DNA of 64,000 bases from an uncultured delta proteobacterium (GCA_963785235.1 CAWAUM010000012.1:224001-288000), one strand, 5' to 3'. Shown: positions 1 through 64,000, numbered from the stretch's first letter. Program-made: numbers and translations. The notes: generated by a model from the sequence alone, not told the origin.

Positions 1-1
1 G

Positions 2-163
2 GAGACGGCTACCTCTGTTGCGAGCGATGCCATGCAGATATTCGGCGGGTATGGCCTGGCAAAGGAATTCCCCATTGAAAAGATGTTCCGTGATGCCAGG
101 GCAAGCATGATCGAGGACGGGGTGAACGAGGCCCTGGCGATAAAGGCTGCCGAATTCATGTGA
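2..163 (+). CDS. Acyl-CoA dehydrogenase, C-terminal fragment (partial at window edge)
   Basis: Manual translation ETATSVASDAMQIFGGYGLAKEFPIEKMFRDARASMIEDGVNEAL...*, matching the ACAD C-terminal Q-x-x-GGxG and RDA motifs. Confidence 0.85.
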   Translation, partial: ETATSVASDAMQIFGGYGLAKEFPIEKMFRDARASMIEDGVNEALAIKAAEFM

Positions 164-171
164 TGAGCTTT

Positions 172-1446
172 TCAGCTTATCACCGTACGGTTGTGTACGG
201 CCCACATGTCATCGTCCGTAAAGCAGCGCTCGCTCTCGTCCGGGTGCATGGCGTCCTTTTCCATGTGCCGCCGGTCATAGGGTTGGTTAAGGATCTCATC
301 ATAGTATTCATGCTGGATCATGAGGTTCATGATCTGGCTTGTCCCGGTCCAGATCAGGGCCAACCGTATATCGCGCAACGCCCTTTCCAGGGGATAAACG
401 TCTGTGTAGCCTATGCCGCCCATGATCTGCATGGCATTATTTACAACGTTCCACGCCGCCTCAGTGGAAAATCTCTTGGCCTCGCTCACTAAACGGCGCA
501 TATTAGGATAATTGCTGTCCACCGCCTTAGCAGCCATGAATGTTATGGCCCTGGCGGCATCGAGCTGGGTTATGGAATCTGCCACTAAAAAATTCACTGC
601 CTGGTATTTTTTTATAAGCTTGCCGAAGGCAGCACGCTTATTGGAATAGCGTACCGCCAGATCAAGGGCGCCCCAGACACCGAGGCATCCGGAAGCGGAT
701 GTCATACGCTCGGGGATCATCATCTGGTTGAAACACAGGGCTCCGCCATGCAGCTCTCCCACGAGATTTTCCCTGGGCACCTTGACATCCCGGAAGACAA
801 GCCTTCCTGTGCCTCCGCCCCTGCATCCCATGAGGCCATAATGATATTCGGTCTCAACGCCCGGTCCCTTATCGATAATGAGCAGGCTTATGCGCTGGTA
901 CTTATGGGCATCCGGTTCGAAGTTCGTTCGGCAATATACCAGGAAAAAATCAGACCCTTCAGCCCCAACAACAAAACGCTTCTGACCGTTTACGATAAAG
1001 TGGTCGCCCTGGAGCACGGCCTTGGTAGTGGCGCCAAAAAAGTCGGACCCGCCCCTTGGCTCGGTAAGGGCCTCGGCAGCCACGAGCTTGCCCTGAAGGT
1101 AGGGCTTGAGGTAGCGTTCTTTAAGATCCTCGGTGCCGAACCTGTTGAGGGCCTCTCCCACAATTGAGGGCATGACAAAGGCGCACCCAAGGGCCATGCC
1201 AAGACAACCGATCTCCTCCGTAGCCGCCACATCGGCCACCCAGCTCATCTCACGGCCGCCATACTTCTTAGGGAACCTTATCCCCCGGAGGTTCTGCAGG
1301 GCAAGCCTTTCCACGAAGTCACGCGGGTAATCGATCTCATCCCTGTCCATTTTTCGCAGGAACTCGCTGTCCACCTCTTCGCGAACAAACTTCCGGGCCT
1401 GGTCCCTCAGCTCCCTTTCCTCTCTTGTGAGTAAAAAATCATACAT
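172..1446 (-). CDS. Acyl-CoA dehydrogenase
   Basis: ALTEPRGGSD, NGQKRFV, MQIMGGIGYT and ERALRDIR motifs; GGAGG RBS upstream. Confidence 0.93.
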   Translation of the reverse strand: MYDFLLTREERELRDQARKFVREEVDSEFLRKMDRDEIDYPRDFVERLALQNLRGIRFPKKYGGREMSWVADVAATEEIGCLGMALGCAFVMPSIVGEALNRFGTEDLKERYLKPYLQGKLVAAEALTEPRGGSDFFGATTKAVLQGDHFIVNGQKRFVVGAEGSDFFLVYCRTNFEPDAHKYQRISLLIIDKGPGVETEYHYGLMGCRGGGTGRLVFRDVKVPRENLVGELHGGALCFNQMMIPERMTSASGCLGVWGALDLAVRYSNKRAAFGKLIKKYQAVNFLVADSITQLDAARAITFMAAKAVDSNYPNMRRLVSEAKRFSTEAAWNVVNNAMQIMGGIGYTDVYPLERALRDIRLALIWTGTSQIMNLMIQHEYYDEILNQPYDRRHMEKDAMHPDESERCFTDDDMWAVHNRTVIS

Positions 1447-1635
1447 GAATGGCCTCCTTTATTGACAATCATTATCTCTGTTAAGCCCTTCGCGATTAAC
1501 TCCTCTTTTTATGGGATCATTATTTCTTATGAGTATAATATTCCATAATACCCGTGCTCTCAACTTTCAAATGTACCTTGTTGTAATTGACCGGGATAAC
1601 ATATACATAAGATTATTTAATTGTTATTAAATTGA

Positions 1636-1697
1636 TCGGTTCAAGTCCTGCCTCTCTCATTCTGCGAGATGCAGGACTTGAACCGAAAAGTTTTTTT
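1636..1697 (+). terminator. Perfect 16-bp inverted repeat followed by a T-run, upstream of the OYE gene
   Basis: TCGGTTCAAGTCCTGC (1636-1651) and GCAGGACTTGAACCGA (1671-1686), then AAAG and T7. Confidence 0.5.
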
Positions 1698-1811
1698 ACG
1701 CTTCTTAAATGCATACTCTGGGTTTAAGGAAATATCTCATGTACATAACAGCTTGAAATATAATTTCTTAGACCTATTCTAATGAGGTGTATAAAATTGA
1801 AGGAGGTAAAA

Positions 1812-2906
1812 ATGTCAGATAACGCCCTATTAAAACCAATTACAATCGGTCCGTACGAACTGGCGAACCGCATATTCATGGCCCCAATGACACGCAGCCG
1901 TGCGAACAACCCTGAAAACGCACCGACAGAGCTCCATACGCAATACTATGAACAACGTGCCTCAGCAGGTCTTCTGATTACCGAAGGATCCCAGGTGTCA
2001 AGGCAGGCTGTGGGCTATATCAATACCCCGGGGATTTACAGCAAAGCCCAGATTGAAGGATGGAGGCTCGTGACCAAGGCAGTGCATGACAAAGGAGGGC
2101 ATATCTTCATCCAGCTCTGGCACTGCGGCCGCATGTCACACCCGGACTTCCACCATGGCGAGCTGCCCGTAGCACCGTCTGCCATAAACCCCAATGACAA
2201 GTCCTATACACCCCAGGGCTTCAAAGAAACCGTTTCGCCCCATGCACTTACGGTTCAGGAGATCCATGCCATCACCAGGGACTTCAAGAATGCTGCAGAG
2301 AATGCCATAGCCGCTGGTTTTGACGGCGTGGAGATTCACTCGGCCAATGGTTATCTCTTCCACCAGTTTTTCACTAACTGCTCAAATGTCCGAACCGACG
2401 AATACGGCATCACTCATGAAAACAAGACCCGCTTTTTCTTTGAGACCCTTGATGCCGTTGGGAAGACAATCGGCTTTGAAAAGACAGGTATCAGGCTGAA
2501 CCCCTCAGCACACGGCTTCTTCGGCATCACCATTGACAAAGATACCATCCCCACCTTTGAGTATATCATCGAGCGGCTGAATGACTACCCTGGCCTCGCC
2601 TATGCCCATCTTGTGGAACCTATGGTGCCTGTGGATAACGTGCCCTATGCGGAGAAAGAGATCGCAAAACATTTCCGGCCGCGCTACAAAGGGACCCTTA
2701 TCATCAATTGCGGCTTCAATCCAGACAACGGCAGCCGGGTTATTGAAGAAGGCCTGGCTGATGCCGTGTCTTTCGGCAAGTACTTCATATCAAATCCTGA
2801 TCTGGTGGAACGTATCCGCCGTGGCGCCCCCTTGGCGGAACCTGATCTGCATACGTATTACACCCCCGGACCAAAGGGATATTCGGATTATCCAGTTCTT
2901 CAATAA
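1812..2906 (+). CDS. Old yellow enzyme family alkene reductase (NemA/XenB-like)
   Basis: NRIFMAPMTRSRA, QLWHCGR, GFDGVEIHSANGYL, NPDL motifs; AGGAGG RBS before ATG 1812. Confidence 0.93.
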   Translation: MSDNALLKPITIGPYELANRIFMAPMTRSRANNPENAPTELHTQYYEQRASAGLLITEGSQVSRQAVGYINTPGIYSKAQIEGWRLVTKAVHDKGGHIFIQLWHCGRMSHPDFHHGELPVAPSAINPNDKSYTPQGFKETVSPHALTVQEIHAITRDFKNAAENAIAAGFDGVEIHSANGYLFHQFFTNCSNVRTDEYGITHENKTRFFFETLDAVGKTIGFEKTGIRLNPSAHGFFGITIDKDTIPTFEYIIERLNDYPGLAYAHLVEPMVPVDNVPYAEKEIAKHFRPRYKGTLIINCGFNPDNGSRVIEEGLADAVSFGKYFISNPDLVERIRRGAPLAEPDLHTYYTPGPKGYSDYPVLQ

Positions 2907-2936
2907 TATGGCATAGTGCATGATAAAGGAGGGGAT

Positions 2937-3785
2937 ATGATCTCATATAATAAACCCATTACCGACCTCATCAGGATCAGGCGGTCATGGAGGAGCTACC
3001 GGGAAGAGCCCGTGGGAAAAGATGATAAGGAGTCTATCCGCGCTTTCATTTCCGGGATCGAAAAACCCCCATTCGGCTCACAGGTGAGATTCATCCTTGC
3101 CGATGCACCGGGGCAAGGCTTCGGACGGGTGAGAGGCACCTATGGGGTTGTTACAGGGGCATCAAGCTTCCTTGTGGGGGTCTTGAAACCATCCAACATG
3201 GGGTTCGAGGATTATGGCTACCTTTACGAGGCAGCAATCCTCTACATTACATCCCTGGGGCTTGGCACCTGCTGGATGGGAGGGACCTTCAGCAGGACAT
3301 TATTCTCTGACATGGCTCAACCCCAGAAGGGTCAGATAATCCCGTCCATAAGCCCTGTGGGTATCATTGCGGATAACCGCAGCATTATAGATACCATGTT
3401 CGTGTTCACCGCCGGGTCTCGTGCCCGGAAACAATGGGCTTCTCTCTTCTTCAAGGAATCATTTTCTTCATCTTTAGGTGAAGATGCAGCCGGCCCCTTT
3501 GCACTACCGCTCGAAATGGTCCGCCTTGCGCCTTCTGCATCAAACCGGCAACCATGGCGGATCGTGATGGATGAGAAGGGTTTCCACCTATACCTTTCAA
3601 GGACCTTCGGATACGGGCTCCTGTTCAGAGATGTAGACCTCCAGAGGATCGACATGGGTATCGCCATGTTCCATTTCGAACGCACTGCCCTCGAACTTGG
3701 CCTAAAGGGTTCATGGCTTATTCAGGATCCAGGAATCTCTCCTGTGCCCCCTTCAACCGAATATGTGGTAAGCTGGGTCTTATGA
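2937..3785 (+). CDS. Nitroreductase family protein
   Basis: RRSWRSY, GLGTCWMGG, APSASNRQPW, RIDMGIAM motifs; GGAGG RBS. Confidence 0.85.
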   Translation: MISYNKPITDLIRIRRSWRSYREEPVGKDDKESIRAFISGIEKPPFGSQVRFILADAPGQGFGRVRGTYGVVTGASSFLVGVLKPSNMGFEDYGYLYEAAILYITSLGLGTCWMGGTFSRTLFSDMAQPQKGQIIPSISPVGIIADNRSIIDTMFVFTAGSRARKQWASLFFKESFSSSLGEDAAGPFALPLEMVRLAPSASNRQPWRIVMDEKGFHLYLSRTFGYGLLFRDVDLQRIDMGIAMFHFERTALELGLKGSWLIQDPGISPVPPSTEYVVSWVL

Positions 3786-4549
3786 AGAATAAATCCCCTT
3801 CCCTTAACCGTGGTCAGGTTAGACGTGTTGCGCCGAAAAGCAATGCCGGCACAGAGGTCATCTATGGTAAAAATGCTGTCCTGGAATCCCTTCACGCAGG
3901 GACAAGGTCGTTTCATGAGATCCTTGTGCTGCCGCAGCATTATGATGACTTACTGGAGGTATCCAGGGGTCTGCCTGTAAGGGTTGTCCAGAAAAATGAC
4001 CTGGATAAAATAACTGCCACGAATCATCACCAGGGAATCGCAGCCAAGGTCTCGGCCTACCGATATTCAGACCTGAAAGACCTCTATCCCTTAAAATGTG
4101 TAGTACTCCTGGATAGCGTGGAAGACCCCCAGAACCTTGGTTCCATCATCCGTACTGCACATGCGCTTGCAAAGGCAGGGGTCATCATCCCGGAACATAG
4201 ATCTGCACCGATTACTCCGGCTGTTGTGAAGGCTTCATCGGGTGCTACGGAACATGTTAAGATTGCCCGTGTGAAAAACCTCAGGGCTGCGGCACAGGAT
4301 CTGAAAAAGAACGGTTTCTGGCTTGTTGGGCTCGAGGCCGACGCGCCCGAAGATATAAGTCGCACCCCTGTATTTGATAAACTGGGACTTGTGATCGGAG
4401 GGGAAGACAGCGGCATCAGGCCTGTCATGACCTCGGAACTGGACCTTGCGGCAAAGATCCCCATGAAGGGCGACTTTAACTCGCTGAACGTCTCCCAGGC
4501 AGCGACTATTGCATTGTATGAACTGGTGGTCAGGGTTAGAAGCATATGA
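3782..4549 (+). CDS. rlmB: 23S rRNA Gm2251 methyltransferase RlmB (SpoU family)
   Basis: IYGKNAV, HQGI, DPQNLGSIIRTA, GGEDSG, SLNVS SPOUT motifs; ATGA overlap with the upstream gene. Confidence 0.85.
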   Translation: MKNKSPSLNRGQVRRVAPKSNAGTEVIYGKNAVLESLHAGTRSFHEILVLPQHYDDLLEVSRGLPVRVVQKNDLDKITATNHHQGIAAKVSAYRYSDLKDLYPLKCVVLLDSVEDPQNLGSIIRTAHALAKAGVIIPEHRSAPITPAVVKASSGATEHVKIARVKNLRAAAQDLKKNGFWLVGLEADAPEDISRTPVFDKLGLVIGGEDSGIRPVMTSELDLAAKIPMKGDFNSLNVSQAATIALYELVVRVRSI

Positions 4550-5301
4550 AAGGCGAGCCAATAGAAACCTTATTAAGCGCCCATGATTGCTTGTGTCTCC
4601 ACCGTGGCCATATGGTGAAACTTCCCGAATGGGTCTGTGTTGAGAAGGTTTTCCATTTATATCTGAACGAGACGCCAATCGGGAATATCATAGCCAGCCC
4701 CTCCCAGCTGAAAGAGCTCGGTGCAGGATTTGTCATCAGCGAGGGACTGGCCGAATATGTCGAAAATGTAGTGGTGGATGGAGACCAGGTGAAGGTCTAT
4801 GCCGGACACACTAATTATGCCGAAGAGATCGTGACAGGTTCAAGCGGTGGACTTTCCACCAGAAGAATATTTAATAAGATCAACTCGAACCTTATGATCG
4901 ACCGAGAGGACATCTTCATGGTCATTGCCGAGATAGTCTCCGAACTCTGGGAAAAAACCGGCGGTGCGCACTGTTCGGTACTCTTTTCCGGAAAAGAGCT
5001 CGTTGCAAAGAGTTCTGATGTGGGAAGGCATAATACCGTAGACAAGGTGATCGGATATTGCATCCTGAATGGAATCGATCTGTCCAAATGCGTGCTGGGA
5101 TGCACGGGCAGGCAGCCTGCAGGCATGGTATCCAAGGCCGTGAATGCAGGCATACCCATTATCATCAGCAAGGCAGCCACAACGGATGAAGGCATCCGGC
5201 TTGCAGAGGCATCGGGGCTTACGCTCATCTGCAGGGTCAAGGGAGACCGTTTCTGTGTGTATACCTGTCCAGAGCGTATCCGGGGTCTGACAAAAGAATA
5301 A
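4546..5301 (+). CDS. fdhD: Formate dehydrogenase accessory sulfurtransferase FdhD
   Basis: ELGAGFVISEG, TGGAH, DVGRHNTVDKVIG motifs. Confidence 0.88.
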   Translation: MKGEPIETLLSAHDCLCLHRGHMVKLPEWVCVEKVFHLYLNETPIGNIIASPSQLKELGAGFVISEGLAEYVENVVVDGDQVKVYAGHTNYAEEIVTGSSGGLSTRRIFNKINSNLMIDREDIFMVIAEIVSELWEKTGGAHCSVLFSGKELVAKSSDVGRHNTVDKVIGYCILNGIDLSKCVLGCTGRQPAGMVSKAVNAGIPIIISKAATTDEGIRLAEASGLTLICRVKGDRFCVYTCPERIRGLTKE

Positions 5302-5335
5302 TCCCTGACATCAGTATAAATAAGGAACGGATCTT

Positions 5336-5773
5336 ATGCACGAAACCCAGGTTAACCTTGAACAGCTTAAAAAGTATTTCACAAAAGACGCCTTTGCCGA
5401 GCTGTGCGGCATAGAGCTCATAGAAGCCGGGCCGGGTTTTGCCAGGACAAGAGTAACCCTGGACAAACAGCACCTGAACAGCCTGGGCATAGCCCATGGA
5501 GGCATCGTATTCACCCTGGCGGACATGGCCTTTGCCGCCGCTGCTCATACCAGGGGTAAATCCGCTGTGGCGATAAACACAACCATATCCTTTATAAAAG
5601 CAGGCAAGACCGACACCCTCTATGCAGAGGCAAAAGAAATCTCCAGAAACAGGAAGCTCGCCACCTATTCGGTGCAGGTAACAGACAGTACGGGCGAGGT
5701 CCTTGCCCTGTTCCAGGGGACGGTATACATCAGGGCTGAATCGATACAGGCAATGGATACAGAAGGTGTATGA
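5336..5773 (+). CDS. PaaI family hotdog-fold thioesterase
   Basis: HLNSLGIAHGGIVFTLAD motif. Confidence 0.9.
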   Translation: MHETQVNLEQLKKYFTKDAFAELCGIELIEAGPGFARTRVTLDKQHLNSLGIAHGGIVFTLADMAFAAAAHTRGKSAVAINTTISFIKAGKTDTLYAEAKEISRNRKLATYSVQVTDSTGEVLALFQGTVYIRAESIQAMDTEGV

Positions 5774-5839
5774 TAGAATACTCCGGGCTCACTGCCTTCA
5801 TTGTTTACGAAAAAGAGACACTGTGTTTGTAATAATATG

Positions 5840-5875
5840 AAAAGGCCCGACAGCTCTGATGCTATCGGGCCTTTC
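5840..5875 (-). terminator. Intrinsic terminator of PEP-CTERM gene 1
   Basis: 14-bp stem AAAGGCCCGATAGC/GCTGTCGGGCCTTT (one G-U) on the minus strand, about 24 nt after the stop. Confidence 0.7.
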
Positions 5876-5898
5876 TACACCTGTTCTGTTACGAATTC

Positions 5899-6540
5899 TT
5901 ACTTGGCTTTCCTTCGGAAAGCGGCCAGACCCAAAAGCCCGCTACCAATTAATAGAAGCGTTGCCGGTTCAGGGACTGGCGCTGCAACCGGATCGACAAC
6001 AACATTATCCAGCCCTACCCATGTATCTGTTCTATCATTAAAGAGGCCTCTCAATTCACTGAGGTTGAAACTAATCAATGCATTCGGATTATTGTCCCAT
6101 AGATTGGAGACGGAGTAATAGGCATTGAAGCTGATCTTTGTAGCATCCTCATCAGGGGTTGTATCCCATACCAGGGTTTCCAGATTTAGATATGGAAAAT
6201 CTGTGCTGATAAATGTAAAGGTTGATGAGAAGACATCATTATATGATATTGCGTTGTCAAACCCACCGAACAAGTATTCAAAGCTTATGTTCAATCCCAT
6301 CGTATTCTGATCAATATAGAAGCTTTGGCTCAAACCGGATGCACCTGCCGAGTTTGAACCGCCGAGGTAAGCGATAGTATCATCTAATGTTAAAGTCGTT
6401 ATATCTCCCCACGTAGTCCACCCCGATAGTGGCGATGCATCCTGGAAGTCACCATTACTGATGAGATTTGCATGGGCATTCAAGGTAAAACTCACAATGA
6501 GAATCAGTACTGAAATAAATAGCACGAGTATCTTTTTCAT
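5899..6540 (-). CDS. PEP-CTERM sorting domain protein (NLISNGDF, beta-sandwich-like N-domain)
   Basis: Signal peptide; C-terminus VPEPATLLLIGSGLLGLAAFRRKAK; AGGAGG RBS. Confidence 0.93.
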   Translation of the reverse strand: MKKILVLFISVLILIVSFTLNAHANLISNGDFQDASPLSGWTTWGDITTLTLDDTIAYLGGSNSAGASGLSQSFYIDQNTMGLNISFEYLFGGFDNAISYNDVFSSTFTFISTDFPYLNLETLVWDTTPDEDATKISFNAYYSVSNLWDNNPNALISFNLSELRGLFNDRTDTWVGLDNVVVDPVAAPVPEPATLLLIGSGLLGLAAFRRKAK

Positions 6541-6573
6541 ATATCCTCCTCATATTTGAAGCTGCTATAGTAA

Positions 6574-6590
6574 TGCAAACCTTATTCCAA
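6574..6590 (-). promoter_or_regulatory. Sigma54 -24/-12 promoter of PEP-CTERM gene 1
   Basis: TTGGAATAAGGTTTGCA on the minus strand (GG-N10-GC), about 34 nt upstream of the ATG. Confidence 0.75.
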
Positions 6591-6653
6591 TTACATAAGT
6601 TATCTTAAATTCAATATCTTATCAGATAGTTATTTTGCGAATATATGAATAAC

Positions 6654-6670
6654 TGTAAAGAGCATCGACA
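6654..6670. promoter_or_regulatory. Putative PrsR enhancer box (TGT-N11-ACA)
   Basis: TGTAAAGAGCATCGACA, 66 bp upstream of the -24 GG. Confidence 0.7.
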
Positions 6671-6834
6671 CCTCCTCCCCCTTATTCAGGGGATTAACTC
6701 TCTCAATATGATGATCCGCATTGGCCAGAAGATTAATCTCTCGAGAAGACATCTTTGCCTATTTGATTATAATCATTTATTATTTATCCCAATTGATATC
6801 TTACCATCTTGTAAATATGATCTGAGCAACATCT

Positions 6835-6877
6835 AAAAAACAAGAAGTCCGACAGAAGGAATGCTGTCGGACTTCTT
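6835..6877 (-). terminator. Intrinsic terminator of PEP-CTERM gene 2
   Basis: Perfect 14-bp stem AAGAAGTCCGACAG/CTGTCGGACTTCTT followed by GTTTTTT on the minus strand. Confidence 0.75.
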
Positions 6878-6901
6878 TACACTTGAGACTTTTTATAATT
6901 C

Positions 6902-7504
6902 TTATTTGGTTTTCCTGCGGAATCCGGCAAGACCCAGGAGCCCGCTACCAACCAGGAGCAGGGTTGCCGGTTCTGGAACCGGGGCAGGCGTTTTCACTAA
7001 CAGATTCTGTGCATTAGGTGCAAGAGGAGCTATCTGATATCCTTCACCACTATAGCCAGCGGGGAAATTCTGAAGGTCGCCAAGATAGGATGCGAGATAC
7101 TGCCCCACTAACCCTCCGCCAGTGTAGGTAAAGTTTGCATATTCAAGATCCCAAATTGCTACCTGTAAGGCTGCATTTTCAACCGCTGATCTTCCACCAT
7201 ACTTATTCATTAACCAAGCAGCTTGGAGCTGCCATTCAGAGCTCAAGCCAGTCAGAGTAGTAGTATACGGACCGCTAGGTACATAGGTGGTGTGATCCAG
7301 GTCAATGCAATATCCCGATGCGGTTTTCCCATCAATGGTGAGCAGGAACTCGCCTGCATATCCCCTCTCGGATATACCATTATAAGTGAATTGAATTGGG
7401 GTCCACCCGTTTAAACCGGTGACAGAAATACTGGTAGCTCCTGCTGTTCCCGTTAATCCGATAAGTATCAGGAGAACTACCATTAATGTTAAAATTCTTT
7501 TCAT
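6902..7504 (-). CDS. PEP-CTERM protein with candidate Cys-Gln thioester domain
   Basis: Signal peptide MKRILTL...AGA; GYCIDL and LQVAIW motifs; VPEPATLLLVGSGLLGLAGFRRKTK; GAGG RBS before ATG 7504. Confidence 0.9.
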   Translation of the reverse strand: MKRILTLMVVLLILIGLTGTAGATSISVTGLNGWTPIQFTYNGISERGYAGEFLLTIDGKTASGYCIDLDHTTYVPSGPYTTTLTGLSSEWQLQAAWLMNKYGGRSAVENAALQVAIWDLEYANFTYTGGGLVGQYLASYLGDLQNFPAGYSGEGYQIAPLAPNAQNLLVKTPAPVPEPATLLLVGSGLLGLAGFRRKTK

Positions 7505-7540
7505 AGTTGCACCTCTTTTTAAAATTAATGAAAACATTAA

Positions 7541-7556
7541 AGCAATATGAGTGCCA
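7541..7556 (-). promoter_or_regulatory. Sigma54 -24/-12 promoter of PEP-CTERM gene 2
   Basis: TGGCACTCATATTGCT on the minus strand, matching consensus TGGCAC-N5-TTGCW. Confidence 0.88.
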
Positions 7557-7619
7557 TATCATTATTAGTTAACGATATCAATCTATTATATTATTTTCCC
7601 TAGTATCATATACCCTGAT

Positions 7620-7636
7620 TGTAAAGTTTCCCGACA
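7620..7636. promoter_or_regulatory. Putative PrsR enhancer box (TGT-N11-ACA)
   Basis: TGTAAAGTTTCCCGACA, 65 bp upstream of the -24 GG. Confidence 0.72.
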
Positions 7637-7776
7637 TTTATGACCCTTGAATCTTGTTACTATCTTGATAAATTAAGGTCCGCCCCCAAATCATTCCTGG
7701 ATAGAATGAGTTCAATTATTTATAATTATTAATTTTTATAAATCGTTACATTGGACTTGCATGAAGAAAGCAAGCC

Positions 7777-7816
7777 TGTTAAATTTTTCGACAGTGTTTC
7801 AGATATCTGCTATAAT
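7777..7816 (+). promoter_or_regulatory. Sigma70-type promoter of prsK overlapped by a third TGT-N11-ACA box
   Basis: TCGACA (7788-7793), 17 bp, TATAAT (7811-7816); box TGTTAAATTTTTCGACA at 7777-7793. Confidence 0.65.
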
Positions 7817-7837
7817 TGACGATGATAAAGGTAGATT

Positions 7838-9913
7838 ATGATTCTATTTTTCTATGGAATAACCGCATTCGTGAGCCTGCTGGGGGGGATGATCATCCTG
7901 TCCCGCAGCGGGGCCTCGCATGGGAGGGCTATCGCATGCGGGCTGCTTGCCATTGCAGCCACTGAGATCAGTTACCTCATTTATTATCTCAGAGAAACCT
8001 TGTTGGCACTCCAGGCAGCATCGTTCTTCGAGTTAGCCTCCATCAGCTTTTTTATCATTTCGGTTATTTCCATGGAGAGAAACATTTCGAGAAATATTCA
8101 AATCGTTCACTTGACACGCCGTGGCTTGATCCTGGTCTGCACCCTCTACGGATTAACACTTTTAATCTACCCGGAAGCCTATGCTTATATACACCTCGAC
8201 GATGTAGTGGTCATCGACTGGCTTGGCCGTATCCAGTCTTTTCTTCTCATGGTCGGTGCTATTGCATTTATCTGGCTTATGGAGAACATCCTCAGATCTT
8301 CCCAAGGAGTCAGCAGAAGAGTACTTAAGTACCCTGCACTAGGCTCTATTTCTGTGGGCGCATCCTTGTGCATCACCTCCATCTACAGGCTCAGCACCAA
8401 CAGCATATCTAACGACATTCTCATCCTTTGCTCGCTGATTACCCTGGTGGGTGTTGTATTCCTCATCTTCTTTTCCATACGGTTCAAGCTGTTTGAGATG
8501 GATATATTCGTTTCGCGTTACGTGGTTTATCACTCCATCACCTTTATCAGCATCGGCACATATTTGTTATTCACGGGTCTCGTCCTTTTCTGGGTCACGC
8601 ACCTGGGGATAAAGCTGTCTATGGTTACCACGGGTTTTGTAGTCTTCCTTGCACTCATCCTTCTTTCCATCATCATCCTATCCCCTGAAGCCAAAGCCCG
8701 CATACAATTTTTCATCAATACCCACTTCTTTGCCAATAAGTATGACTACCGAAAGGAATGGGGTGAACTGAGCGCCTCCCTGTCAATTGCCTTCAACGAG
8801 AATCAGATCATTCACCTTACATCCCAGATAATCCTCGATAGCATGTACATTAGAGAGCTTACCATCTGGATACTTGAAGGAGAGTCCTACAAATGCGCAT
8901 TCTCCTTTCCTAAGGCCTCTGGAGATAACCTCATAAGCGATAAGCATCTCATCATAAGTTACCTGGCCAACAACCCCTATTTTATAAGAAGAACACCCCG
9001 AAAAACTAACGATACGCTTTGGGAGGACATTGTAAAAAATCATTCCGACTTCCTTAACCGAAACAAGGTGGAGCTCGCAGTAGGAATGATGGCAGGTACC
9101 ATGATTGGTTTTATTGCTATTGGCCAGGAGAACCCTGGTACACCTTACGGCCAGGACGATATTGACCTCCTGAACGCCGTTGCATCCCAGGCAAGCGCTG
9201 CCCTTATGAGTGCACGCTATGCCAAAAAACTTGCCGAGAACAAGGAGCTCGATACGTACAATCGCATGTCTGCAACCGTGCTTCATGACCTTAAAAACGC
9301 GGCAGGACACCTTTCCCTTATCCTCCAGAATGCCCCTAAACATATGGATCAGGCAGAATTCCGCAAAGACATGCTTGACACCATCTCAGAGGCCCTTGCC
9401 CGGATAGACAAGGTCATGAACAAACTCAAGGCAATCCCTGAGAATGAAGAAATCCATACGAAAACCTTCAAAATCAAACCCTTCCTTGAAGAGCTCCTTG
9501 CCGGGCTCAGGCCCAGACTGGAACATATCCAGGTCATACATAATTTTCAAGGCGCATTCGAGCTTACCACTGATCCTGATATCTTATACAAAATACTCGA
9601 GAATATCATTGTGAACGCCACTGAAGCAGTCGGGGATGATGGGAAAATAACAATTGCTGCTGGCATAAAGGGAGATTCAACGGTTTTCACCATCACCGAC
9701 AACGGTGTAGGCATGACGGATGAATATATCCGGGAGAAACTCTTCAAACCTTTCCAGACCACCAAGAACAAAGGCACCGGCCTCGGGCTGTGGCAGGTTA
9801 AAAATATGGCTGACCAGCTCAGGGCAAGAATTGACGTGAAGGCGAATCAGGACCGGGGAGTTACTGTCTCCGTATGGTTCCCTCAAAATCAATCCAGGCA
9901 AGATACACCATGA
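7838..9913 (+). CDS. prsK: PEP-CTERM system sensor histidine kinase PrsK
   Basis: Multi-TM N-half, FINTHFFANKYDYRKEW signature, GAF-like region, HDLKN H-box, DNGVGM and GTGLGL boxes. Confidence 0.92.
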   Translation: MILFFYGITAFVSLLGGMIILSRSGASHGRAIACGLLAIAATEISYLIYYLRETLLALQAASFFELASISFFIISVISMERNISRNIQIVHLTRRGLILVCTLYGLTLLIYPEAYAYIHLDDVVVIDWLGRIQSFLLMVGAIAFIWLMENILRSSQGVSRRVLKYPALGSISVGASLCITSIYRLSTNSISNDILILCSLITLVGVVFLIFFSIRFKLFEMDIFVSRYVVYHSITFISIGTYLLFTGLVLFWVTHLGIKLSMVTTGFVVFLALILLSIIILSPEAKARIQFFINTHFFANKYDYRKEWGELSASLSIAFNENQIIHLTSQIILDSMYIRELTIWILEGESYKCAFSFPKASGDNLISDKHLIISYLANNPYFIRRTPRKTNDTLWEDIVKNHSDFLNRNKVELAVGMMAGTMIGFIAIGQENPGTPYGQDDIDLLNAVASQASAALMSARYAKKLAENKELDTYNRMSATVLHDLKNAAGHLSLILQNAPKHMDQAEFRKDMLDTISEALARIDKVMNKLKAIPENEEIHTKTFKIKPFLEELLAGLRPRLEHIQVIHNFQGAFELTTDPDILYKILENIIVNATEAVGDDGKITIAAGIKGDSTVFTITDNGVGMTDEYIREKLFKPFQTTKNKGTGLGLWQVKNMADQLRARIDVKANQDRGVTVSVWFPQNQSRQDTP

Positions 9914-9987
9914 ACTATAGCAAAGACCGAAGGTTATTGAGGACAAAGCACATCTGAAAAAAATTCTCAGCATTAGGGGTCTAAGAC

Positions 9988-11346
9988 ATGAAGGATCAGA
10001 TACTGATCATTGAAGATGAATCAAGTATGGCAAAACAGCTCAAGTGGGGCTTGAGCGACTCCTATGATATCTTTACCGCAACAAATGCCGCTGATGCAGT
10101 GCGTATTCTCCAGAGAGAGAGCCCTTTAGTTGTGCTGCTTGATCTTGGACTTCCGCCGTATCCTGACAGCGCAGAAGAAGGATTACGGCTACTGGAGGAA
10201 ATTATCCGGAAAAAGGACCAGACAAAGGTCATAGTGATCACCGGAAACACTGATAAAATGAATGCGGTAAGGGCTGTCTCGCTCGGCGCATACGATTATC
10301 ATACCAAGCCTGTAGATCTTGAAGAACTCAGGATCGTCATCAAGAGGGCAATCCATTTATCCCGGTTGGAAAACCAGGTTTCAGAGCTCCACTCAATGGT
10401 CGCCGGAGAATTGCAATTCCATGGAATGATAGCTACCTCCCAACCCATGTTGGACCTGTTCGAGCGCGCCAAGAAGGTTGCCCGCACCGATTACCCCGTA
10501 CTGATCGAAGGAGAGAGCGGTACCGGCAAAGAGTGTCTTGCAAAAGCAATCCATGCCATGAGCGACCGCTCCGATATGCCTCTAGTTATTATCGACTGCG
10601 GGTCCATACCGGAGAATCTCCTGGAAAGCGAGCTCTTCGGCCATGAGAAGGGATCGTTCACCGGGGCGCATGCCCGTCAGATCGGCAAGGTCGAAAGGGC
10701 TCAAGGAGGAACAGTAGTGCTCGATGAGATAGGCGAACTCCCTTTCCAGCTTCAGGTGAAACTCCTCAGGTTTATCCAGGAGGGCACCATTGAACGGGTT
10801 GGCGGCAAAGAGCCTCTCTCAATCGATGCCCGGATGATTGCCGCTACCAATGTGGACCTCAAAAAAGCGGTTGATAAAAACCTTTTCAGGGAAGACCTTT
10901 ACTATAGGCTCAATGTGATCCCAATGTCCATACCTGCACTGAAGGATCGACCGGATGACATACCGCTCCTGGCGAGATATTTCCTGGATTCTTTCAGCAA
11001 AGAGATCGGCCCGAGGTTTAAGGGATTCAGTTCCAGGGCCATAGATGTCATGATGAAGCATGACTGGAAAGGCAACATACGGGAGATGCAGAACAGGATC
11101 AAGCGCGCAGTCGTCATGGCCGAAGGCGATTACATCCAGCCGCCAGACATCGACCTTGGTGATACCACGGATGAAGGGATATCTCAGACCCTGAAAGAAA
11201 TTCGCGATTCGGCCGAGATCTCAGCCATAAGACATGCCCTGGCACGTAACATCGGCAACATATCAAAGGCGGCGCAGGATCTTGATGTAAGCAGGCCGAC
11301 TCTTCATGACCTTATTAAAAAACACGGCATTACTATTTCAAAATAA
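9988..11346 (+). CDS. prsR: PEP-CTERM-box response regulator PrsR (sigma54 activator)
   Basis: REC domain with LDLGLPP, GESGTGKE, GSFTGA, C-terminal HTH SRPTLHDLIKKH; directly downstream of prsK. Confidence 0.92.
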   Translation: MKDQILIIEDESSMAKQLKWGLSDSYDIFTATNAADAVRILQRESPLVVLLDLGLPPYPDSAEEGLRLLEEIIRKKDQTKVIVITGNTDKMNAVRAVSLGAYDYHTKPVDLEELRIVIKRAIHLSRLENQVSELHSMVAGELQFHGMIATSQPMLDLFERAKKVARTDYPVLIEGESGTGKECLAKAIHAMSDRSDMPLVIIDCGSIPENLLESELFGHEKGSFTGAHARQIGKVERAQGGTVVLDEIGELPFQLQVKLLRFIQEGTIERVGGKEPLSIDARMIAATNVDLKKAVDKNLFREDLYYRLNVIPMSIPALKDRPDDIPLLARYFLDSFSKEIGPRFKGFSSRAIDVMMKHDWKGNIREMQNRIKRAVVMAEGDYIQPPDIDLGDTTDEGISQTLKEIRDSAEISAIRHALARNIGNISKAAQDLDVSRPTLHDLIKKHGITISK

Positions 11347-11349
11347 GAA

Positions 11350-11583
11350 TTAACCAGGAAAGAGGTTCTTAAGCTCTTTCCTGAGTGTCTTTATTATGTC
11401 CTGCTTTTCCCGGTTAGTCTTCTCGACCTTCTCAAATCTCTGGGCAAGGGTTTCAACCTTCTCCTCAAGCTCATGAATCCGGGAGATAATCTTATCGAGC
11501 TCCGCCTTTATATCAATGTCGGAAGAGATGCCTTCCATCAGCCCCAGCAGGTCGTTGACCTTCTTGGAGGTATCAGGATCCAT
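11350..11583 (-). CDS. Small coiled-coil protein (77 aa), last gene of the Pom-like operon
   Basis: MDPDTSKKVNDLL...RKELKNLFPG with heptad pattern; ATG 11583 overlaps the upstream gene by 11 nt and has GAGG upstream. Confidence 0.7.
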   Translation of the reverse strand: MDPDTSKKVNDLLGLMEGISSDIDIKAELDKIISRIHELEEKVETLAQRFEKVEKTNREKQDIIKTLRKELKNLFPG

Positions 11584-12340
11584 ACACCTCACGCTTGGCC
11601 TTAAGCCTGATATGCGACAGGGATGAATACACCCTGTCCAGTGCAATCTTGAGCTCGGCAATCTCATCTTCCAGCGGTTTTCTTTTATGGTATTCTTCCT
11701 CGAGCTTGGTTTCCAGTTCCTGAATTCTTGCAGTGCTAATACCCAGGTCCTTCTCGAGGATGGATACCTTGACGTCGAGCCTTGCCTTGTCCTGGATGTC
11801 TTTTGAGAAGCGCATGAGCCTTTCCTCAAAGGCCTTGCTTTTTGTCACCTCAGCATCAAAACCGATTGTCCTCTCATCGAGCATTCCCACCACATGCTGG
11901 ATATAATGGTCTGCATCATCGAGCTGTTCGTTCAGGAACAGGATCTCCCGATCCAGGAGCTTATGCTCCTGTGCCGCCATTTCGAGTTCGGCAAGATTTA
12001 CCTTAAGGCTTGAATTTTCCCGCCCGATCTCTTCGATGACTCTATCATGATCCTTGAGCTTGCGGGCAACGTCCTTTTTCTCAAAAAGGATCTGGGAGAA
12101 CTCAGTATTCAGATCCTCAATGGTTTCTACAGCCCTGGCAATGGTGGCATGAGCAATGTCTTTTGATACCATGGGGGATATAACCGGTTCTTTGTGGGCT
12201 GCCGGTGCAGGAGCGGTCTGCTCTTTGATCTCTTCCTGGGGCTTTATAAGTACCGGGTCTACATTCCAGGGCCTGTTGGGACGGCGCTTCTGCATCTTGG
12301 GCATCCGCTGCGCTACGCTTGTATCAAAACCGTCTTTCAT
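11573..12340 (-). CDS. Coiled-coil protein, PomX-like
   Basis: Basic N-terminal peptide MKDGFDTSVAQRMPK, Pro/Ala-rich linker, about 190-aa coiled coil; GAGGAG RBS; downstream of the PomZ-like ATPase. Confidence 0.7.
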   Translation of the reverse strand: MKDGFDTSVAQRMPKMQKRRPNRPWNVDPVLIKPQEEIKEQTAPAPAAHKEPVISPMVSKDIAHATIARAVETIEDLNTEFSQILFEKKDVARKLKDHDRVIEEIGRENSSLKVNLAELEMAAQEHKLLDREILFLNEQLDDADHYIQHVVGMLDERTIGFDAEVTKSKAFEERLMRFSKDIQDKARLDVKVSILEKDLGISTARIQELETKLEEEYHKRKPLEDEIAELKIALDRVYSSLSHIRLKAKREVYGS

Positions 12341-12433
12341 AGATAATAACTCCTCATTTCAATCTATTGGCATCAGAAAAAGATCCAATGCCCTTCAGGT
12401 TGCTTCCGAGCACTACGTTAACCATAAAACCGA

Positions 12434-13393
12434 TTAAAAAACAATCGGGAGATTGGGAAAAACCTCCCGAATAAAATCATTCAGATCTACCGAGCCTCTG
12501 TTCTTCGGTGCATACTGCGTAATAGGTATCCCTACACTCGCAGCCTCGGCAATTTTTATGTCCTGGCGTATCAATGTCTTCATAAGATAACCATTATAGT
12601 GCGTCTCCAATGCCTCTTTCGCCCGCTGGCAGATATTGTGGGATGCATTATAGTTATTCAGAAAGATATAGATATTCTCAAAGATGAATTCAAAGTCTTC
12701 CTCAATAGTCGATAACGTCTCGAAGAGGATCTTAAGCCCATGGTAAGACAGAAAATCCGCCAGAACCGGTACAAAAAGATCATTGCAGGCCAGGATGCCG
12801 TTCAGATTCAACAAGCCGATGGATGGCGAGGCATCCATGACGATAACATCATAGTCATTCTGGATCGCGGTTATACTCTTTCTCAGGCGCTGCTCACGGG
12901 CATTCATGGAAGTGAGAGCCAGTTCCACCGGAGAGAGGTCGAGGTTTGCAGGGATAAGCTTCAGATTTTTCATCTTGGTATTTATGATAATGTCGCGAAT
13001 GTCAGTCTTCTCGATAAGGACACTATATAAGGTGTTTTCAATGGAATCATGATCGATCCCGAGACATTGAGTGAGATGGCCCTGGGGATCAAGGTCCATG
13101 AGGAGTACCTGCATGCCGAGCTGAGCCAGCCTGAAGGCATAGAAGGCCGAACTGCTCGTCTTGCCTGTTCCCCCTTTAAAGTTGAGGAATATCTGTCTCC
13201 TTTTGGATGCTAACAAGGGAGGTTTTCCGAGGCTCTTGAGATAAAAGGGGATATCATGCGGATAATAGATACGGACGCCATCAGCAAGCTGGGGTTGAGG
13301 GAGTGTTCCCTCAATCTCCATTTTCAACAGGGACGGCTTTGAAATCCCGAGCAATGTTGCAAATTCCTTGGCCGTATATACGGTCTGTTCCAT
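12434..13393 (-). CDS. pomZ: ParA-family ATPase with N-terminal MerR-like HTH, PomZ/AgmE-like
   Basis: RRQIFLNFKGGTGKTS deviant Walker A, DLDPQGH, NDLFVPVLADFLSYHGLKILFET; these segments match my recollection of Myxococcus PomZ. The ParA call is firm, the pomZ symbol less so. Confidence 0.8.
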   Translation of the reverse strand: MEQTVYTAKEFATLLGISKPSLLKMEIEGTLPQPQLADGVRIYYPHDIPFYLKSLGKPPLLASKRRQIFLNFKGGTGKTSSSAFYAFRLAQLGMQVLLMDLDPQGHLTQCLGIDHDSIENTLYSVLIEKTDIRDIIINTKMKNLKLIPANLDLSPVELALTSMNAREQRLRKSITAIQNDYDVIVMDASPSIGLLNLNGILACNDLFVPVLADFLSYHGLKILFETLSTIEEDFEFIFENIYIFLNNYNASHNICQRAKEALETHYNGYLMKTLIRQDIKIAEAASVGIPITQYAPKNRGSVDLNDFIREVFPNLPIVF

Positions 13394-14050
13394 CTATGAG
13401 CGCTCCCTCATGATCTCCCACCAACCCTGCCACCTTGCAATAATCCACTCGAATTCCTCTGATGAAGCACCAAGGGGTTCTCCAAAATCCTCACCCGTGA
13501 GCCTTTTTAGGGTATGCGCAGCCTGCATTCTCACTTCATGAGATGTGTCTTCCAGTGCCTGGATTACCTGCTCCACATTTTCTATGGATCCCCATATGGC
13601 GATCAGCCTCAGACAGTCCTTCCTGACGGATTCATCCGGATCTTCTCTGCAGAGTCTTGCCACTGCGCCAAGAGAGCTCTTGTCATTCAACCAGAAAATG
13701 TAGCTGATAATCCTCCTGCGGACATAGGAGTCTGGGTCTTCAAGCCATTTGATCCCATCTTCAGGACGGAATGCGCCTCTACGGAAAAGATACCGTATGG
13801 CCCGCGCCCTCACCCTGGGGTCTTCATCCCGGGTGGCTGCATGGAAGATATTCGAGAAATCGGCCTGGGCATCAAAGAGGATGTCATAGATGGCAGTAGC
13901 CGTAGGCTTATCGGCATCTTTAAGGACCTCGGACAAAACCTTCTCTGGGTCCGGGATATCGTTGAGTATGGCCCTTGCAGCCATCTTCTTGATTTCAGGG
14001 TCTGCATCATGCAGGTCTGCGAGAATCTGGTTCAAGCCGATACCCTTCAA
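13394..14050 (-). CDS. HEAT-repeat protein, positionally PomY-like
   Basis: Repeated L-x-D-x-D-x-x-VR-x-x-A HEAT motifs; probable TTG start at 14050 after GGGGAGG; stop abuts the ParA start. Confidence 0.8.
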   Translation of the reverse strand: MKGIGLNQILADLHDADPEIKKMAARAILNDIPDPEKVLSEVLKDADKPTATAIYDILFDAQADFSNIFHAATRDEDPRVRARAIRYLFRRGAFRPEDGIKWLEDPDSYVRRRIISYIFWLNDKSSLGAVARLCREDPDESVRKDCLRLIAIWGSIENVEQVIQALEDTSHEVRMQAAHTLKRLTGEDFGEPLGASSEEFEWIIARWQGWWEIMRERS

Positions 14051-14162
14051 CGAACCCTCCCCTTTTTGTATGTATGAATATAAAGGGGAAGGATGCAATC
14101 AGTCAAGCATATCAAAGAAAAGGATTTTATCCGCTCATGACTCCATGGTAGAGCAGTCCTTT

Positions 14163-16307
14163 ATGGGAGCCCTCATAGCCGATGTAGTCATTCTTACAAA
14201 CATACCCAAGATTCTCTCCTATTCTATCCCTGAAGGGGTATGCCCAAAGGTAGGTTGCAGGGTCGAAGCGCCGGTCAGGAAGGCGACAAGGATCGGTATC
14301 GTCATCGGCATCCACGAGGGAACTCAGACATTTGAAGGGTTAAAGGACCTCATATGCGTACTTGATGAGCATCCTTTCATAACATCCGAACTCATCGAGC
14401 TCATCACCTGGACTTCGAGATATTACCATGCAGGCATAGGCCCCTGCATGGCATTAGCCTTTCCCCCATACCTCAGGGGAGGCCGAACTATAACAATAGA
14501 TATAGACCCGGTCTTATTCAGGACCGATCGCATACAAACCAAGACCGGACCTCATCAGAAGGCCATCCTTGATTCCATACCCCATACAGGCATCCGATTG
14601 AGCGACCTCAAAGGCCGTATACCGCGGCATGGCCCAGAATATGAAAGGCCTCATCAATCGCGGCCTCATTGAGCTCAAGGAAGACCCTGTCAGCTACGTC
14701 CCTTCATGCTCACCAACACCGGAGTACACCCCGGACCAGCAGATGGCTGTTCAGGAGATAAGCAAGGCCATCAAGGCAGGCAGATTCCATACCTATCTGC
14801 TCCACGGGATCACAGGATCGGGCAAGACAGAGGTATATCTGGCAACTGCGATGGAGGCCCTCAGGCATGGCAAGTCGGTCCTCTACCTGGTCCCTGAGAT
14901 CGCCCTGACACCCCAGACCATCGACATGGTCAAGAGCAGGATACCTGTAGAGGTGGCGGTGTTCCATTCAGGCCTAGCCCCAAAGGAACGGGCAAGAGAA
15001 TTCATGAAGGTGGCCTCAGGTGGTGTCAACTTCGTTCTCGGTACCCGTTCAGCCGTCTTTTCGCCTTTGAAGGAAATCGGCCTCATCATAGTGGACGAAG
15101 AACATGACCACAGCTACAAGCAGGACGACGGCATACCCTACAACGCCCGGGATCTGAGCATCCTGCGGGCAAGGAACAACCAGGCCGTGGTGATCCTGGG
15201 CTCCGCAACGCCCAGCATGGAGACTTATCAACGCTCAAGGCTTATCCCATTCAAGCCTCATCACCATGCCGAACCGGATCGGCCCCGCAGCATTGCCGAC
15301 AATCGAGATCGTGGATATGAGAGGAGTGGAAGGACCACTGTCGGAAAGACTCATCACGGAGATGAACCATACCGTCTCCAGGGGCGAGCAGGTGCTGCTC
15401 TTCATTAACCGCAGGGGCTTCTCGGCTGCCATGGTATGCCCGGGATGCGGCAAGGTCCTCAGGTGCAAACGCTGCGACAGGAGCCTCACCTACCACAAGG
15501 CCAAAGGTTTAGGCCTGTGCCACTGGTGCGGCTTTACCATGAAATTGCCCGAGATCTGCCCTTCGTGCGGGTGTCTCGACATGAAGCCCATAGGAATGGG
15601 GACGGAACAGGTCATAGCTTCAGTGGAAAAGACCTGTGCGGATAAGCGCCTGATGCGTATGGACTCGGACGAGATAACGAGTGCAGCGAAATTGACAACC
15701 GCCCTCGATTCCATCAGGGCCGGCCATGTGGACATCATTGTGGGAACCCAGATGATCTCCAAGGGGCATGACTTCCCCAATCTTACCCTGGTGGGGGTGA
15801 TTTATACCGAGCAGCTTCTGCATATGCCCGGACTTCAGGAGCCTGGAAAGGACCTTCCAGCAGATAGTCCAGGTAGCCGGGCGCGCAGGCAGACGGAAGT
15901 CCGACACCAAGGTCATCATCCAGACCCTTATCCCGGACCACCCGCTTATCCACTCGATTTCACGCTATGATTATCTCTCCATGATAGAAATGGAAAAGGA
16001 GATCAGAAAGGCAACAGGCTTCCCGCCATTCTCCCACATGGCCAGGTGCGTGATCACCTCCATGAAAGACAAGACTGCGCGGGAGTTCTGTACTCAGATT
16101 GCATCGGTTGTCAAGATACAAGGCGTCGAAGTTCTCGGTCCTGCCCCGGCCCCCATTTCGCTTTTAAAGAACCGCAACAGATGGCATATTATTTTGAGAT
16201 CCAAGAATAGAGGCTCTCTTCACAAGGCCCTTGACATCATTGAACAGGTCCCATGTCCGAAGGAAGCGGACCTCAAGATCGATGTTGACCCTTATTCCAT
16301 GATGTAA
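14163..16307 (+). CDS. priA: Primosomal protein N' PriA, interrupted by three +1 frameshifts (about 14625, 15245, 15829; likely sequence errors)
   Basis: LHGITGSGKTEVY, IIVDEEHD, Cys-rich Zn region, GTQMISKGHDFPN, QVAGRAGR, IDVDP, recovered across frames. Confidence 0.9.
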
Positions 16308-16320
16308 GGCTAAAAAGTCT

Positions 16321-16431
16321 TTAGGGTTTCCTGTAGGAAAGTCTTCGGACCAGCTTTGCCCGATCCTTGAGCTTGATCTTCAGATAGCATGGGCTCAAGA
16401 TGAGGCTTTTAATAACTTCTTTCATTGTCAT
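16321..16431 (-). CDS. Small basic hypothetical protein (36 aa)
   Basis: AAAGGAG RBS 7 nt before ATG; MTMKEVIKSLILSPCYLKIKLKDRAKLVRRLSYRKP. Confidence 0.5.
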   Translation of the reverse strand: MTMKEVIKSLILSPCYLKIKLKDRAKLVRRLSYRKP

Positions 16432-16571
16432 CCCTGAACTCCTTTTCATCCTCCATGATTGTGTAATCTTATATATCGGCAGAACCTGATCGTTTCTGGA
16501 GCGCTGATTCATCCTTGGGTATAATCGGTGAGCTAATGATAAAGGGAGATACTCTCAAGCAGTGCGGACTA

Positions 16572-16664
16572 TGGCGGAGAGAGAGGGATTCGAACCCTCG
16601 GTAGAGCTTTTGACCCTACATTCGCTTAGCAGGCGAACGCCTTCGTCCACTCGGCCATCTCTCC
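16572..16664 (-). tRNA. tRNA-Ser(GCT)
   Basis: GGAGAGA acceptor stem, TTCGC-CTGCTAA-GCGAA anticodon arm, long variable arm, GGTTCGAATCC, encoded CCA. Confidence 0.97.
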
Positions 16665-16879
16665 ACCCGCAGCCTGTTCTAAAAAGAAGTCATTCAGAAC
16701 TTGCCGCAAACGCGACATACTAACAACATTTAGCACCTATGAGTCAAGTGCTCTGATGCTTTGGGCAAACTTTCTCAGTACCCATGCGACATCATACTTG
16801 CAATCCCCAATAGGGTGACTTAAAGTGGGCTGGTATTTTTAAGTATTGCATTCAATCTGTTAAACGAGATCGGAAATCT

Positions 16880-17689
16880 ATGAACACGGAAATAACAACC
16901 TGGATTGAAGTAAAACCAATTGGTTTATTATCATTCCTGGTGTTCTCCCTGTTAATCATGAGCGGATGTTCCTTATGGCAAGGCAAGGCAGCCAAGGAAA
17001 TGCCTTGCCTTATCGCACCCGAGCGTATTGAGGGTCTCTATGGCACCAAGCTCACCTCAGCGGACTCACCGGGGAGGATGATACGTCTGAAGCTATCCCC
17101 TGGCCATCATTCGGAGATGATTACTGACACACTGGACGGCAAGCCCGCCCTGATCGAGAATGGGCAATGGGAATGCCGGCTAGCCTCAACGGTAACCGTG
17201 AAGCTGACAGGAAGGGTAGGCCAGAAATATGAGAAGCCCGAGGTCATCAACTTTACTGTAGATGGCGACAGCCTTTCAGCCATCCAGTACGATAAAGATA
17301 AATGGGGTAGTATTGATCTGCGCCTGGAACGCAACCCCGAAGTCACGGGAATAGTCTGGCGGCTCGTGCAGATCCAGTATGCGAACAACACGGCTCTAGT
17401 CCCTGAGGATCCATCAAAATACACGCTGATCCTGTCACAGGACGGAACGGTGACCGTGAGGGCAGACTGCAACCGGGGCATGGGGACATATCTGATGGCA
17501 GGCCCTTGGCTTGTCATGCGCAAACTCGCATACACCCACCAGATCTGCCTGGATAACTCTCTGTTTGACCCATACACCAAGGCGCTTGAAGCGGTTTCAT
17601 CATGCATGTTCCGGGAAGGGAACTTTTACATCATGCTCCAGACGGACAGCGGTGTCATGAAATTCGAGCCGGCAGTTGTAGGGCAGTGA
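16880..17689 (+). CDS. Lipoprotein with NlpE-like N-domain and META (HslJ-like) domain
   Basis: Lipobox-like MSGC; W-x-L-x-x-I, ADCNRGMGTY and second Cys typical of META. Confidence 0.75.
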   Translation: MNTEITTWIEVKPIGLLSFLVFSLLIMSGCSLWQGKAAKEMPCLIAPERIEGLYGTKLTSADSPGRMIRLKLSPGHHSEMITDTLDGKPALIENGQWECRLASTVTVKLTGRVGQKYEKPEVINFTVDGDSLSAIQYDKDKWGSIDLRLERNPEVTGIVWRLVQIQYANNTALVPEDPSKYTLILSQDGTVTVRADCNRGMGTYLMAGPWLVMRKLAYTHQICLDNSLFDPYTKALEAVSSCMFREGNFYIMLQTDSGVMKFEPAVVGQ

Positions 17690-17732
17690 AGGGTTAGAGA
17701 GGACTCAGAACAATTCTGAGGAGAAAACCTTA

Positions 17733-17783
17733 CCCGTTAAAATCATGAATCTCGGCTTCACCGAGATTCATGATTTTAACGGG
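17733..17783. repeat. Perfect 23-bp inverted repeat between convergent genes (bidirectional terminator or repeat element)
   Basis: CCCGTTAAAATCATGAATCTCGG-cttca-CCGAGATTCATGATTTTAACGGG. Confidence 0.85.
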
Positions 17784-17836
17784 CCATTTTTTGGTTTTTT
17801 ATTGAAAAACATTTCCGAGCCGGAACATATCCACCC

Positions 17837-18598
17837 TCAACTCTTCCCCAACAGCCCACGCAGCGTCTCATATGCCCTCTTGGCCGGATCGGGTGAGTCC
17901 ATGATCCTGCCCATGAGGTAACTGCCCACGATAACCCCGTCGGCAAAGGTGAGCAGATCATCCACCTGGGCCGCGCTGGACACCCCGAAACCCACACACA
18001 CCGGCAAATCGGTCATCTCCTTGATGATGCCCACCTGGGCCTGCACCTCGGGAGGCAGATCACTTCTTGAGCCTGTAACCCCCTTGGTGGAAACCGCATA
18101 CACGAACCCGCTGCACTGGGAGAGGACCTCTGTCATCCTTTCGGGCCCGGTAGTCGGGGCCACCATCCGGATCAGGTCCATGCCGATCTCGCGGCAGTCA
18201 GCATAGATCTTACACGCATCCCGGGGCAGGTCCGGGATGATTGCCCCTCTCACTCCACAGCCTTTAAGGCTTGCAAACGTCTGAAGAAGCCCATTTCGCA
18301 TCAAAGGATTGATGTAGGACATGACGATGAGCGGTATCTCGAGCATGGTGCTCCACTCTTTAAGACAACCTTGAAACTCATCCATCTTAAACCCAGCCTG
18401 CAGGGCCATGAAGGCGGCCTTCTGCAGCACCGGACCGTCAGCCATGGGGTCAGAGAAGGGAATGCCGATTTCGATGGCCGCAGCGCCTGCATCCTGAAGA
18501 GCCAGGAGGATCCTGCCTGTCGTATCGAAATCCGGCAGACCTGCCGTGACATACGGGATTATTGCCTTTTTATGATCTTGTATTGCCTTAGCTATCAT
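17837..18598 (-). CDS. trpA: Tryptophan synthase alpha chain
   Basis: IEIGIPFSDPMADGPVLQ, GVTG, VGFGV, DGVIVGS. Confidence 0.96.
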   Translation of the reverse strand: MIAKAIQDHKKAIIPYVTAGLPDFDTTGRILLALQDAGAAAIEIGIPFSDPMADGPVLQKAAFMALQAGFKMDEFQGCLKEWSTMLEIPLIVMSYINPLMRNGLLQTFASLKGCGVRGAIIPDLPRDACKIYADCREIGMDLIRMVAPTTGPERMTEVLSQCSGFVYAVSTKGVTGSRSDLPPEVQAQVGIIKEMTDLPVCVGFGVSSAAQVDDLLTFADGVIVGSYLMGRIMDSPDPAKRAYETLRGLLGKS

Positions 18599-18600
18599 GG

Positions 18601-19749
18601 TCAGCCCCCTAACACCGTGTGGATGTCCTTGTCTCCCCTGCCGGAGAGATTGACCAGGACCTTTCTGCCCGGTTTATCCTTGCAATACTCTACAAGATAC
18701 CCGATGGCATGGGCGCTCTCCAGGGCAGGGGCGATCCCCTCCAGCCTGTTCAGCAGCTTGAAGGCGTCCAGCGCCTGCTCGTCATTGACCAGGACGTAAC
18801 GCGCCCCTTTCATGGAGGCAAGAAAGCTGTGCTCAGGACCAACGCCAGGATAGTCCAGGCCCGCTGCGATGGAGTGGGTCTCAACAACCTGACCGTCCTT
18901 GTCCTGAAGCAGGAAGGACCGCGTGCCGTGGAGGACGCCCGGTGTCCCGAAGTTGATGCTGGCGCCGTGCCTGCCATTGCCCTGGCCATAGGCCTCCACC
19001 CCGATCAGGTCCACCTTGTCTTCATCAAGAAAGGCGCTGAATATCCCGATGGCATTGCTGCCGCCGCCCACACATGCCACCACGGCATCAGGCAGCGAGC
19101 CTGACAAGGCAATGATCTGCTGTCTTGCCTCACGGCCTATAATCTCCTGGAAAGCCCGCACCAGGCTCGGGTAGGGGTGCGGACCGATGGCTGAGCCGAT
19201 GAGGTAGTACGTAGTGTCTACATTTGTTATCCAGTCCCTGATGGCCTCGCTGGTTGCATCCTTCAAGGTAGCGCTGCCGCCGCCGACCGGGACCACCTCG
19301 GCACCTAGAAGCTTCATACGCTCCACATTTATCTGCTGCCTGGCAATGTCCGTGCTGCCCATATACACATGGCATTCCATGCCGAACAGGGCGCATACCG
19401 TTGCCGTTGCCACACCATGCTGGCCCGCCCCGGTCTCGGCGATGATCCTGCGCTTTCCCATGCGCCTGGCGAGCAGTATCTGGCCGATTGCGTTGTTGAT
19501 CTTGTGAGAGCCGGTATGGTTGAGGTCTTCCCTTTTGAGCCACACGTCGAGCCCGAGGTGCACGGAGAGCCTTTCCGCATGAGTGATAGGTGTGGGCCTG
19601 CCCACATAGTTGACCATATAGGAGTTGAATTCATCCCAGAAGGTCTTATCGTCAAAGGCCTTTCCCATGGCAGCATCCAGTCCATCAAGCGCGGGCAGTA
19701 ATGTTTCAGGCACGTACTGCCCTCCGAATTCTCCAAAGTATCCCTTCAT
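18601..19749 (-). CDS. trpB: Tryptophan synthase beta chain
   Basis: [43 protein letters not shown]. Confidence 0.98.
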
Positions 19750-20306
19750 GACTTGGCCTCCCTGATAAATCTCTCTACTTTCAGCGGGTCCTTGATGCCC
19801 GGCGACATCTCTACACCCGAAGACACGTCCACACCTTCAGGCGAAGCTTTCATGATGGCCTCCCGGACATTATCCGGGGTAAGCCCTCCGGCCAGGATGA
19901 AAGGGATGTCGCGTTTTTCCCATATTCCTTTCATGCCTTTGCCCGTGCTCGCGTCCATAAGGATACGGCAGGGGTAACCCGGGAGCATGCCCTGCCTGTA
20001 CTCGTGTGTGGCATAGATGATGCCGTACTGCTCCATCAGACGCTCATGCCTTTCTGAAGGTGCTGCATGGAGCTGAATAGTGTCAATCCCGAGGTCTTCA
20101 CAGGTCTTAAGGATCTCATCCACACCTTCATCCATGAATACCGCCACCTTCTCCACAGAGGTTATCTCTTGAATCCAGGGTACTATGATCTCTCGAGATA
20201 CGTTCCGAGGACTCTTTGTAAAGACAAAGCCCAGGGCATCGGCACCACACCGGGCAGCGAGCAGAGCGTCCTCACGCCTGGTGATGCCGCAGATCTTTAC
20301 CCACAT
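19746..20306 (-). CDS. trpF: Phosphoribosylanthranilate isomerase
   Basis: [26 protein letters not shown]. Confidence 0.95.
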
Positions 20307-21029
20307 GGAAGATATCCTCCCTTAATGTCCTGTCCGCAAAGGCCCTGCCGATTAACACGGCATCATAGCCAAAGGTTCTGAGTTCAATAAGCCTTGTCCC
20401 TGATGTTATGCCGCTCTCGGCAACCTTAACCGCATGAGTAGGGATATACCCGCAAGCTCTTCGTGTCTTACAGGGTCAACCTGAAGGTTTTTCAGGTCCC
20501 TGGAATTCACGCCGATGATCTCTGCACCCACTGCAATGGCCTTGTCCAGACCATCCAGGCCGTGGACCTCCACGAGGCAGTCCATGCCCAGGTCCTTCCC
20601 GCATGCATACAGGGCCTTGAGCTCTTTCAGGCTCAACATCTCGGTTATGAGCAGAAAGGCATCGGCACCCAGGGCACGGCCGGTCTTGATCTGCCGCTCA
20701 TCCACAATAAAGTCCTTCATCATGACCGGCAAAGAACAGCTTGCACGGATGATGCCGATGTATTCGAGACAACCTGCAAAATACTCCGGCTCGGTGAGAC
20801 ACGAAATGGCGCTTGCGCCAAGCCGTTCGTAATCGCGTGCAATGGTTGCCGGGTCATCGGTGATCCCGAGCAGGCCGTCCCTGGGTGTGGCATACTTCAC
20901 CTCTGCAATAACAGCCATACCATTCAAGGCAGCCTTGAAGGGTCTGACCGGGAAGGGATACCCTGCGGGTAGAATAAGCCCTGCCGAGCGTTTTTGCGAG
21001 AGCCTGTACATCTTGTCCAGAAAATCCAT
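20272..21029 (-). CDS. trpC: Indole-3-glycerol phosphate synthase, with a 1-nt deletion near 20448
   Basis: VIAEVK, ISCLTE, KDFIVD, IIGVNSRDL; C-terminal KVAESGI...DAVLIG continues in the shifted frame to TGA at 20272. Confidence 0.88.
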
Positions 21030-21031
21030 GG

Positions 21032-22025
21032 TTACTGCCCTGGCTCGCTTCAGGGCATTAAGGGCCTCCCCGTTTTTGATCACCTTTGCCGCCATGACCA
21101 CTCCATCCCTGATCCCCACCGTGCCGTCCACGGCCATAAAGGCTGCAGCCGCATTCAGGAGCAGGCTGTTCAGGCATGCACCTTCGAGCTTACCATCGAA
21201 AAGGTCTTTTATCTTCTGTGCGGATTCCATGGGAGACGCTACCTTGAGGTCTTCCATGGACATGCATGCAAGCCCGGCCTGCTCGGGCGTAATCTCACCT
21301 TTTGTGATCCTGCCGTCAGAGAGCCTTGCATATCTGGTGGGTCCGGCAATGGATACTTCATCGAGCCCGCTGTGTACTACCATGGCACCCTTGAGCCCCA
21401 TGTTCTTCAACACCTCGATGATGGGGTCAACCAGGGATGCCGCATAAACGCCTATGACCTGATTGGTTGCGCTGGCAGGGTTTGCAAGCGGGCCCAGGGT
21501 ATTGAAGATGGTGCGGATCCCCAGCTGCTTCCGGGCCGGCATGGCGTACTTCATGCTCGGATGATAGGCAGGTGCAAACAGAAAGCAGAAACCCTTTTCC
21601 TGAATTGCCCTTGCGGCATCATCCGGTCCAAGGTCAATGGGCACGCCCAGCGCCTCCAGGCAGTCGGCACTCCCGGAAGAGGAGCTCACGGACCGGTTGC
21701 CGTGCTTGGCAACATTGTATCCGGCCCCGGCCATAACAAAGGCCACGGCAGTGGATATGTTAAAGGTAGAGGCGCCGTCTCCGCCTGTTCCGCACGTGTC
21801 TACAACCATGTCACACCCGGTTTTCACCGGCAGTGCCCTGCTGCGCATGACACGGGCCGCTGTCTCGATCTCCTCTGGGGTCTCCCCCTTGATCCGTAGC
21901 GCAGTGAGGAACCCGCCTATCTGAACATCATTGGCCTGGCCTGACATGATCAGATCAAATGCGTGTTCCATCTCTGCGGGGCTCAAGTGTTGTCCTGAGA
22001 TCAATTTTTCAAAAGACGCCTTCAT
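21032..22025 (-). CDS. trpD: Anthranilate phosphoribosyltransferase (in frame with trpC as assembled)
   Basis: DTCGTGGDG, NISTA, KHGNRSVSS, RTIFNTLGPLANP; the 3' end is uncertain. Confidence 0.92.
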
Positions 22026-22603
22026 GATGGCCTCCTTGCTAAGAATATGAATCTCTCCAGGATCTCTTCACCATAATCGGTAGCAATGGATTCCGGGTGG
22101 AACTGGACCCCGAAAATCGGCATATCTTCATGGCAGATAGCCATGATTTCACCATCGTCATAGGCCCTGGCGCTCACCTGGAAGTCTTTTGGAAGGCTGG
22201 ACTCGTCAATGGCCAGCGAGTGGTACCTTACGGCCGAAAAGTTGTCAGGGATTCCATGGAACAGACCCAGACCGTTATGGGCAATCCGGGAGAGCTTCCC
22301 GTGCATGACCTTCTTTGCATAGACTATCTTTCCGCCAAAGGCCTGTGCAATACACTGATGACCGAGGCATACGCCCAAGATGGGGATGGTCCCGGCAAGG
22401 TCTCTTATAATTTCCATGGAGATACCGGCATTATCAGGGGTGCCGGGGCCCGGCGATATGATGATCGCAGACGGGTCAAGATCTCTTACACCACCTGAGT
22501 CTATGGCGTTGTTCCGCCTGACCACCACCTCCTCGCCGCGTGCCGCTATGGCCTGCACCAGGTTGTAGGTAAACGAATCAAAATTGTCGATCATGAGTAT
22601 CAT
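22022..22603 (-). CDS. trpG: Anthranilate synthase component II
   Basis: IDNFDSFTYNL, SPGPGTP, GVCLGHQ, RYHSL, QFHPES. Confidence 0.95.
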   Translation of the reverse strand: MILMIDNFDSFTYNLVQAIAARGEEVVVRRNNAIDSGGVRDLDPSAIIISPGPGTPDNAGISMEIIRDLAGTIPILGVCLGHQCIAQAFGGKIVYAKKVMHGKLSRIAHNGLGLFHGIPDNFSAVRYHSLAIDESSLPKDFQVSARAYDDGEIMAICHEDMPIFGVQFHPESIATDYGEEILERFIFLARRPS

Positions 22604-23991
22604 CTCGTCCCCCCCAATGCCGTCTGAAGGGCCTTCAGTTTGTTGTCTATCTCCTTGAGCTCCCGCTCAGGCACGGAATCCCACACGATTCCGGCGCCTG
22701 CCTGGAGGTATGTCTTGTCATTCCTGGAAAATATTGTCCGGATAATGATGCCGGTGTCCATGTTGCCGTTGTATGAAAGGTAGCCCACAGCGCCGGCATA
22801 GGGGCCCCGGCATCTCGCTTCCAGCTCATCGATGATCTCCATGGCCCTTACCTTCGGCGCGCCTGATACAGTTCCCGCAGGGAAGCAGGCCTTGAGGACA
22901 TCAACGGCATCCACACCCTTGCGGCGTAATCCCTCGACACACGAGACGATATGCATCACATGCGAATAGAGCTTCACCTTTTCCCTCGCCACCACCTTGA
23001 CCGTGCCGGGGATGCAGACCCGGCCCAGGTCGTTGCGTGCCAGGTCCAGCAGCATGAGATGCTCTGCGCGCTCCTTCTCGTCGTTCAAAAGGTCCTGCGC
23101 CAGATAATCGTCTTCCGGCGTGCTCTTGCCCCTCGGCCTGGTCCCGGCGATGGGGACCGTGGTGATCGTCTCTCCCTGGAGCCTCACCATCTCTTCAGGG
23201 GATGAACCGATCAGGGTTACATCAGCAATCCTCATGAAGAAGAGATATGGCGATGGATTGATGCGCCTGAGCCTGCGGTAGATGTCAAACGGGTCGCCTT
23301 CAAGGTCGATCCTTACCCGCCGCGAGAGCACCACCTGCATGATGTCGCCTTTGTGCAGATAATCCTTGGCCTTAAGCACGGCATCGGTGAACTCATCATC
23401 ACCAGGGGATATCTCCTGCACACCCCGGATGCCGGGCATCTTCGGCCTGACATTGATACTGCCTGAATAGAGCGCTTCCTCGATCTCGGAGAACTTTTCC
23501 CTTGCAAGGGCGGTCGCTTCCTCATCGGTAATGGAAGGCCCCGGAATCACCTGAAGGAGCTTGAGGTCCTGTTTCAGGTGATCAAAGACCAGCAGGGTGC
23601 TCACCCGGCCAAGCAGTGCATCAGGAAACCCTGAAGACTTTGGCGGCCGTGGCAACACCTCCACCCCCCTGATCATGTCATAACCAATGTAGCCCACATA
23701 CCCTCCAATGAAGGGAGGAAGACCGTTTTGGTCAAAGACAAGCGGGTTTGCAATCCTGGGGACTTTTGCCCATGGGTCTTTTTCCCCCTCCTCTACCGTT
23801 ACAACCCCTCCCTTGTCAAAACGGCCGACAAAGCTGTAGGCTACCGGTACGGATTCCAGCAGAAATCCCTGGGACTCTCCCACAAGGGCCTTGTAGGCGC
23901 CGACCGGGGTAACCGTATCGCAGGCCATACTCTGCACGACCAGAACCCCCTGGTCGCCAATGTCTCTGATAATGTTCAATCGGTCCGGCAT
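22600..23991 (-). CDS. trpE: Anthranilate synthase component I
   Basis: NPSPY, GSSPE, PIAGTRPRG, EHLMLLDLARND, PAGTVSGAPK; GGAG RBS before ATG 23991. Confidence 0.95.
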   Translation of the reverse strand: MPDRLNIIRDIGDQGVLVVQSMACDTVTPVGAYKALVGESQGFLLESVPVAYSFVGRFDKGGVVTVEEGEKDPWAKVPRIANPLVFDQNGLPPFIGGYVGYIGYDMIRGVEVLPRPPKSSGFPDALLGRVSTLLVFDHLKQDLKLLQVIPGPSITDEEATALAREKFSEIEEALYSGSINVRPKMPGIRGVQEISPGDDEFTDAVLKAKDYLHKGDIMQVVLSRRVRIDLEGDPFDIYRRLRRINPSPYLFFMRIADVTLIGSSPEEMVRLQGETITTVPIAGTRPRGKSTPEDDYLAQDLLNDEKERAEHLMLLDLARNDLGRVCIPGTVKVVAREKVKLYSHVMHIVSCVEGLRRKGVDAVDVLKACFPAGTVSGAPKVRAMEIIDELEARCRGPYAGAVGYLSYNGNMDTGIIIRTIFSRNDKTYLQAGAGIVWDSVPERELKEIDNKLKALQTALGGTR

Positions 23992-24008
23992 AATTTTCTC
24001 CAAATAAT

Positions 24009-24043
24009 AAAAAAAGCGGCAAGCTTTCTGGAAGCTTGCCGCT
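24009..24043 (-). terminator. trp attenuator terminator
   Basis: AGCGGCAAGCTT-ccaga-AAGCTTGCCGCT followed by a T-run, just upstream of trpE. Confidence 0.9.
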
Positions 24044-24067
24044 CTGACATGTGGCTTAACGTAAGCC

Positions 24068-24151
24068 CTAAGACAAACCTCCGCGCATAACTTTATTCAT
24101 GGCGCGCCACCACCACCTATTAGCCTTCATCAGATGAATCTTTTTCTTCAT
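24068..24151 (-). CDS. trpL: trp leader peptide MKKKIHLMKANRWWWRAMNKVMRGGLS
   Basis: Three tandem TGG codons upstream of a terminator and trpE. Confidence 0.88.
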   Translation of the reverse strand: MKKKIHLMKANRWWWRAMNKVMRGGLS

Positions 24152-24153
24152 GT

Positions 24154-24186
24154 TGTTTCTATATATAGAAACATATCGGTTGTCAA
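24154..24186 (-). promoter_or_regulatory. Putative trp promoter with a perfect 20-bp palindrome over the -10
   Basis: TTGACA, 17 bp, TATAGA on the minus strand; palindrome TGTTTCTATATATAGAAACA at 24154-24173. Confidence 0.55.
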
Positions 24187-24306
24187 CCCTTTCTTCTTAA
24201 GAGAAGAAAATTAAAAGGAGACTTGATTTTCCGAGTGTTTGGAGATATCATAATAAGTGTTCGCAAAACCTTTTATTACCAACATCTCCACACACAAGGG
24301 GGCACT

Positions 24307-25320
24307 ATGAACGACAACATCATCTCCCTAGACCGTCATATCATGGATGAACAGCGCAGGTCCGGGGGCAAGGGCGACTTCAGCTCAATCCTGAGCCAGA
24401 TCATCTTCGCCGCCAAGGTCGTGGCTGCACAGGTAGCCCATGCAGGGCTCGTAGAGGACATCCTCGGGAGGACCGGCAAGACAAACATCCAGGGTGAAGA
24501 GGTTCAGAAACTTGATGTATTCGCCAACAAGGTTTTCATCAACGCCTTAAATTATATCGGCAAGGTATGCGTCATGGCCTCGGAAGAAGACCAGGACATG
24601 ATCAAAATACCCGATAATTACCCCAAGGGCGACTATGTGGTGATGTTCGACCCCCTGGACGGGTCCACCAACATCGATGTGAATGTGTCCATCGGCACTA
24701 TCTTCGGCATCTATAAGAGGGTTACGGATAAAGGCGACGGGACACTGGATGATTGTCTCCAGAAAGGCCATAAACTCTTCGGCGCCGGTTACGTAATCTA
24801 CAGCTCAAGCACCATACTGGTCTATTCCACAGGCAACGGGGTCAACGGCTTCAGCCTTGACCCGAGCGTGGGCGAATTCATCCTGTCACACCCCAACATC
24901 ACCATGCCCAAGCGCGGAAAGATCTACAGTACAAACGAGGGTAACTGCACCTACTGGAAGCCCGGCACCAGGGAATATATCGACTACCTGAAATCCGATA
25001 AAAACGCCATGAAAAAACCGTACTCAACCCGCTATATCGGCTCGCTGGTGGCGGACTTCCACCGGAATCTCCTAAAGGGCGGCATCTTCCTCTACCCGGA
25101 AGACACCAATGACCCCAAGAAACCCACAGGTAAGCTGAGGCTCCTCTACGAGGCCAACCCGCTGGCATTCATAGCCGAACAGGCAGGCGGGTATGCATCA
25201 ACGGGGTACGAGCCCATCCTGGACATCCAGCCCACAGGCCTGCACCAGCGGGTGCCGCTCATCATCGGCTCCAAGGACGATGTCCTGGAATACGAACAGT
25301 TCGCAAAGAAGAATAAATAA
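24307..25320 (+). CDS. fbp: Fructose-1,6-bisphosphatase class 1
   Basis: NIQGEEVQKLD, FDPLDGSTNID, RYIGSLVAD, GKLRLLYE. Confidence 0.96.
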   Translation: MNDNIISLDRHIMDEQRRSGGKGDFSSILSQIIFAAKVVAAQVAHAGLVEDILGRTGKTNIQGEEVQKLDVFANKVFINALNYIGKVCVMASEEDQDMIKIPDNYPKGDYVVMFDPLDGSTNIDVNVSIGTIFGIYKRVTDKGDGTLDDCLQKGHKLFGAGYVIYSSSTILVYSTGNGVNGFSLDPSVGEFILSHPNITMPKRGKIYSTNEGNCTYWKPGTREYIDYLKSDKNAMKKPYSTRYIGSLVADFHRNLLKGGIFLYPEDTNDPKKPTGKLRLLYEANPLAFIAEQAGGYASTGYEPILDIQPTGLHQRVPLIIGSKDDVLEYEQFAKKNK

Positions 25321-25363
25321 AGGCAATCTTGCCCGGATATCTCATAATTCGAGGAGGCATACC

Positions 25364-26635
25364 ATGGCGAATTCGAAAGACTTCAACAAGGCGCTGGAGA
25401 TCGGTCGTCCACCCAACATCGTCAAGCTCTTCCCCAACTCAAAGGCCCTTATTGTGAGCGGCAAGGCAGTTGACCGGGCCATGATAAAAAAGGGCAAGGC
25501 CATGACCATTGCGGCCAACGGCCGCAACAGCATCGTCATCAAAGGGGTCCTGCAGGCGGCCCAGAGGGCCAATGCAGCAGTCATCCTCGAAATCGCCAAA
25601 TCCGAGTCATCCTATTGCCTCATCAGCATGTGGAACCTGGCCCGTTATGTGGACAGCATCTGTAACGAGCTCGGCATCACGGTCCCTATAGCCATCCATG
25701 CCGACCATTTCGGACTCAAGAAACAGCCCGAGGTAGGAAAGGCCAAGGTGGACATCCCCTCCATATTCGATGCTGGCATGACCTCCATTGCCATCGATGC
25801 ATCCCACATGGTGGATGAAGAAAACCTGCTGGCCAATATTGAGCTCAATAAGTATATCCCCTCCTGGGCCGGCTATGAGACCGAGGTGGGCGAGATCAAG
25901 GGCAAGGAGGGATTATCAACCCCTGAAGAAGCCCTGTTTCTTATCCAGGGCCTGAACGCCAATGGCATTTTCCCGGACCTGATCGCGCTCAACAACGGGA
26001 CAACCCACGGCATCGAGGCCTCAGACTCGGGCATAGACGTGGAACTGACCAAGCGTATCCATGAGCCGCTTGCAAAATACGGCATCTCCGGCGCCCAGCA
26101 TGGAACATCCGGCAACAGCTATGAGCGGCTCAAACGCATTGCCACAGAGACACGCACCACCAAGGCCAACGTGGCTACTGCGTTGCAGATGATCTCCTGG
26201 GGGCTCAAGGTCAATGAGTTCGGAAACGCCTTCATGGATGATCAGAAAAACTTTGTCAAGCTGCCGAACGAAGGTGTCACTGATGAGCTGTGGGCCGAGA
26301 TGGTGGCCTATGCCCAGGGCAAGTCACTCAAGGCAGGCGACTACAAGAACCTGAACCTGCCCTTTGAGAACAAACTGCTCGCCCAGCCGAGAGAAATCCG
26401 CGAGCGCATGGCCAAGGGCGTGGAGGACTTTGTCTATGACATGCTCGTGAATTGCTTCAATGCTGCAGACACCGCACCGCTTGCCATTGAAGCCATCCTC
26501 GAGAAGGGTTCCTATGACCTGGGACCAAAGGTAACCCGCATCGAAGACCCCAAGGAGTGGACAAAGGAAAAGATCATGGCCCGCGGCCAGGCCTTGCATA
26601 AGAAAGGAACCGCCACGGGTAATTACGACGATTGA
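25364..26635 (+). CDS. Class II fructose-bisphosphate aldolase
   Basis: IHADH, SIAIDASH, ETEVGEI, NGTTHG, AQHGTSG, KANVAT; GAGGAGG RBS. Confidence 0.9.
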   Translation: MANSKDFNKALEIGRPPNIVKLFPNSKALIVSGKAVDRAMIKKGKAMTIAANGRNSIVIKGVLQAAQRANAAVILEIAKSESSYCLISMWNLARYVDSICNELGITVPIAIHADHFGLKKQPEVGKAKVDIPSIFDAGMTSIAIDASHMVDEENLLANIELNKYIPSWAGYETEVGEIKGKEGLSTPEEALFLIQGLNANGIFPDLIALNNGTTHGIEASDSGIDVELTKRIHEPLAKYGISGAQHGTSGNSYERLKRIATETRTTKANVATALQMISWGLKVNEFGNAFMDDQKNFVKLPNEGVTDELWAEMVAYAQGKSLKAGDYKNLNLPFENKLLAQPREIRERMAKGVEDFVYDMLVNCFNAADTAPLAIEAILEKGSYDLGPKVTRIEDPKEWTKEKIMARGQALHKKGTATGNYDD

Positions 26636-26715
26636 GAAGACATCATGGCCCTTGACGGGCCTGAATTTGTATGGCATGAGGGCACTGCTCTCATTTGAAA
26701 ACCAGGAAGGTAATA

Positions 26716-26910
26716 ATGGCACGAGTCACCGTTGAAGATTGTCTTGAAAAGGTAAACGATCGCTTTTCTTTAGCCGTTGCTGCATCCAAGCGTACCAAGC
26801 AGCTCATGAAGGGGTCCAATCCCTTAAGCAGACGCAAGGACAACAAGTTTGTGGTCACGGCGCTGCGCGAATTGGCTGAGGGGAAGATCACGCTGCACGA
26901 ACGTACATGA
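26716..26910 (+). CDS. rpoZ: RNA polymerase omega subunit
   Basis: [10 protein letters not shown]...RFSL...KR...ALRE. Confidence 0.95.
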
Positions 26911-28007
26911 CAAAGAGGGATTACTACGAGATCCTCGGAGTATCGAAGGCAGCGACCGCCGATGAGATAAAGAAGGTCTACCGTCAGCTTGCACTGAAAT
27001 ACCATCCGGACCGCAACCCTGGCGATCATGAGGCTGAATCGCGCTTCAAGGAGGCAGCCGAGGCCTACGAGGTGCTCCACGATACTGAAAAGAGACGCCT
27101 GTACGACCAGTATGGACATGAAGGCCTCTCGCGCACCAACTTCCACGAATTCACCAGCTTTGACGATATATTCAGCAGTTTCTCGGATGTCTTCGGCGAC
27201 ATGTTCGGTTTCCCGGGGGGCAGAGGTGGTCGCAGGCGTCCCACCAAGGGGGCCGACCTCAGGTACGACACCACCATCACCCTGGAACAGGCAGCAACAG
27301 GCACTGAGATCGAACTGGACATCCCCAAGACGGAACCATGCGAAGAGTGCAAGGGCAGCGGGGCCGAGGCAGGGACATCTCCCGAGCGATGCTCCACCTG
27401 TGGAGGCAAGGGCCAGGTAAACAGGACCCAGGGCTTCTTCACCATCAGCACCACCTGCCCTTCCTGCAGGGGAGCCGGCCAGGTAATCAAAAAGCCTTGT
27501 AAACCCTGCAGGGGAAGCGGCCACGTCACCAAAAGGAAGCACCTCAAGGTCAAGATCCCTGCCGGTGTTGATGCAGGGGCCACCATGCGGGTCCCTGGAG
27601 AAGGCGAGCTTGGTGAATTGGGCGGGCCTCCCGGAGACCTGTATGTCTTCATCAACCTCAAACAGCATGAAACCTTTGTCAGGCAGGGCGATGACCTCTA
27701 TATCGAAATGCCCATCAGCTTTGTGCAGGCATCGCTTGGTACAAGCATAAAGGTTCCAACCTTAGACGGCGAGGCCGACCTGGACATCAAACCCGGCACC
27801 CAGCCCAATGAGATATACACGGTCAAAGACAAGGGCATAAAGCACCTGAGGCACTCAGGCCACGGTTCGCTCCATGTGGGCATCAGGGTGGAGATCCCCA
27901 AAAAGCTCACGAAGGATCAGGAAGAGCTCCTGCGCAAGTTCGCCGAAATAACCAATGATGACGTGAAGGACTCCAAGAACAAGAAGAAGCTGTTCGGAAG
28001 GTTCTAA
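26907..28007 (+). CDS. dnaJ: Chaperone DnaJ
   Basis: J domain with HPD, G/F region, four CxxCxGxG repeats, GDLYV. Confidence 0.97.
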
Positions 28008-28011
28008 AAAC

Positions 28012-29243
28012 TCACTCATACCGCAACGCATCGATGGGGTTCAGAAGCGAGGCCTTATACGCCGGGTAGAACCCGAAGAACACCCCGATAAACCCTGAAA
28101 AACCGAATGCCAGAAGGACTGCCAGCGGAGAGACGACGGTGGGCCACTCGGCAAACTTCGAGATGATGGCTGCGGTAATGGTGCCTACGATTATCCCTAT
28201 AATGCCGCCGATGAGAGAGAGCGTTATGGCCTCGATGATGAACTGGAACCGGATGTCCCTGGCCTTGGCCCCCACGGCCATGCGGATGCCGATCTCCCTT
28301 GTCCGCTCCGTCACTGACACGAGCATGATATTCATGATGCCGATACCCCCGACAACGAGCGAGACCGAGGCAATGGCGCCAAGCAGCAGGGTCATGACCG
28401 TAGTGAACTGCTGGGCCATCTGGAGCATCTGGGTGAGGTTGCGGACGGTGAAGTCCTGTTCCCTGTTCGGCCCGATGCGATGGCGCTGCATCAGCAGATC
28501 GGTCACCTGTGATTTCTGCATCCGGCAATGCTTCCGTACTTACTGCCTTGACCATAATGGAGCGGACCATGCCGGGACTGGCAGTACCGATAATCTTCTT
28601 CTGCGCCGTAGTGATAGGGATATAGACGACATCATCCTGGTCCTGGCCCCCGAGCGACTGCCCCTTCTGCTTCCAGGACCCCGATGACCGTAAAGGGGAC
28701 ATTCTTGATTCGGATGATCTTCCCTACAGGGTCCTCGTTTCCGAAGAGATTTTCCACCACGGTCTGGCCAAGGACGCTGACCTTGGTGGCGTTGCGCACA
28801 TCCTGATCCGAAAAGTTTCTCCCCTCCACCACCGTACAGTCGCGGACATCCAGTATGTCAGGGACAGTTCCGGTGATGCCCGTGGCCCAGTTCTGGTTTC
28901 CATAGACAATCTGGCCCGAGCCGTTCAGGATCGGCGCCACGCTCTGAACGGCCGGGCACTCGGTTTCTATGGCTTCTGCATCCCCCATGGTAAGGGTCGA
29001 CTGCGAGCCGCTCCCCATGCGCAGTCCGCCCTGGGTGGTGCTGCCGGGGACGACGATGATGAGGTTGCTCCCCACGCTCGCCACCTGCTGTGAGATTTTC
29101 CTGCTTGCACCGGTCCCCACGGCAAGCATGGCAATGACGGCACCCACGCCGATGATGATCCCCAGCATGGTGAGCGACGAACGCATCTTGTTCACCCACA
29201 AGGCCCTGAGTGATATCCTGACAGTAGCAGGAATACTAATCAT
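28012..29243 (-). CDS. MacB/FtsX-type ABC permease, two +1 frameshifts (about 28671 and 28514)
   Basis: RSSLTMLGIIIGV, GGIGIMNIMLVSVTERTREIGIR, PIDALRYE, recovered across frames. Confidence 0.88.
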
Positions 29244-29929
29244 ACGCCTTTCACCTCATCGCCTATCACCTTCCCGTCCAGGAAATGGATTCTCCGTTTG
29301 CTGTATGCCGCGATATCCTGTTCATGCGTGACGAGGATGATGGTTATGCCTGAGTCACTGTTGAGCTTTACAAAAAGGTCCATGATCTCCATCGAGGTCT
29401 TTGTGTCAAGGTTTCCGGTGGGCTCGTCCGCAAAGATGAGAGGCGCATCGTTGACAAGCGCCCGCGCAATGGCCACCCGCTGCTGCTGCCCTCCGGAGAG
29501 CTGATTCGGGTGGTGGCGCTCCCTGCCCTCGAGACCCAGGGATTTCAGGGCCGCAAGGGCACGTTTCTTTCTCTGTGCGGCCGGGACGGCATTGTAGAGC
29601 ATGGGCAGCTCCACATTCTCCAGGGCAGTAGACCTGGCAAGGAGGTTGAACCCCTGAAAGACAAAGCCGATCTTCCGGCTCCGGATATCCGCCAGGTCAT
29701 CGGACGTCAGGCCGCCTATATCCACTCCGTCAAGGCGATAGGTACCGCTGGTGGGCTTGTCCAGACAGCCCACAACATTCATGAAGGTGGATTTGCCGGA
29801 CCCCGATGGACCCATGATGGCAACGAACTCTCCATGCCCGATGCTCAAGGTGACCCCGTCCAGGGCGTGGACAGGACTGTCTCCCACATCATAAATCTTG
29901 AAGAGGTCCAGAGTTTCTATCAGTGCCAT
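29240..29929 (-). CDS. ABC transporter ATP-binding protein (MacB/LolD type)
   Basis: GPSGSGKST, LSGGQQQRVAIARAL, ADEPTGNLD. Confidence 0.95.
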   Translation of the reverse strand: MALIETLDLFKIYDVGDSPVHALDGVTLSIGHGEFVAIMGPSGSGKSTFMNVVGCLDKPTSGTYRLDGVDIGGLTSDDLADIRSRKIGFVFQGFNLLARSTALENVELPMLYNAVPAAQRKKRALAALKSLGLEGRERHHPNQLSGGQQQRVAIARALVNDAPLIFADEPTGNLDTKTSMEIMDLFVKLNSDSGITIILVTHEQDIAAYSKRRIHFLDGKVIGDEVKGV

Positions 29930-31115
29930 CAGTGGAACATCCTCGGGGAGCGGCTTGACTGGGTATCATTATTCTGTCCAACAATCGACACGATGACCTC
30001 CTGGCCTTCCTTGAGCTGACCGGAAACAACCTCGGTAAAAGAGCCATCGCTTATGCCTGCGGTTATTTTCACCTGCTTGGGTTTGTTCTTCTCAAGAATC
30101 CAGATCGCCGGCCCTTTATTCCCTGTAGCGCGCTTCTTGGGGGTGTTCGTGGATCCGTCTCCTTCAGCCTGCGGGCGGAAGCGCAATGCACTGTTGGGCA
30201 CCAGCAAAACCCCTTTCCTGCTGTCAGTAATGATGGAAACATTGGCAGTCATACCGGGCTTGAGTTTAAGCTCGGCATTGTTCACCTGTACAATCACATC
30301 ATAGGTAACAACGTTCTGCACCGTGGTGGGGGCATTGCGTACCTCGGACACCTTGCCGGTAAAATTCATATCAGGATAGGCATCCACGGTAAAGTCGTAC
30401 ATCCTGATTCACCTTCACCTTGCCTATATCCGCTTCATCCACGCTCGTGTCGATCTGCATCTTGGTGAGGTCTTCGGCAATAGTGAAGAGTGTCGGGGTC
30501 TGGAAGCTTGCGGCGACCGTCTGGCCGACATCGATGCTCCGGGAGATGACCGTTCCGTTTACCGGGGAAACGATTCTCGTATACCTCAGACTGGTCTGAG
30601 CCTGGCTCAATGCAGCCCGGCCCTGGAGGACCTGGGCCTTTGCTGCGTCAAGTTGTGCATCGGCGGCCTGGGCATTGGTTTCGGAAGTGTCCAGGTCGCT
30701 TTGGGCTATGAAATCCTTGGCTACTGAGCTGTTTGTTACGCTCATATGTCCGCCGTGCATCCAGAAGGGAGGCCTGGGCCTTTTTGAGATTGGCCTCGGC
30801 GCTGAGAAGGCTCGCCACTGCCTGGTCCACCTGGGCCTGGATCGTTGCAGGATCGATCTGCGCCAGGAGCTGGCCCTTTTTTACCGGGGAATTGTAGTCC
30901 ACATACAATGCATTGATCGTCCCCGAGACCTGTGTTCCTACAAGTACGGTCGTGACTGCATTGACTGTACCCGTAGCCGTTACCTTGGCATCAAGGTCAC
31001 CCTTCTGTGCCGTGGCTGTCTTGTACTGGGGTTTGCCATTCTCTTTCTTTATCAGGTACCACGCGCCCATGGCCGCGATGAGAATTATCAATCCACCTAT
31101 AAGAACCTTCTTCAC
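29929..31115 (-). CDS. MacA-type periplasmic adaptor, two +1 frameshifts (about 30725 and 30398)
   Basis: GTG start VKKVLIGG; VGTQVSG, GQTVAASFQTPTLF, VDEADIG, LKPGMTA. Confidence 0.88.
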
Positions 31116-32440
31116 TGTTTGACCCCCATGGCCTTTTCCAGGTTTGCAATGGCCAGCCGGTAGTAAATACAGGGCATTGGTATAGGCGGTCTTTGAATTG
31201 ATCTCCAATACAACAGCATCGGCCACCTCGATGCTGTTCCCCACACCGGCCGCATACCGCCCCTGCGCCAGCTCGCGGTTCTCCTTGGCCTGCACCACGC
31301 TCACCTCTGCCAGCACTATCCCCTCCCTGGCATCATTGAGATTATAATAGGCCTGCTCCACATCAAACCTGATGCCCTGCCGGATGTTGTCCTCGTTCGA
31401 CCTTGCCACCTCCAGGTTGGCCCGGGCCTCTTCCACCTGGGACCGCGTGAGGAAACCGCTGAACAGCGGGAAGTTAAGCGCTGCCCCTACGGTCCACTGC
31501 TTATCCAGCGGAAAATCCTGGCCTGTCCACCCATACCCCGCATTGCCCGAGAGCACCGGATAGTACCCTGTCCGGGCCAGGTCTATGGACCGCTCGGCAG
31601 CCTCACGCTTCGCTGTGGCAGAGGCCAGGTCCGGCCTTGCATCATAGCCCCTCTTCAGTGCCGTGGCCAGGTCAATGGGGTAATCCTGGTAGGCCATGCT
31701 GTCCTTCACTTCATAGCCCGGAGCATCCGGCACCCCCATGGCGTTGTTCAGAGAAATCCTCGCAATGCGCAGCGCATTGTCCGCCTTGAGCAGGTTGAGC
31801 CTTGCCTGGCTCAGATCCACCTCTGCCTTTGTCACATCGATCTTCGGCTTTGTCCCCACCTCGTAGAATCTCTTGGCCTGATCCAGGTGCTGCCGGAACT
31901 GCACTACCTCCTGGGCATAGGCATCCCTGCTCTGCATGGACTGGATTATGCTGTAGTAGGCCTGTTTGACCCCAAGGACGATCTGGCTCTGCGTATAATC
32001 AAGGTCGGCACGGGCCGCATCTGCTCCAAATGACTGTACGTCCACCTGCGAAGAAGTCTTGCCGAAATCAATGAGCGTCTGGTTGAGGTTAAACGAGCTC
32101 TGGTATTGATCGTAGGAGGACTTCTCCGATCCCAGGTTGCCCGAGACTCCGGAAGGGTGGATGCGGCTGTAACCGCTGGACAGGTCGGCCTGTCGGGTAA
32201 TAGCCCGACCTCGCCTGGGATACCTTGCTTTCGCTTGCCTTGAGGCTGCCTTGGGCACCCTTGATAGCAGGGTGGTTCTTCAGCGCAATGGCTATGCAGC
32301 GATCAAGATCCAGGGTCTCGCCTTGCCTGATCTCATCCGCCGCACCGGACACAAGGGGTAAGAGTGCTATCAGACTCAGGCAATACAGGAAACGCCAGGA
32401 CCCATTGTATACGTTGTTTCCAAGAGATTGTATCTTCCAT
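31112..32440 (-). CDS. TolC family outer-membrane factor, three +1 frameshifts (about 32391, 32193, 31166)
   Basis: Restored signal peptide MEDTISWKQRIQWVLAFLYCLSLIALLPLVSGA; two OEP repeats; restored end YRLAIANLEKAMG. Confidence 0.85.
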
Positions 32441-32622
32441 GAACCATATCATCTTATTCATCATAGTTATATAATCTCGCCGAAATTTTTTTAAAGAGCA
32501 TACATTCATCCTATTTCATTTTCCCAATCTAACATATTTCTTTACAGACGTATGGTGAAAAGGATTTGTTTACATTGGGGTAATAATACTAGATGAAGAG
32601 ATCTGTTCTACTATAGAAGTCC

Positions 32623-32644
32623 GGGCACAAGGCATGCCCCTACA
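32623..32644 (-). repeat. Degenerate GTAG-type REP-like half element
   Basis: Minus strand TGTAGGGGCATGCCTTGTGCCC: GTAG head plus GGGCA/TGCCC stem. Confidence 0.4.
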
Positions 32645-32721
32645 ACCATTTTCATCATTCATTGGTTTCAACACTTCTCTGCTCTTCTTAGAGAGTACCT
32701 GGAAGTTGAAGGGCTTATTGA

Positions 32722-33066
32722 TTAATCATCATTATCCTTGATGACACTGCCCGGATCTGTTCTGAGTCTTTCCAGTTTGCTCTTGAATTCTTCGGTGGGT
32801 TTGACCCCTGCCTTCTTAAGCATCTGCTCGGCATTCAGGCCTATGTTCCTTGAGTCCTTGTAGAAACTATCGGACTTTCGTGCCTTGGGGTTATATGAAG
32901 AAGTGCGATCAGATCCCGATGAATGATAGCTCACCTTGGAAATAATCCTCTTGAGGTCTTGTGATCCGCAACTCTCACATGTGGGATCAACAGGGGACGT
33001 ATAACCCTGGACAAGAAAACTTGTCAGATGGTTGCAACCCTTGCACTTATATTCATATATTGGCAT
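32722..33066 (-). CDS. FmdB family zinc-ribbon protein
   Basis: MPIYEYKCKGC...CESCGS. Confidence 0.88.
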   Translation of the reverse strand: MPIYEYKCKGCNHLTSFLVQGYTSPVDPTCESCGSQDLKRIISKVSYHSSGSDRTSSYNPKARKSDSFYKDSRNIGLNAEQMLKKAGVKPTEEFKSKLERLRTDPGSVIKDNDD

Positions 33067-33090
33067 TGTATGAACCACTAAGGATATATA

Positions 33091-33140
33091 AGGCGGGGTT
33101 CCAATGGATCTATCCAACGCATCCATCTTGAACCCCGCCT
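33091..33140 (-). terminator. Hairpin downstream of dnaK
   Basis: AGGCGGGGTT...AACCCCGCCT outer stem with inner ATGGAT/ATCCAT. Confidence 0.6.
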
Positions 33141-33147
33141 CTTGTTC

Positions 33148-35070
<1,923 letters not shown>

Positions 35071-35105
35071 GTTAATAATCCTCCCTTATGTTTTCTCCTC
35101 TTGAG

Positions 35106-35657
35106 TTAAGAAACTACTGTTACCTTTGCTGGCCTTAATACCCTGTCATTCAATAAAAAACCTTTCTCGATCTCGTCGGCCACCATGCCGGATGCGATAT
35201 CATCCCTCATAACCTGCATGAGGGCCTCGTGATAATTCGGATCAAAGGCTGTATTGGTTGTTTTTATAGGTTCAACTCCATTCTTTTTCAAGGTCTCCAG
35301 CAGGAGTTTCTCAGTCATCCTCAAGCCGGTTATGAAGTGCAGGTCATCAGGAAATAACTCTATTGCAGAGGCGATAGACTTCTCAATGGCGTCGAAAACC
35401 AGAAGGAAATCCTTCAGGACAGCCTCTTTGCCGTATTTCAGCACATCGGCATATTGTCGCTGCTGGCGCTTCTTCATGTTCTCCATTTCCGCCATTGCCC
35501 TGAGATATTTATCCTTGAACTCTACAACCTGCGCCTTGAGCTCATCGGTTGATGGTTCTGATGCCTGCTCCGGTTCGGCGGCTTCCTCCTGCACAATTTG
35601 AATCTCTTCAAGAGTGTTGTTATTCATCTCCCTCACGTTGTCTTTGTCGTCTTGCAT
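35106..35657 (-). CDS. grpE: Nucleotide exchange factor GrpE
   Basis: LRAMAEMEN, FDPNYHEA, RVLRPAKV; between hrcA and dnaK. Confidence 0.95.
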   Translation of the reverse strand: MQDDKDNVREMNNNTLEEIQIVQEEAAEPEQASEPSTDELKAQVVEFKDKYLRAMAEMENMKKRQQRQYADVLKYGKEAVLKDFLLVFDAIEKSIASAIELFPDDLHFITGLRMTEKLLLETLKKNGVEPIKTTNTAFDPNYHEALMQVMRDDIASGMVADEIEKGFLLNDRVLRPAKVTVVS

Positions 35658-35658
35658 C

Positions 35659-36690
35659 CTACATGTCCTCCAAAAAATCGCTCAAAAATCTTGCCATATA
35701 TCCCACGAGCGGTATCACCCTTGTATAGTCCATGCGCATCGGGCCGATCACGCCCAGAGAACCCACAGGGATATTTTTTTTATGGTAGCCAGTGGCCACC
35801 ATGCTGAAATTATCTATTCCGATATTCTTCATCTCTTCACCGAGCAGGACCGATACACCAGGTACCTCGAGCACCCTGTTGAGAATCCGGACGATCCGAC
35901 CCTTGTCCTCGAAGGCATTCACGACATCACGGAGCTTCCCTAAGTCTGAAAGATCGGGCTTGTTGAATACGGTATCCTTTCCCTGGATAACTATTTCAGG
36001 AACATCCTCAACGGCCTTGAGCGCGGTCATACCAAGGTCAAGGGCCTGCTTTATCAGCGTATCCACCTTTGCCTTCTCGCTGGACATCTCTCGAAGAAGC
36101 CTGTCGCGCATTTCATGTATGGTGAGGTCTGCGTAGGCCTCGTTCAGATAGTTCGCAAACTGATCGAGCTTCCCCTGCCGTATATCCTCTCCATGGACAA
36201 TGTGGTTGTAAACCATTCCCGCCCGGCTCACCAGTACGACCATGATCCTGTCCTCATCCAGCCTGACAAACTCGATACGCTTGAAGAAGAACGTGTCAAA
36301 CCTGGGCAGGATGATGATGGAGGCATTCTGGGAAATTTTAGAGAGCAGCACAGATGCATTTATGAGGGTATCCATGATATCTCCGGTGCCATGAGACATA
36401 TGCCGGGAGATCATGGTCTTTTCTCCCCTCGGAAGCGACTTGAGCTCCATGATATCATTCAGATAGCACCGGAATCCCTCGGGGGTCGGTATCCTGCCTG
36501 CAGATACATGGGGCTGATACAACAGGCCCATTTCCTCAAGGTCGGCCATAATGTTTCGGATGGTAGCCGAAGACAGGGTGTTAAGGTACTTCCTTGCAAT
36601 AATCCTCGACCCTACCGGTTCACCGGTATCCACATACTCACGGATGATTGCATTTAATATACTTTTATCTCGATGAGTTAGCTCGGGCAT
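35659..36690 (-). CDS. hrcA: Heat-inducible repressor HrcA
   Basis: EPVGSR, SSATIRNIMADLEEMG, SAGRIPT, GVIGPMRMDY. Confidence 0.96.
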   Translation of the reverse strand: MPELTHRDKSILNAIIREYVDTGEPVGSRIIARKYLNTLSSATIRNIMADLEEMGLLYQPHVSAGRIPTPEGFRCYLNDIMELKSLPRGEKTMISRHMSHGTGDIMDTLINASVLLSKISQNASIIILPRFDTFFFKRIEFVRLDEDRIMVVLVSRAGMVYNHIVHGEDIRQGKLDQFANYLNEAYADLTIHEMRDRLLREMSSEKAKVDTLIKQALDLGMTALKAVEDVPEIVIQGKDTVFNKPDLSDLGKLRDVVNAFEDKGRIVRILNRVLEVPGVSVLLGEEMKNIGIDNFSMVATGYHKKNIPVGSLGVIGPMRMDYTRVIPLVGYMARFLSDFLEDM

Positions 36691-36701
36691 ATTATCATTC
36701 C

Positions 36702-36728
36702 TTAGCACTCGTCTCCCTTATCTGCTAA
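36702..36728. promoter_or_regulatory. CIRCE element (HrcA operator)
   Basis: TTAGCACTC-N9-ATCTGCTAA: one perfect arm and one 6/9 arm, immediately upstream of hrcA. Confidence 0.85.
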
Positions 36729-36735
36729 CAGGCAT

Positions 36736-36764
36736 CTTATAGAATCTCTCTTTCCCAATGTCAA
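36736..36764 (-). promoter_or_regulatory. Sigma70 promoter of hrcA-grpE-dnaK
   Basis: TTGACA, 17 bp, TATAAG on the minus strand, just upstream of the CIRCE. Confidence 0.7.
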
Positions 36765-36862
36765 TATTCAACCTACCCCCTAGACAAACAGAACAATTGA
36801 TATTAAGAGGCACTTAAATCAACCGGTTCAATGCCAGGACCAAACAGAGTAAAGAGGCTCCC

Positions 36863-38524
36863 ATGAAGGACAAGGTAGAAAGGCTACTGAAAGATACGGC
36901 AAAGAACCTTATCTCTTCAGGCGTCCTCCCTGAGCTGGATCTTGATATCATCTCCATAAGTATTCCAAGCAACAAAGAATTCGGCGATTTTTCATCAAAC
37001 CTGGCTATGATGGCTGCCAAGAAGACCAAAAAACCTCCCAGGGAAGTGGCCGGAATAATCAAACAGGCAATCGAGACTCATAGCGAGTTGATCGAAAAGG
37101 TCGAAGTGGCAGGGCCCGGCTTCATAAATCTCTTTATAAAACCTGTAAGATGGGCGGGCCTGCTCCAGGAGATCACCACGCTGCGCCAGGACTACGGGAA
37201 GAGCAGCTACGGCGCCAAAAAGAAGGTGCAGGTGGAGTTTGTCAGCGCCAATCCCACAGGTCCGCTGCACATCGGACACGGAAGAGGGGCTGCGGTGGGC
37301 GACACACTGGTGCGCATCCTTGATGCGGCAGGATTCGATGTTGCGGCCGAATATTACATCAATGACATCGGCAACCAGATGAACAATCTGGGGCTTTCCG
37401 TACTGGCCCGGTACAAAGAGATACACGGCAAGGACCCACTGTTCCCGGAAAGCGGCTACAAGGGCGATTACATCAAGGACATCGCCCAAGAAATGATCAA
37501 GATCCATGGAGATGCCCTTCTTGACAAAGACCATGACGAGGCAGTCAAGGTCTGCAGGGAGTATGCAGCTCAGGTTATCCTTGAGGGCATAAAAGAGGAC
37601 CTGGGCCTTTTCAATGTCCATTTCCATAAGTGGTTCAGCGAGTCGAGTTTGTATCACGATCACAAGGTCGAGGATGCCCTCGTATATCTAAAGGAAAAAG
37701 ACTTAAGCTATGAAGCGGATGGCGCTCTGTGGTTCAGGACATCACACTTCGGGGACGAGAAGGACCGCGTGCTGAAAAAGCAGGACGGCTCTCTCACTTA
37801 CTTTGCCCCTGATATTGCCTACCACAAGGACAAGCTTGACAGGGGTTTTGCGCAGGTCATCGACATCTGGGGCGCAGACCATCACGGCTATGTGCCCAGG
37901 ATGAAGGCGGCCATCACTGCCTTGGGCGCCCCGGAAGACTGCTTCCATGCACTGCTCATCCAGCTTGTATCGCTGGTGAGGGACCGCAAGCCGGTGTCCA
38001 TGTCCACACGCTCCGGCGAATTCGTTACCCTAAGAGAAATCATCAATGAGGTAGGCAAGGATGTTGCCCGATACTTCTTCATGATGCGCAAGTGCGATGC
38101 ACAGCTCGTATTCGACCTTGATCTTGCAAAAAAGAAAAGTGATGAAAACCCTGTTTACTATATCCAGTACGCCCATGCCCGGATCTGTTCCATCATAAGG
38201 AATGCGGCCGAACAGGGCTTTGCACCAAACCTTGAAGGGGCAAATCTGGAACTGCTTGTGGGCGGAGATGACCTGGACCTCATCAAGGTACTGGCCGGCT
38301 ACCCCGATATCGTCGTATCGGCTGCATCGGACCTTGAACCCCACAGGATAGCCTTTTATCTCTTGGACCTTGCAACGGCTTTTCACAGGTTTTATAATAG
38401 AAACCGGGTGATAACAGAGGATGTGCCATTGACTTCAGCCAGGCTGGTACTCATTGATGCAGTAAGGCAGGTAATTGCCAATGCCTTAGCGCTCATGGGC
38501 ATTGATGCCCCGGAAAGCATGTAG
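36863..38524 (+). CDS. argS: Arginine--tRNA ligase
   Basis: VEFVSANPTGPLHIGHGR, GADHHGY, MSTRSG, YIQYAHAR. Confidence 0.98.
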   Translation: MKDKVERLLKDTAKNLISSGVLPELDLDIISISIPSNKEFGDFSSNLAMMAAKKTKKPPREVAGIIKQAIETHSELIEKVEVAGPGFINLFIKPVRWAGLLQEITTLRQDYGKSSYGAKKKVQVEFVSANPTGPLHIGHGRGAAVGDTLVRILDAAGFDVAAEYYINDIGNQMNNLGLSVLARYKEIHGKDPLFPESGYKGDYIKDIAQEMIKIHGDALLDKDHDEAVKVCREYAAQVILEGIKEDLGLFNVHFHKWFSESSLYHDHKVEDALVYLKEKDLSYEADGALWFRTSHFGDEKDRVLKKQDGSLTYFAPDIAYHKDKLDRGFAQVIDIWGADHHGYVPRMKAAITALGAPEDCFHALLIQLVSLVRDRKPVSMSTRSGEFVTLREIINEVGKDVARYFFMMRKCDAQLVFDLDLAKKKSDENPVYYIQYAHARICSIIRNAAEQGFAPNLEGANLELLVGGDDLDLIKVLAGYPDIVVSAASDLEPHRIAFYLLDLATAFHRFYNRNRVITEDVPLTSARLVLIDAVRQVIANALALMGIDAPESM

Positions 38525-38528
38525 TAAG

Positions 38529-39053
38529 ATGATAAGGAAAAAAACCAAGAAAAAAGGCCGCCGTGTCAAGCAATTATCCCTTGTAAAAAATGTGGCGCTG
38601 CTCTTCCTCTCTTTAGGCCTGCTTACGGGTGTCAGTTTTGTCTTCTCATACTTTTCTAACCGCTCAGAGCTCTCCCTTGACCCTATTCAGAGCACATGGA
38701 ACAGCGCCTTTTCAGAAAAAGAGAAACCCCAGGCAGTCCCTGATCAACCAAAAACCAAGACAAGCTCGGTAGCCCCCATTGACTTGACCTTCTACGAAAC
38801 CCTCAACCAGAAGGAACCCTCAAGTAGAGAGGACAGCTATACCATCCAGGTCGGCGCCTTCAAGAGCAGGGCTAAGGCAGACAATTTTGTTAAGGAGCTC
38901 AAGAATAAAAGCAAGCTCTCCTTCAGGGTAGACAAGGAGGGCAAATCATACTGTGTGAGGTGGAACACTTTCACAACCCAGGAATCGGCTGCAAGGGACT
39001 GCGTAAAACTTGCTGCCAAGATCCAGCATGGATGCAAGGTTGTAAAGATGTAG
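38529..39053 (+). CDS. SPOR-domain membrane protein (FtsN/DedD-like)
   Basis: Basic N-terminus, single TM helix, LTFYETL, YTIQVGAF; follows argS. Confidence 0.82.
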   Translation: MIRKKTKKKGRRVKQLSLVKNVALLFLSLGLLTGVSFVFSYFSNRSELSLDPIQSTWNSAFSEKEKPQAVPDQPKTKTSSVAPIDLTFYETLNQKEPSSREDSYTIQVGAFKSRAKADNFVKELKNKSKLSFRVDKEGKSYCVRWNTFTTQESAARDCVKLAAKIQHGCKVVKM

Positions 39054-39110
39054 ACCGCGAAAGATAGGCCTGCGGCGTAACGTTACAATCTTTTTTTTAG
39101 GAGAGAAGCC

Positions 39111-40158
39111 ATAATCCTTCATATCGTCGGGGCACGCCCCCAATTCATCAAACTCGCACCTGTTGTACGGGCATTTCTGGAATCGGGCATGCCATATAAA
39201 GTTCTGCATACAGGTCAGCATTATGATTACACCATGTCGGATCTCCATTTCACCTCCTTAGGCATGGAAGCCCCTCACTATTCCCTCGAGATCGGTTCAG
39301 ACTCTCACGGTCGGCAGACCGCCAAGATGCTTCAAGGCATAGAAGATGTCCTGGTCAAGGAAAATCCAAAGATGGTCCTTGTATATGGCGATACAAACTC
39401 CACTTTAGCAGGTGCGCTCAGTGCCGCCAAACTCGGGATCAAGGTAGGTCATGTGGAGGCCGGCGTCCGAAGTTATGACAAGAGAATGCCCGAGGAGATC
39501 AACCGCGTGGTGACGGACCATATAAGCGATCACCATTTCTGCCCCACAATCAACGCAGTGAATATCTTAAAAACCGAAGGTATAGCAGGCATTCTGACCG
39601 GTGATGTCATGTATGATGCGCTCTTGCAGGTACACAAAGAAGACCTTAAGAATCCCTATACCAAAGGATATGTGCTCGTTACGATCCACCGGGCGGAGAA
39701 TACCGATAACTCGGATAAGTTCCTTGCCATCTGGGAGGCCTTGGAAAATATCTCGCATCACACAAAAGTGATCTTCCCCGCCCACCCCCGCACAAAGAAT
39801 ATGTTTGGCCACATGCTTGCCCATGCGAATAGTCATATCCAGGTCATTGAACCGGTGAGCTACCTCACCATGCTCGCCATGATAAAGGACGCGCTCTGCA
39901 TGATCACCGATTCCGGAGGGGTGCAGAAGGAGGCCTTCCTGCTGGGTTGTCCATGTGTAACCGTCCGTGACACCACTGAATGGCCGGAGACCGTACAGGC
40001 AGGGGCCAACCGTCCTTGTTGAAGCCGAACCGGAAACAATTTTGAATGCTGTAATTAATATGATGGACAAATGTATTGAAATGGCGGATAATCCCTTTGG
40101 TGATGGACATGCGAGCCGCAAAATCGCCGGATTCATCAAGGACCGCTACTTTATGTAA
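39111..40158 (+). CDS. wecB: UDP-N-acetylglucosamine 2-epimerase (non-hydrolysing); ATA at the expected start, +1 frameshift near 40011
   Basis: HIVGARPQFIK, HTGQHYD, GDTNST, HVEAG, PEEINR, TDSGGVQKEA, NPFGDGHAS. Confidence 0.9.
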
Positions 40159-40239
40159 AGGCCGGATCTAACACATCCTGATTCATACCCCACGAACAGA
40201 TCCTCCCCATAGAATGTTTTGTTGTGAAAGGAGGGTTCC

Positions 40240-41206
40240 ATGAACAAGTCCAGACCAGTCACGAAAGACCCGCGCGACATTGTTGGCTGATGCACAGCAT
40301 GCTGCATCACGCAAGGAAGTGGATACGGCACTTCTTCTCTTTGATGAGTGCATCAAAGAATATATTAAAAGGAAACTGCTGTTCAAGGCCATGGCAGTTT
40401 CCAAAAAGGCAAAAACGGTTCTCGGTCACATACCCAAGGTCAGCGCACTCATCATCCGGTCTTATACGATGGCAGGCCTGTTTGGGGATGCACAGCAGGA
40501 GTATGAGTTTGCTGCATCTTTTTTGAAAAAAGACTCCTTGAGCTTCTTTATGGCCCTGGAGAAAGATGTTTTCATTGACCTGCTCTCTATAATGGACATC
40601 AATACCTATCCCAGGGGAACAATTGTCTTGAAACGCAAAGATGATGGCGGGGACGTCTTTGTAATGCTCTCAGGTTCCTGTGAGGCTTACCGTGATTCGA
40701 GAAGGCTTGCCGTCATGCTGCCGGGTGATGTATTCGGCGAGATCGGCTTTTTCGCCGGGACAGCCCGTAGTGCAACCGTGAGGACAATCGAAAAGAGCAT
40801 GCTCGTCAGGATGCCTTCAGGACCCTTGCGTGAACTGAAAGAGCGTCATGTGAGCCTGCGGCAGATCCTTGAGAGTATCTACAGCGAGCGCATCATGAAA
40901 AAGGTTGTGGAAGACCTTGAAGCTGAAGGCCCGCTGAAGTCGTTGCCTGAAATCATTACAACCCTGAATTATGCCAAGGGCCAGGAAATTCCTGTTACCC
41001 CTAAAGGTAGCGTGGCTATCTTAAAACACGGGATCGTAGAGGTTGATTACGATGACATGCGCCTTAAAACGAAACAGTATCTGAAGCCCGGGGCCATAAT
41101 CGCAAACAAACGCCTCCGTGCACGCGCCAGCACCAATGTGGTGATCATGCTTACCAGCATAGGCTACCAGGCACATACAGTCCCCAAGGAAATCAAGGAG
41201 CGCTGA
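40240..41206 (+). CDS. Cyclic nucleotide-binding domain protein with helical N-terminus (probable +1 frameshift near 40274)
   Basis: PGDVFGEIGFF...RSATV phosphate-binding cassette; GGAGG RBS before ATG 40240, which joins the 40280 ORF if one base is removed. Confidence 0.75.
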
Positions 41207-41411
41207 CAAGACATATAGAGTAATTGGTTCATGTGAAGATTGTCATCGTCTCTGGTCCTTGTATCGATTCATAGTCATAACAAAAACATGAGAAGCTTCA
41301 GGTTTATGATTACACCTTATGTAATAAATCCCTTGCACCGAAAAGAATTTCACAACAGTATGTTCATGGCATGCCTTGTTCTGATAAGAATCTGGGTATA
41401 ATAGGATAACA

Positions 41412-44400
41412 GTGAAGAAGACCTCAGGATTTTTAACCCTTATCACGCTTATATACATCCTCATATCCTTAACGGATTCCAATATCCTTGCCGACTCGAA
41501 GAAGCATCCGGTATCTCCCGGTCTCCAGACCAGCTATTCATGGAACGAGGGGAGGGCAAAAAAGCATGCATGGATGGCCATGGACGAGGCAGAAATCCTC
41601 CTGAAAAAAGAACCCGGAGCTCATGACAATGCACGCAAAACCATCAGGTCCTACCACCCTGAAGCAGTTATTACCGAAGAACATGCACAAAGTATGAGCA
41701 TACGCCTACCACGCTTAAATAATCCTCAAGAGCATTCAGCCAGACTGAAAAAATACAAAGGCTCAACGGGGATCAGGACTGCCCTGCCGGTGTTCTTTGC
41801 AAGCCCTGCCGGAAATCCGGAATCCAAGATGGTGCTCACCGAGCAGATCATTGTTCAATATCCTGGAAAAACCACGCTGAAGGCCATCTTAAAAATCGAA
41901 TCCGGTTATGGGCTCAAACGGATCCAATCATTCCCCTTTGCCCGCAATACCTTCCTCTATGAATTGGATGATCCTTTCCTTGGCTTAAAGATCTCCAACG
42001 AGCTCCAGAAATCCGGATCAGTGAATTATGCATACCCCAATTGGATGAGGGTCCGTACGAAACGATCCATCCCGGACGACACCCTTTTCGTAAACCAGTG
42101 GCATGTCCTCAATACGGGACAGGGCGGTGGACAATCGGGCGAAGATGTGAATATAGTCTCTGTTTGGGATACGTACCGCGGCTCTGCATATGAGATTATA
42201 GCCTTGGTGGATGACGGTCTCGAAATCGACCACCCCGACCTGAGAGATAACGTGCGGACTGATCTGTGCTGGGATTTTGTCAACAACAATAGTGATACTA
42301 CCTATGGAGAACACGGCACTTCCTGCGCAGGGGTGGCTGCAGGAAGGGGGTTCAATTCACTCGGCATCTGCGGTGCCGCCCCGAATGCACGGCTTGTTGG
42401 ACACCGCATAACCTTCGATACCTTTCTTCCTGATACGGTTTGGGCCTCTGCCCTTTCCCGGAATAAAGATGAAATAGACATCTACAGCAACAGCTGGGGC
42501 CCGGGAGATGGCGGATATTATCTCGATGGCCTCTCCCCGCTCATTCGAGATGCACTGGCAAATAACATCGGCACCGGAAGAGCAGGCCGCGGCAATATTT
42601 ACCTCTGGGCAGGGGGCAATGGCGGATTTATCGACAACTCGAACTATGATGGTTTCTCCAACTCACGCTATGCCATTGCCGTAGCTGCAAGTACGAACAA
42701 TGGAATGCACGCTCCCTACTCAGAAAAGGGCGCAAACATCCTGGTAAACGCGCCATCCAACGGCGGCACCCTGTCCATCACCACTACAGACCGCACGGGT
42801 TCAGACGGTTATAACTCAAGTGATTATACTTCGACGTTTGGGGGCACCTCCTCTGCAACACCCCTTGTTGCAGGAATTATTGCCCTCATGCTCCAGGCAA
42901 ACCCGGAACTTACATGGAGGGACGTGAAGAGCATCCTTGCTGAGACTGCAGAGAAAAATGATCCCACTGACTCTGATTGGACCACCAATGGCGCAGGTTA
43001 TCATATTAATCATAAATACGGCTTCGGCCGGGTCGATGCACAAGCGGCAGTGACGGCGGCCATAAGCTGGATAAATGCAGACACGGAATTACAAGCCGGC
43101 ATGTCGTCATCGCCTAATAGCCCTATTCCGGACAATGATTCCACAGGGGTTTCCGACACTATCACTATCAATGACACCATCTCCATTGAATTTGTGGAGG
43201 TAGAGTTCTCTGCTTCTGACCATACATCCTGGCCTGACCTGGAAGTGGTCTTGGTCTCCCCTGACGGTACCGAGAGTGTATTGGCAGAAAAGCACACCCC
43301 TTCAAGTTCACCGGACGGGAATTATGATCATTGGGTATTCGGCAGTGTCCGACACTATGGCGAAAATTCAAAAGGCGCTTGGATGCTTCGCGTGAGAGAC
43401 CTTTCCACAGGTGACATCGGCACATTCCAGTCTTGGACACTCAGACTTTATGGCACTAACGTTCCACCGACACCGTCCATCTCCGGCATTTCAATCTCGT
43501 CCCTGACCGATACAACCGCCACCATAACATGGGACACTGATCAGGCCTCTGACAGCACAATCCAGTTCGGAACCCTGAATTCCACATGGGGGCATTATCC
43601 TGCTGAAACACATTCATCCGATATGGCAACCTCTCACAGCATCACACTGACCGGGTTGACCGACGGCACTGTCTATTTCTTGAGGGCGGGGTCCACAAAT
43701 GCTGCAGGCAATGGTCCGTCGAATAATCCCATCGAGACGAATCCTTCAGAAGAACTTACCTTCACTACTTTATCGGATGCCCCGATCATCACCGGTGTAT
43801 CCGTAGCCGCAACACCAAGTACGGCAACGATCAACTGGACAACGGATGAGCCGGCTGACAGCGTGGTCCGGTATGGACCTGACAGCGTTGCATGGGAAAC
43901 CTATCCTTCATCCAGATCAAATTCCACCCTTTCAACAATCCACAGCGTGACCATCACCGGCCTTTCCGAAGGGGCAAGATACTACTTTTCCGTGGGCTCC
44001 ACGGACACCTCGAATAACGGACCGGGGCTTAATGCAAACTCAACAAACCCTTCTATTGAATACCAGTTCACAACAACGATCACCCCACCCTATGTGACAG
44101 GAACCACTCGCATCAATTTCTTGGCAAACACCATAGACATATCCTTCAGCAAGGCGGGTATGCAGGGAGTAGCCGTGCAGACGAACTACCGTTTCAGCCC
44201 CAGCCTTGCATTCAAGAGCCCGGGAGGTTCCAATATCATTCAAATCAGCAGCAGTACCTACCGCCTAAATCTCTCCTCCATACCACGTGACACGATCTAC
44301 TCTTTGACACTGGTGAACATAACAGACTCATACGGGTATGCCCTCTCAAAGAGCACGGTAACCCTTAATGATGACAATCACAACAATATGGCTGACGATT

Positions 44401-45635
44401 GGGAGGCCTCTTACGGCATAAGCAATGCAAACGCCGACCCGGACAACGATGGATTATCAAACAGAGATGAATATCGTAACGGCTCACTGCCTGCCAATGC
44501 CGATACGGATGGCGATGGCCTGCCTGACGGTTGGGAAGTGAAGTACGGACTGGATCCACTTGATCCATTGCGTGAAAACGGAGCAAACGGCGACCTCGAT
44601 GGCGATGGATGGACGAACAGAGAGGAATACCAAAACAATACCGACCCTTTGAGTGCCTCCTCTCCAATACCTGAGCCCCCTGATGTCGTAGAGGTACATC
44701 CCCATGACGGCGCAGGAACGACCGACACCACACGCATACCCATAAACGCCTCCTTCGCGGTTAACCTCTATGATAAAGACGGCATTAACTTGCAGGATAC
44801 GGATAGTATCATTCTTACCATCAACGATGGCGTTAACCCTGTCTACAGCGTAAGCCCTGCAGATACTGATGTAGTAAGGACAGTGAAGATCTCTCCCGAT
44901 GAAGACTCACGGGTATCAAACCTATGGGTTATCTATGACCGGTCCCGTGAAGGTACTCTGGGTTCCTTCCCCTATGGCAAAACCATTATCATAACTGTGG
45001 AGGCAAAAGACCGTTTGGGAGACTGGATGCAGGTTCACACCTATTCATTTGCAGTGGAGTCGAAGCAGGACCATGTCGAGGCTTTCAGGGCATCACCTGG
45101 AACCGTTGCCCTCCAATCGGGCAGTAGTATGCTGATGGATATCTATAACGCCGGGTTCAAGGTGATAAGCGGCGTGCTTGAAGGGATGATGGTTATCTTT
45201 AATAACAGCGAACCGGTGAAACCGGAGCTGGGTCCATCAGATGAAATCCCGCTGCTCAATGTGGACGGAATCAATGCCGTAGGCGAGGTTCTCAATTTGC
45301 AACCGCCCACGGTTTTTAACACCCCGGTTAAGGTTTTCATACCCTGCCGGGGCTACTCAGACCTGAGCAAGGTAAATGTGTATCTCTTTGACGGGTCATC
45401 CTGGCTTCTCGGCTGTGATGGACAAGGAAATGTCCAGAATTCAGCCCTGGGGTGGATGGTGGAGGGCTCCCGTGTTGACCATCCCGAACTTTTACCTCCG
45501 GCAATTGAGATCAGGCTCTACCATTTCTCTGCAGTGCAGGCAGGCTCTTCATTGCTGCCTGATACTCCCGTAGCAAAGCCAAGCGGTGGCGGGGGAGGTG
45601 GCGGAGGCTGCTTTATCGAGACGGCATCAATGTAG
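41412..45635 (+). CDS. Secreted S8 kexin/furin-like serine protease with P-domain, two FN3-like repeats, Ca-binding DxDGDG repeats and a poly-Gly-CFI tail
   Basis: VDDG, HGTSCAG, GTSSATP catalytic triad; LTWRDV, YGFGRVDA; IPDND...SWTLRLYG P-domain; C-terminus GGGGGGGCFIETASM. Confidence 0.9.
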   Translation: MKKTSGFLTLITLIYILISLTDSNILADSKKHPVSPGLQTSYSWNEGRAKKHAWMAMDEAEILLKKEPGAHDNARKTIRSYHPEAVITEEHAQSMSIRLPRLNNPQEHSARLKKYKGSTGIRTALPVFFASPAGNPESKMVLTEQIIVQYPGKTTLKAILKIESGYGLKRIQSFPFARNTFLYELDDPFLGLKISNELQKSGSVNYAYPNWMRVRTKRSIPDDTLFVNQWHVLNTGQGGGQSGEDVNIVSVWDTYRGSAYEIIALVDDGLEIDHPDLRDNVRTDLCWDFVNNNSDTTYGEHGTSCAGVAAGRGFNSLGICGAAPNARLVGHRITFDTFLPDTVWASALSRNKDEIDIYSNSWGPGDGGYYLDGLSPLIRDALANNIGTGRAGRGNIYLWAGGNGGFIDNSNYDGFSNSRYAIAVAASTNNGMHAPYSEKGANILVNAPSNGGTLSITTTDRTGSDGYNSSDYTSTFGGTSSATPLVAGIIALMLQANPELTWRDVKSILAETAEKNDPTDSDWTTNGAGYHINHKYGFGRVDAQAAVTAAISWINADTELQAGMSSSPNSPIPDNDSTGVSDTITINDTISIEFVEVEFSASDHTSWPDLEVVLVSPDGTESVLAEKHTPSSSPDGNYDHWVFGSVRHYGENSKGAWMLRVRDLSTGDIGTFQSWTLRLYGTNVPPTPSISGISISSLTDTTATITWDTDQASDSTIQFGTLNSTWGHYPAETHSSDMATSHSITLTGLTDGTVYFLRAGSTNAAGNGPSNNPIETNPSEELTFTTLSDAPIITGVSVAATPSTATINWTTDEPADSVVRYGPDSVAWETYPSSRSNSTLSTIHSVTITGLSEGARYYFSVGSTDTSNNGPGLNANSTNPSIEYQFTTTITPPYVTGTTRINFLANTIDISFSKAGMQGVAVQTNYRFSPSLAFKSPGGSNIIQISSSTYRLNLSSIPRDTIYSLTLVNITDSYGYALSKSTVTLNDDNHNNMADDWEASYGISNANADPDNDGLSNRDEYRNGSLPANADTDGDGLPDGWEVKYGLDPLDPLRENGANGDLDGDGWTNREEYQNNTDPLSASSPIPEPPDVVEVHPHDGAGTTDTTRIPINASFAVNLYDKDGINLQDTDSIILTINDGVNPVYSVSPADTDVVRTVKISPDEDSRVSNLWVIYDRSREGTLGSFPYGKTIIITVEAKDRLGDWMQVHTYSFAVESKQDHVEAFRASPGTVALQSGSSMLMDIYNAGFKVISGVLEGMMVIFNNSEPVKPELGPSDEIPLLNVDGINAVGEVLNLQPPTVFNTPVKVFIPCRGYSDLSKVNVYLFDGSSWLLGCDGQGNVQNSALGWMVEGSRVDHPELLPPAIEIRLYHFSAVQAGSSLLPDTPVAKPSGGGGGGGGCFIETASM

Positions 45636-45685
45636 GGACGCCTTCAGTATCGGTTGGCAATATCGCGGCTGAAGCCGCTCCTACA
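45631..45685. repeat. GTAG-type REP doublet (REPIN-like)
   Basis: Minus arm TGTAGGAGCGGCTTCAGCCGCGA; degenerate plus arm TGTAGGGACGCCTTCAG. Confidence 0.7.
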
Positions 45686-46418
45686 AACCCAGAACCCCTG
45701 CAGCACATGCCATGACAATGCCAGCCGCTACGGCTACGTTCAGTGATTCAGTAGCGCCTTTCATGGGAATGGAAACCGTGTCATAACAGATATCGAGGAT
45801 CTCCCTGCTGATGCCTTCGGCCTCCCGGCCTAGACATATGGCCACCTTGGGCTCAAACAGTGCAGGAGAAAGATCCTTGCTGCCCCTGGCAGTAAGGGCA
45901 AGGATGCGGTGGGGAAGCCGCTCCAGATCGCCTGCAGCACAGCGCGCAATCCTGATTCCCAGGCATGAACCCATGGAAGCCCTTACAGCTTTACCTGAAA
46001 AGGGGCTTGCCGTACCGTTCAAAATGATCATGCCGGAAAATCCGAATGCCTCGGCAGTCCGAACAATGGTGCCGACATTACCTGGGTCCTGGAGACCATC
46101 CAGGATAACAATCCTCTCCTGATCCATGAGGTCTTCCATATCTGTCCAGGGTACCTGAAAAAAGGCCAGAACACCCTGGGGTGTTTCGGTCTCACAGATA
46201 CCGGCAAAAAGCATGTCGGACATTATGGCATCGGGTGGCAAGGGAAGGCTTTGAACCTCTTCATACCCTTGGGAAACAGCCACCATCCTCGGTTTAATGC
46301 CCCGTTCGAGGGCATCGACCACAAGGCGCTTCCCCTCCAGCAGCATAACCCCCTTGTCTTTCTTGAGGGCAATCAACTCCTTGTAGAGGGGGTTATGTCT
46401 GCTTGTGAGAGTCTGCAT
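45681..46418 (-). CDS. TrmH/SpoU family RNA methyltransferase
   Basis: QDPGNVGTIVRTA, RASMGS, GREAEG, ESLNVAVA. Confidence 0.92.
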   Translation of the reverse strand: MQTLTSRHNPLYKELIALKKDKGVMLLEGKRLVVDALERGIKPRMVAVSQGYEEVQSLPLPPDAIMSDMLFAGICETETPQGVLAFFQVPWTDMEDLMDQERIVILDGLQDPGNVGTIVRTAEAFGFSGMIILNGTASPFSGKAVRASMGSCLGIRIARCAAGDLERLPHRILALTARGSKDLSPALFEPKVAICLGREAEGISREILDICYDTVSIPMKGATESLNVAVAAGIVMACAAGVLGL

Positions 46419-46439
46419 GCATTGCTGTCATCAGGTGCC

Positions 46440-47192
46440 TTACTTCCTTGTCCACATTGAGAGAAAATCAATGGGTATGGGTATGATCGTACTCGTTGAA
46501 CCCTGTTCCGATGACATCTCGCGTACGGTCTGGAGATAGCGCAATTGCAGGGCAATAGGCTCCTGAGCCATAAGTGTGGCTGCATCCAGGAGCCTCTGGG
46601 CTGCCTGGAACTCGCCTTCTGCATTGATGACCTTGGCCCTTCTCTCCCTCTCGGCCTCTGCCTGCCTTGCAATGGACCTCTGCATCTCCTCGGGCAGGTC
46701 GATGTTCTTGAGCTCAACCGCAGAGACCTTGATCCCCCAGGGTTCGGTATGCCGGTCAAGGATGGACTGGATCTGGGCGCTCACCTCATCCCGCTTGGAC
46801 AGGAGTTCATCGAGCTCTGCCTGGCCGCATACGGAACGCAGCGTGGTCTGGCTGAGCTGGCTTGTTGCATAGAGGTAGTTCTCTACATCAATGACCGCCT
46901 TCAAGGGATCGATCACCCGGAAATAGATGACGGCGCTCACCTTGACCGTGATATTATCCCTGGTGATGACATCCTGGGGCGGCACGTCCTGGACGATGGT
47001 CCGTAGCCCAATACGGATGAACCTGTCCACGAGCGGGATAATGATGATGATCCCCGGGCCCTTGGGCGCTCCGAGTACTCGTCCAAGTCTGAAAACCACT
47101 GCCCGCTCATATTCATTGAGGATCTTGATGGCGGAAAACAGAAAAAGGAGAACAAGGACAACCATGGTGATGACGGCATACCCGGCAATCAT
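46440..47192 (-). CDS. Stomatin-like SPFH (slipin) protein
   Basis: [40 protein letters not shown]. Confidence 0.95.
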
Positions 47193-47222
47193 AGAACACC
47201 TCCTAAAGGGGTTCTGTTACGT

Positions 47223-48875
47223 TTAACCCGACTTACCCGCCTTGAGCGACTTGTCCAGGGAGAGATCATCAAGCAAAGTAAGTTCTTTAAGGCTCTGCTG
47301 CTTGAACCTTGCCAAGACAGGGCCATGAAGCGTTGGCCCGTTTACCGGTTCGAGACGCAAGGGGTTGGTATACTTTCCCCGGTACTGGACCCTGAAATCG
47401 AGATGAGGGCCTGTTGCAATGCCTGTGGCTCCTACATAACCTATCACATCTCCCTGTTCTATATGCCTACCCTTTGTGATCCCTTTTGCAAACCCTCTGA
47501 GATGTCCGTAATGGGTGATATATCCGCCCGGATGTCTGATGGTAATGGCCTTGCCGAATCCCCTTGCCCATCCGGATGCTGTTATCCTGCCCTCTCCCAG
47601 GGCCACCACCGGGGTGCCGGACGGTGCCGCATAATCAACACCAAGATGGGGTCTCCTTACATGGAACACAGGATGAAGACGGTGATGCGAAAAACCCGAC
47701 GAAATGCGGCGGTAATTGAGCGGCGCCTTTAAAAAAAGCTTGCGGATGGGTTTGCCGTGTTCGTCATAATACCCATGCTTGCCTTTGTTGTCGAAGTAGA
47801 CAGCCAGGTGCTCTTCACCTTTCACCACAAAGCGGGCGGCAAGGACCCTTCCATAACCCCTGAACCTGTCCTGAACGGAATACTTCTCGTAGAGAACCGT
47901 AAAGGTGTCACCATCTTGTATATCAGTGAAGAAGTTGATGTCCCACCCGAATATGTCGGTAAGATCCATGACGATCTCCGGGCTCAAACCCGACTTGACG
48001 GCCGATTCATACAGGGAGTTCGTGATGGTCCCTTGAGCCCTTTCAACCGAGGTTTCCAAAGCCCTCGTACGGGTTCTTGCCTTGAAGATACCGTCCTTGG
48101 GGAGCACCTCGAGATAGGTTACCGGGTTGATCTCATAGATGAGCTTCTCCAGCTTTTTGGGAGATTCACCCGTGACCCACACCTTCAAGGGATGTCCGGG
48201 GGTGATGTCGGCAAGATTATACTCTCGTCTGACCGAGGTAAAGAGCCGATGAATCTGTTCATACCTGATTCCGCAGGCACTCAGGAGGTTGAATATGTTG
48301 TCGCCGCGCCTTATCTTCAGATCCACCTGCCTCAAGGCATTAATCACAGCGGGGTCCACAATCCGGTCAACCTGCTGTTTCCTGGCTTCGATGTTATCCC
48401 CGTTAATGTTCACCGTGATTCTGCTGAGATCGGCAATCTCATACTCCAGGCCTAATAAAGTCTGGTTATCCTTGCTGAAGTAGAGAATGAACTCATTGCC
48501 CACAGTGATCTTGGTGAGGTCGTATGCATCTCTGACCCTCTCAATGATATCAAGGGCCTGTCTCTGGGGTATGCCGTTTTCCCTGAGTATTCCAGTAAAG
48601 GTATCGCCCCTTGCAATATTCAGTGATACCCTTTTTGCGTTTTTGAAGGTGTCAGCCTGTAGTACCTGCGCCAGTACGGGTTTGGCAGTCTGCTGCTCGT
48701 TGCCGGTCTGAACAATAAGCGCAGGAGAAGGGCCTGCCTTGGAGGGACCCTGATCGAGGAATGCCCACACTATGCCGGATACTACGGCAGCCATGAAGGC
48801 TATAAAAAAGAATTTCCTCGGGTTCCTCCCCCTGCTCCCCTGGTAGATGATCTCCCCCTTGTATTCCAAACCCAT
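47223..48875 (-). CDS. M23 peptidoglycan DD-endopeptidase (MepM-like) with LysM-like N-domains
   Basis: N-terminal TM; RPHLGVDYAAP, YGHL, ATGPHLDF. Confidence 0.92.
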   Translation of the reverse strand: MGLEYKGEIIYQGSRGRNPRKFFFIAFMAAVVSGIVWAFLDQGPSKAGPSPALIVQTGNEQQTAKPVLAQVLQADTFKNAKRVSLNIARGDTFTGILRENGIPQRQALDIIERVRDAYDLTKITVGNEFILYFSKDNQTLLGLEYEIADLSRITVNINGDNIEARKQQVDRIVDPAVINALRQVDLKIRRGDNIFNLLSACGIRYEQIHRLFTSVRREYNLADITPGHPLKVWVTGESPKKLEKLIYEINPVTYLEVLPKDGIFKARTRTRALETSVERAQGTITNSLYESAVKSGLSPEIVMDLTDIFGWDINFFTDIQDGDTFTVLYEKYSVQDRFRGYGRVLAARFVVKGEEHLAVYFDNKGKHGYYDEHGKPIRKLFLKAPLNYRRISSGFSHHRLHPVFHVRRPHLGVDYAAPSGTPVVALGEGRITASGWARGFGKAITIRHPGGYITHYGHLRGFAKGITKGRHIEQGDVIGYVGATGIATGPHLDFRVQYRGKYTNPLRLEPVNGPTLHGPVLARFKQQSLKELTLLDDLSLDKSLKAGKSG

Positions 48876-48939
48876 GGTTAGCGCCCTTTATAAAAGGATT
48901 TTCTTGCCATATCAAGCCATTTTGTCTTTTATAGTAGCT

Positions 48940-49590
48940 GTGTATATATTCGTTGCCGATATCCATCTCAGGTCAGGCTCGAAAAAAGAAGCCGGGAGAT
49001 TCATATCCTGGCTTTTGAAGGCCCTTTTGGATGCCGATGCCATCTACATCCTGGGCGATCTTTTCGATTACTGGTATACTGGGCTCGGGTCCCAATTCCA
49101 AGATGTGCTCGAAGCCATCCAATCTCCTAAGGTCCACTTGTTGCCGGGCAACCGAGACTTCCTTCTGAATAACTCCAAACAGAAAGGCATCGACATTATC
49201 CATGCTGAGGAGACTGTCATCACCCTGTATGGTTCCAGGATACTGCTGGCCCATGGACATACCCTCACTGAGGCTGACACCGGATTCAAGCTGCTGCATC
49301 GGTATGGTTGGCCTGCATTGGAACACCTGGACCGCTTGCTCTCCGTAACCTTGAAGGACCGCTGTGCCCGCTCGCTGGTCAAATCCTCTGCCATGGTCAG
49401 ACCTTCACTGTCGAATATCCGGGAAGGAATACATACCGAAAAGGGGGTTGATACGGTTATATGCGGCCACCTGCATAGGCATATCACAGAGCCGGGCCTC
49501 ATCGTTCTGCCCGCCTTTTATGACGGCGGGTCATGGCTTGAGTGGGATGAATCGGGCCCCCGCCTGAAGTCCTCATTAGTCGGGGGATAA
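48940..49590 (+). CDS. UDP-2,3-diacylglucosamine hydrolase LpxH-like metallophosphoesterase
   Basis: ADIHL, LGDLFDYW, GNRDFL, AHGH, GHLH; start assumed at GTG 48940. Confidence 0.78.
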   Translation: MYIFVADIHLRSGSKKEAGRFISWLLKALLDADAIYILGDLFDYWYTGLGSQFQDVLEAIQSPKVHLLPGNRDFLLNNSKQKGIDIIHAEETVITLYGSRILLAHGHTLTEADTGFKLLHRYGWPALEHLDRLLSVTLKDRCARSLVKSSAMVRPSLSNIREGIHTEKGVDTVICGHLHRHITEPGLIVLPAFYDGGSWLEWDESGPRLKSSLVGG

Positions 49591-49602
49591 AGGTCTGTAC
49601 CC

Positions 49603-50760
49603 CTATCCCGACAGCACCATCTTGGCCAGGATGGGTGCGGCGATAAAAACGCCCATGGTGCTCCCCAGGTTTGCGAACGTCACCACCAGCAGGATCCTGG
49701 TGATGGGGTTTCTGTACCAGCCGCTGAACTTGAGGATGTCTTCGTGGATAGTCTGGAAATCCGAGACCTTGGGCTTTTTCAGATATGCCTCGCTCAAACC
49801 GGCAAACCAGCCTGATGCAAGGGCCGGATGGAGCGTGGTCATGGGTGCGACAACTGCGGCAACAAGCACGGTAATGGGGTGGGCAAGGGCGAGGATCGTG
49901 GCCAGTGCGGTGCAGACCATGGTGGTAATGACCCATAGCTTGATCATGTCAATGCCCTGCTTGGATCCGCCGAAGAAGAATCCTGTCAGAACCAGGGCCA
50001 GGATGATCGTGGGCAGAATCCATTTCATCACACTGTCTTTTTTTTCAGGGACTTCTTCGAGCCTGGCAATGTCTACCACCGGATGTTCGATCTGAGAGAG
50101 GATTCCCTTCATGTGTCCGGCGCCGATAACGCCCACGACCCTGCTTGATGAGGAGATGTCCGCTATCTTCCTGGCCATGTAGGCATCGCGTTCATCAATG
50201 AGGACCTCCTTGATGGTGGGAGCATACTTGGCCATCTCTTCGACCGCAGTGGTCAGGACATCCATCTCCTTGAGCTTTTCAATATCCTTTTCGGTTAGTT
50301 CTTCCACCTCAAAGATGGAGAGCGTGGCGCCGTAAAGCAGCTTCATTTTCTCCCAGAAGCCAAGTCCCCTCCATACGCGCGCCAGGGTTATCTGGACGTT
50401 CCTGTCCACGAGCACAACCTCGATACCGTTTGCCTCGGCCTCTTCTATGGCTGCCCTCATCTCATCGCCGGGCTTCACCCCGAGCTTCTGGCCGATACGC
50501 CTCTGGAAGGAAGACATCACGAGGTTCGCCATTAAAAATGCAGTCTTCTTCTCCTTGATGACCTTGAAGATATCCATGTTCTGCCAGGCTAAAGGATTCT
50601 TCATCACATCATACCGGGCCTGACAGAGTTCCACTGCCACGGCATTGGGCCTTTCCTCCAAGATGGTGGACCTGACCTCCTCAACCGATGCCTTTGAGAC
50701 ATGGGCTGTTCCAACCATGATAACCTCTTTATCCCCTAACTGTATTCTCTCAGACGACAT
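49603..50760 (-). CDS. TraB/PrgY family protein
   Basis: GTAHVS, VAVELC, KPGDEM, LIDERD, GAGH, C-terminal TM helices. Confidence 0.9.
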   Translation of the reverse strand: MSSERIQLGDKEVIMVGTAHVSKASVEEVRSTILEERPNAVAVELCQARYDVMKNPLAWQNMDIFKVIKEKKTAFLMANLVMSSFQRRIGQKLGVKPGDEMRAAIEEAEANGIEVVLVDRNVQITLARVWRGLGFWEKMKLLYGATLSIFEVEELTEKDIEKLKEMDVLTTAVEEMAKYAPTIKEVLIDERDAYMARKIADISSSSRVVGVIGAGHMKGILSQIEHPVVDIARLEEVPEKKDSVMKWILPTIILALVLTGFFFGGSKQGIDMIKLWVITTMVCTALATILALAHPITVLVAAVVAPMTTLHPALASGWFAGLSEAYLKKPKVSDFQTIHEDILKFSGWYRNPITRILLVVTFANLGSTMGVFIAAPILAKMVLSG

Positions 50761-50799
50761 GTTGTTCCTCTCTCCATGATGCTGACTGCTTAAAATCGA

Positions 50800-51300
50800 T
50801 CACCTCTTGAAAAAGACAAGCTCTTTGAGCTCCTTTCTCTTGGAACTGATAAATAACGGTTCGGCCGGATAACCCAGTGCAATCACGGCCATGAGCTCAA
50901 AGGGCCCAGGCGCTTCAAGAATAATCTTGAATTCTTTCTCGCTTTTCAGGATCTCTCCCAGCCACACACCGCCAAGCCCCAGCGAGTGTATTGCAAGGAG
51001 CATGTTCTGGATGCACGCCCCGACGGCCTGCACGTCCTTGGTATGGTGATAGCTTGTTTCCGTATCAAGGAAGACCGCAATGAGCACATCTGCGCCCTTG
51101 ATGGTCTTGCTGTAGCGGGTCAAACCGCTTACCATGTCCTTGAGATTCTTATCCCTGATAACGGCAAATCGCCATGGCTGGTTATTCATCCCTGAGGGTG
51201 CAAACCTGCCCGCGTCCAGGATCTGTTCAATCAGGTCATCTGCCACGACGTTGTCGGTAAAGGTCCTGATGCTCCTGCGGGTCTTGATGAGGTCAAGCAT
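50800..51300 (-). CDS. Nitroreductase family protein
   Basis: RRSIR, APSGMNNQPWRF, QNMLLA, GLGGVW. Confidence 0.9.
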   Translation of the reverse strand: MLDLIKTRRSIRTFTDNVVADDLIEQILDAGRFAPSGMNNQPWRFAVIRDKNLKDMVSGLTRYSKTIKGADVLIAVFLDTETSYHHTKDVQAVGACIQNMLLAIHSLGLGGVWLGEILKSEKEFKIILEAPGPFELMAVIALGYPAEPLFISSKRKELKELVFFKR

Positions 51301-52409
51301 GCGTGCCTTCCTTGGTTGAAGCAGCGGTTATGAGATATGCATCGATAAATGCCGTGATGTCGCCGTCCAGCACCGCACTGACATTGCCCACCTCGAAGTT
51401 GGTGCGGTGGTCTTTCACGAGCTGGTAGGGCTGCATGACATAGGAGCGTATCTGTGAGCCCCAGGCAATATCCTTTTTCCCCCTGGAAAATTCGTTCATG
51501 CGTTCTTTCTGTTTCATTTCTTCGAGTTCATAGAGCTTGCTTGCCAGCAGCTTCATGGCAAAGGCCTTGTTCTTATGCTGAGAGCGCTCGTTCTGGCACT
51601 GGACAACGGTGTTGGTGGGCACGTGCGTAATCCTCACCGCCGAGTCGGTCTTGTTCACGTGCTGGCCCCCATGACCTGAAGCACGGTATGTGTCGATCCG
51701 CAGGTCCTTTTCATCAATGTTGATGTCGATGCTCTGGTCCACCTCGGGTGTAGTGAGCACAGAGGCAAAAGAAGTGTGCCTTCTCTTGTTCGCATCAAAG
51801 GGCGATATGCGAACCAGCCTGTGGACCCCGGTCTCTCCCTTGAGGTAGCCGAAGGCCCATTGGCCCGATATCTCAACGGTTGCCTGTTTGATGCCTGCCT
51901 CCTCGTCGGAGGATATGTCTATGATCCGCGCAGTGTACCCGTTCATCTCCGCCCACCTGATGTACATGCGGAGCAGCATCTCCGCCCAGTCCTGAGCTTC
52001 AAGACCGCCGGCCCCTGCATGGATCTCCAGGAAGGCGCTCTTGGTATCATCCTTGCCTGATAGAACATGAGCCTTCTCGCTGGCATTGATATACTTTTCG
52101 AGCTGTGAAATGGTGTCTGTGATATCAGCGATAACACCCTGCTCGTCTTCCTTGGCAAGTTCCATGAGTACCTGCAGATCATCCCAGAGGGTCGATACGG
52201 TATTCCATTGCGAGAATATTCCGGTGATGCCTGATTTTTCCGACTGGAGGTCCCTTGTCTTGCCTGTGTCTTTCCAGATTTCCGGCTGGGTCAGGAGAGA
52301 GTCTATCTCAGAAAGCCTTTTTTCACGTGAGGGTATTTCAAAGATACCCCCTCATGGCAATAATGCGTTCGCCTATTTCTTCTATCTTTTGCTGGTAGTC
52401 TGCTATCAT
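51293..52409 (-). CDS. prfB: Peptide chain release factor 2 with programmed +1 frameshift
   Basis: SPF and GGQ motifs; first frame ends AGG GGG TAT CTT TGA and the +1 frame is open. Confidence 0.96.
52337..52352 (-). promoter_or_regulatory. prfB frameshift cassette
   Basis: AGGGGG-TAT-CTT-TGA-A. Confidence 0.92.
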
Positions 52410-53935
52410 GGGACCTTGGGTTTAGCACCCGCAAATAGCATTGTCAATGCCGCGATGATTGATGCCGCAGCCCACATAAGCGCCACAACCGGGCCGTATC
52501 TTACATAGAAGCTTAAATAATCGATCTTTTTTATATCACAGACAATCATACCCTCTTTGAGCAGCCCTATGCGGTCCACCACCTTACCTTGCGGGTCGAT
52601 GACAGCGGATATCCCGTGGTTCACTGCACGCACCAGCCACCTCCTTGTTTCGATGGCTCTGAAGCAGGCGAACTGGAGGTGCTGCTCTGAGGTTGACCAG
52701 GTCTTGAACCAGGCATCGTTGGACATGTTCACCAGGACCCGTGCGCCTTGTTTGCAGAGCTGCCTGGAGATGTCCGGGAAGATACTCTCAAAGCAGATGA
52801 ATACACCGATATCCTCTATGGGTTCCACCTTTGTCCCGGTGCTGAAGTCACCCACCTGTGCAGTGAGGCCATTAAAATACTCTCTCAAGAGACCTGCAAA
52901 GGGCAGGTATTCACCAAAGGGGACAAGATGCATCTTGTCGTATGATCCCATAATCTTTCCACTGCGGAGCAGATATGCCCGGTTGAAGAATCTGCCGTCC
53001 TCATAGGCCGGGCTCCCCACAAGCAGGTCTGACTGGTTTGCCATGCTTAGCTTCAAAACACGCCATGTCTGTGTCCAGTGCCGGAAGAGATAGAAGGTGC
53101 ATGCCGTCTCAGGCCAGGCAACGAGCTGGGCCTTCTTATCAATGGCCTGCTGGGTGAGCGATAAATAGGTATCCAGTGTTGCATCCACCTGCTCCTTTCG
53201 CCACTTCTGGTCCTGGGGGACATTGGCCTGTGCCGCCGCTATTCTGAAGGGGGTGCCTTCAAAGGGGCCATTACTGATTCGCCACTGCCCGAAGCCGGCA
53301 CAAAAAATAACCAGGCCCGCAGCGATTGCTACAGGGGCATACTGTTTCTTCATGGCCTGATAAATGGCTACATTGCCTGTCATGACAACGGTGCTCACCA
53401 GGAACACGCCGCCGAGCTCAGCAACCTGGACAAAGGCGGTAAACGGGAGTTGGGAATGGCCAAGCAGGGCCCAGGGAAAGCCTGAAAAGATAGTATAGGA
53501 GCGCATCAGCTCTAAGGCAACCCATAATCCCGGCAGGATGAGGAATGCGAATCTGTTTTTGAGAAACCTGGATGCAGCCCAGGCAAAGGCACCGAAGTAC
53601 AGAGACAGATAGGCAAGGAGCAATAGGAGCAATAAGATTGCGGTGAACAGGCCCATGCCGCCATAGGTGCTCATGACCAGAGCGATCCAGTAGACTACAC
53701 CCGCCCAGGCAATGAGACCGGATATCATTCCGGAAAAGAAGGCCCTGCTCTGATTAACATCCTCTATAGAGAACAGGAGCGGCACCACGAAGATCCAAGC
53801 CAGGGGCCAGAGGTCGAAAAAAGGGAAGGCAAGCGCATAGAGGATGCCCGTAAGCACAGGCATTAGGACCGGTTTCAGCAAAGACTTGAGGTAAATCCCC
53901 CCGGATGTCTTCTTACTCGTCTCGGTTTGCTTCAA
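52406..53935 (-). CDS. lnt: Apolipoprotein N-acyltransferase
   Basis: GFPWALLG, WPET, YDKMHLVPFGEY, ICFESIFP, NDAWF. Confidence 0.95.
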   Translation of the reverse strand: MKQTETSKKTSGGIYLKSLLKPVLMPVLTGILYALAFPFFDLWPLAWIFVVPLLFSIEDVNQSRAFFSGMISGLIAWAGVVYWIALVMSTYGGMGLFTAILLLLLLLAYLSLYFGAFAWAASRFLKNRFAFLILPGLWVALELMRSYTIFSGFPWALLGHSQLPFTAFVQVAELGGVFLVSTVVMTGNVAIYQAMKKQYAPVAIAAGLVIFCAGFGQWRISNGPFEGTPFRIAAAQANVPQDQKWRKEQVDATLDTYLSLTQQAIDKKAQLVAWPETACTFYLFRHWTQTWRVLKLSMANQSDLLVGSPAYEDGRFFNRAYLLRSGKIMGSYDKMHLVPFGEYLPFAGLLREYFNGLTAQVGDFSTGTKVEPIEDIGVFICFESIFPDISRQLCKQGARVLVNMSNDAWFKTWSTSEQHLQFACFRAIETRRWLVRAVNHGISAVIDPQGKVVDRIGLLKEGMIVCDIKKIDYLSFYVRYGPVVALMWAAASIIAALTMLFAGAKPKVP

Positions 53936-54795
53936 TCTTCTTTCCTCAAGGGGGCATGGACCACAAGTTTATGGATTCTTCTCTTGTCAGCACCAACGAT
54001 CTCAAAGACCAGCTGTTCATACTCGAGCTTCTCTCCAGGCTTGGGTATACGCTCCATTTGCGAGGTGATGAATCCGGCCACCGTGTCGTAATCACCGTCA
54101 GGTATCTTTATTTCAAAGGCCTCGGAAAACTCATCGATAGGCGTCATGGGGTCGACGGCATACATACCGTCGCCTTTATGCACGATGTATTCTTCGATCT
54201 CATCCCCCTCCTCGCCTATCATGTCACCCACGATCTCCTCCATGAGGTCGGCGATGGTGATGAGCCCGTCCACACTGCCGTATTCATCAATGATGATGGC
54301 GATCTTGGTCCGTTTTTCCCTGAACTCGTTTAAAAGATCGATGAGCTTCTTACCCTCGGGGATGAAGAAGGGTGCGTGCATGAGCTGCCTGATGTCCTTG
54401 ATCTCATCACGGGAGTTCCAGTATTTGAGCATGTCCTTGGCATAGACGATGCCTACTATGTTGTCCAGGCTGTCTTCATAGACCGGTATCCTGGAATAGC
54501 CTTCTCTGGTAAAAATATCGGCAAGCTCATTCAATGTGGCGGTGCTCGGCAGGGCAACGATATCGCCTTTGGGCACCATAACCTCGCCTGCAGAGGTGTC
54601 CTTGAGCACAAGGATATTCTGGATCATGTCCCCCTGATCCTCGTCCAGGTTACCCTTTCCCTCCACCTCATCGAGGATCTTCTCGATCTGCCTCTTGGTA
54701 TCCGAGGCGCCCATAACATCCTTGGCCCTGGTGAAGAAGACCCACAGGCGCTTCAGCAGATTGTCCGTTTGCTCGTTCTCGTCATTACTGCCCAA
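53932..54795 (-). CDS. CorC/HlyC CBS-domain protein
   Basis: GYSRIPVY, IDEYG, EEIVG, YDTVAG; TTG start after AAGGAG; upstream of lnt. Confidence 0.9.
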   Translation of the reverse strand: MGSNDENEQTDNLLKRLWVFFTRAKDVMGASDTKRQIEKILDEVEGKGNLDEDQGDMIQNILVLKDTSAGEVMVPKGDIVALPSTATLNELADIFTREGYSRIPVYEDSLDNIVGIVYAKDMLKYWNSRDEIKDIRQLMHAPFFIPEGKKLIDLLNEFREKRTKIAIIIDEYGSVDGLITIADLMEEIVGDMIGEEGDEIEEYIVHKGDGMYAVDPMTPIDEFSEAFEIKIPDGDYDTVAGFITSQMERIPKPGEKLEYEQLVFEIVGADKRRIHKLVVHAPLRKED

Positions 54796-55112
54796 TTCTA
54801 AAAACTCCTTTGTTTCATGGCTTCAGATCCCTATTTCTATCGGAAACACAACAAACAGTCAATGAAGGGTGATAAGAGGCATGATGGAGCGTTAGATTCA
54901 TATGTATTAGCTACATCTTGATCTTATACCCTGAAGCTGAAGAGGCTGGTAGGTAGGCTTCTTGATCTATTATAACCAACTGAAATTAAAAATTAAAAAG
55001 ATATAAGCATTTCTATTGTTGCTTTAAAAACCATAGTATGTGATAGTTGAAAACTATTCAAAATAATTCACCTAATCTCAGCTAAGGCCAAGAACTAAAC
55101 TAAGGAGAACAA

Positions 55113-55196
55113 ATGATGAAAAAACTTTGCCTGATCCTTACGTTGGCAATTATGCTTACTATCCCTATCCTGGAGTTTTTTGTGAGCCCTACGTGA
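55113..55196 (+). other. Short ORF resembling an isolated signal peptide (gene remnant or small membrane peptide)
   Basis: AAGGAG RBS; MMKKLCLILTLAIMLTIPILEFFVSPT*. Confidence 0.4.
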
Positions 55197-55524
55197 AAGC
55201 CTCTAAAAACGGATTTGATTATTTACCTGCGGCCACACCTTGATCCCGAAATAGCTGCCATCCATGAAGGTACATTGATAGATATTCAAATGAAAATGTA
55301 TAATTTTTCCACTAAGCATAGATATAATTCATCTAATAAATTACCTATAGTTCTTCAAAGTAGATCTGATAACTACTAGATTTAAAAAGATAGAATAATG
55401 CTAAGCATCAAGTTATATGCTTATCATGTTATAAAATGATCATTACCAGGCTCGGCACTATGAAAAGGATAATAAACATCATCGGCAGTTTTTCCATAAG
55501 ATTGTCTGGTATTCATCATGAAGC

Positions 55525-55950
55525 AGCTCACGCCCTTTCGCTCCACTTCCATTACATTTCTTCACTACGGTACGGGCTGATCGCCCTTGCAGCTCGCATC
55601 GGTTCGTCTTCCTGTGTCCTCCATTTGGACTTCTTCCTTGCATCAGACACCATTCCCACGTTCCGCATGAAAGCCTGTATCAGGCTCGCGCCACCTTTCT
55701 GCCGGCCACCATCTGGGCAGTAAACAGAGTTCCCCCACACTCTATCCCCGATAACAAACCCGTTTCGATGACTCTGTATCTTTTCGACAGCTCATCAGTG
55801 GTTCACTCTACGTTCGCCTTCCCTGGTCCGTACCTGATCCAAGATCTTGCCTCGCCTTTTCCTGGTCCGCATCACACCTGGGACTACCTTACAGCAAAAT
55901 ATCCGGTCCACGTGCCGCATCTATGGCTTGGTGCAACCTTCGTGGCGCAC
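55525..55950 (-). mobile_element. Group II intron 5' remnant (domains I-III, RmInt1-like class D/IIB); no RT ORF or domains V/VI seen
   Basis: Starts GTGCG at 55950; conserved blocks GCGAACG..AGTGAACC, GGCTTTCATGCGGAAC, ACCGATGC, TGTAATGG..GGAGCGAAAGGG; EBS1 GTTATCG complementary to the exon end CGATAAC. Confidence 0.82.
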
Positions 55951-56065
55951 GTTATCGCAGAGACCTCTAAGTTTTGACATACCTATTCTGTCATAATTTT
56001 ACCGCTTATTGAAGTCTGGTACAGTCCATAAGGGGGTCACTGTAAAACAGTCACTCTCTATTTCA

Positions 56066-56845
56066 CTAGGGGTTGTAGCATGGATCTGGACAAGATACTC
56101 TGACTGCTGCTTCCACGCGGCGATTCTTTTGTCTTCCTTCTTTGGTATTATTATCTTCAACAGGTCTGGTCTCACCATAACCTTTAGCATCCAAGCGGGA
56201 TGCATCGATTCCCAATATTGCCACCAGAAAGTTCTTCACGCTATCGGCCCGTTTCTGGGAGAGCGTCATGTTGAGGTCATCAGTGCCGACACTGTCCGTA
56301 TGTCCTTCAATCATCACCTTTAGGTTGGGATACTTCCTCATGATATCGGCCAATTCAGCCAACTCAGCAAAATATTGATCTTTCACCACAGCCTTATTGG
56401 TATCGAATTGAATATTCAACGTGGCACGGCCTTTTTCTACAAGAGCTTTTTCTTTTTCTGTTGGTGTTGGAGCTGGAGCTGGTGCCGGCTGAGGAGTTGG
56501 AGGAGGCGTTGCAGCTATTTTTTCTGCCTTTGGAAGTATCCTAATAGCAGGAGCACCAAAAACTTGGTGACAATCTTCATTATTACATATAATTGCATTG
56601 GCACCATTCTGCGCAGCTACTTTTTGCATAAGCTTAATAAGATCATACTGGGTGTCCAAAGCTCCATCAACTGAGACTATTCCAATTACTTCATAGTTTA
56701 CACCATTTAGAGGCGTATCGAGAATCTTAACATCTCCATTATATGGAGGATATGTCGTTCCTGATTTTACAAATGTAGCAGTAGCGCATCCATAGAGAGC
56801 TAAAATTACGATTATGGTGATCATAGTCAAGACTACATGTTTCAT
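56066..56845 (-). CDS. OmpA-family lipoprotein with Pro/Ala linker
   Basis: Lipobox LYGC; IEGHTD, LSQKRA, GYGE, NRRVE. Confidence 0.9.
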   Translation of the reverse strand: MKHVVLTMITIIVILALYGCATATFVKSGTTYPPYNGDVKILDTPLNGVNYEVIGIVSVDGALDTQYDLIKLMQKVAAQNGANAIICNNEDCHQVFGAPAIRILPKAEKIAATPPPTPQPAPAPAPTPTEKEKALVEKGRATLNIQFDTNKAVVKDQYFAELAELADIMRKYPNLKVMIEGHTDSVGTDDLNMTLSQKRADSVKNFLVAILGIDASRLDAKGYGETRPVEDNNTKEGRQKNRRVEAAVRVSCPDPCYNP

Positions 56846-57107
56846 CCTTGCCCCCTAAGATTTAAATACTAACTCTCTGATAATGAACATCTGAACTAAA
56901 TATTTCTAATATTATAATATAACTATCAAGCATAAATATATGGGTGCTTTCTGTGCTCATATTTTTTCTAACGGATATCCGTATGTGATTACGCTGAGAT
57001 CAAAGAAGTGAATCCTCAAATCACCCTTCTCTCTCCAATCACTGTTCACTGATCCCTGATAGTGTGCTAAGAAAGAAGGTCTAAATTTTCGCTTCAGGAG
57101 CAAACGC

Positions 57108-57944
57108 ATGCAGAACCATGAATTCACCGGCGGAAAGGATTACGTTCTCGATCCGGAACTCTCAAAGATCGTGAACGCCAGCATCAAACTCGAGATGCCT
57201 TTACTCATCAAGGGCGAGCCCGGCACGGGCAAGACGCTTCTGGCGCACGCCATTGCGCAGAACCTGTCAATACCGCTCATCATACTCAACGTCAAATCCA
57301 GCATGAAGGCCGTGGAGGCCCTGTACCAGTACGACACCCTGACACGGCTGAACGACAGCCGCTTCGCAGATTCCAAGCGTGACGTGAGCAACATCGAACA
57401 CTACATCAAGATGGGCAAGATCGGACAGGCCTTTGCCTCAGATGCCAAGGTCGTACTGCTCATCGATGAAATCGACAAGGCCGACACCGACTTCCAGGAC
57501 GACCTCTTGGATGTGCTCGACCAGATGTCATTCGATATCATCGAGATCGATAAGACTATCCGGGCAAAGAACCGGCCCATCATCATCATAACATCCAATG
57601 CCAAGAAAGACCTCTCGGACCCGTTCCTTGGCAGGTGCGTTTTCCATCACATCGCCTTCCCGGATGCCGAGATGATGGACGCCATCGTTCACGCCCACTT
57701 CCCGGACCTGGACAAGAAAATCTCACAGGCCTGCATCGAGGCATTTTACCGCTTGCGCACTATCCGGGGTATCGAGAAGAAGCCTGCCACGAGAGAGCTG
57801 ATCAACTGGATCAGGATCCTGCTCATGGACAAAAATTTCGACCCCAAACATCTCTCCAAGAGCGACATCCCTTACCTGGGCGTGTTGTTCAAGAAGAGCG
57901 AAGACTTCAAGATCGTGCAGCGTCAGGTTACCGGCACATATTGA
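57108..57944 (+). CDS. MoxR-family AAA+ ATPase
   Basis: KGEPGTGKT, LLIDEIDKAD, IITSN. Confidence 0.9.
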   Translation: MQNHEFTGGKDYVLDPELSKIVNASIKLEMPLLIKGEPGTGKTLLAHAIAQNLSIPLIILNVKSSMKAVEALYQYDTLTRLNDSRFADSKRDVSNIEHYIKMGKIGQAFASDAKVVLLIDEIDKADTDFQDDLLDVLDQMSFDIIEIDKTIRAKNRPIIIITSNAKKDLSDPFLGRCVFHHIAFPDAEMMDAIVHAHFPDLDKKISQACIEAFYRLRTIRGIEKKPATRELINWIRILLMDKNFDPKHLSKSDIPYLGVLFKKSEDFKIVQRQVTGTY

Positions 57945-57968
57945 TGAATAAGGGTTGAGGGCATAACG

Positions 57969-59159
57969 ATGTTCGCGGAGTTTTTTTTCCTGCTCAGGGA
58001 CAAGGGTGTCCCCATCTCGCCTTCGAGCTTTTTACGGCTCCAGGAGGCATTGCACAAGGGGTGTATCTGCTCGCTGGATGATCTGTATTCGGTGAGCAGG
58101 GCTGTGCTCATCAAGACCGAGCGCCATTTCGACACCTATGACCGCGTGTTCGCGCATTTCTTCAAGGGCGCCGAGCTGAGCCCTGATGCCTGTGCCGAGA
58201 TCGACCTGGCCATCAAGGCCCTGCTGGAGGAGTGGCTCAAAGACCCCAAGACCATGGCAGATTTCCTGGGTATCGACGAGGAGACCCTGAACAAGCTCAC
58301 CCCTGAACAGCTTGAGGAATACTTCCGGCAGCGTCTTGCCGATCAGGACGAAAGGCATGACGGCGGCAACAGGTGGATCGGCACGGGGGGCACCTCACCC
58401 GTGGGGCATTCCGGCTATCACCCCGGCGGCATGCGCGTGGGCGGACAGTCGCGAAACAAATCGGCAGTGAAGGTGGCCCTTGAGAGGCGCTACAAGGACT
58501 ACACCGATGATGCCATGCTGGGGCCTTCGCAGATCTCGGATGCCATGAAGCGGCTCCGTCACATGAAGCCGGCCGGCCCCAAGGACCATCTGAACATCGA
58601 TGAGACCATCTACCAGACCATGAAGAATGCAGGAGAGATCGAGATCGTATTCGACCGTTCCTTGAAGGACAAACTCAAGGTCATCCTCATGATCGATAAC
58701 GGCGGGTTTTCCATGGACCCTTTCATCAATGTGGTTCAGGTGCTGTTCAACCATGCCAAGAGCCAGTTCAAGGACCTGCAGATCTTCTTCTTTCACAACA
58801 CTATCTACAACCGGGTGTGGAAGGACCCCCAGCGGTATGACAAGCCCTTCGGGGTTGAGGAGTTCACCAGGGCCGACCCCGAAACCAGGCTGATCATCGT
58901 GGGAGATGCATCCATGGCGCCATACGAGCTGTTCAACCGCAACGGGAGCATCTACTACAACACCAAGACCGAGCCCAGCGTAAAAAATCTTGAATTCCTT
59001 GCCAGGACATTCAAACATAGTGTATGGCTCAATCCCAAGTATGAGTATACCTGGTCGCATACGCATACCTGCGAGGCGATACAGGAGATATTCCCCATGT
59101 TCGAGATCACGTTGAAGGGTCTTGAGTTGGCAGTTGAGCGCATGATGCGAAAAAATTGA
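57969..59159 (+). CDS. VWA-domain CoxE-like protein (MoxR partner)
   Basis: HDGGNRWIGTGGTSP, DNGGFSM MIDAS-like motif, VGDASMAPYEL, VWLNP. Confidence 0.85.
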   Translation: MFAEFFFLLRDKGVPISPSSFLRLQEALHKGCICSLDDLYSVSRAVLIKTERHFDTYDRVFAHFFKGAELSPDACAEIDLAIKALLEEWLKDPKTMADFLGIDEETLNKLTPEQLEEYFRQRLADQDERHDGGNRWIGTGGTSPVGHSGYHPGGMRVGGQSRNKSAVKVALERRYKDYTDDAMLGPSQISDAMKRLRHMKPAGPKDHLNIDETIYQTMKNAGEIEIVFDRSLKDKLKVILMIDNGGFSMDPFINVVQVLFNHAKSQFKDLQIFFFHNTIYNRVWKDPQRYDKPFGVEEFTRADPETRLIIVGDASMAPYELFNRNGSIYYNTKTEPSVKNLEFLARTFKHSVWLNPKYEYTWSHTHTCEAIQEIFPMFEITLKGLELAVERMMRKN

Positions 59160-59166
59160 ACAATGC

Positions 59167-59243
59167 GCGCCCGTAGCTCAGTCGGATAGAGCGTAGGCCT
59201 CCGGAGCCTAAGGTCACAGGTTCGATTCCTGTCGGGCGCGCCA
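59167..59243 (+). tRNA. tRNA-Arg(CCG)
   Basis: GCGCCCG acceptor stem, TAGGC-CTCCGGA-GCCTA anticodon arm, GGTTCGATTCC, encoded CCA. Confidence 0.97.
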
Positions 59244-59326
59244 CATATCCATATACCCCTCACTTGCTTTCGCATTTATCTTACATGCATAAAGCCGGGG
59301 GCTTGAGGATAAGAATTTGATGAAAC

Positions 59327-60400
59327 ATGAATAAGCCAAGAAAAACCGACAGGGCCTTACAGACACCGGAGTTGATCAATCTGCTGGATTGCGACCGGCA
59401 GGAACTGGAGCAACTCTTCCCTGAGACGCCCTACCGGGGAGGCCAGATCTTCACCTGGCTGTTTGACAAAGGGGTGCGGGATATCTCATCAATGACCAAT
59501 CTCCCCAAGGAATATCGCCAAAAGATGTCGGAGTCTGCCGAAATTGCATACCCAAGGGTCGTGGGCTCCCAGGTATCACAAGACGGCACGGAAAAACTCG
59601 CCTATGAACTGAAAGACGGCTGCATCATCGAGAGCGTTCTCATCCCCGAGAAGGACCACTGGAGCGTGTGCGTCTCATCGCAGGTGGGCTGCGCCATGGG
59701 GTGCCGCTTCTGCTTCACCGCCACCATGGGGTTTACCAGGCACCTCACCACCGGCGAAATAGTCTCACAGCTCCTTTATCCCATCCATGCCTACCCGGGT
59801 CGCCCCATAAGGAACGTGGTCTTCATGGGTATGGGCGAGCCCATGCTGAACTACGACACGGTGATCAAGGCCGTACGCATCATCACCGACCCTGACGGGC
59901 CCGGGATATCCAAAAGGCGGCTCACAATATCCACGTGCGGTATCGTCCCTGCGCTGAAGGACCTGGCGCGCGACACGGTTACAAACCTTGCAGTCTCGCT
60001 TAATGCCCCTGATGACAAGACACGCTCGTTCATCATGCCCGTGAACAAGAAATACCCGCTGGCCGCACTGATCCAGGCATTGAAAGACTACGAGCTGCCG
60101 AACCGCAGGCGAATCACCGTTGAATATGTGCTCATCAAGGGCATCAACGACCACGTAGAGCACGCCAGGAGGCTTATCAAGCTGCTGCACGGCCTCAAGG
60201 CCAAGATAAACCTCATCCCCTTCAACCCCTGGCCCGGATGCGGTCTTGAAGCGCCGGAAACAAAGGACGTTCTGGCCTTTGAAGAGAGACTGAAAGACAG
60301 CCCATATGTCGTTATGCTCCGCAAGGAAAAGGGCAAAGACATCCTTGCTGCCTGCGGGCAGCTTGCCGGCAACAAGAACAGTGGCGCCAAAGACCCTTGA
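59327..60400 (+). CDS. rlmN: Radical SAM RNA methyltransferase RlmN
   Basis: CVSSQVGCAMGCRFC, FMGMGEP, NLIPFN, AACGQL. Confidence 0.96.
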   Translation: MNKPRKTDRALQTPELINLLDCDRQELEQLFPETPYRGGQIFTWLFDKGVRDISSMTNLPKEYRQKMSESAEIAYPRVVGSQVSQDGTEKLAYELKDGCIIESVLIPEKDHWSVCVSSQVGCAMGCRFCFTATMGFTRHLTTGEIVSQLLYPIHAYPGRPIRNVVFMGMGEPMLNYDTVIKAVRIITDPDGPGISKRRLTISTCGIVPALKDLARDTVTNLAVSLNAPDDKTRSFIMPVNKKYPLAALIQALKDYELPNRRRITVEYVLIKGINDHVEHARRLIKLLHGLKAKINLIPFNPWPGCGLEAPETKDVLAFEERLKDSPYVVMLRKEKGKDILAACGQLAGNKNSGAKDP

Positions 60401-60408
60401 AGTAAGCC

Positions 60409-61281
60409 ATGAAGATTGACCTTCACGTCCACTCCAAAAATGGCTCTGATGGAAAATGGCCTCTGGAGCAGATCTTTGCCGAGGCCAAAAGGCGCCAAAT
60501 CTCCCTGATCTCTATCACTGACCATGACTCGCTCCAAGGCCAGGGCGAGGCAAAGCTGCTCGCCACTACTCATGGGATAAAGTACCTCACCGGCGTGGAG
60601 TTGAACGTGACCCTTGCCCACCCTTATTACACAAGGGGTAAGGACTCATCCCTGGACTTCCTCGGGTATGCCTTTGACATCAATAACCTTGCCCTCTTGA
60701 GCAAGCTGCACGAGCTTCGTGCCTACCGGAAACACAGGGTTGAAAAGATCCTTGAGAACATCAATGAGGAATTCATCAAGGAAGGCCGTCCATTGCTAAC
60801 CCAAGTAGACATGCATGCCATAGAGGCCGGGGTAGAAGGCTCGTTGGGCAGGCCGCATATCGCAAACCATCTTATTGCAAAGGGGATTGTGGCTACAAAG
60901 CAGGAGGCCTTTGATCGGTATCTTACAAGGTGTGATGTGCCCAAAATGCCGCTCTCTCTGGAAGAGGCCTCTGCCCTGGTAAGGGCCGCCGGAGGCAGGC
61001 TGGTGCTTGCCCACCCCAATGATTCCAAGGGAACTTCTTTGGCTGTTATAACAAAGTCCCTTGAAGAGCAGAAAAAAATGATTCTGGAAATGATGCTCCC
61101 TTATCTAGACGGAATCGAATGCTGGCATACCAGACATGACAAGCATGCAGCCGCCTTCTACCTGGCAATTGTGCGCTCCGAGGGTCTCATGGCAACAGGC
61201 GGGTCCGACTGCCACCAGCAGCCCGTGCTCATGGGCAATGTTCAGGTCCCTGATTGTGTTGCAGATCAGTTTGGTATATAG
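60409..61281 (+). CDS. PHP-domain phosphoesterase
   Basis: DLHVHS, ITDHD, GRPH, LAHP, GGSDCH. Confidence 0.92.
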   Translation: MKIDLHVHSKNGSDGKWPLEQIFAEAKRRQISLISITDHDSLQGQGEAKLLATTHGIKYLTGVELNVTLAHPYYTRGKDSSLDFLGYAFDINNLALLSKLHELRAYRKHRVEKILENINEEFIKEGRPLLTQVDMHAIEAGVEGSLGRPHIANHLIAKGIVATKQEAFDRYLTRCDVPKMPLSLEEASALVRAAGGRLVLAHPNDSKGTSLAVITKSLEEQKKMILEMMLPYLDGIECWHTRHDKHAAAFYLAIVRSEGLMATGGSDCHQQPVLMGNVQVPDCVADQFGI

Positions 61282-61320
61282 AAAATCACAAACAAGGAGA
61301 CTCATTAAGGGGTGAAATCA

Positions 61321-62091
61321 ATGATGAAAAGAATGATCTTCTGTTTCATGATTCTCCTTCTCCTCGGCGGGTGTGCAGGCCAGTTCAAGGAGCAGCGCAA
61401 TCTCTCCAGGCCCCTGGTGGCGCTCGGTATGAGCAAGATCCAGGAAAACGACATCCAGGGCGCTCTCAGCGAACTGCGCAAGGCCAAAAATGCAAACCCC
61501 GGTGACCCCGAGGTTTATTACGGTTTTGCCTTTGCCTACTGGAAGTCGGGAAAATTCGACCAGGCGCTCGAGAACGCCGACGAGGCCATTGCACTGGCCG
61601 ACAAGCTGGAAGTGGAACACCCGGGCCTCAAGGGCGAGGCATATAACCTCAAAGGGACCATCTTTTCAAGCCAGGGTAAATTTAACGATGCCCTGGCGAG
61701 CTACAAAAAGGCCCTGGCAGACGAGCTCTATCAGACACCGGAATATGCCCAGCACAACATTGCCACCCTCTATCTGGAAAAGAAAAACCTCCAGCTTGCC
61801 TTTGAAACCACCCAGAAGACCCTCGATCGCAATTCCCACTATGCCCCGGCATGGCATCTGCTCTCCAAGATATACGTGGCGCAGGGGAGGCCCGACGATG
61901 CCATTGATGCGCTCAAGCATGCTGTCCTTGAGTATCCAGGTTACGCTGAGGCCCATTGGGATCTTGCCCAGCTCTACCTCCAGATGGGAGCGTCCGGAAA
62001 GGCCAAGGGAGAGCTCACCAAGGTGGTCGAGCTCGATCCGGGTGGATACTATGGGACTTTGGCTGTAGGAAAACTCAAGGAGATGGAATAA
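61321..62091 (+). CDS. TPR lipoprotein (PilF/PilW/Tgl pilotin-like)
   Basis: Lipobox LGGC; TPR repeats; ALADELYQTPE; close to rlmN. Confidence 0.75.
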   Translation: MMKRMIFCFMILLLLGGCAGQFKEQRNLSRPLVALGMSKIQENDIQGALSELRKAKNANPGDPEVYYGFAFAYWKSGKFDQALENADEAIALADKLEVEHPGLKGEAYNLKGTIFSSQGKFNDALASYKKALADELYQTPEYAQHNIATLYLEKKNLQLAFETTQKTLDRNSHYAPAWHLLSKIYVAQGRPDDAIDALKHAVLEYPGYAEAHWDLAQLYLQMGASGKAKGELTKVVELDPGGYYGTLAVGKLKEME

Positions 62092-62222
62092 AGGCTCGGT
62101 ATAAATCTTTTACTATCTATCCCGACAAATTATTTTTAGGGTAAGGCTTATCCATTTGCCATCCATGCCGATAAGAATAGTACAACAAGAATCCCGCATC
62201 CGTGAGATTTACTCATAAGGCG

Positions 62223-62256
62223 CCAGGCAGCATTATCGCTGCCTGGTCCTGTTTTT
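62223..62256 (+). terminator. Intrinsic terminator-like hairpin
   Basis: CCAGGCAGC-attatc-GCTGCCTGG then TCCTGTTTTT. Confidence 0.6.
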
Positions 62257-62349
62257 ATAATCTCTATAGCCTGTTACTCAAGTGAATTTCTTTTTCCGTT
62301 ATTGCCTTGAGGGATTATGACGTTATATATAAAGCAGGTGATGAGATAT

Positions 62350-62760
62350 ATGCATAAGGTATTCGCAATCTTCATATTCATTTTACTGCCTGTTTCCGTG
62401 CCCGCCATGAGCCCGCTTTCCGATGAGGATCTTTCAAACATCAGCGGGCGTGCAGGTGTGAGCATCATGCCGAATATTACCATGAGCATCCACATTGATG
62501 TCCTGGCCTGGGGAGACTCTGACGGGCTTGGTTCAAACAACATCTGGGGGGTTCAAACGAGTGGCGGATATGTCGGGGTAACGAATCTCACAATCACCAA
62601 TTTGTATATCGGACCCCGCACCGGTTCCTATACCGGCATGTGGCCTATTACCATCGACGTCAGCAATGGTGTTGTACGCGCCGTTGATGAAACCTACACA
62701 CGCCTCGATCTCGAATACCTTCAAAACCCGCTTATGCTGTCGAATTTGAAGTGGCGCTAG
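62350..62760 (+). CDS. Secreted DUF6160-like protein
   Basis: Signal peptide followed by AMSPLSDEDLSNISGRAGVSI and WGDSDG; family recognised from memory, start uncertain. Confidence 0.6.
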   Translation: MHKVFAIFIFILLPVSVPAMSPLSDEDLSNISGRAGVSIMPNITMSIHIDVLAWGDSDGLGSNNIWGVQTSGGYVGVTNLTITNLYIGPRTGSYTGMWPITIDVSNGVVRAVDETYTRLDLEYLQNPLMLSNLKWR

Positions 62761-62955
62761 GGGCGTTTCGAAGCAAGGTCAGACCATCCCTGACAATTCC
62801 GAACAGCTCATTCCTGATCATAAGCCCAAAATGCCAGTGAATCCGGATGTTGGGTTCAAGAGGCGTAATAATTTCATGGTAACTATGAGTATTTTGCTTA
62901 AAACCACCTGAAGCACATAGAGTATTTATGGGTACATTCAATCACAGAATCCAAG

Positions 62956-64000
62956 TTAAATGCACCCCTCGAAAACCCTGATGGACAACTGTATGGCCTG
63001 AAGCCCTGCCGGGGTCATACCTTCTATAAGTGAGGCCTGTCCGAGCGTTACAGGACGTATCTCGGCAAGTCTGCATTTAAGCTCGTTGGATAATCCCTGA
63101 ACATCTGCATAGTCGAGGCCTGAGGGAACCTTTATGCGCGCCAGTTCCTTGTGCCGGCCAATCTCCTTGAGCTGCCTGTCAATATAACCTTCATATTTGA
63201 TCCCCACCTCGGTCTCTATCTCTGCAAGGGGTGATGTCGCGGGCAACACCTTATACCGCTTAAAGTCCTTTAAGGTTGCCTCAGGTCTCTTGAGCAGCCG
63301 CTCAAGGGTGATACGCTCCTGGTCGCTCCCCCGGGTTGGGGCAAACTCACTCATATCCTTGGGGAGGATGACCGTGGTCTTTTGCAGATAATCCCGTAAC
63401 GAGGTAATCTCGGTTTCTATCTCATGAATCCGTTCAAAGCGCTCCTTGCCGATGAGTCCCAGCCTTAAGGCATCATGGCTGAGCCTGAAAACGGCATTGG
63501 TCTCCCTGAGCATGAGCCGGTACTCGGCCCGGGATGTAAACATGCGGTAAGGCTCTGACGTTCCCCTGGTAACCAGGTCGTCGATCATGACAGCAATGTA
63601 GGCCTGGGACCTCTCCAGAATAAAAGGCTCTTTGCCCATGATGGCCAAGGCGGCATTGATGCCTGCCATAATTCCCTGTCCTGCAGCCTCTTCATAACCC
63701 GAGGTACCGTTGACCTGGCCTGCCAGATAGAGACCTTTCACCCTCTTGGTTTCCAGGGTTTGCAGGAGCTGGGTAGGCAATATATATTCATACTCAATGG
63801 CATATGCCGGCCTGACGATCTCCGCATTCTCAAGTCCTGGAACCGATCGCACTATCTCCCACTGGAGCTCTACGGGCAGGCTGTTTCCCAGGCCCGATGC
63901 ATATACCTCCTTGGTATTGATGCCCTCGGGTTCAATGATGACCTGGTGCCCACCTCTCTCGCCGAACCGCATGACCTTGTCCTCCAGGGATGGGCAATAC
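62956..64000 (-). CDS. mnmG: tRNA modification enzyme MnmG (5'-partial)
   Basis: [44 protein letters not shown]. Confidence 0.96.

Follow-up and report, generated by a model that had tools for sequence, protein, structure and literature searches.

The four-gene chromosomal operon described here, from the genome of an uncultured delta proteobacterium, is probably a compact evolutionary relative, of sister lineage, of the PomY-PomZ-PomX cassette of myxobacteria. Judged from sequence, it is a new and putative compact variant of the Pom system, with a putative cargo, in a non-myxobacterial genome, that of a Desulfomonilia member related to sulfate reducers. The first-pass annotation had proposed a streamlined Pom system outside the myxobacteria, and that proposal is supported, within limits: none of the three refuting conditions set out with it holds, and the PomZ-related ATPase, the amino-terminal peptide (N-peptide) of the coiled-coil protein and the synteny bear it out, whereas Lys13 of PomX and most of PomY are not kept. 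The host lies outside the myxobacteria, as had been supposed; homologues at 91% identity are named Desulfomonilia bacterium, the GC content is about 50% and the genome groups with our sample of Desulfobacterota, while PomXYZ belongs to Myxococcota. The available portions of PMC7993993 and bioRxiv 10.1101/2025.12.01.691545 describe PomXYZ as conserved in myxobacteria, with PomX and PomY co-occurring with PomZ in one suborder. The literature searched yielded nothing relevant on Pom systems outside myxobacteria, including PomZ in Desulfobacterota.

Gene order and genomic setting

The operon lies on the minus strand of the window (the whole 64,000-nucleotide stretch of DNA that was analysed), where the ORF listing gives co-oriented genes for a HEAT-repeat protein, a ParA-type ATPase, a long coiled-coil protein and a 77-aa coiled-coil protein. 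Its features are:

13394-14098, minus strand: HEAT-repeat protein gene; 234 aa, TTG start; Pfam HEAT_2 and HEAT
12434-13393, minus strand: PomZ-like ParA/MinD ATPase gene; 319 aa; Pfam AAA_31 and CbiA
12341-12433, minus strand: spacer from the ATPase gene to the coiled-coil gene; 93 nt; read from the sequence
11573-12340, minus strand: PomX-like scaffold protein (coiled-coil) gene; 255 aa; AF2 model and hhalign
12293-12340, minus strand: candidate ATPase-activating N-peptide, codons 1-16 of the coiled-coil protein, MKDGFDTSVAQRMPKM; PSSM rank
11350-11583, minus strand: small coiled-coil protein gene; 77 aa; conserved ORF at the same place in relatives

The HEAT and ATPase genes abut with a gap of 0 nt, and a GAGGAG Shine-Dalgarno-like motif lies inside the 93-nt spacer, about 8 nt ahead of the ATG of the coiled-coil gene. 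The start of the HEAT gene is uncertain (TTG at 14098 or about 50 nt downstream), and residues 1-20 of its product are modelled with low confidence. The conserved part of the 77-aa gene begins at the ATG at 11583, giving an overlap of 11 nt with the end of the preceding gene, stop codon included. A promoter and terminator scan of the operon region gave counts at chance level; five terminator-like hairpins were found against 2.6 expected, which is not significant, and two of them overlap the ATPase stop. Contigs from metatranscriptome library X19 that are 90-97% alike, and so those of a relative, are found on 22 of 30 bins, between 11476 and 13760. The ATPase/coiled-coil spacer is spanned by one record (12231-12775) and the HEAT/ATPase junction by two; library X20 contributes a single 220-nt contig at 13836-14055. 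We do not count these contigs as expression, because RNA libraries may contain DNA and a contig over two genes is not the same as one transcript; bare flanks, too, prove nothing.

ORF and profile searches both recover the co-oriented cluster as first annotated, and no parB was found within it among the ORFs or with Pfam profiles. The order of the first three genes is that of PomXYZ in M. xanthus (HEAT-containing protein, ParA-type ATPase, coiled coil) and, in agreement with the earlier claim, that of pomY-pomZ-pomX in all six Myxococcota loci compared; unlike PomXYZ, the window operon has a fourth gene, for the 77-aa coiled coil. Of the 401 genomes sampled from the phylum, 19 carry the ATPase subfamily, counting the window's own. 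The arrangement exceeds chance, because the coiled-coil gene lies downstream of the ATPase throughout these carriers, wherever the contig allows, and the HEAT gene lies upstream in the window's own family (f1) and in two others (f13 and f9). Synteny is retained in six of six f1 loci, in the eight f13 loci examined, in f9 and, with the contig cut, in f5. Thus in several families of Desulfobacterota (f1, f13 and f9) the ATPase and both flanking genes, HEAT and coiled coil, are conserved as a set.

The f13 operon has five genes, encoding in order a ribbon-helix-helix (RHH) protein, a HEAT protein, a ParA and two coiled-coil proteins; the literature searches turned up no published account of it. 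Its ATPase is 59-61% identical to that of the window, full-length identity is 23-28% for the HEAT protein and the long coiled-coil protein, and the N-peptide motif is common to both operons. Unlike the window, f13 has the upstream RHH gene and a 110-aa protein bearing another copy of the peptide, and it is without the 77-aa gene. The HEAT protein of f13 differs too, with a conserved motif at the N-terminus and without the Trp-rich C-terminal helix. The 77-aa gene is specific to f1: conserved ORFs of 77-80 aa occupy the same place in three relatives (L036, L037 and L038) and further f1 loci give tblastn matches, but f13, f9 and f5 loci showed no counterpart, and comparison with the 110-aa protein of f13 revealed no significant similarity (best E 0.03).

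The PomZ-like ATPase

The ATPase matches Pfam AAA_31 (1.1e-45) and CbiA (2.6e-14), has a deviant Walker A motif (KGGTGKT) at residues 72-78, and is nearest among solved structures to ParA/Soj proteins (8ray, 6iub and 1wcv; 95-127 bits). It was compared with proteins from loci L039-L050, which come from MAGs named Myxococcaceae or Myxococcales. We take these as PomZ because of the MAG names, because their ATPases agree with published M. xanthus PomZ at 23-24 of 25 residues and because PomY-like and PomX-like genes flank them; the PomX peptide is present in 12 of 12 loci. The window ATPase is 45-47% identical to these orthologues and is their reciprocal best hit. Used as a query, it finds the PomZ locus first in five of five Myxococcota genomes (268-280 bits, the next ParA scoring 112-125), and PomZ of locus L045 in turn finds the window ATPase first in its own genome, at 273.4 bits against 141.5 for Soj. 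An exhaustive search against 1.84 billion representatives gave top full-length matches at 45-46% identity, among them the myxobacterial P0123. Among ten representatives whose cluster-member names were read, P0125 is from Riflebacteria.

In a tree of 50 rows, which holds neither M. xanthus PomZ itself nor a type Ia plasmid ParA, the window ATPase and PomZ fall in one clade (support 100/99), apart from the Soj types. Support is 98/96 for the PomZ clade, 93/87 for the window clade and 91/92 for their union. The ATPase thus groups with PomZ and not with Soj, as first suggested; it lies outside the PomZ clade proper, as a sister group, with the joining branch below the starred support level.

Conservation at functional positions points the same way. 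The 25 M. xanthus PomZ contact residues, with numbers from the available text of bioRxiv 10.1101/2025.12.01.691545, are identical in the window ATPase at 16 positions, conservatively replaced at six and non-conservatively replaced at three (E256G, Q271E and E275V); three Soj-type controls in the same table share far fewer PomZ-specific residues. By alignment, the PomZ surface residues that face the PomX peptide or PomY alpha5 in published models are thus mostly retained. The PomZ-typical strings picked out at first reading are present and have counterparts in PomZ orthologues, for example RRQIFLNFKGGTGKTS against RRQLFLNFKGGTGKTS. The segment IRQDIK aligns with VRQCTK of a PomZ orthologue and shares its Lys; as had been noted, this residue (Lys280) falls in the column of PomZ Lys268, the DNA-binding lysine. 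PomZ and the window ATPase have this lysine and an N-terminal extension in common.

The coiled-coil and HEAT-repeat proteins

The coiled-coil protein has the layout of PomX (peptide, disordered region and C-terminal coiled coil). In its AF2 model the N-peptide is followed by a disordered Pro/Ala/Glu-rich linker (pLDDT below 50 at 16-59) and by a single long helix of about 190 residues (60-253, pLDDT above 90); at 255 aa it is shorter than PomX (404). Against nine PomX orthologues, hhalign aligns residues 59-247 with 164-356 (probability 72%, E 3.4e-5), over a coiled coil, where such scores are prone to bias. Other searches of the whole protein gave no link to PomX. For this protein and the 77-aa protein, Pfam gave sub-threshold coiled-coil matches only; none of the 143 homologous clusters of the 255-aa protein has a Pfam family or a Pom name; the ESM Atlas returned generic coiled-coil clusters, with recognition at 1956, below the mark of 2300; and a full-length PomX HMM had no match in the genome at E up to 10.

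Scored with a PSSM of 11 PomX peptides, the N-peptide ranks first among 8383 first-start ORF N-termini (27.09, against 16.0 for the next) and third of 67673 when all starts are scored. Profile HMMs did not recover it: with a PomX-peptide HMM of 12 sequences and local HMMER, the window protein came 325th of 1384 in its own genome (E 260), and it was absent from the 1516 HMMER matches to an HMM of 11 myxobacterial sequences. The ungapped alignment with PomX put forward in the first-pass annotation holds against fetched PomX orthologues and against the residue numbers in the available part of bioRxiv 10.1101/2025.12.01.691545. In the same register as PomX of L045, M1, F5, D6, V9 and P14 are identical, with K2 for R, K15 for R and M16 for L as substitutions. 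The peptide is nearly invariant in four Desulfobacterota families, with the same register in f9 and f5; across 15 Desulfobacterota peptides D3, F5, A10 and P14 are invariant and V9 is nearly so, while the rest of the coiled-coil protein drops to 22-28% identity. A contig labelled Longimicrobiales encodes an intermediate peptide that begins MKSGFD.

The peptide departs from PomX at a position of known importance. Lys13 is essential in the activating peptide of M. xanthus PomX, which comprises about 22 N-terminal residues (PMC7993993, available portion). This column is Met in the window protein and Met or Phe in 15 of 15 Desulfobacterota peptides, which have instead a conserved basic residue at position 12. 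At position 15, where PomX has the likewise essential Arg15, Lys is found in some of them only. Prediction of a complex between the ATPase dimer, with ATP and Mg, and residues 1-45 of the coiled-coil protein scored 0.35 (runs of 0.00, 0.45 and 0.35), against 0.00 as the best of three for the controls; the runs share at least 38% of contacts, with partner pLDDT of at least 29. Of 80 solved complexes, 58 came up to the mark for this test, as did 2 of 110 mismatches; among those that passed, only 7 of the solved complexes but both mismatches scored 0.60 or less. The prediction weakly supports docking of the peptide on the ATPase dimer.

The HEAT protein (HEAT_2 8.1e-19, HEAT 1.7e-13) is modelled by AF2 with pLDDT 89.6 and pTM 0.80 as six helix pairs (22-201) ending in a Trp-rich C-terminal helix (213-233). 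The six repeats fit the PomY HEAT domain, for which the available portions of PMC10307791 and bioRxiv 10.1101/2025.12.01.691545 give six or seven. Against seven PomY orthologues, hhalign matches residues 14-205 with 171-360 (probability 98%, E 1.6e-13), and the protein tops a PomY HMM search of its genome (E 5.6e-5, with the runner-up at 0.0048), in which the matches cover only the HEAT columns 275-363. The match may be generic, since a HEAT-profile search ranks PomY first in only two of five Myxococcota genomes (tied first in one, fourth and fifth in two). The suggested counterpart of PomY is thus upheld for the HEAT domain and for little else. At 234 aa against 682, the window protein is without the N-terminal coiled coil (its repeats begin at residue 22) and without the C-terminal region 496-682, with its alpha5-bearing disordered stretch and globular end; its terminal helix is unlike the RRGQRYFVP end of PomY orthologues. 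Available text of the same two sources ties the PomY coiled coil to condensate formation and Z-ring recruitment, and activator activity was mapped to 496-682 (bioRxiv 10.1101/2025.12.01.691545).

Proposed mechanism, cargo and significance

We propose that, as in ParA-ParB (Soj-Spo0J) and MinD-MinE, a short N-terminal peptide of a partner sets off hydrolysis by a deviant Walker A ATPase; unlike those systems, the window operon has neither a ParB nor a parS-type partner, and the MinD membrane helix is missing. ATP-bound ATPase dimers would coat the nucleoid non-specifically, and the coiled-coil protein would self-assemble into one scaffold per cell. The scaffold's N-peptide would dock in the cleft of the ATPase dimer and trigger ATP hydrolysis, and the cluster would therefore be tethered to the nucleoid and move along it, by a flux or diffusion-ratchet principle, until it settles at mid-nucleoid. 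The HEAT protein, joined in f1 by the 77-aa protein, would ride on the scaffold and couple it to cargo. On gene content, the FtsZ ring would be the most likely cargo, because FtsZ is present in the genome whereas MinC, MinD and MinE are not.

A check of this genome, which is 93% complete, for minCDE with profile searches found neither MinC nor MinE, and the best score of the MinD model was 124.9 bits against a cut-off of 212.9; the window ATPase itself scores 30.6 on the MinD equivalog model. The genome resembles the PomXYZ host in being without Min. The absence of MinC says little, however, because only 30 of the 401 phylum genomes have MinC above cut-off (371 are without it), with none among the carriers of the ATPase subfamily. 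A complementary distribution of Pom and Min was also considered and rejected, MinC being too rare in the phylum to discriminate.

The same machinery could serve another cargo, with the HEAT protein as adaptor to something like a storage granule, an assembly of enzymes, a complex for chemosensing or secretion, or a region of the chromosome, and we regard this as unlikely though deserving of some weight. ParA/MinD ATPases position many cargos, according to the available part of a review (PMC11407121), and the regions missing from the HEAT protein are those assigned in PomY to condensates and Z-ring recruitment and to ATPase activation. The accessory genes also vary (the 77-aa coiled coil in f1; the RHH protein and peptide-bearing 110-aa protein in f13), which fits a modular adaptor. 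No ftsZ or dcw gene lies near the operon, the FtsZ gene of the genome being on another contig, contig 13, and nothing in the operon or its neighbouring genes points to FtsZ. However, those neighbours differ among f1, f13 and Myxococcota loci, with no candidate cargo gene conserved beside the operon, and every other known division-site system searched for is absent from the genome.

Type Ia/Ib DNA partition, in which a helix-turn-helix (HTH) of the ATPase would be an autorepressor and the coiled-coil protein (in f13, the RHH protein) would bind a centromere of a chromosome region or integrated element, seems to us quite improbable. The best NCBIfam match of the ATPase is to plasmid-partition RepA (TIGR03453, E 7.7e-33) and takes in the N-terminal region, but at 113.9 bits it is far below the cut-off of 348, and with PomZ the score is double that of any other ParA. 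The HTH-like N-terminal extension of about 65 residues gives weak HTH_17 (0.029) and excisionase matches at residues 5-45; the same extension is common to PomZ orthologues, where Y6, L15, L22 and Y43 are nearly invariant (alignment A3). Although f13 operons open with an RHH gene, as in ParG-type systems, the hallmark of ParABS, an adjacent ParB or RHH ParG-type centromere-binding partner, is absent from the window operon and its f1 relatives, and the sole above-cut-off ParB of the 3.9-Mb genome adjoins a Soj-type ParA on another contig, as a canonical pair. The operon sits among chromosomal housekeeping genes (priA, a sigma-54 regulator and trpA), and the contig is at least 288 kb long; the genus retains this setting.

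Convergence, with the ATPase alone homologous and the basic N-peptides and HEAT/coiled-coil partners arising independently of PomX and PomY, would draw on the generic HEAT matches, on the failure of sequence searches by themselves to connect the coiled-coil protein to PomX and on the short activating peptides of similar character in ParB, MinE and others (PMC7993993, available portion), but it is very hard to credit given the identical gene order, the exact register of the five identities with PomX of L045, the first rank of the peptide, the conserved PomZ pocket residues and the intermediate Longimicrobiales-labelled peptide.

We therefore return to the reading of the operon as a sister of the Pom cassette. 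In the Pom principle, a self-positioning, nucleoid-riding scaffold marks the division site positively. We tentatively suggest that this principle was not a myxobacterial invention: a minimal set of PomZ-type ATPase, peptide-bearing scaffold and bare HEAT protein might place the Z-ring in Min-less anaerobic Desulfobacterota, and the large PomY, with its condensate and second-activator regions, might have been elaborated later from this three-part core. The analysis suggests that Pom-type systems are older and more widespread than the myxobacteria. A homologous, much smaller cassette in Desulfobacterota would date the origin of the system to before the Myxococcota and would define its conserved core as ATPase, N-peptide, long helix and HEAT solenoid. 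Such a minimal protein set would let the parts of PomY needed for positioning be separated from those needed for FtsZ nucleation, and the displaced basic residue of the peptide, combined with the altered acidic pocket residues in the ATPase, would offer a natural test of the proposed MinE-like activation.

Operon layout and host genome

The operon under study consists of four minus-strand ORFs in the same orientation, placed between a convergent sigma-54 response-regulator gene (end at 11346) and a divergent priA:

13394-14098, minus strand: HEAT-repeat protein, 234 aa (HEAT_2, 8.1e-19)
12434-13393, minus strand: ParA/MinD-type ATPase, 319 aa (AAA_31, 1.1e-45), zero gap to the HEAT gene
11573-12340, minus strand: coiled-coil protein, 255 aa, preceded by a 93-nt spacer with a GAGGAG motif at its end
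11350-11583, minus strand: small protein, 77 aa, conserved part from the ATG at 11583, 11-nt overlap with the preceding stop

The 255-aa and 77-aa proteins received no family assignment, their coiled-coil matches all being below threshold. This layout agrees with the first-pass annotation, which had described a co-oriented cluster of HEAT, ParA (gap 0), coiled-coil and small coiled-coil genes and proposed a compact PomXYZ-like system. The host was also correctly placed outside the myxobacteria: ATPase homologues of 91% identity carry the name Desulfomonilia bacterium, and Desulfomonilia is a class within Thermodesulfobacteriota according to NCBI. The host genome (3.9 Mb, 13 contigs, 93% complete, GC about 50%) encodes a single canonical ParB, which sits beside a Soj-type ParA on a different contig from the operon; the window ATPase is therefore an orphan. 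RNA-library contigs from a close relative map onto the operon and were not counted as proof of transcription.

The response regulator (sigma-54-dependent, 452 aa) is paired with a membrane histidine kinase (691 aa; together window 7838-11346, plus strand). This pair is convergent to the 77-aa gene, with 3 nt between its end and the stop of that gene, and the junction has 145 different letters in one DNA contig of a relative. On the other flank, priA (window 13890-16307, plus strand) is split into four successive ORFs in frames 1, 2, 3 and 1 by three frameshifts near 14620, 15235 and 15800, and is one ORF of 736-789 aa in relatives; the broken gene reflects either a pseudogene or assembly indel errors.

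Pom comparison loci and the ATPase

All Pom sequences used for comparison were fetched from genomes. With the window ATPase as query, HMMER was run exhaustively over 1.84 billion representatives; the best full-length matches have 45-46% identity, and below them come generic ParAs at about 35%. One of the former, P0123, led to 12 loci in species genomes (54-86% identity), named Myxococcaceae, Myxococcales or 'delta proteobacterium', plus one Longimicrobiales-labelled contig. In the six loci examined, the ORF upstream of the ATPase (416-637 aa) opens with a coiled coil, contains HEAT repeats and closes with a conserved RRGQRYFVP, and the downstream ORF has 322-434 aa; the latter begins with a MRKAFDANVSRSKPRL-type peptide in 12 of 12 loci. 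The M. xanthus PomZ contact residues listed in a 2025 preprint (section 13; bioRxiv 10.1101/2025.12.01.691545) occur at their exact numbers in the fetched ATPases, at 23 and 24 of 25 positions. Because flanks, peptide and PomZ residues agree, the fetched loci were treated as PomY, PomZ and PomX orthologues. The GC of one of them, L048, is 0.49. On the Longimicrobiales (Gemmatimonadota)-labelled contig (L049:4645-5762), PomZ is 54% identical to P0123, and the PomX-type ORF that follows begins MKSGFDANV, a form that stands midway between the window peptide and those of myxobacteria.

The window ATPase retrieves the PomZ locus first in five of five Myxococcota genomes (268-280 bits versus 112-125 for the next ParA), and PomZ from locus L045 retrieves the window ATPase first in the host genome (273.4 bits versus 141.5 for Soj). 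Tree input was drawn from 150 representatives (18 top matches and, of the 44 that are 240-300 residues long, the first 30), with fragments P0121, P0132 and P0137 kept out. The quick tree had 76 rows; the careful tree, with 50, omitted four long-branch paralogues from the host genome, P0133, L050, L033, L035, L040, L047 and 16 of the 30 generic representatives. In both trees the group containing the window family is sister to the PomZ clade, and in the careful tree the window ATPase lies in this sister group rather than inside that clade. Support in the careful tree is 98/96 for the PomZ clade, 93/87 for the window group and 91/92 for their union; the enclosing clade (100/99) is separate from the Soj-type ParAs, including that of the host, so that the proposed grouping with PomZ and not Soj holds at this level.

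Of the 25 published residues, 16 are identical and 6 conservatively replaced in the window ATPase, and it retains, as claimed earlier, a Lys at the column of the DNA-binding Lys268. The three Soj-type controls differ from PomZ at most PomZ-specific positions. PomZ and the window family also have in common an N-terminal extension with weak HTH matches. P0124, P0128 and P0131, PomZ-like ATPases that come from low-GC organisms and measure 414-584 aa, are placed in the window's sister group; they carry a fused long N-terminal extension, Lys-rich and coiled-coil, and may represent a fused scaffold-ATPase form.

Coiled-coil and HEAT proteins compared with PomX and PomY

AlphaFold2 predicts for the 255-aa protein a low-confidence head (residues 1-59) and a single helix (60-253). 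Residues 1-16, MKDGFDTSVAQRMPKM, align without gaps to the L045 PomX peptide, as the first-pass annotation had proposed for PomX: M1, F5, D6, V9 and P14 are identical, and positions 2, 4, 8, 10, 15 and 16 are similar. The preprint gives M1, K2, A4, F5, V9, K13, R15 and L16 as PomX contact residues. A peptide HMM run with local HMMER on the six-frame translation of the genome did not find the protein significant (E 260, or absent). Scored ungapped and anchored against 11 PomX peptides of myxobacteria (L049 excluded from the matrix), it ranks first among the N-termini of all 8383 ORFs of at least 100 aa (27.09 versus 16.0 for the second) and third over all 67673 possible starts; the top-ranking gene is the one directly 3' of the PomZ-like ATPase.

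All 15 Desulfobacterota N-peptides share D3, F5, A10 and P14, and nearly all share V9; outside the peptide, identity drops to 22-28%. The same register recurs in two further families, as MSNGFDRSVARKMP and MADGFESSVAQRMP. Lys13 and Arg15 of PomX are reported as essential in M. xanthus (PMC7993993); whereas PomX has Lys13, the Desulfobacterota peptides have Met or Phe there and a conserved basic residue at 12. In a profile comparison with nine PomX orthologues the helical parts align over their full length (probability 72%, E 3.4e-5), a kind of match to which coiled coils are prone. A word-indexed search returned 143 homologous clusters, each either nameless or automatically named; none is called PomX. 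When the ATPase dimer, ATP, Mg and scaffold residues 1-45 were modelled together, the complex scored 0.35 (best of three controls 0.00), which hints that the dimer may bind the scaffold peptide. In the calibration of this score, 58 of 80 solved complexes and 2 of 110 mismatches attained the mark, and of these only 7 solved complexes, but both mismatches, scored no higher than 0.60.

The HEAT protein is predicted by AlphaFold2 to form six helix pairs followed by a Trp-rich terminal helix (pLDDT 89.6). As the proposed PomY counterpart, it matches the HEAT domain: hhalign gives 98% (E 1.6e-13, residues 14-205 against 171-360 of PomY), and a PomY HMM ranks it first in the host genome (E 5.6e-5 versus 0.0048), through HEAT columns only. 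In the reverse search, run on five Myxococcota genomes, PomY was the top match in two and shared the top place in a third; in the other two it took fourth or fifth place. Two parts of PomY are missing from the protein: the N-terminal coiled coil, which is required for condensates (PMC10307791), and region 496-682, to which the preprint maps activator activity. The second-best PomY HMM match is a 640-aa HEAT-repeat ORF (contig C1:158385-160304, minus strand). A MinD/FlhG-like ATPase gene (C1:162280-163005) lies about 2 kb away, and the two genes may form a second HEAT plus ParA/MinD pair in the host genome.

Conservation and relation to known Pom systems

The ATPase subfamily occurs in 19 of 401 sampled Desulfobacterota genomes, the host included: 6/6 in the window's own family (f1), 10/11 in f13, and the single genomes of f5 and f9, with none in the seven genomes of the other family in the class. 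The coiled-coil protein, searched with the window sequence, is found in 16 of the 401 (f1 6/6, f13 8/11, one match doubtful). The HEAT-ParA-coiled-coil order is kept in f1, f9 and all eight fetched f13 loci; the f5 contig begins within the ATPase. Accessory genes vary from family to family: f1 carries the 77-aa gene, and f13 operons begin with a ribbon-helix-helix gene and also encode a 110-aa protein bearing another copy of the peptide. In the f13 loci (L028-L035), the N-terminus of the 110-aa protein repeats both the activating-peptide motif and a PWDV motif, and a separate motif, M-x-DRFRLxYLKS, is conserved at the N-terminus of the HEAT protein.

FtsZ is present in the host genome. The minCDE check called for in the first-pass annotation gave no MinC, no MinE and no MinD above the cut-off; this absence is not discriminating, since MinC is rare in the phylum sample (30/401 genomes). 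PomXYZ is described as myxobacterial in PMC7993993, PMC11407121 and the preprint, and among the papers searched no account of Pom outside the myxobacteria turned up. Two defining PomY features and placement of the ATPase within the PomZ clade were looked for and not found, so the operon is not a full Pom member. We regard it as a new Pom variant in compact form, which, by homology, would act in cell division.
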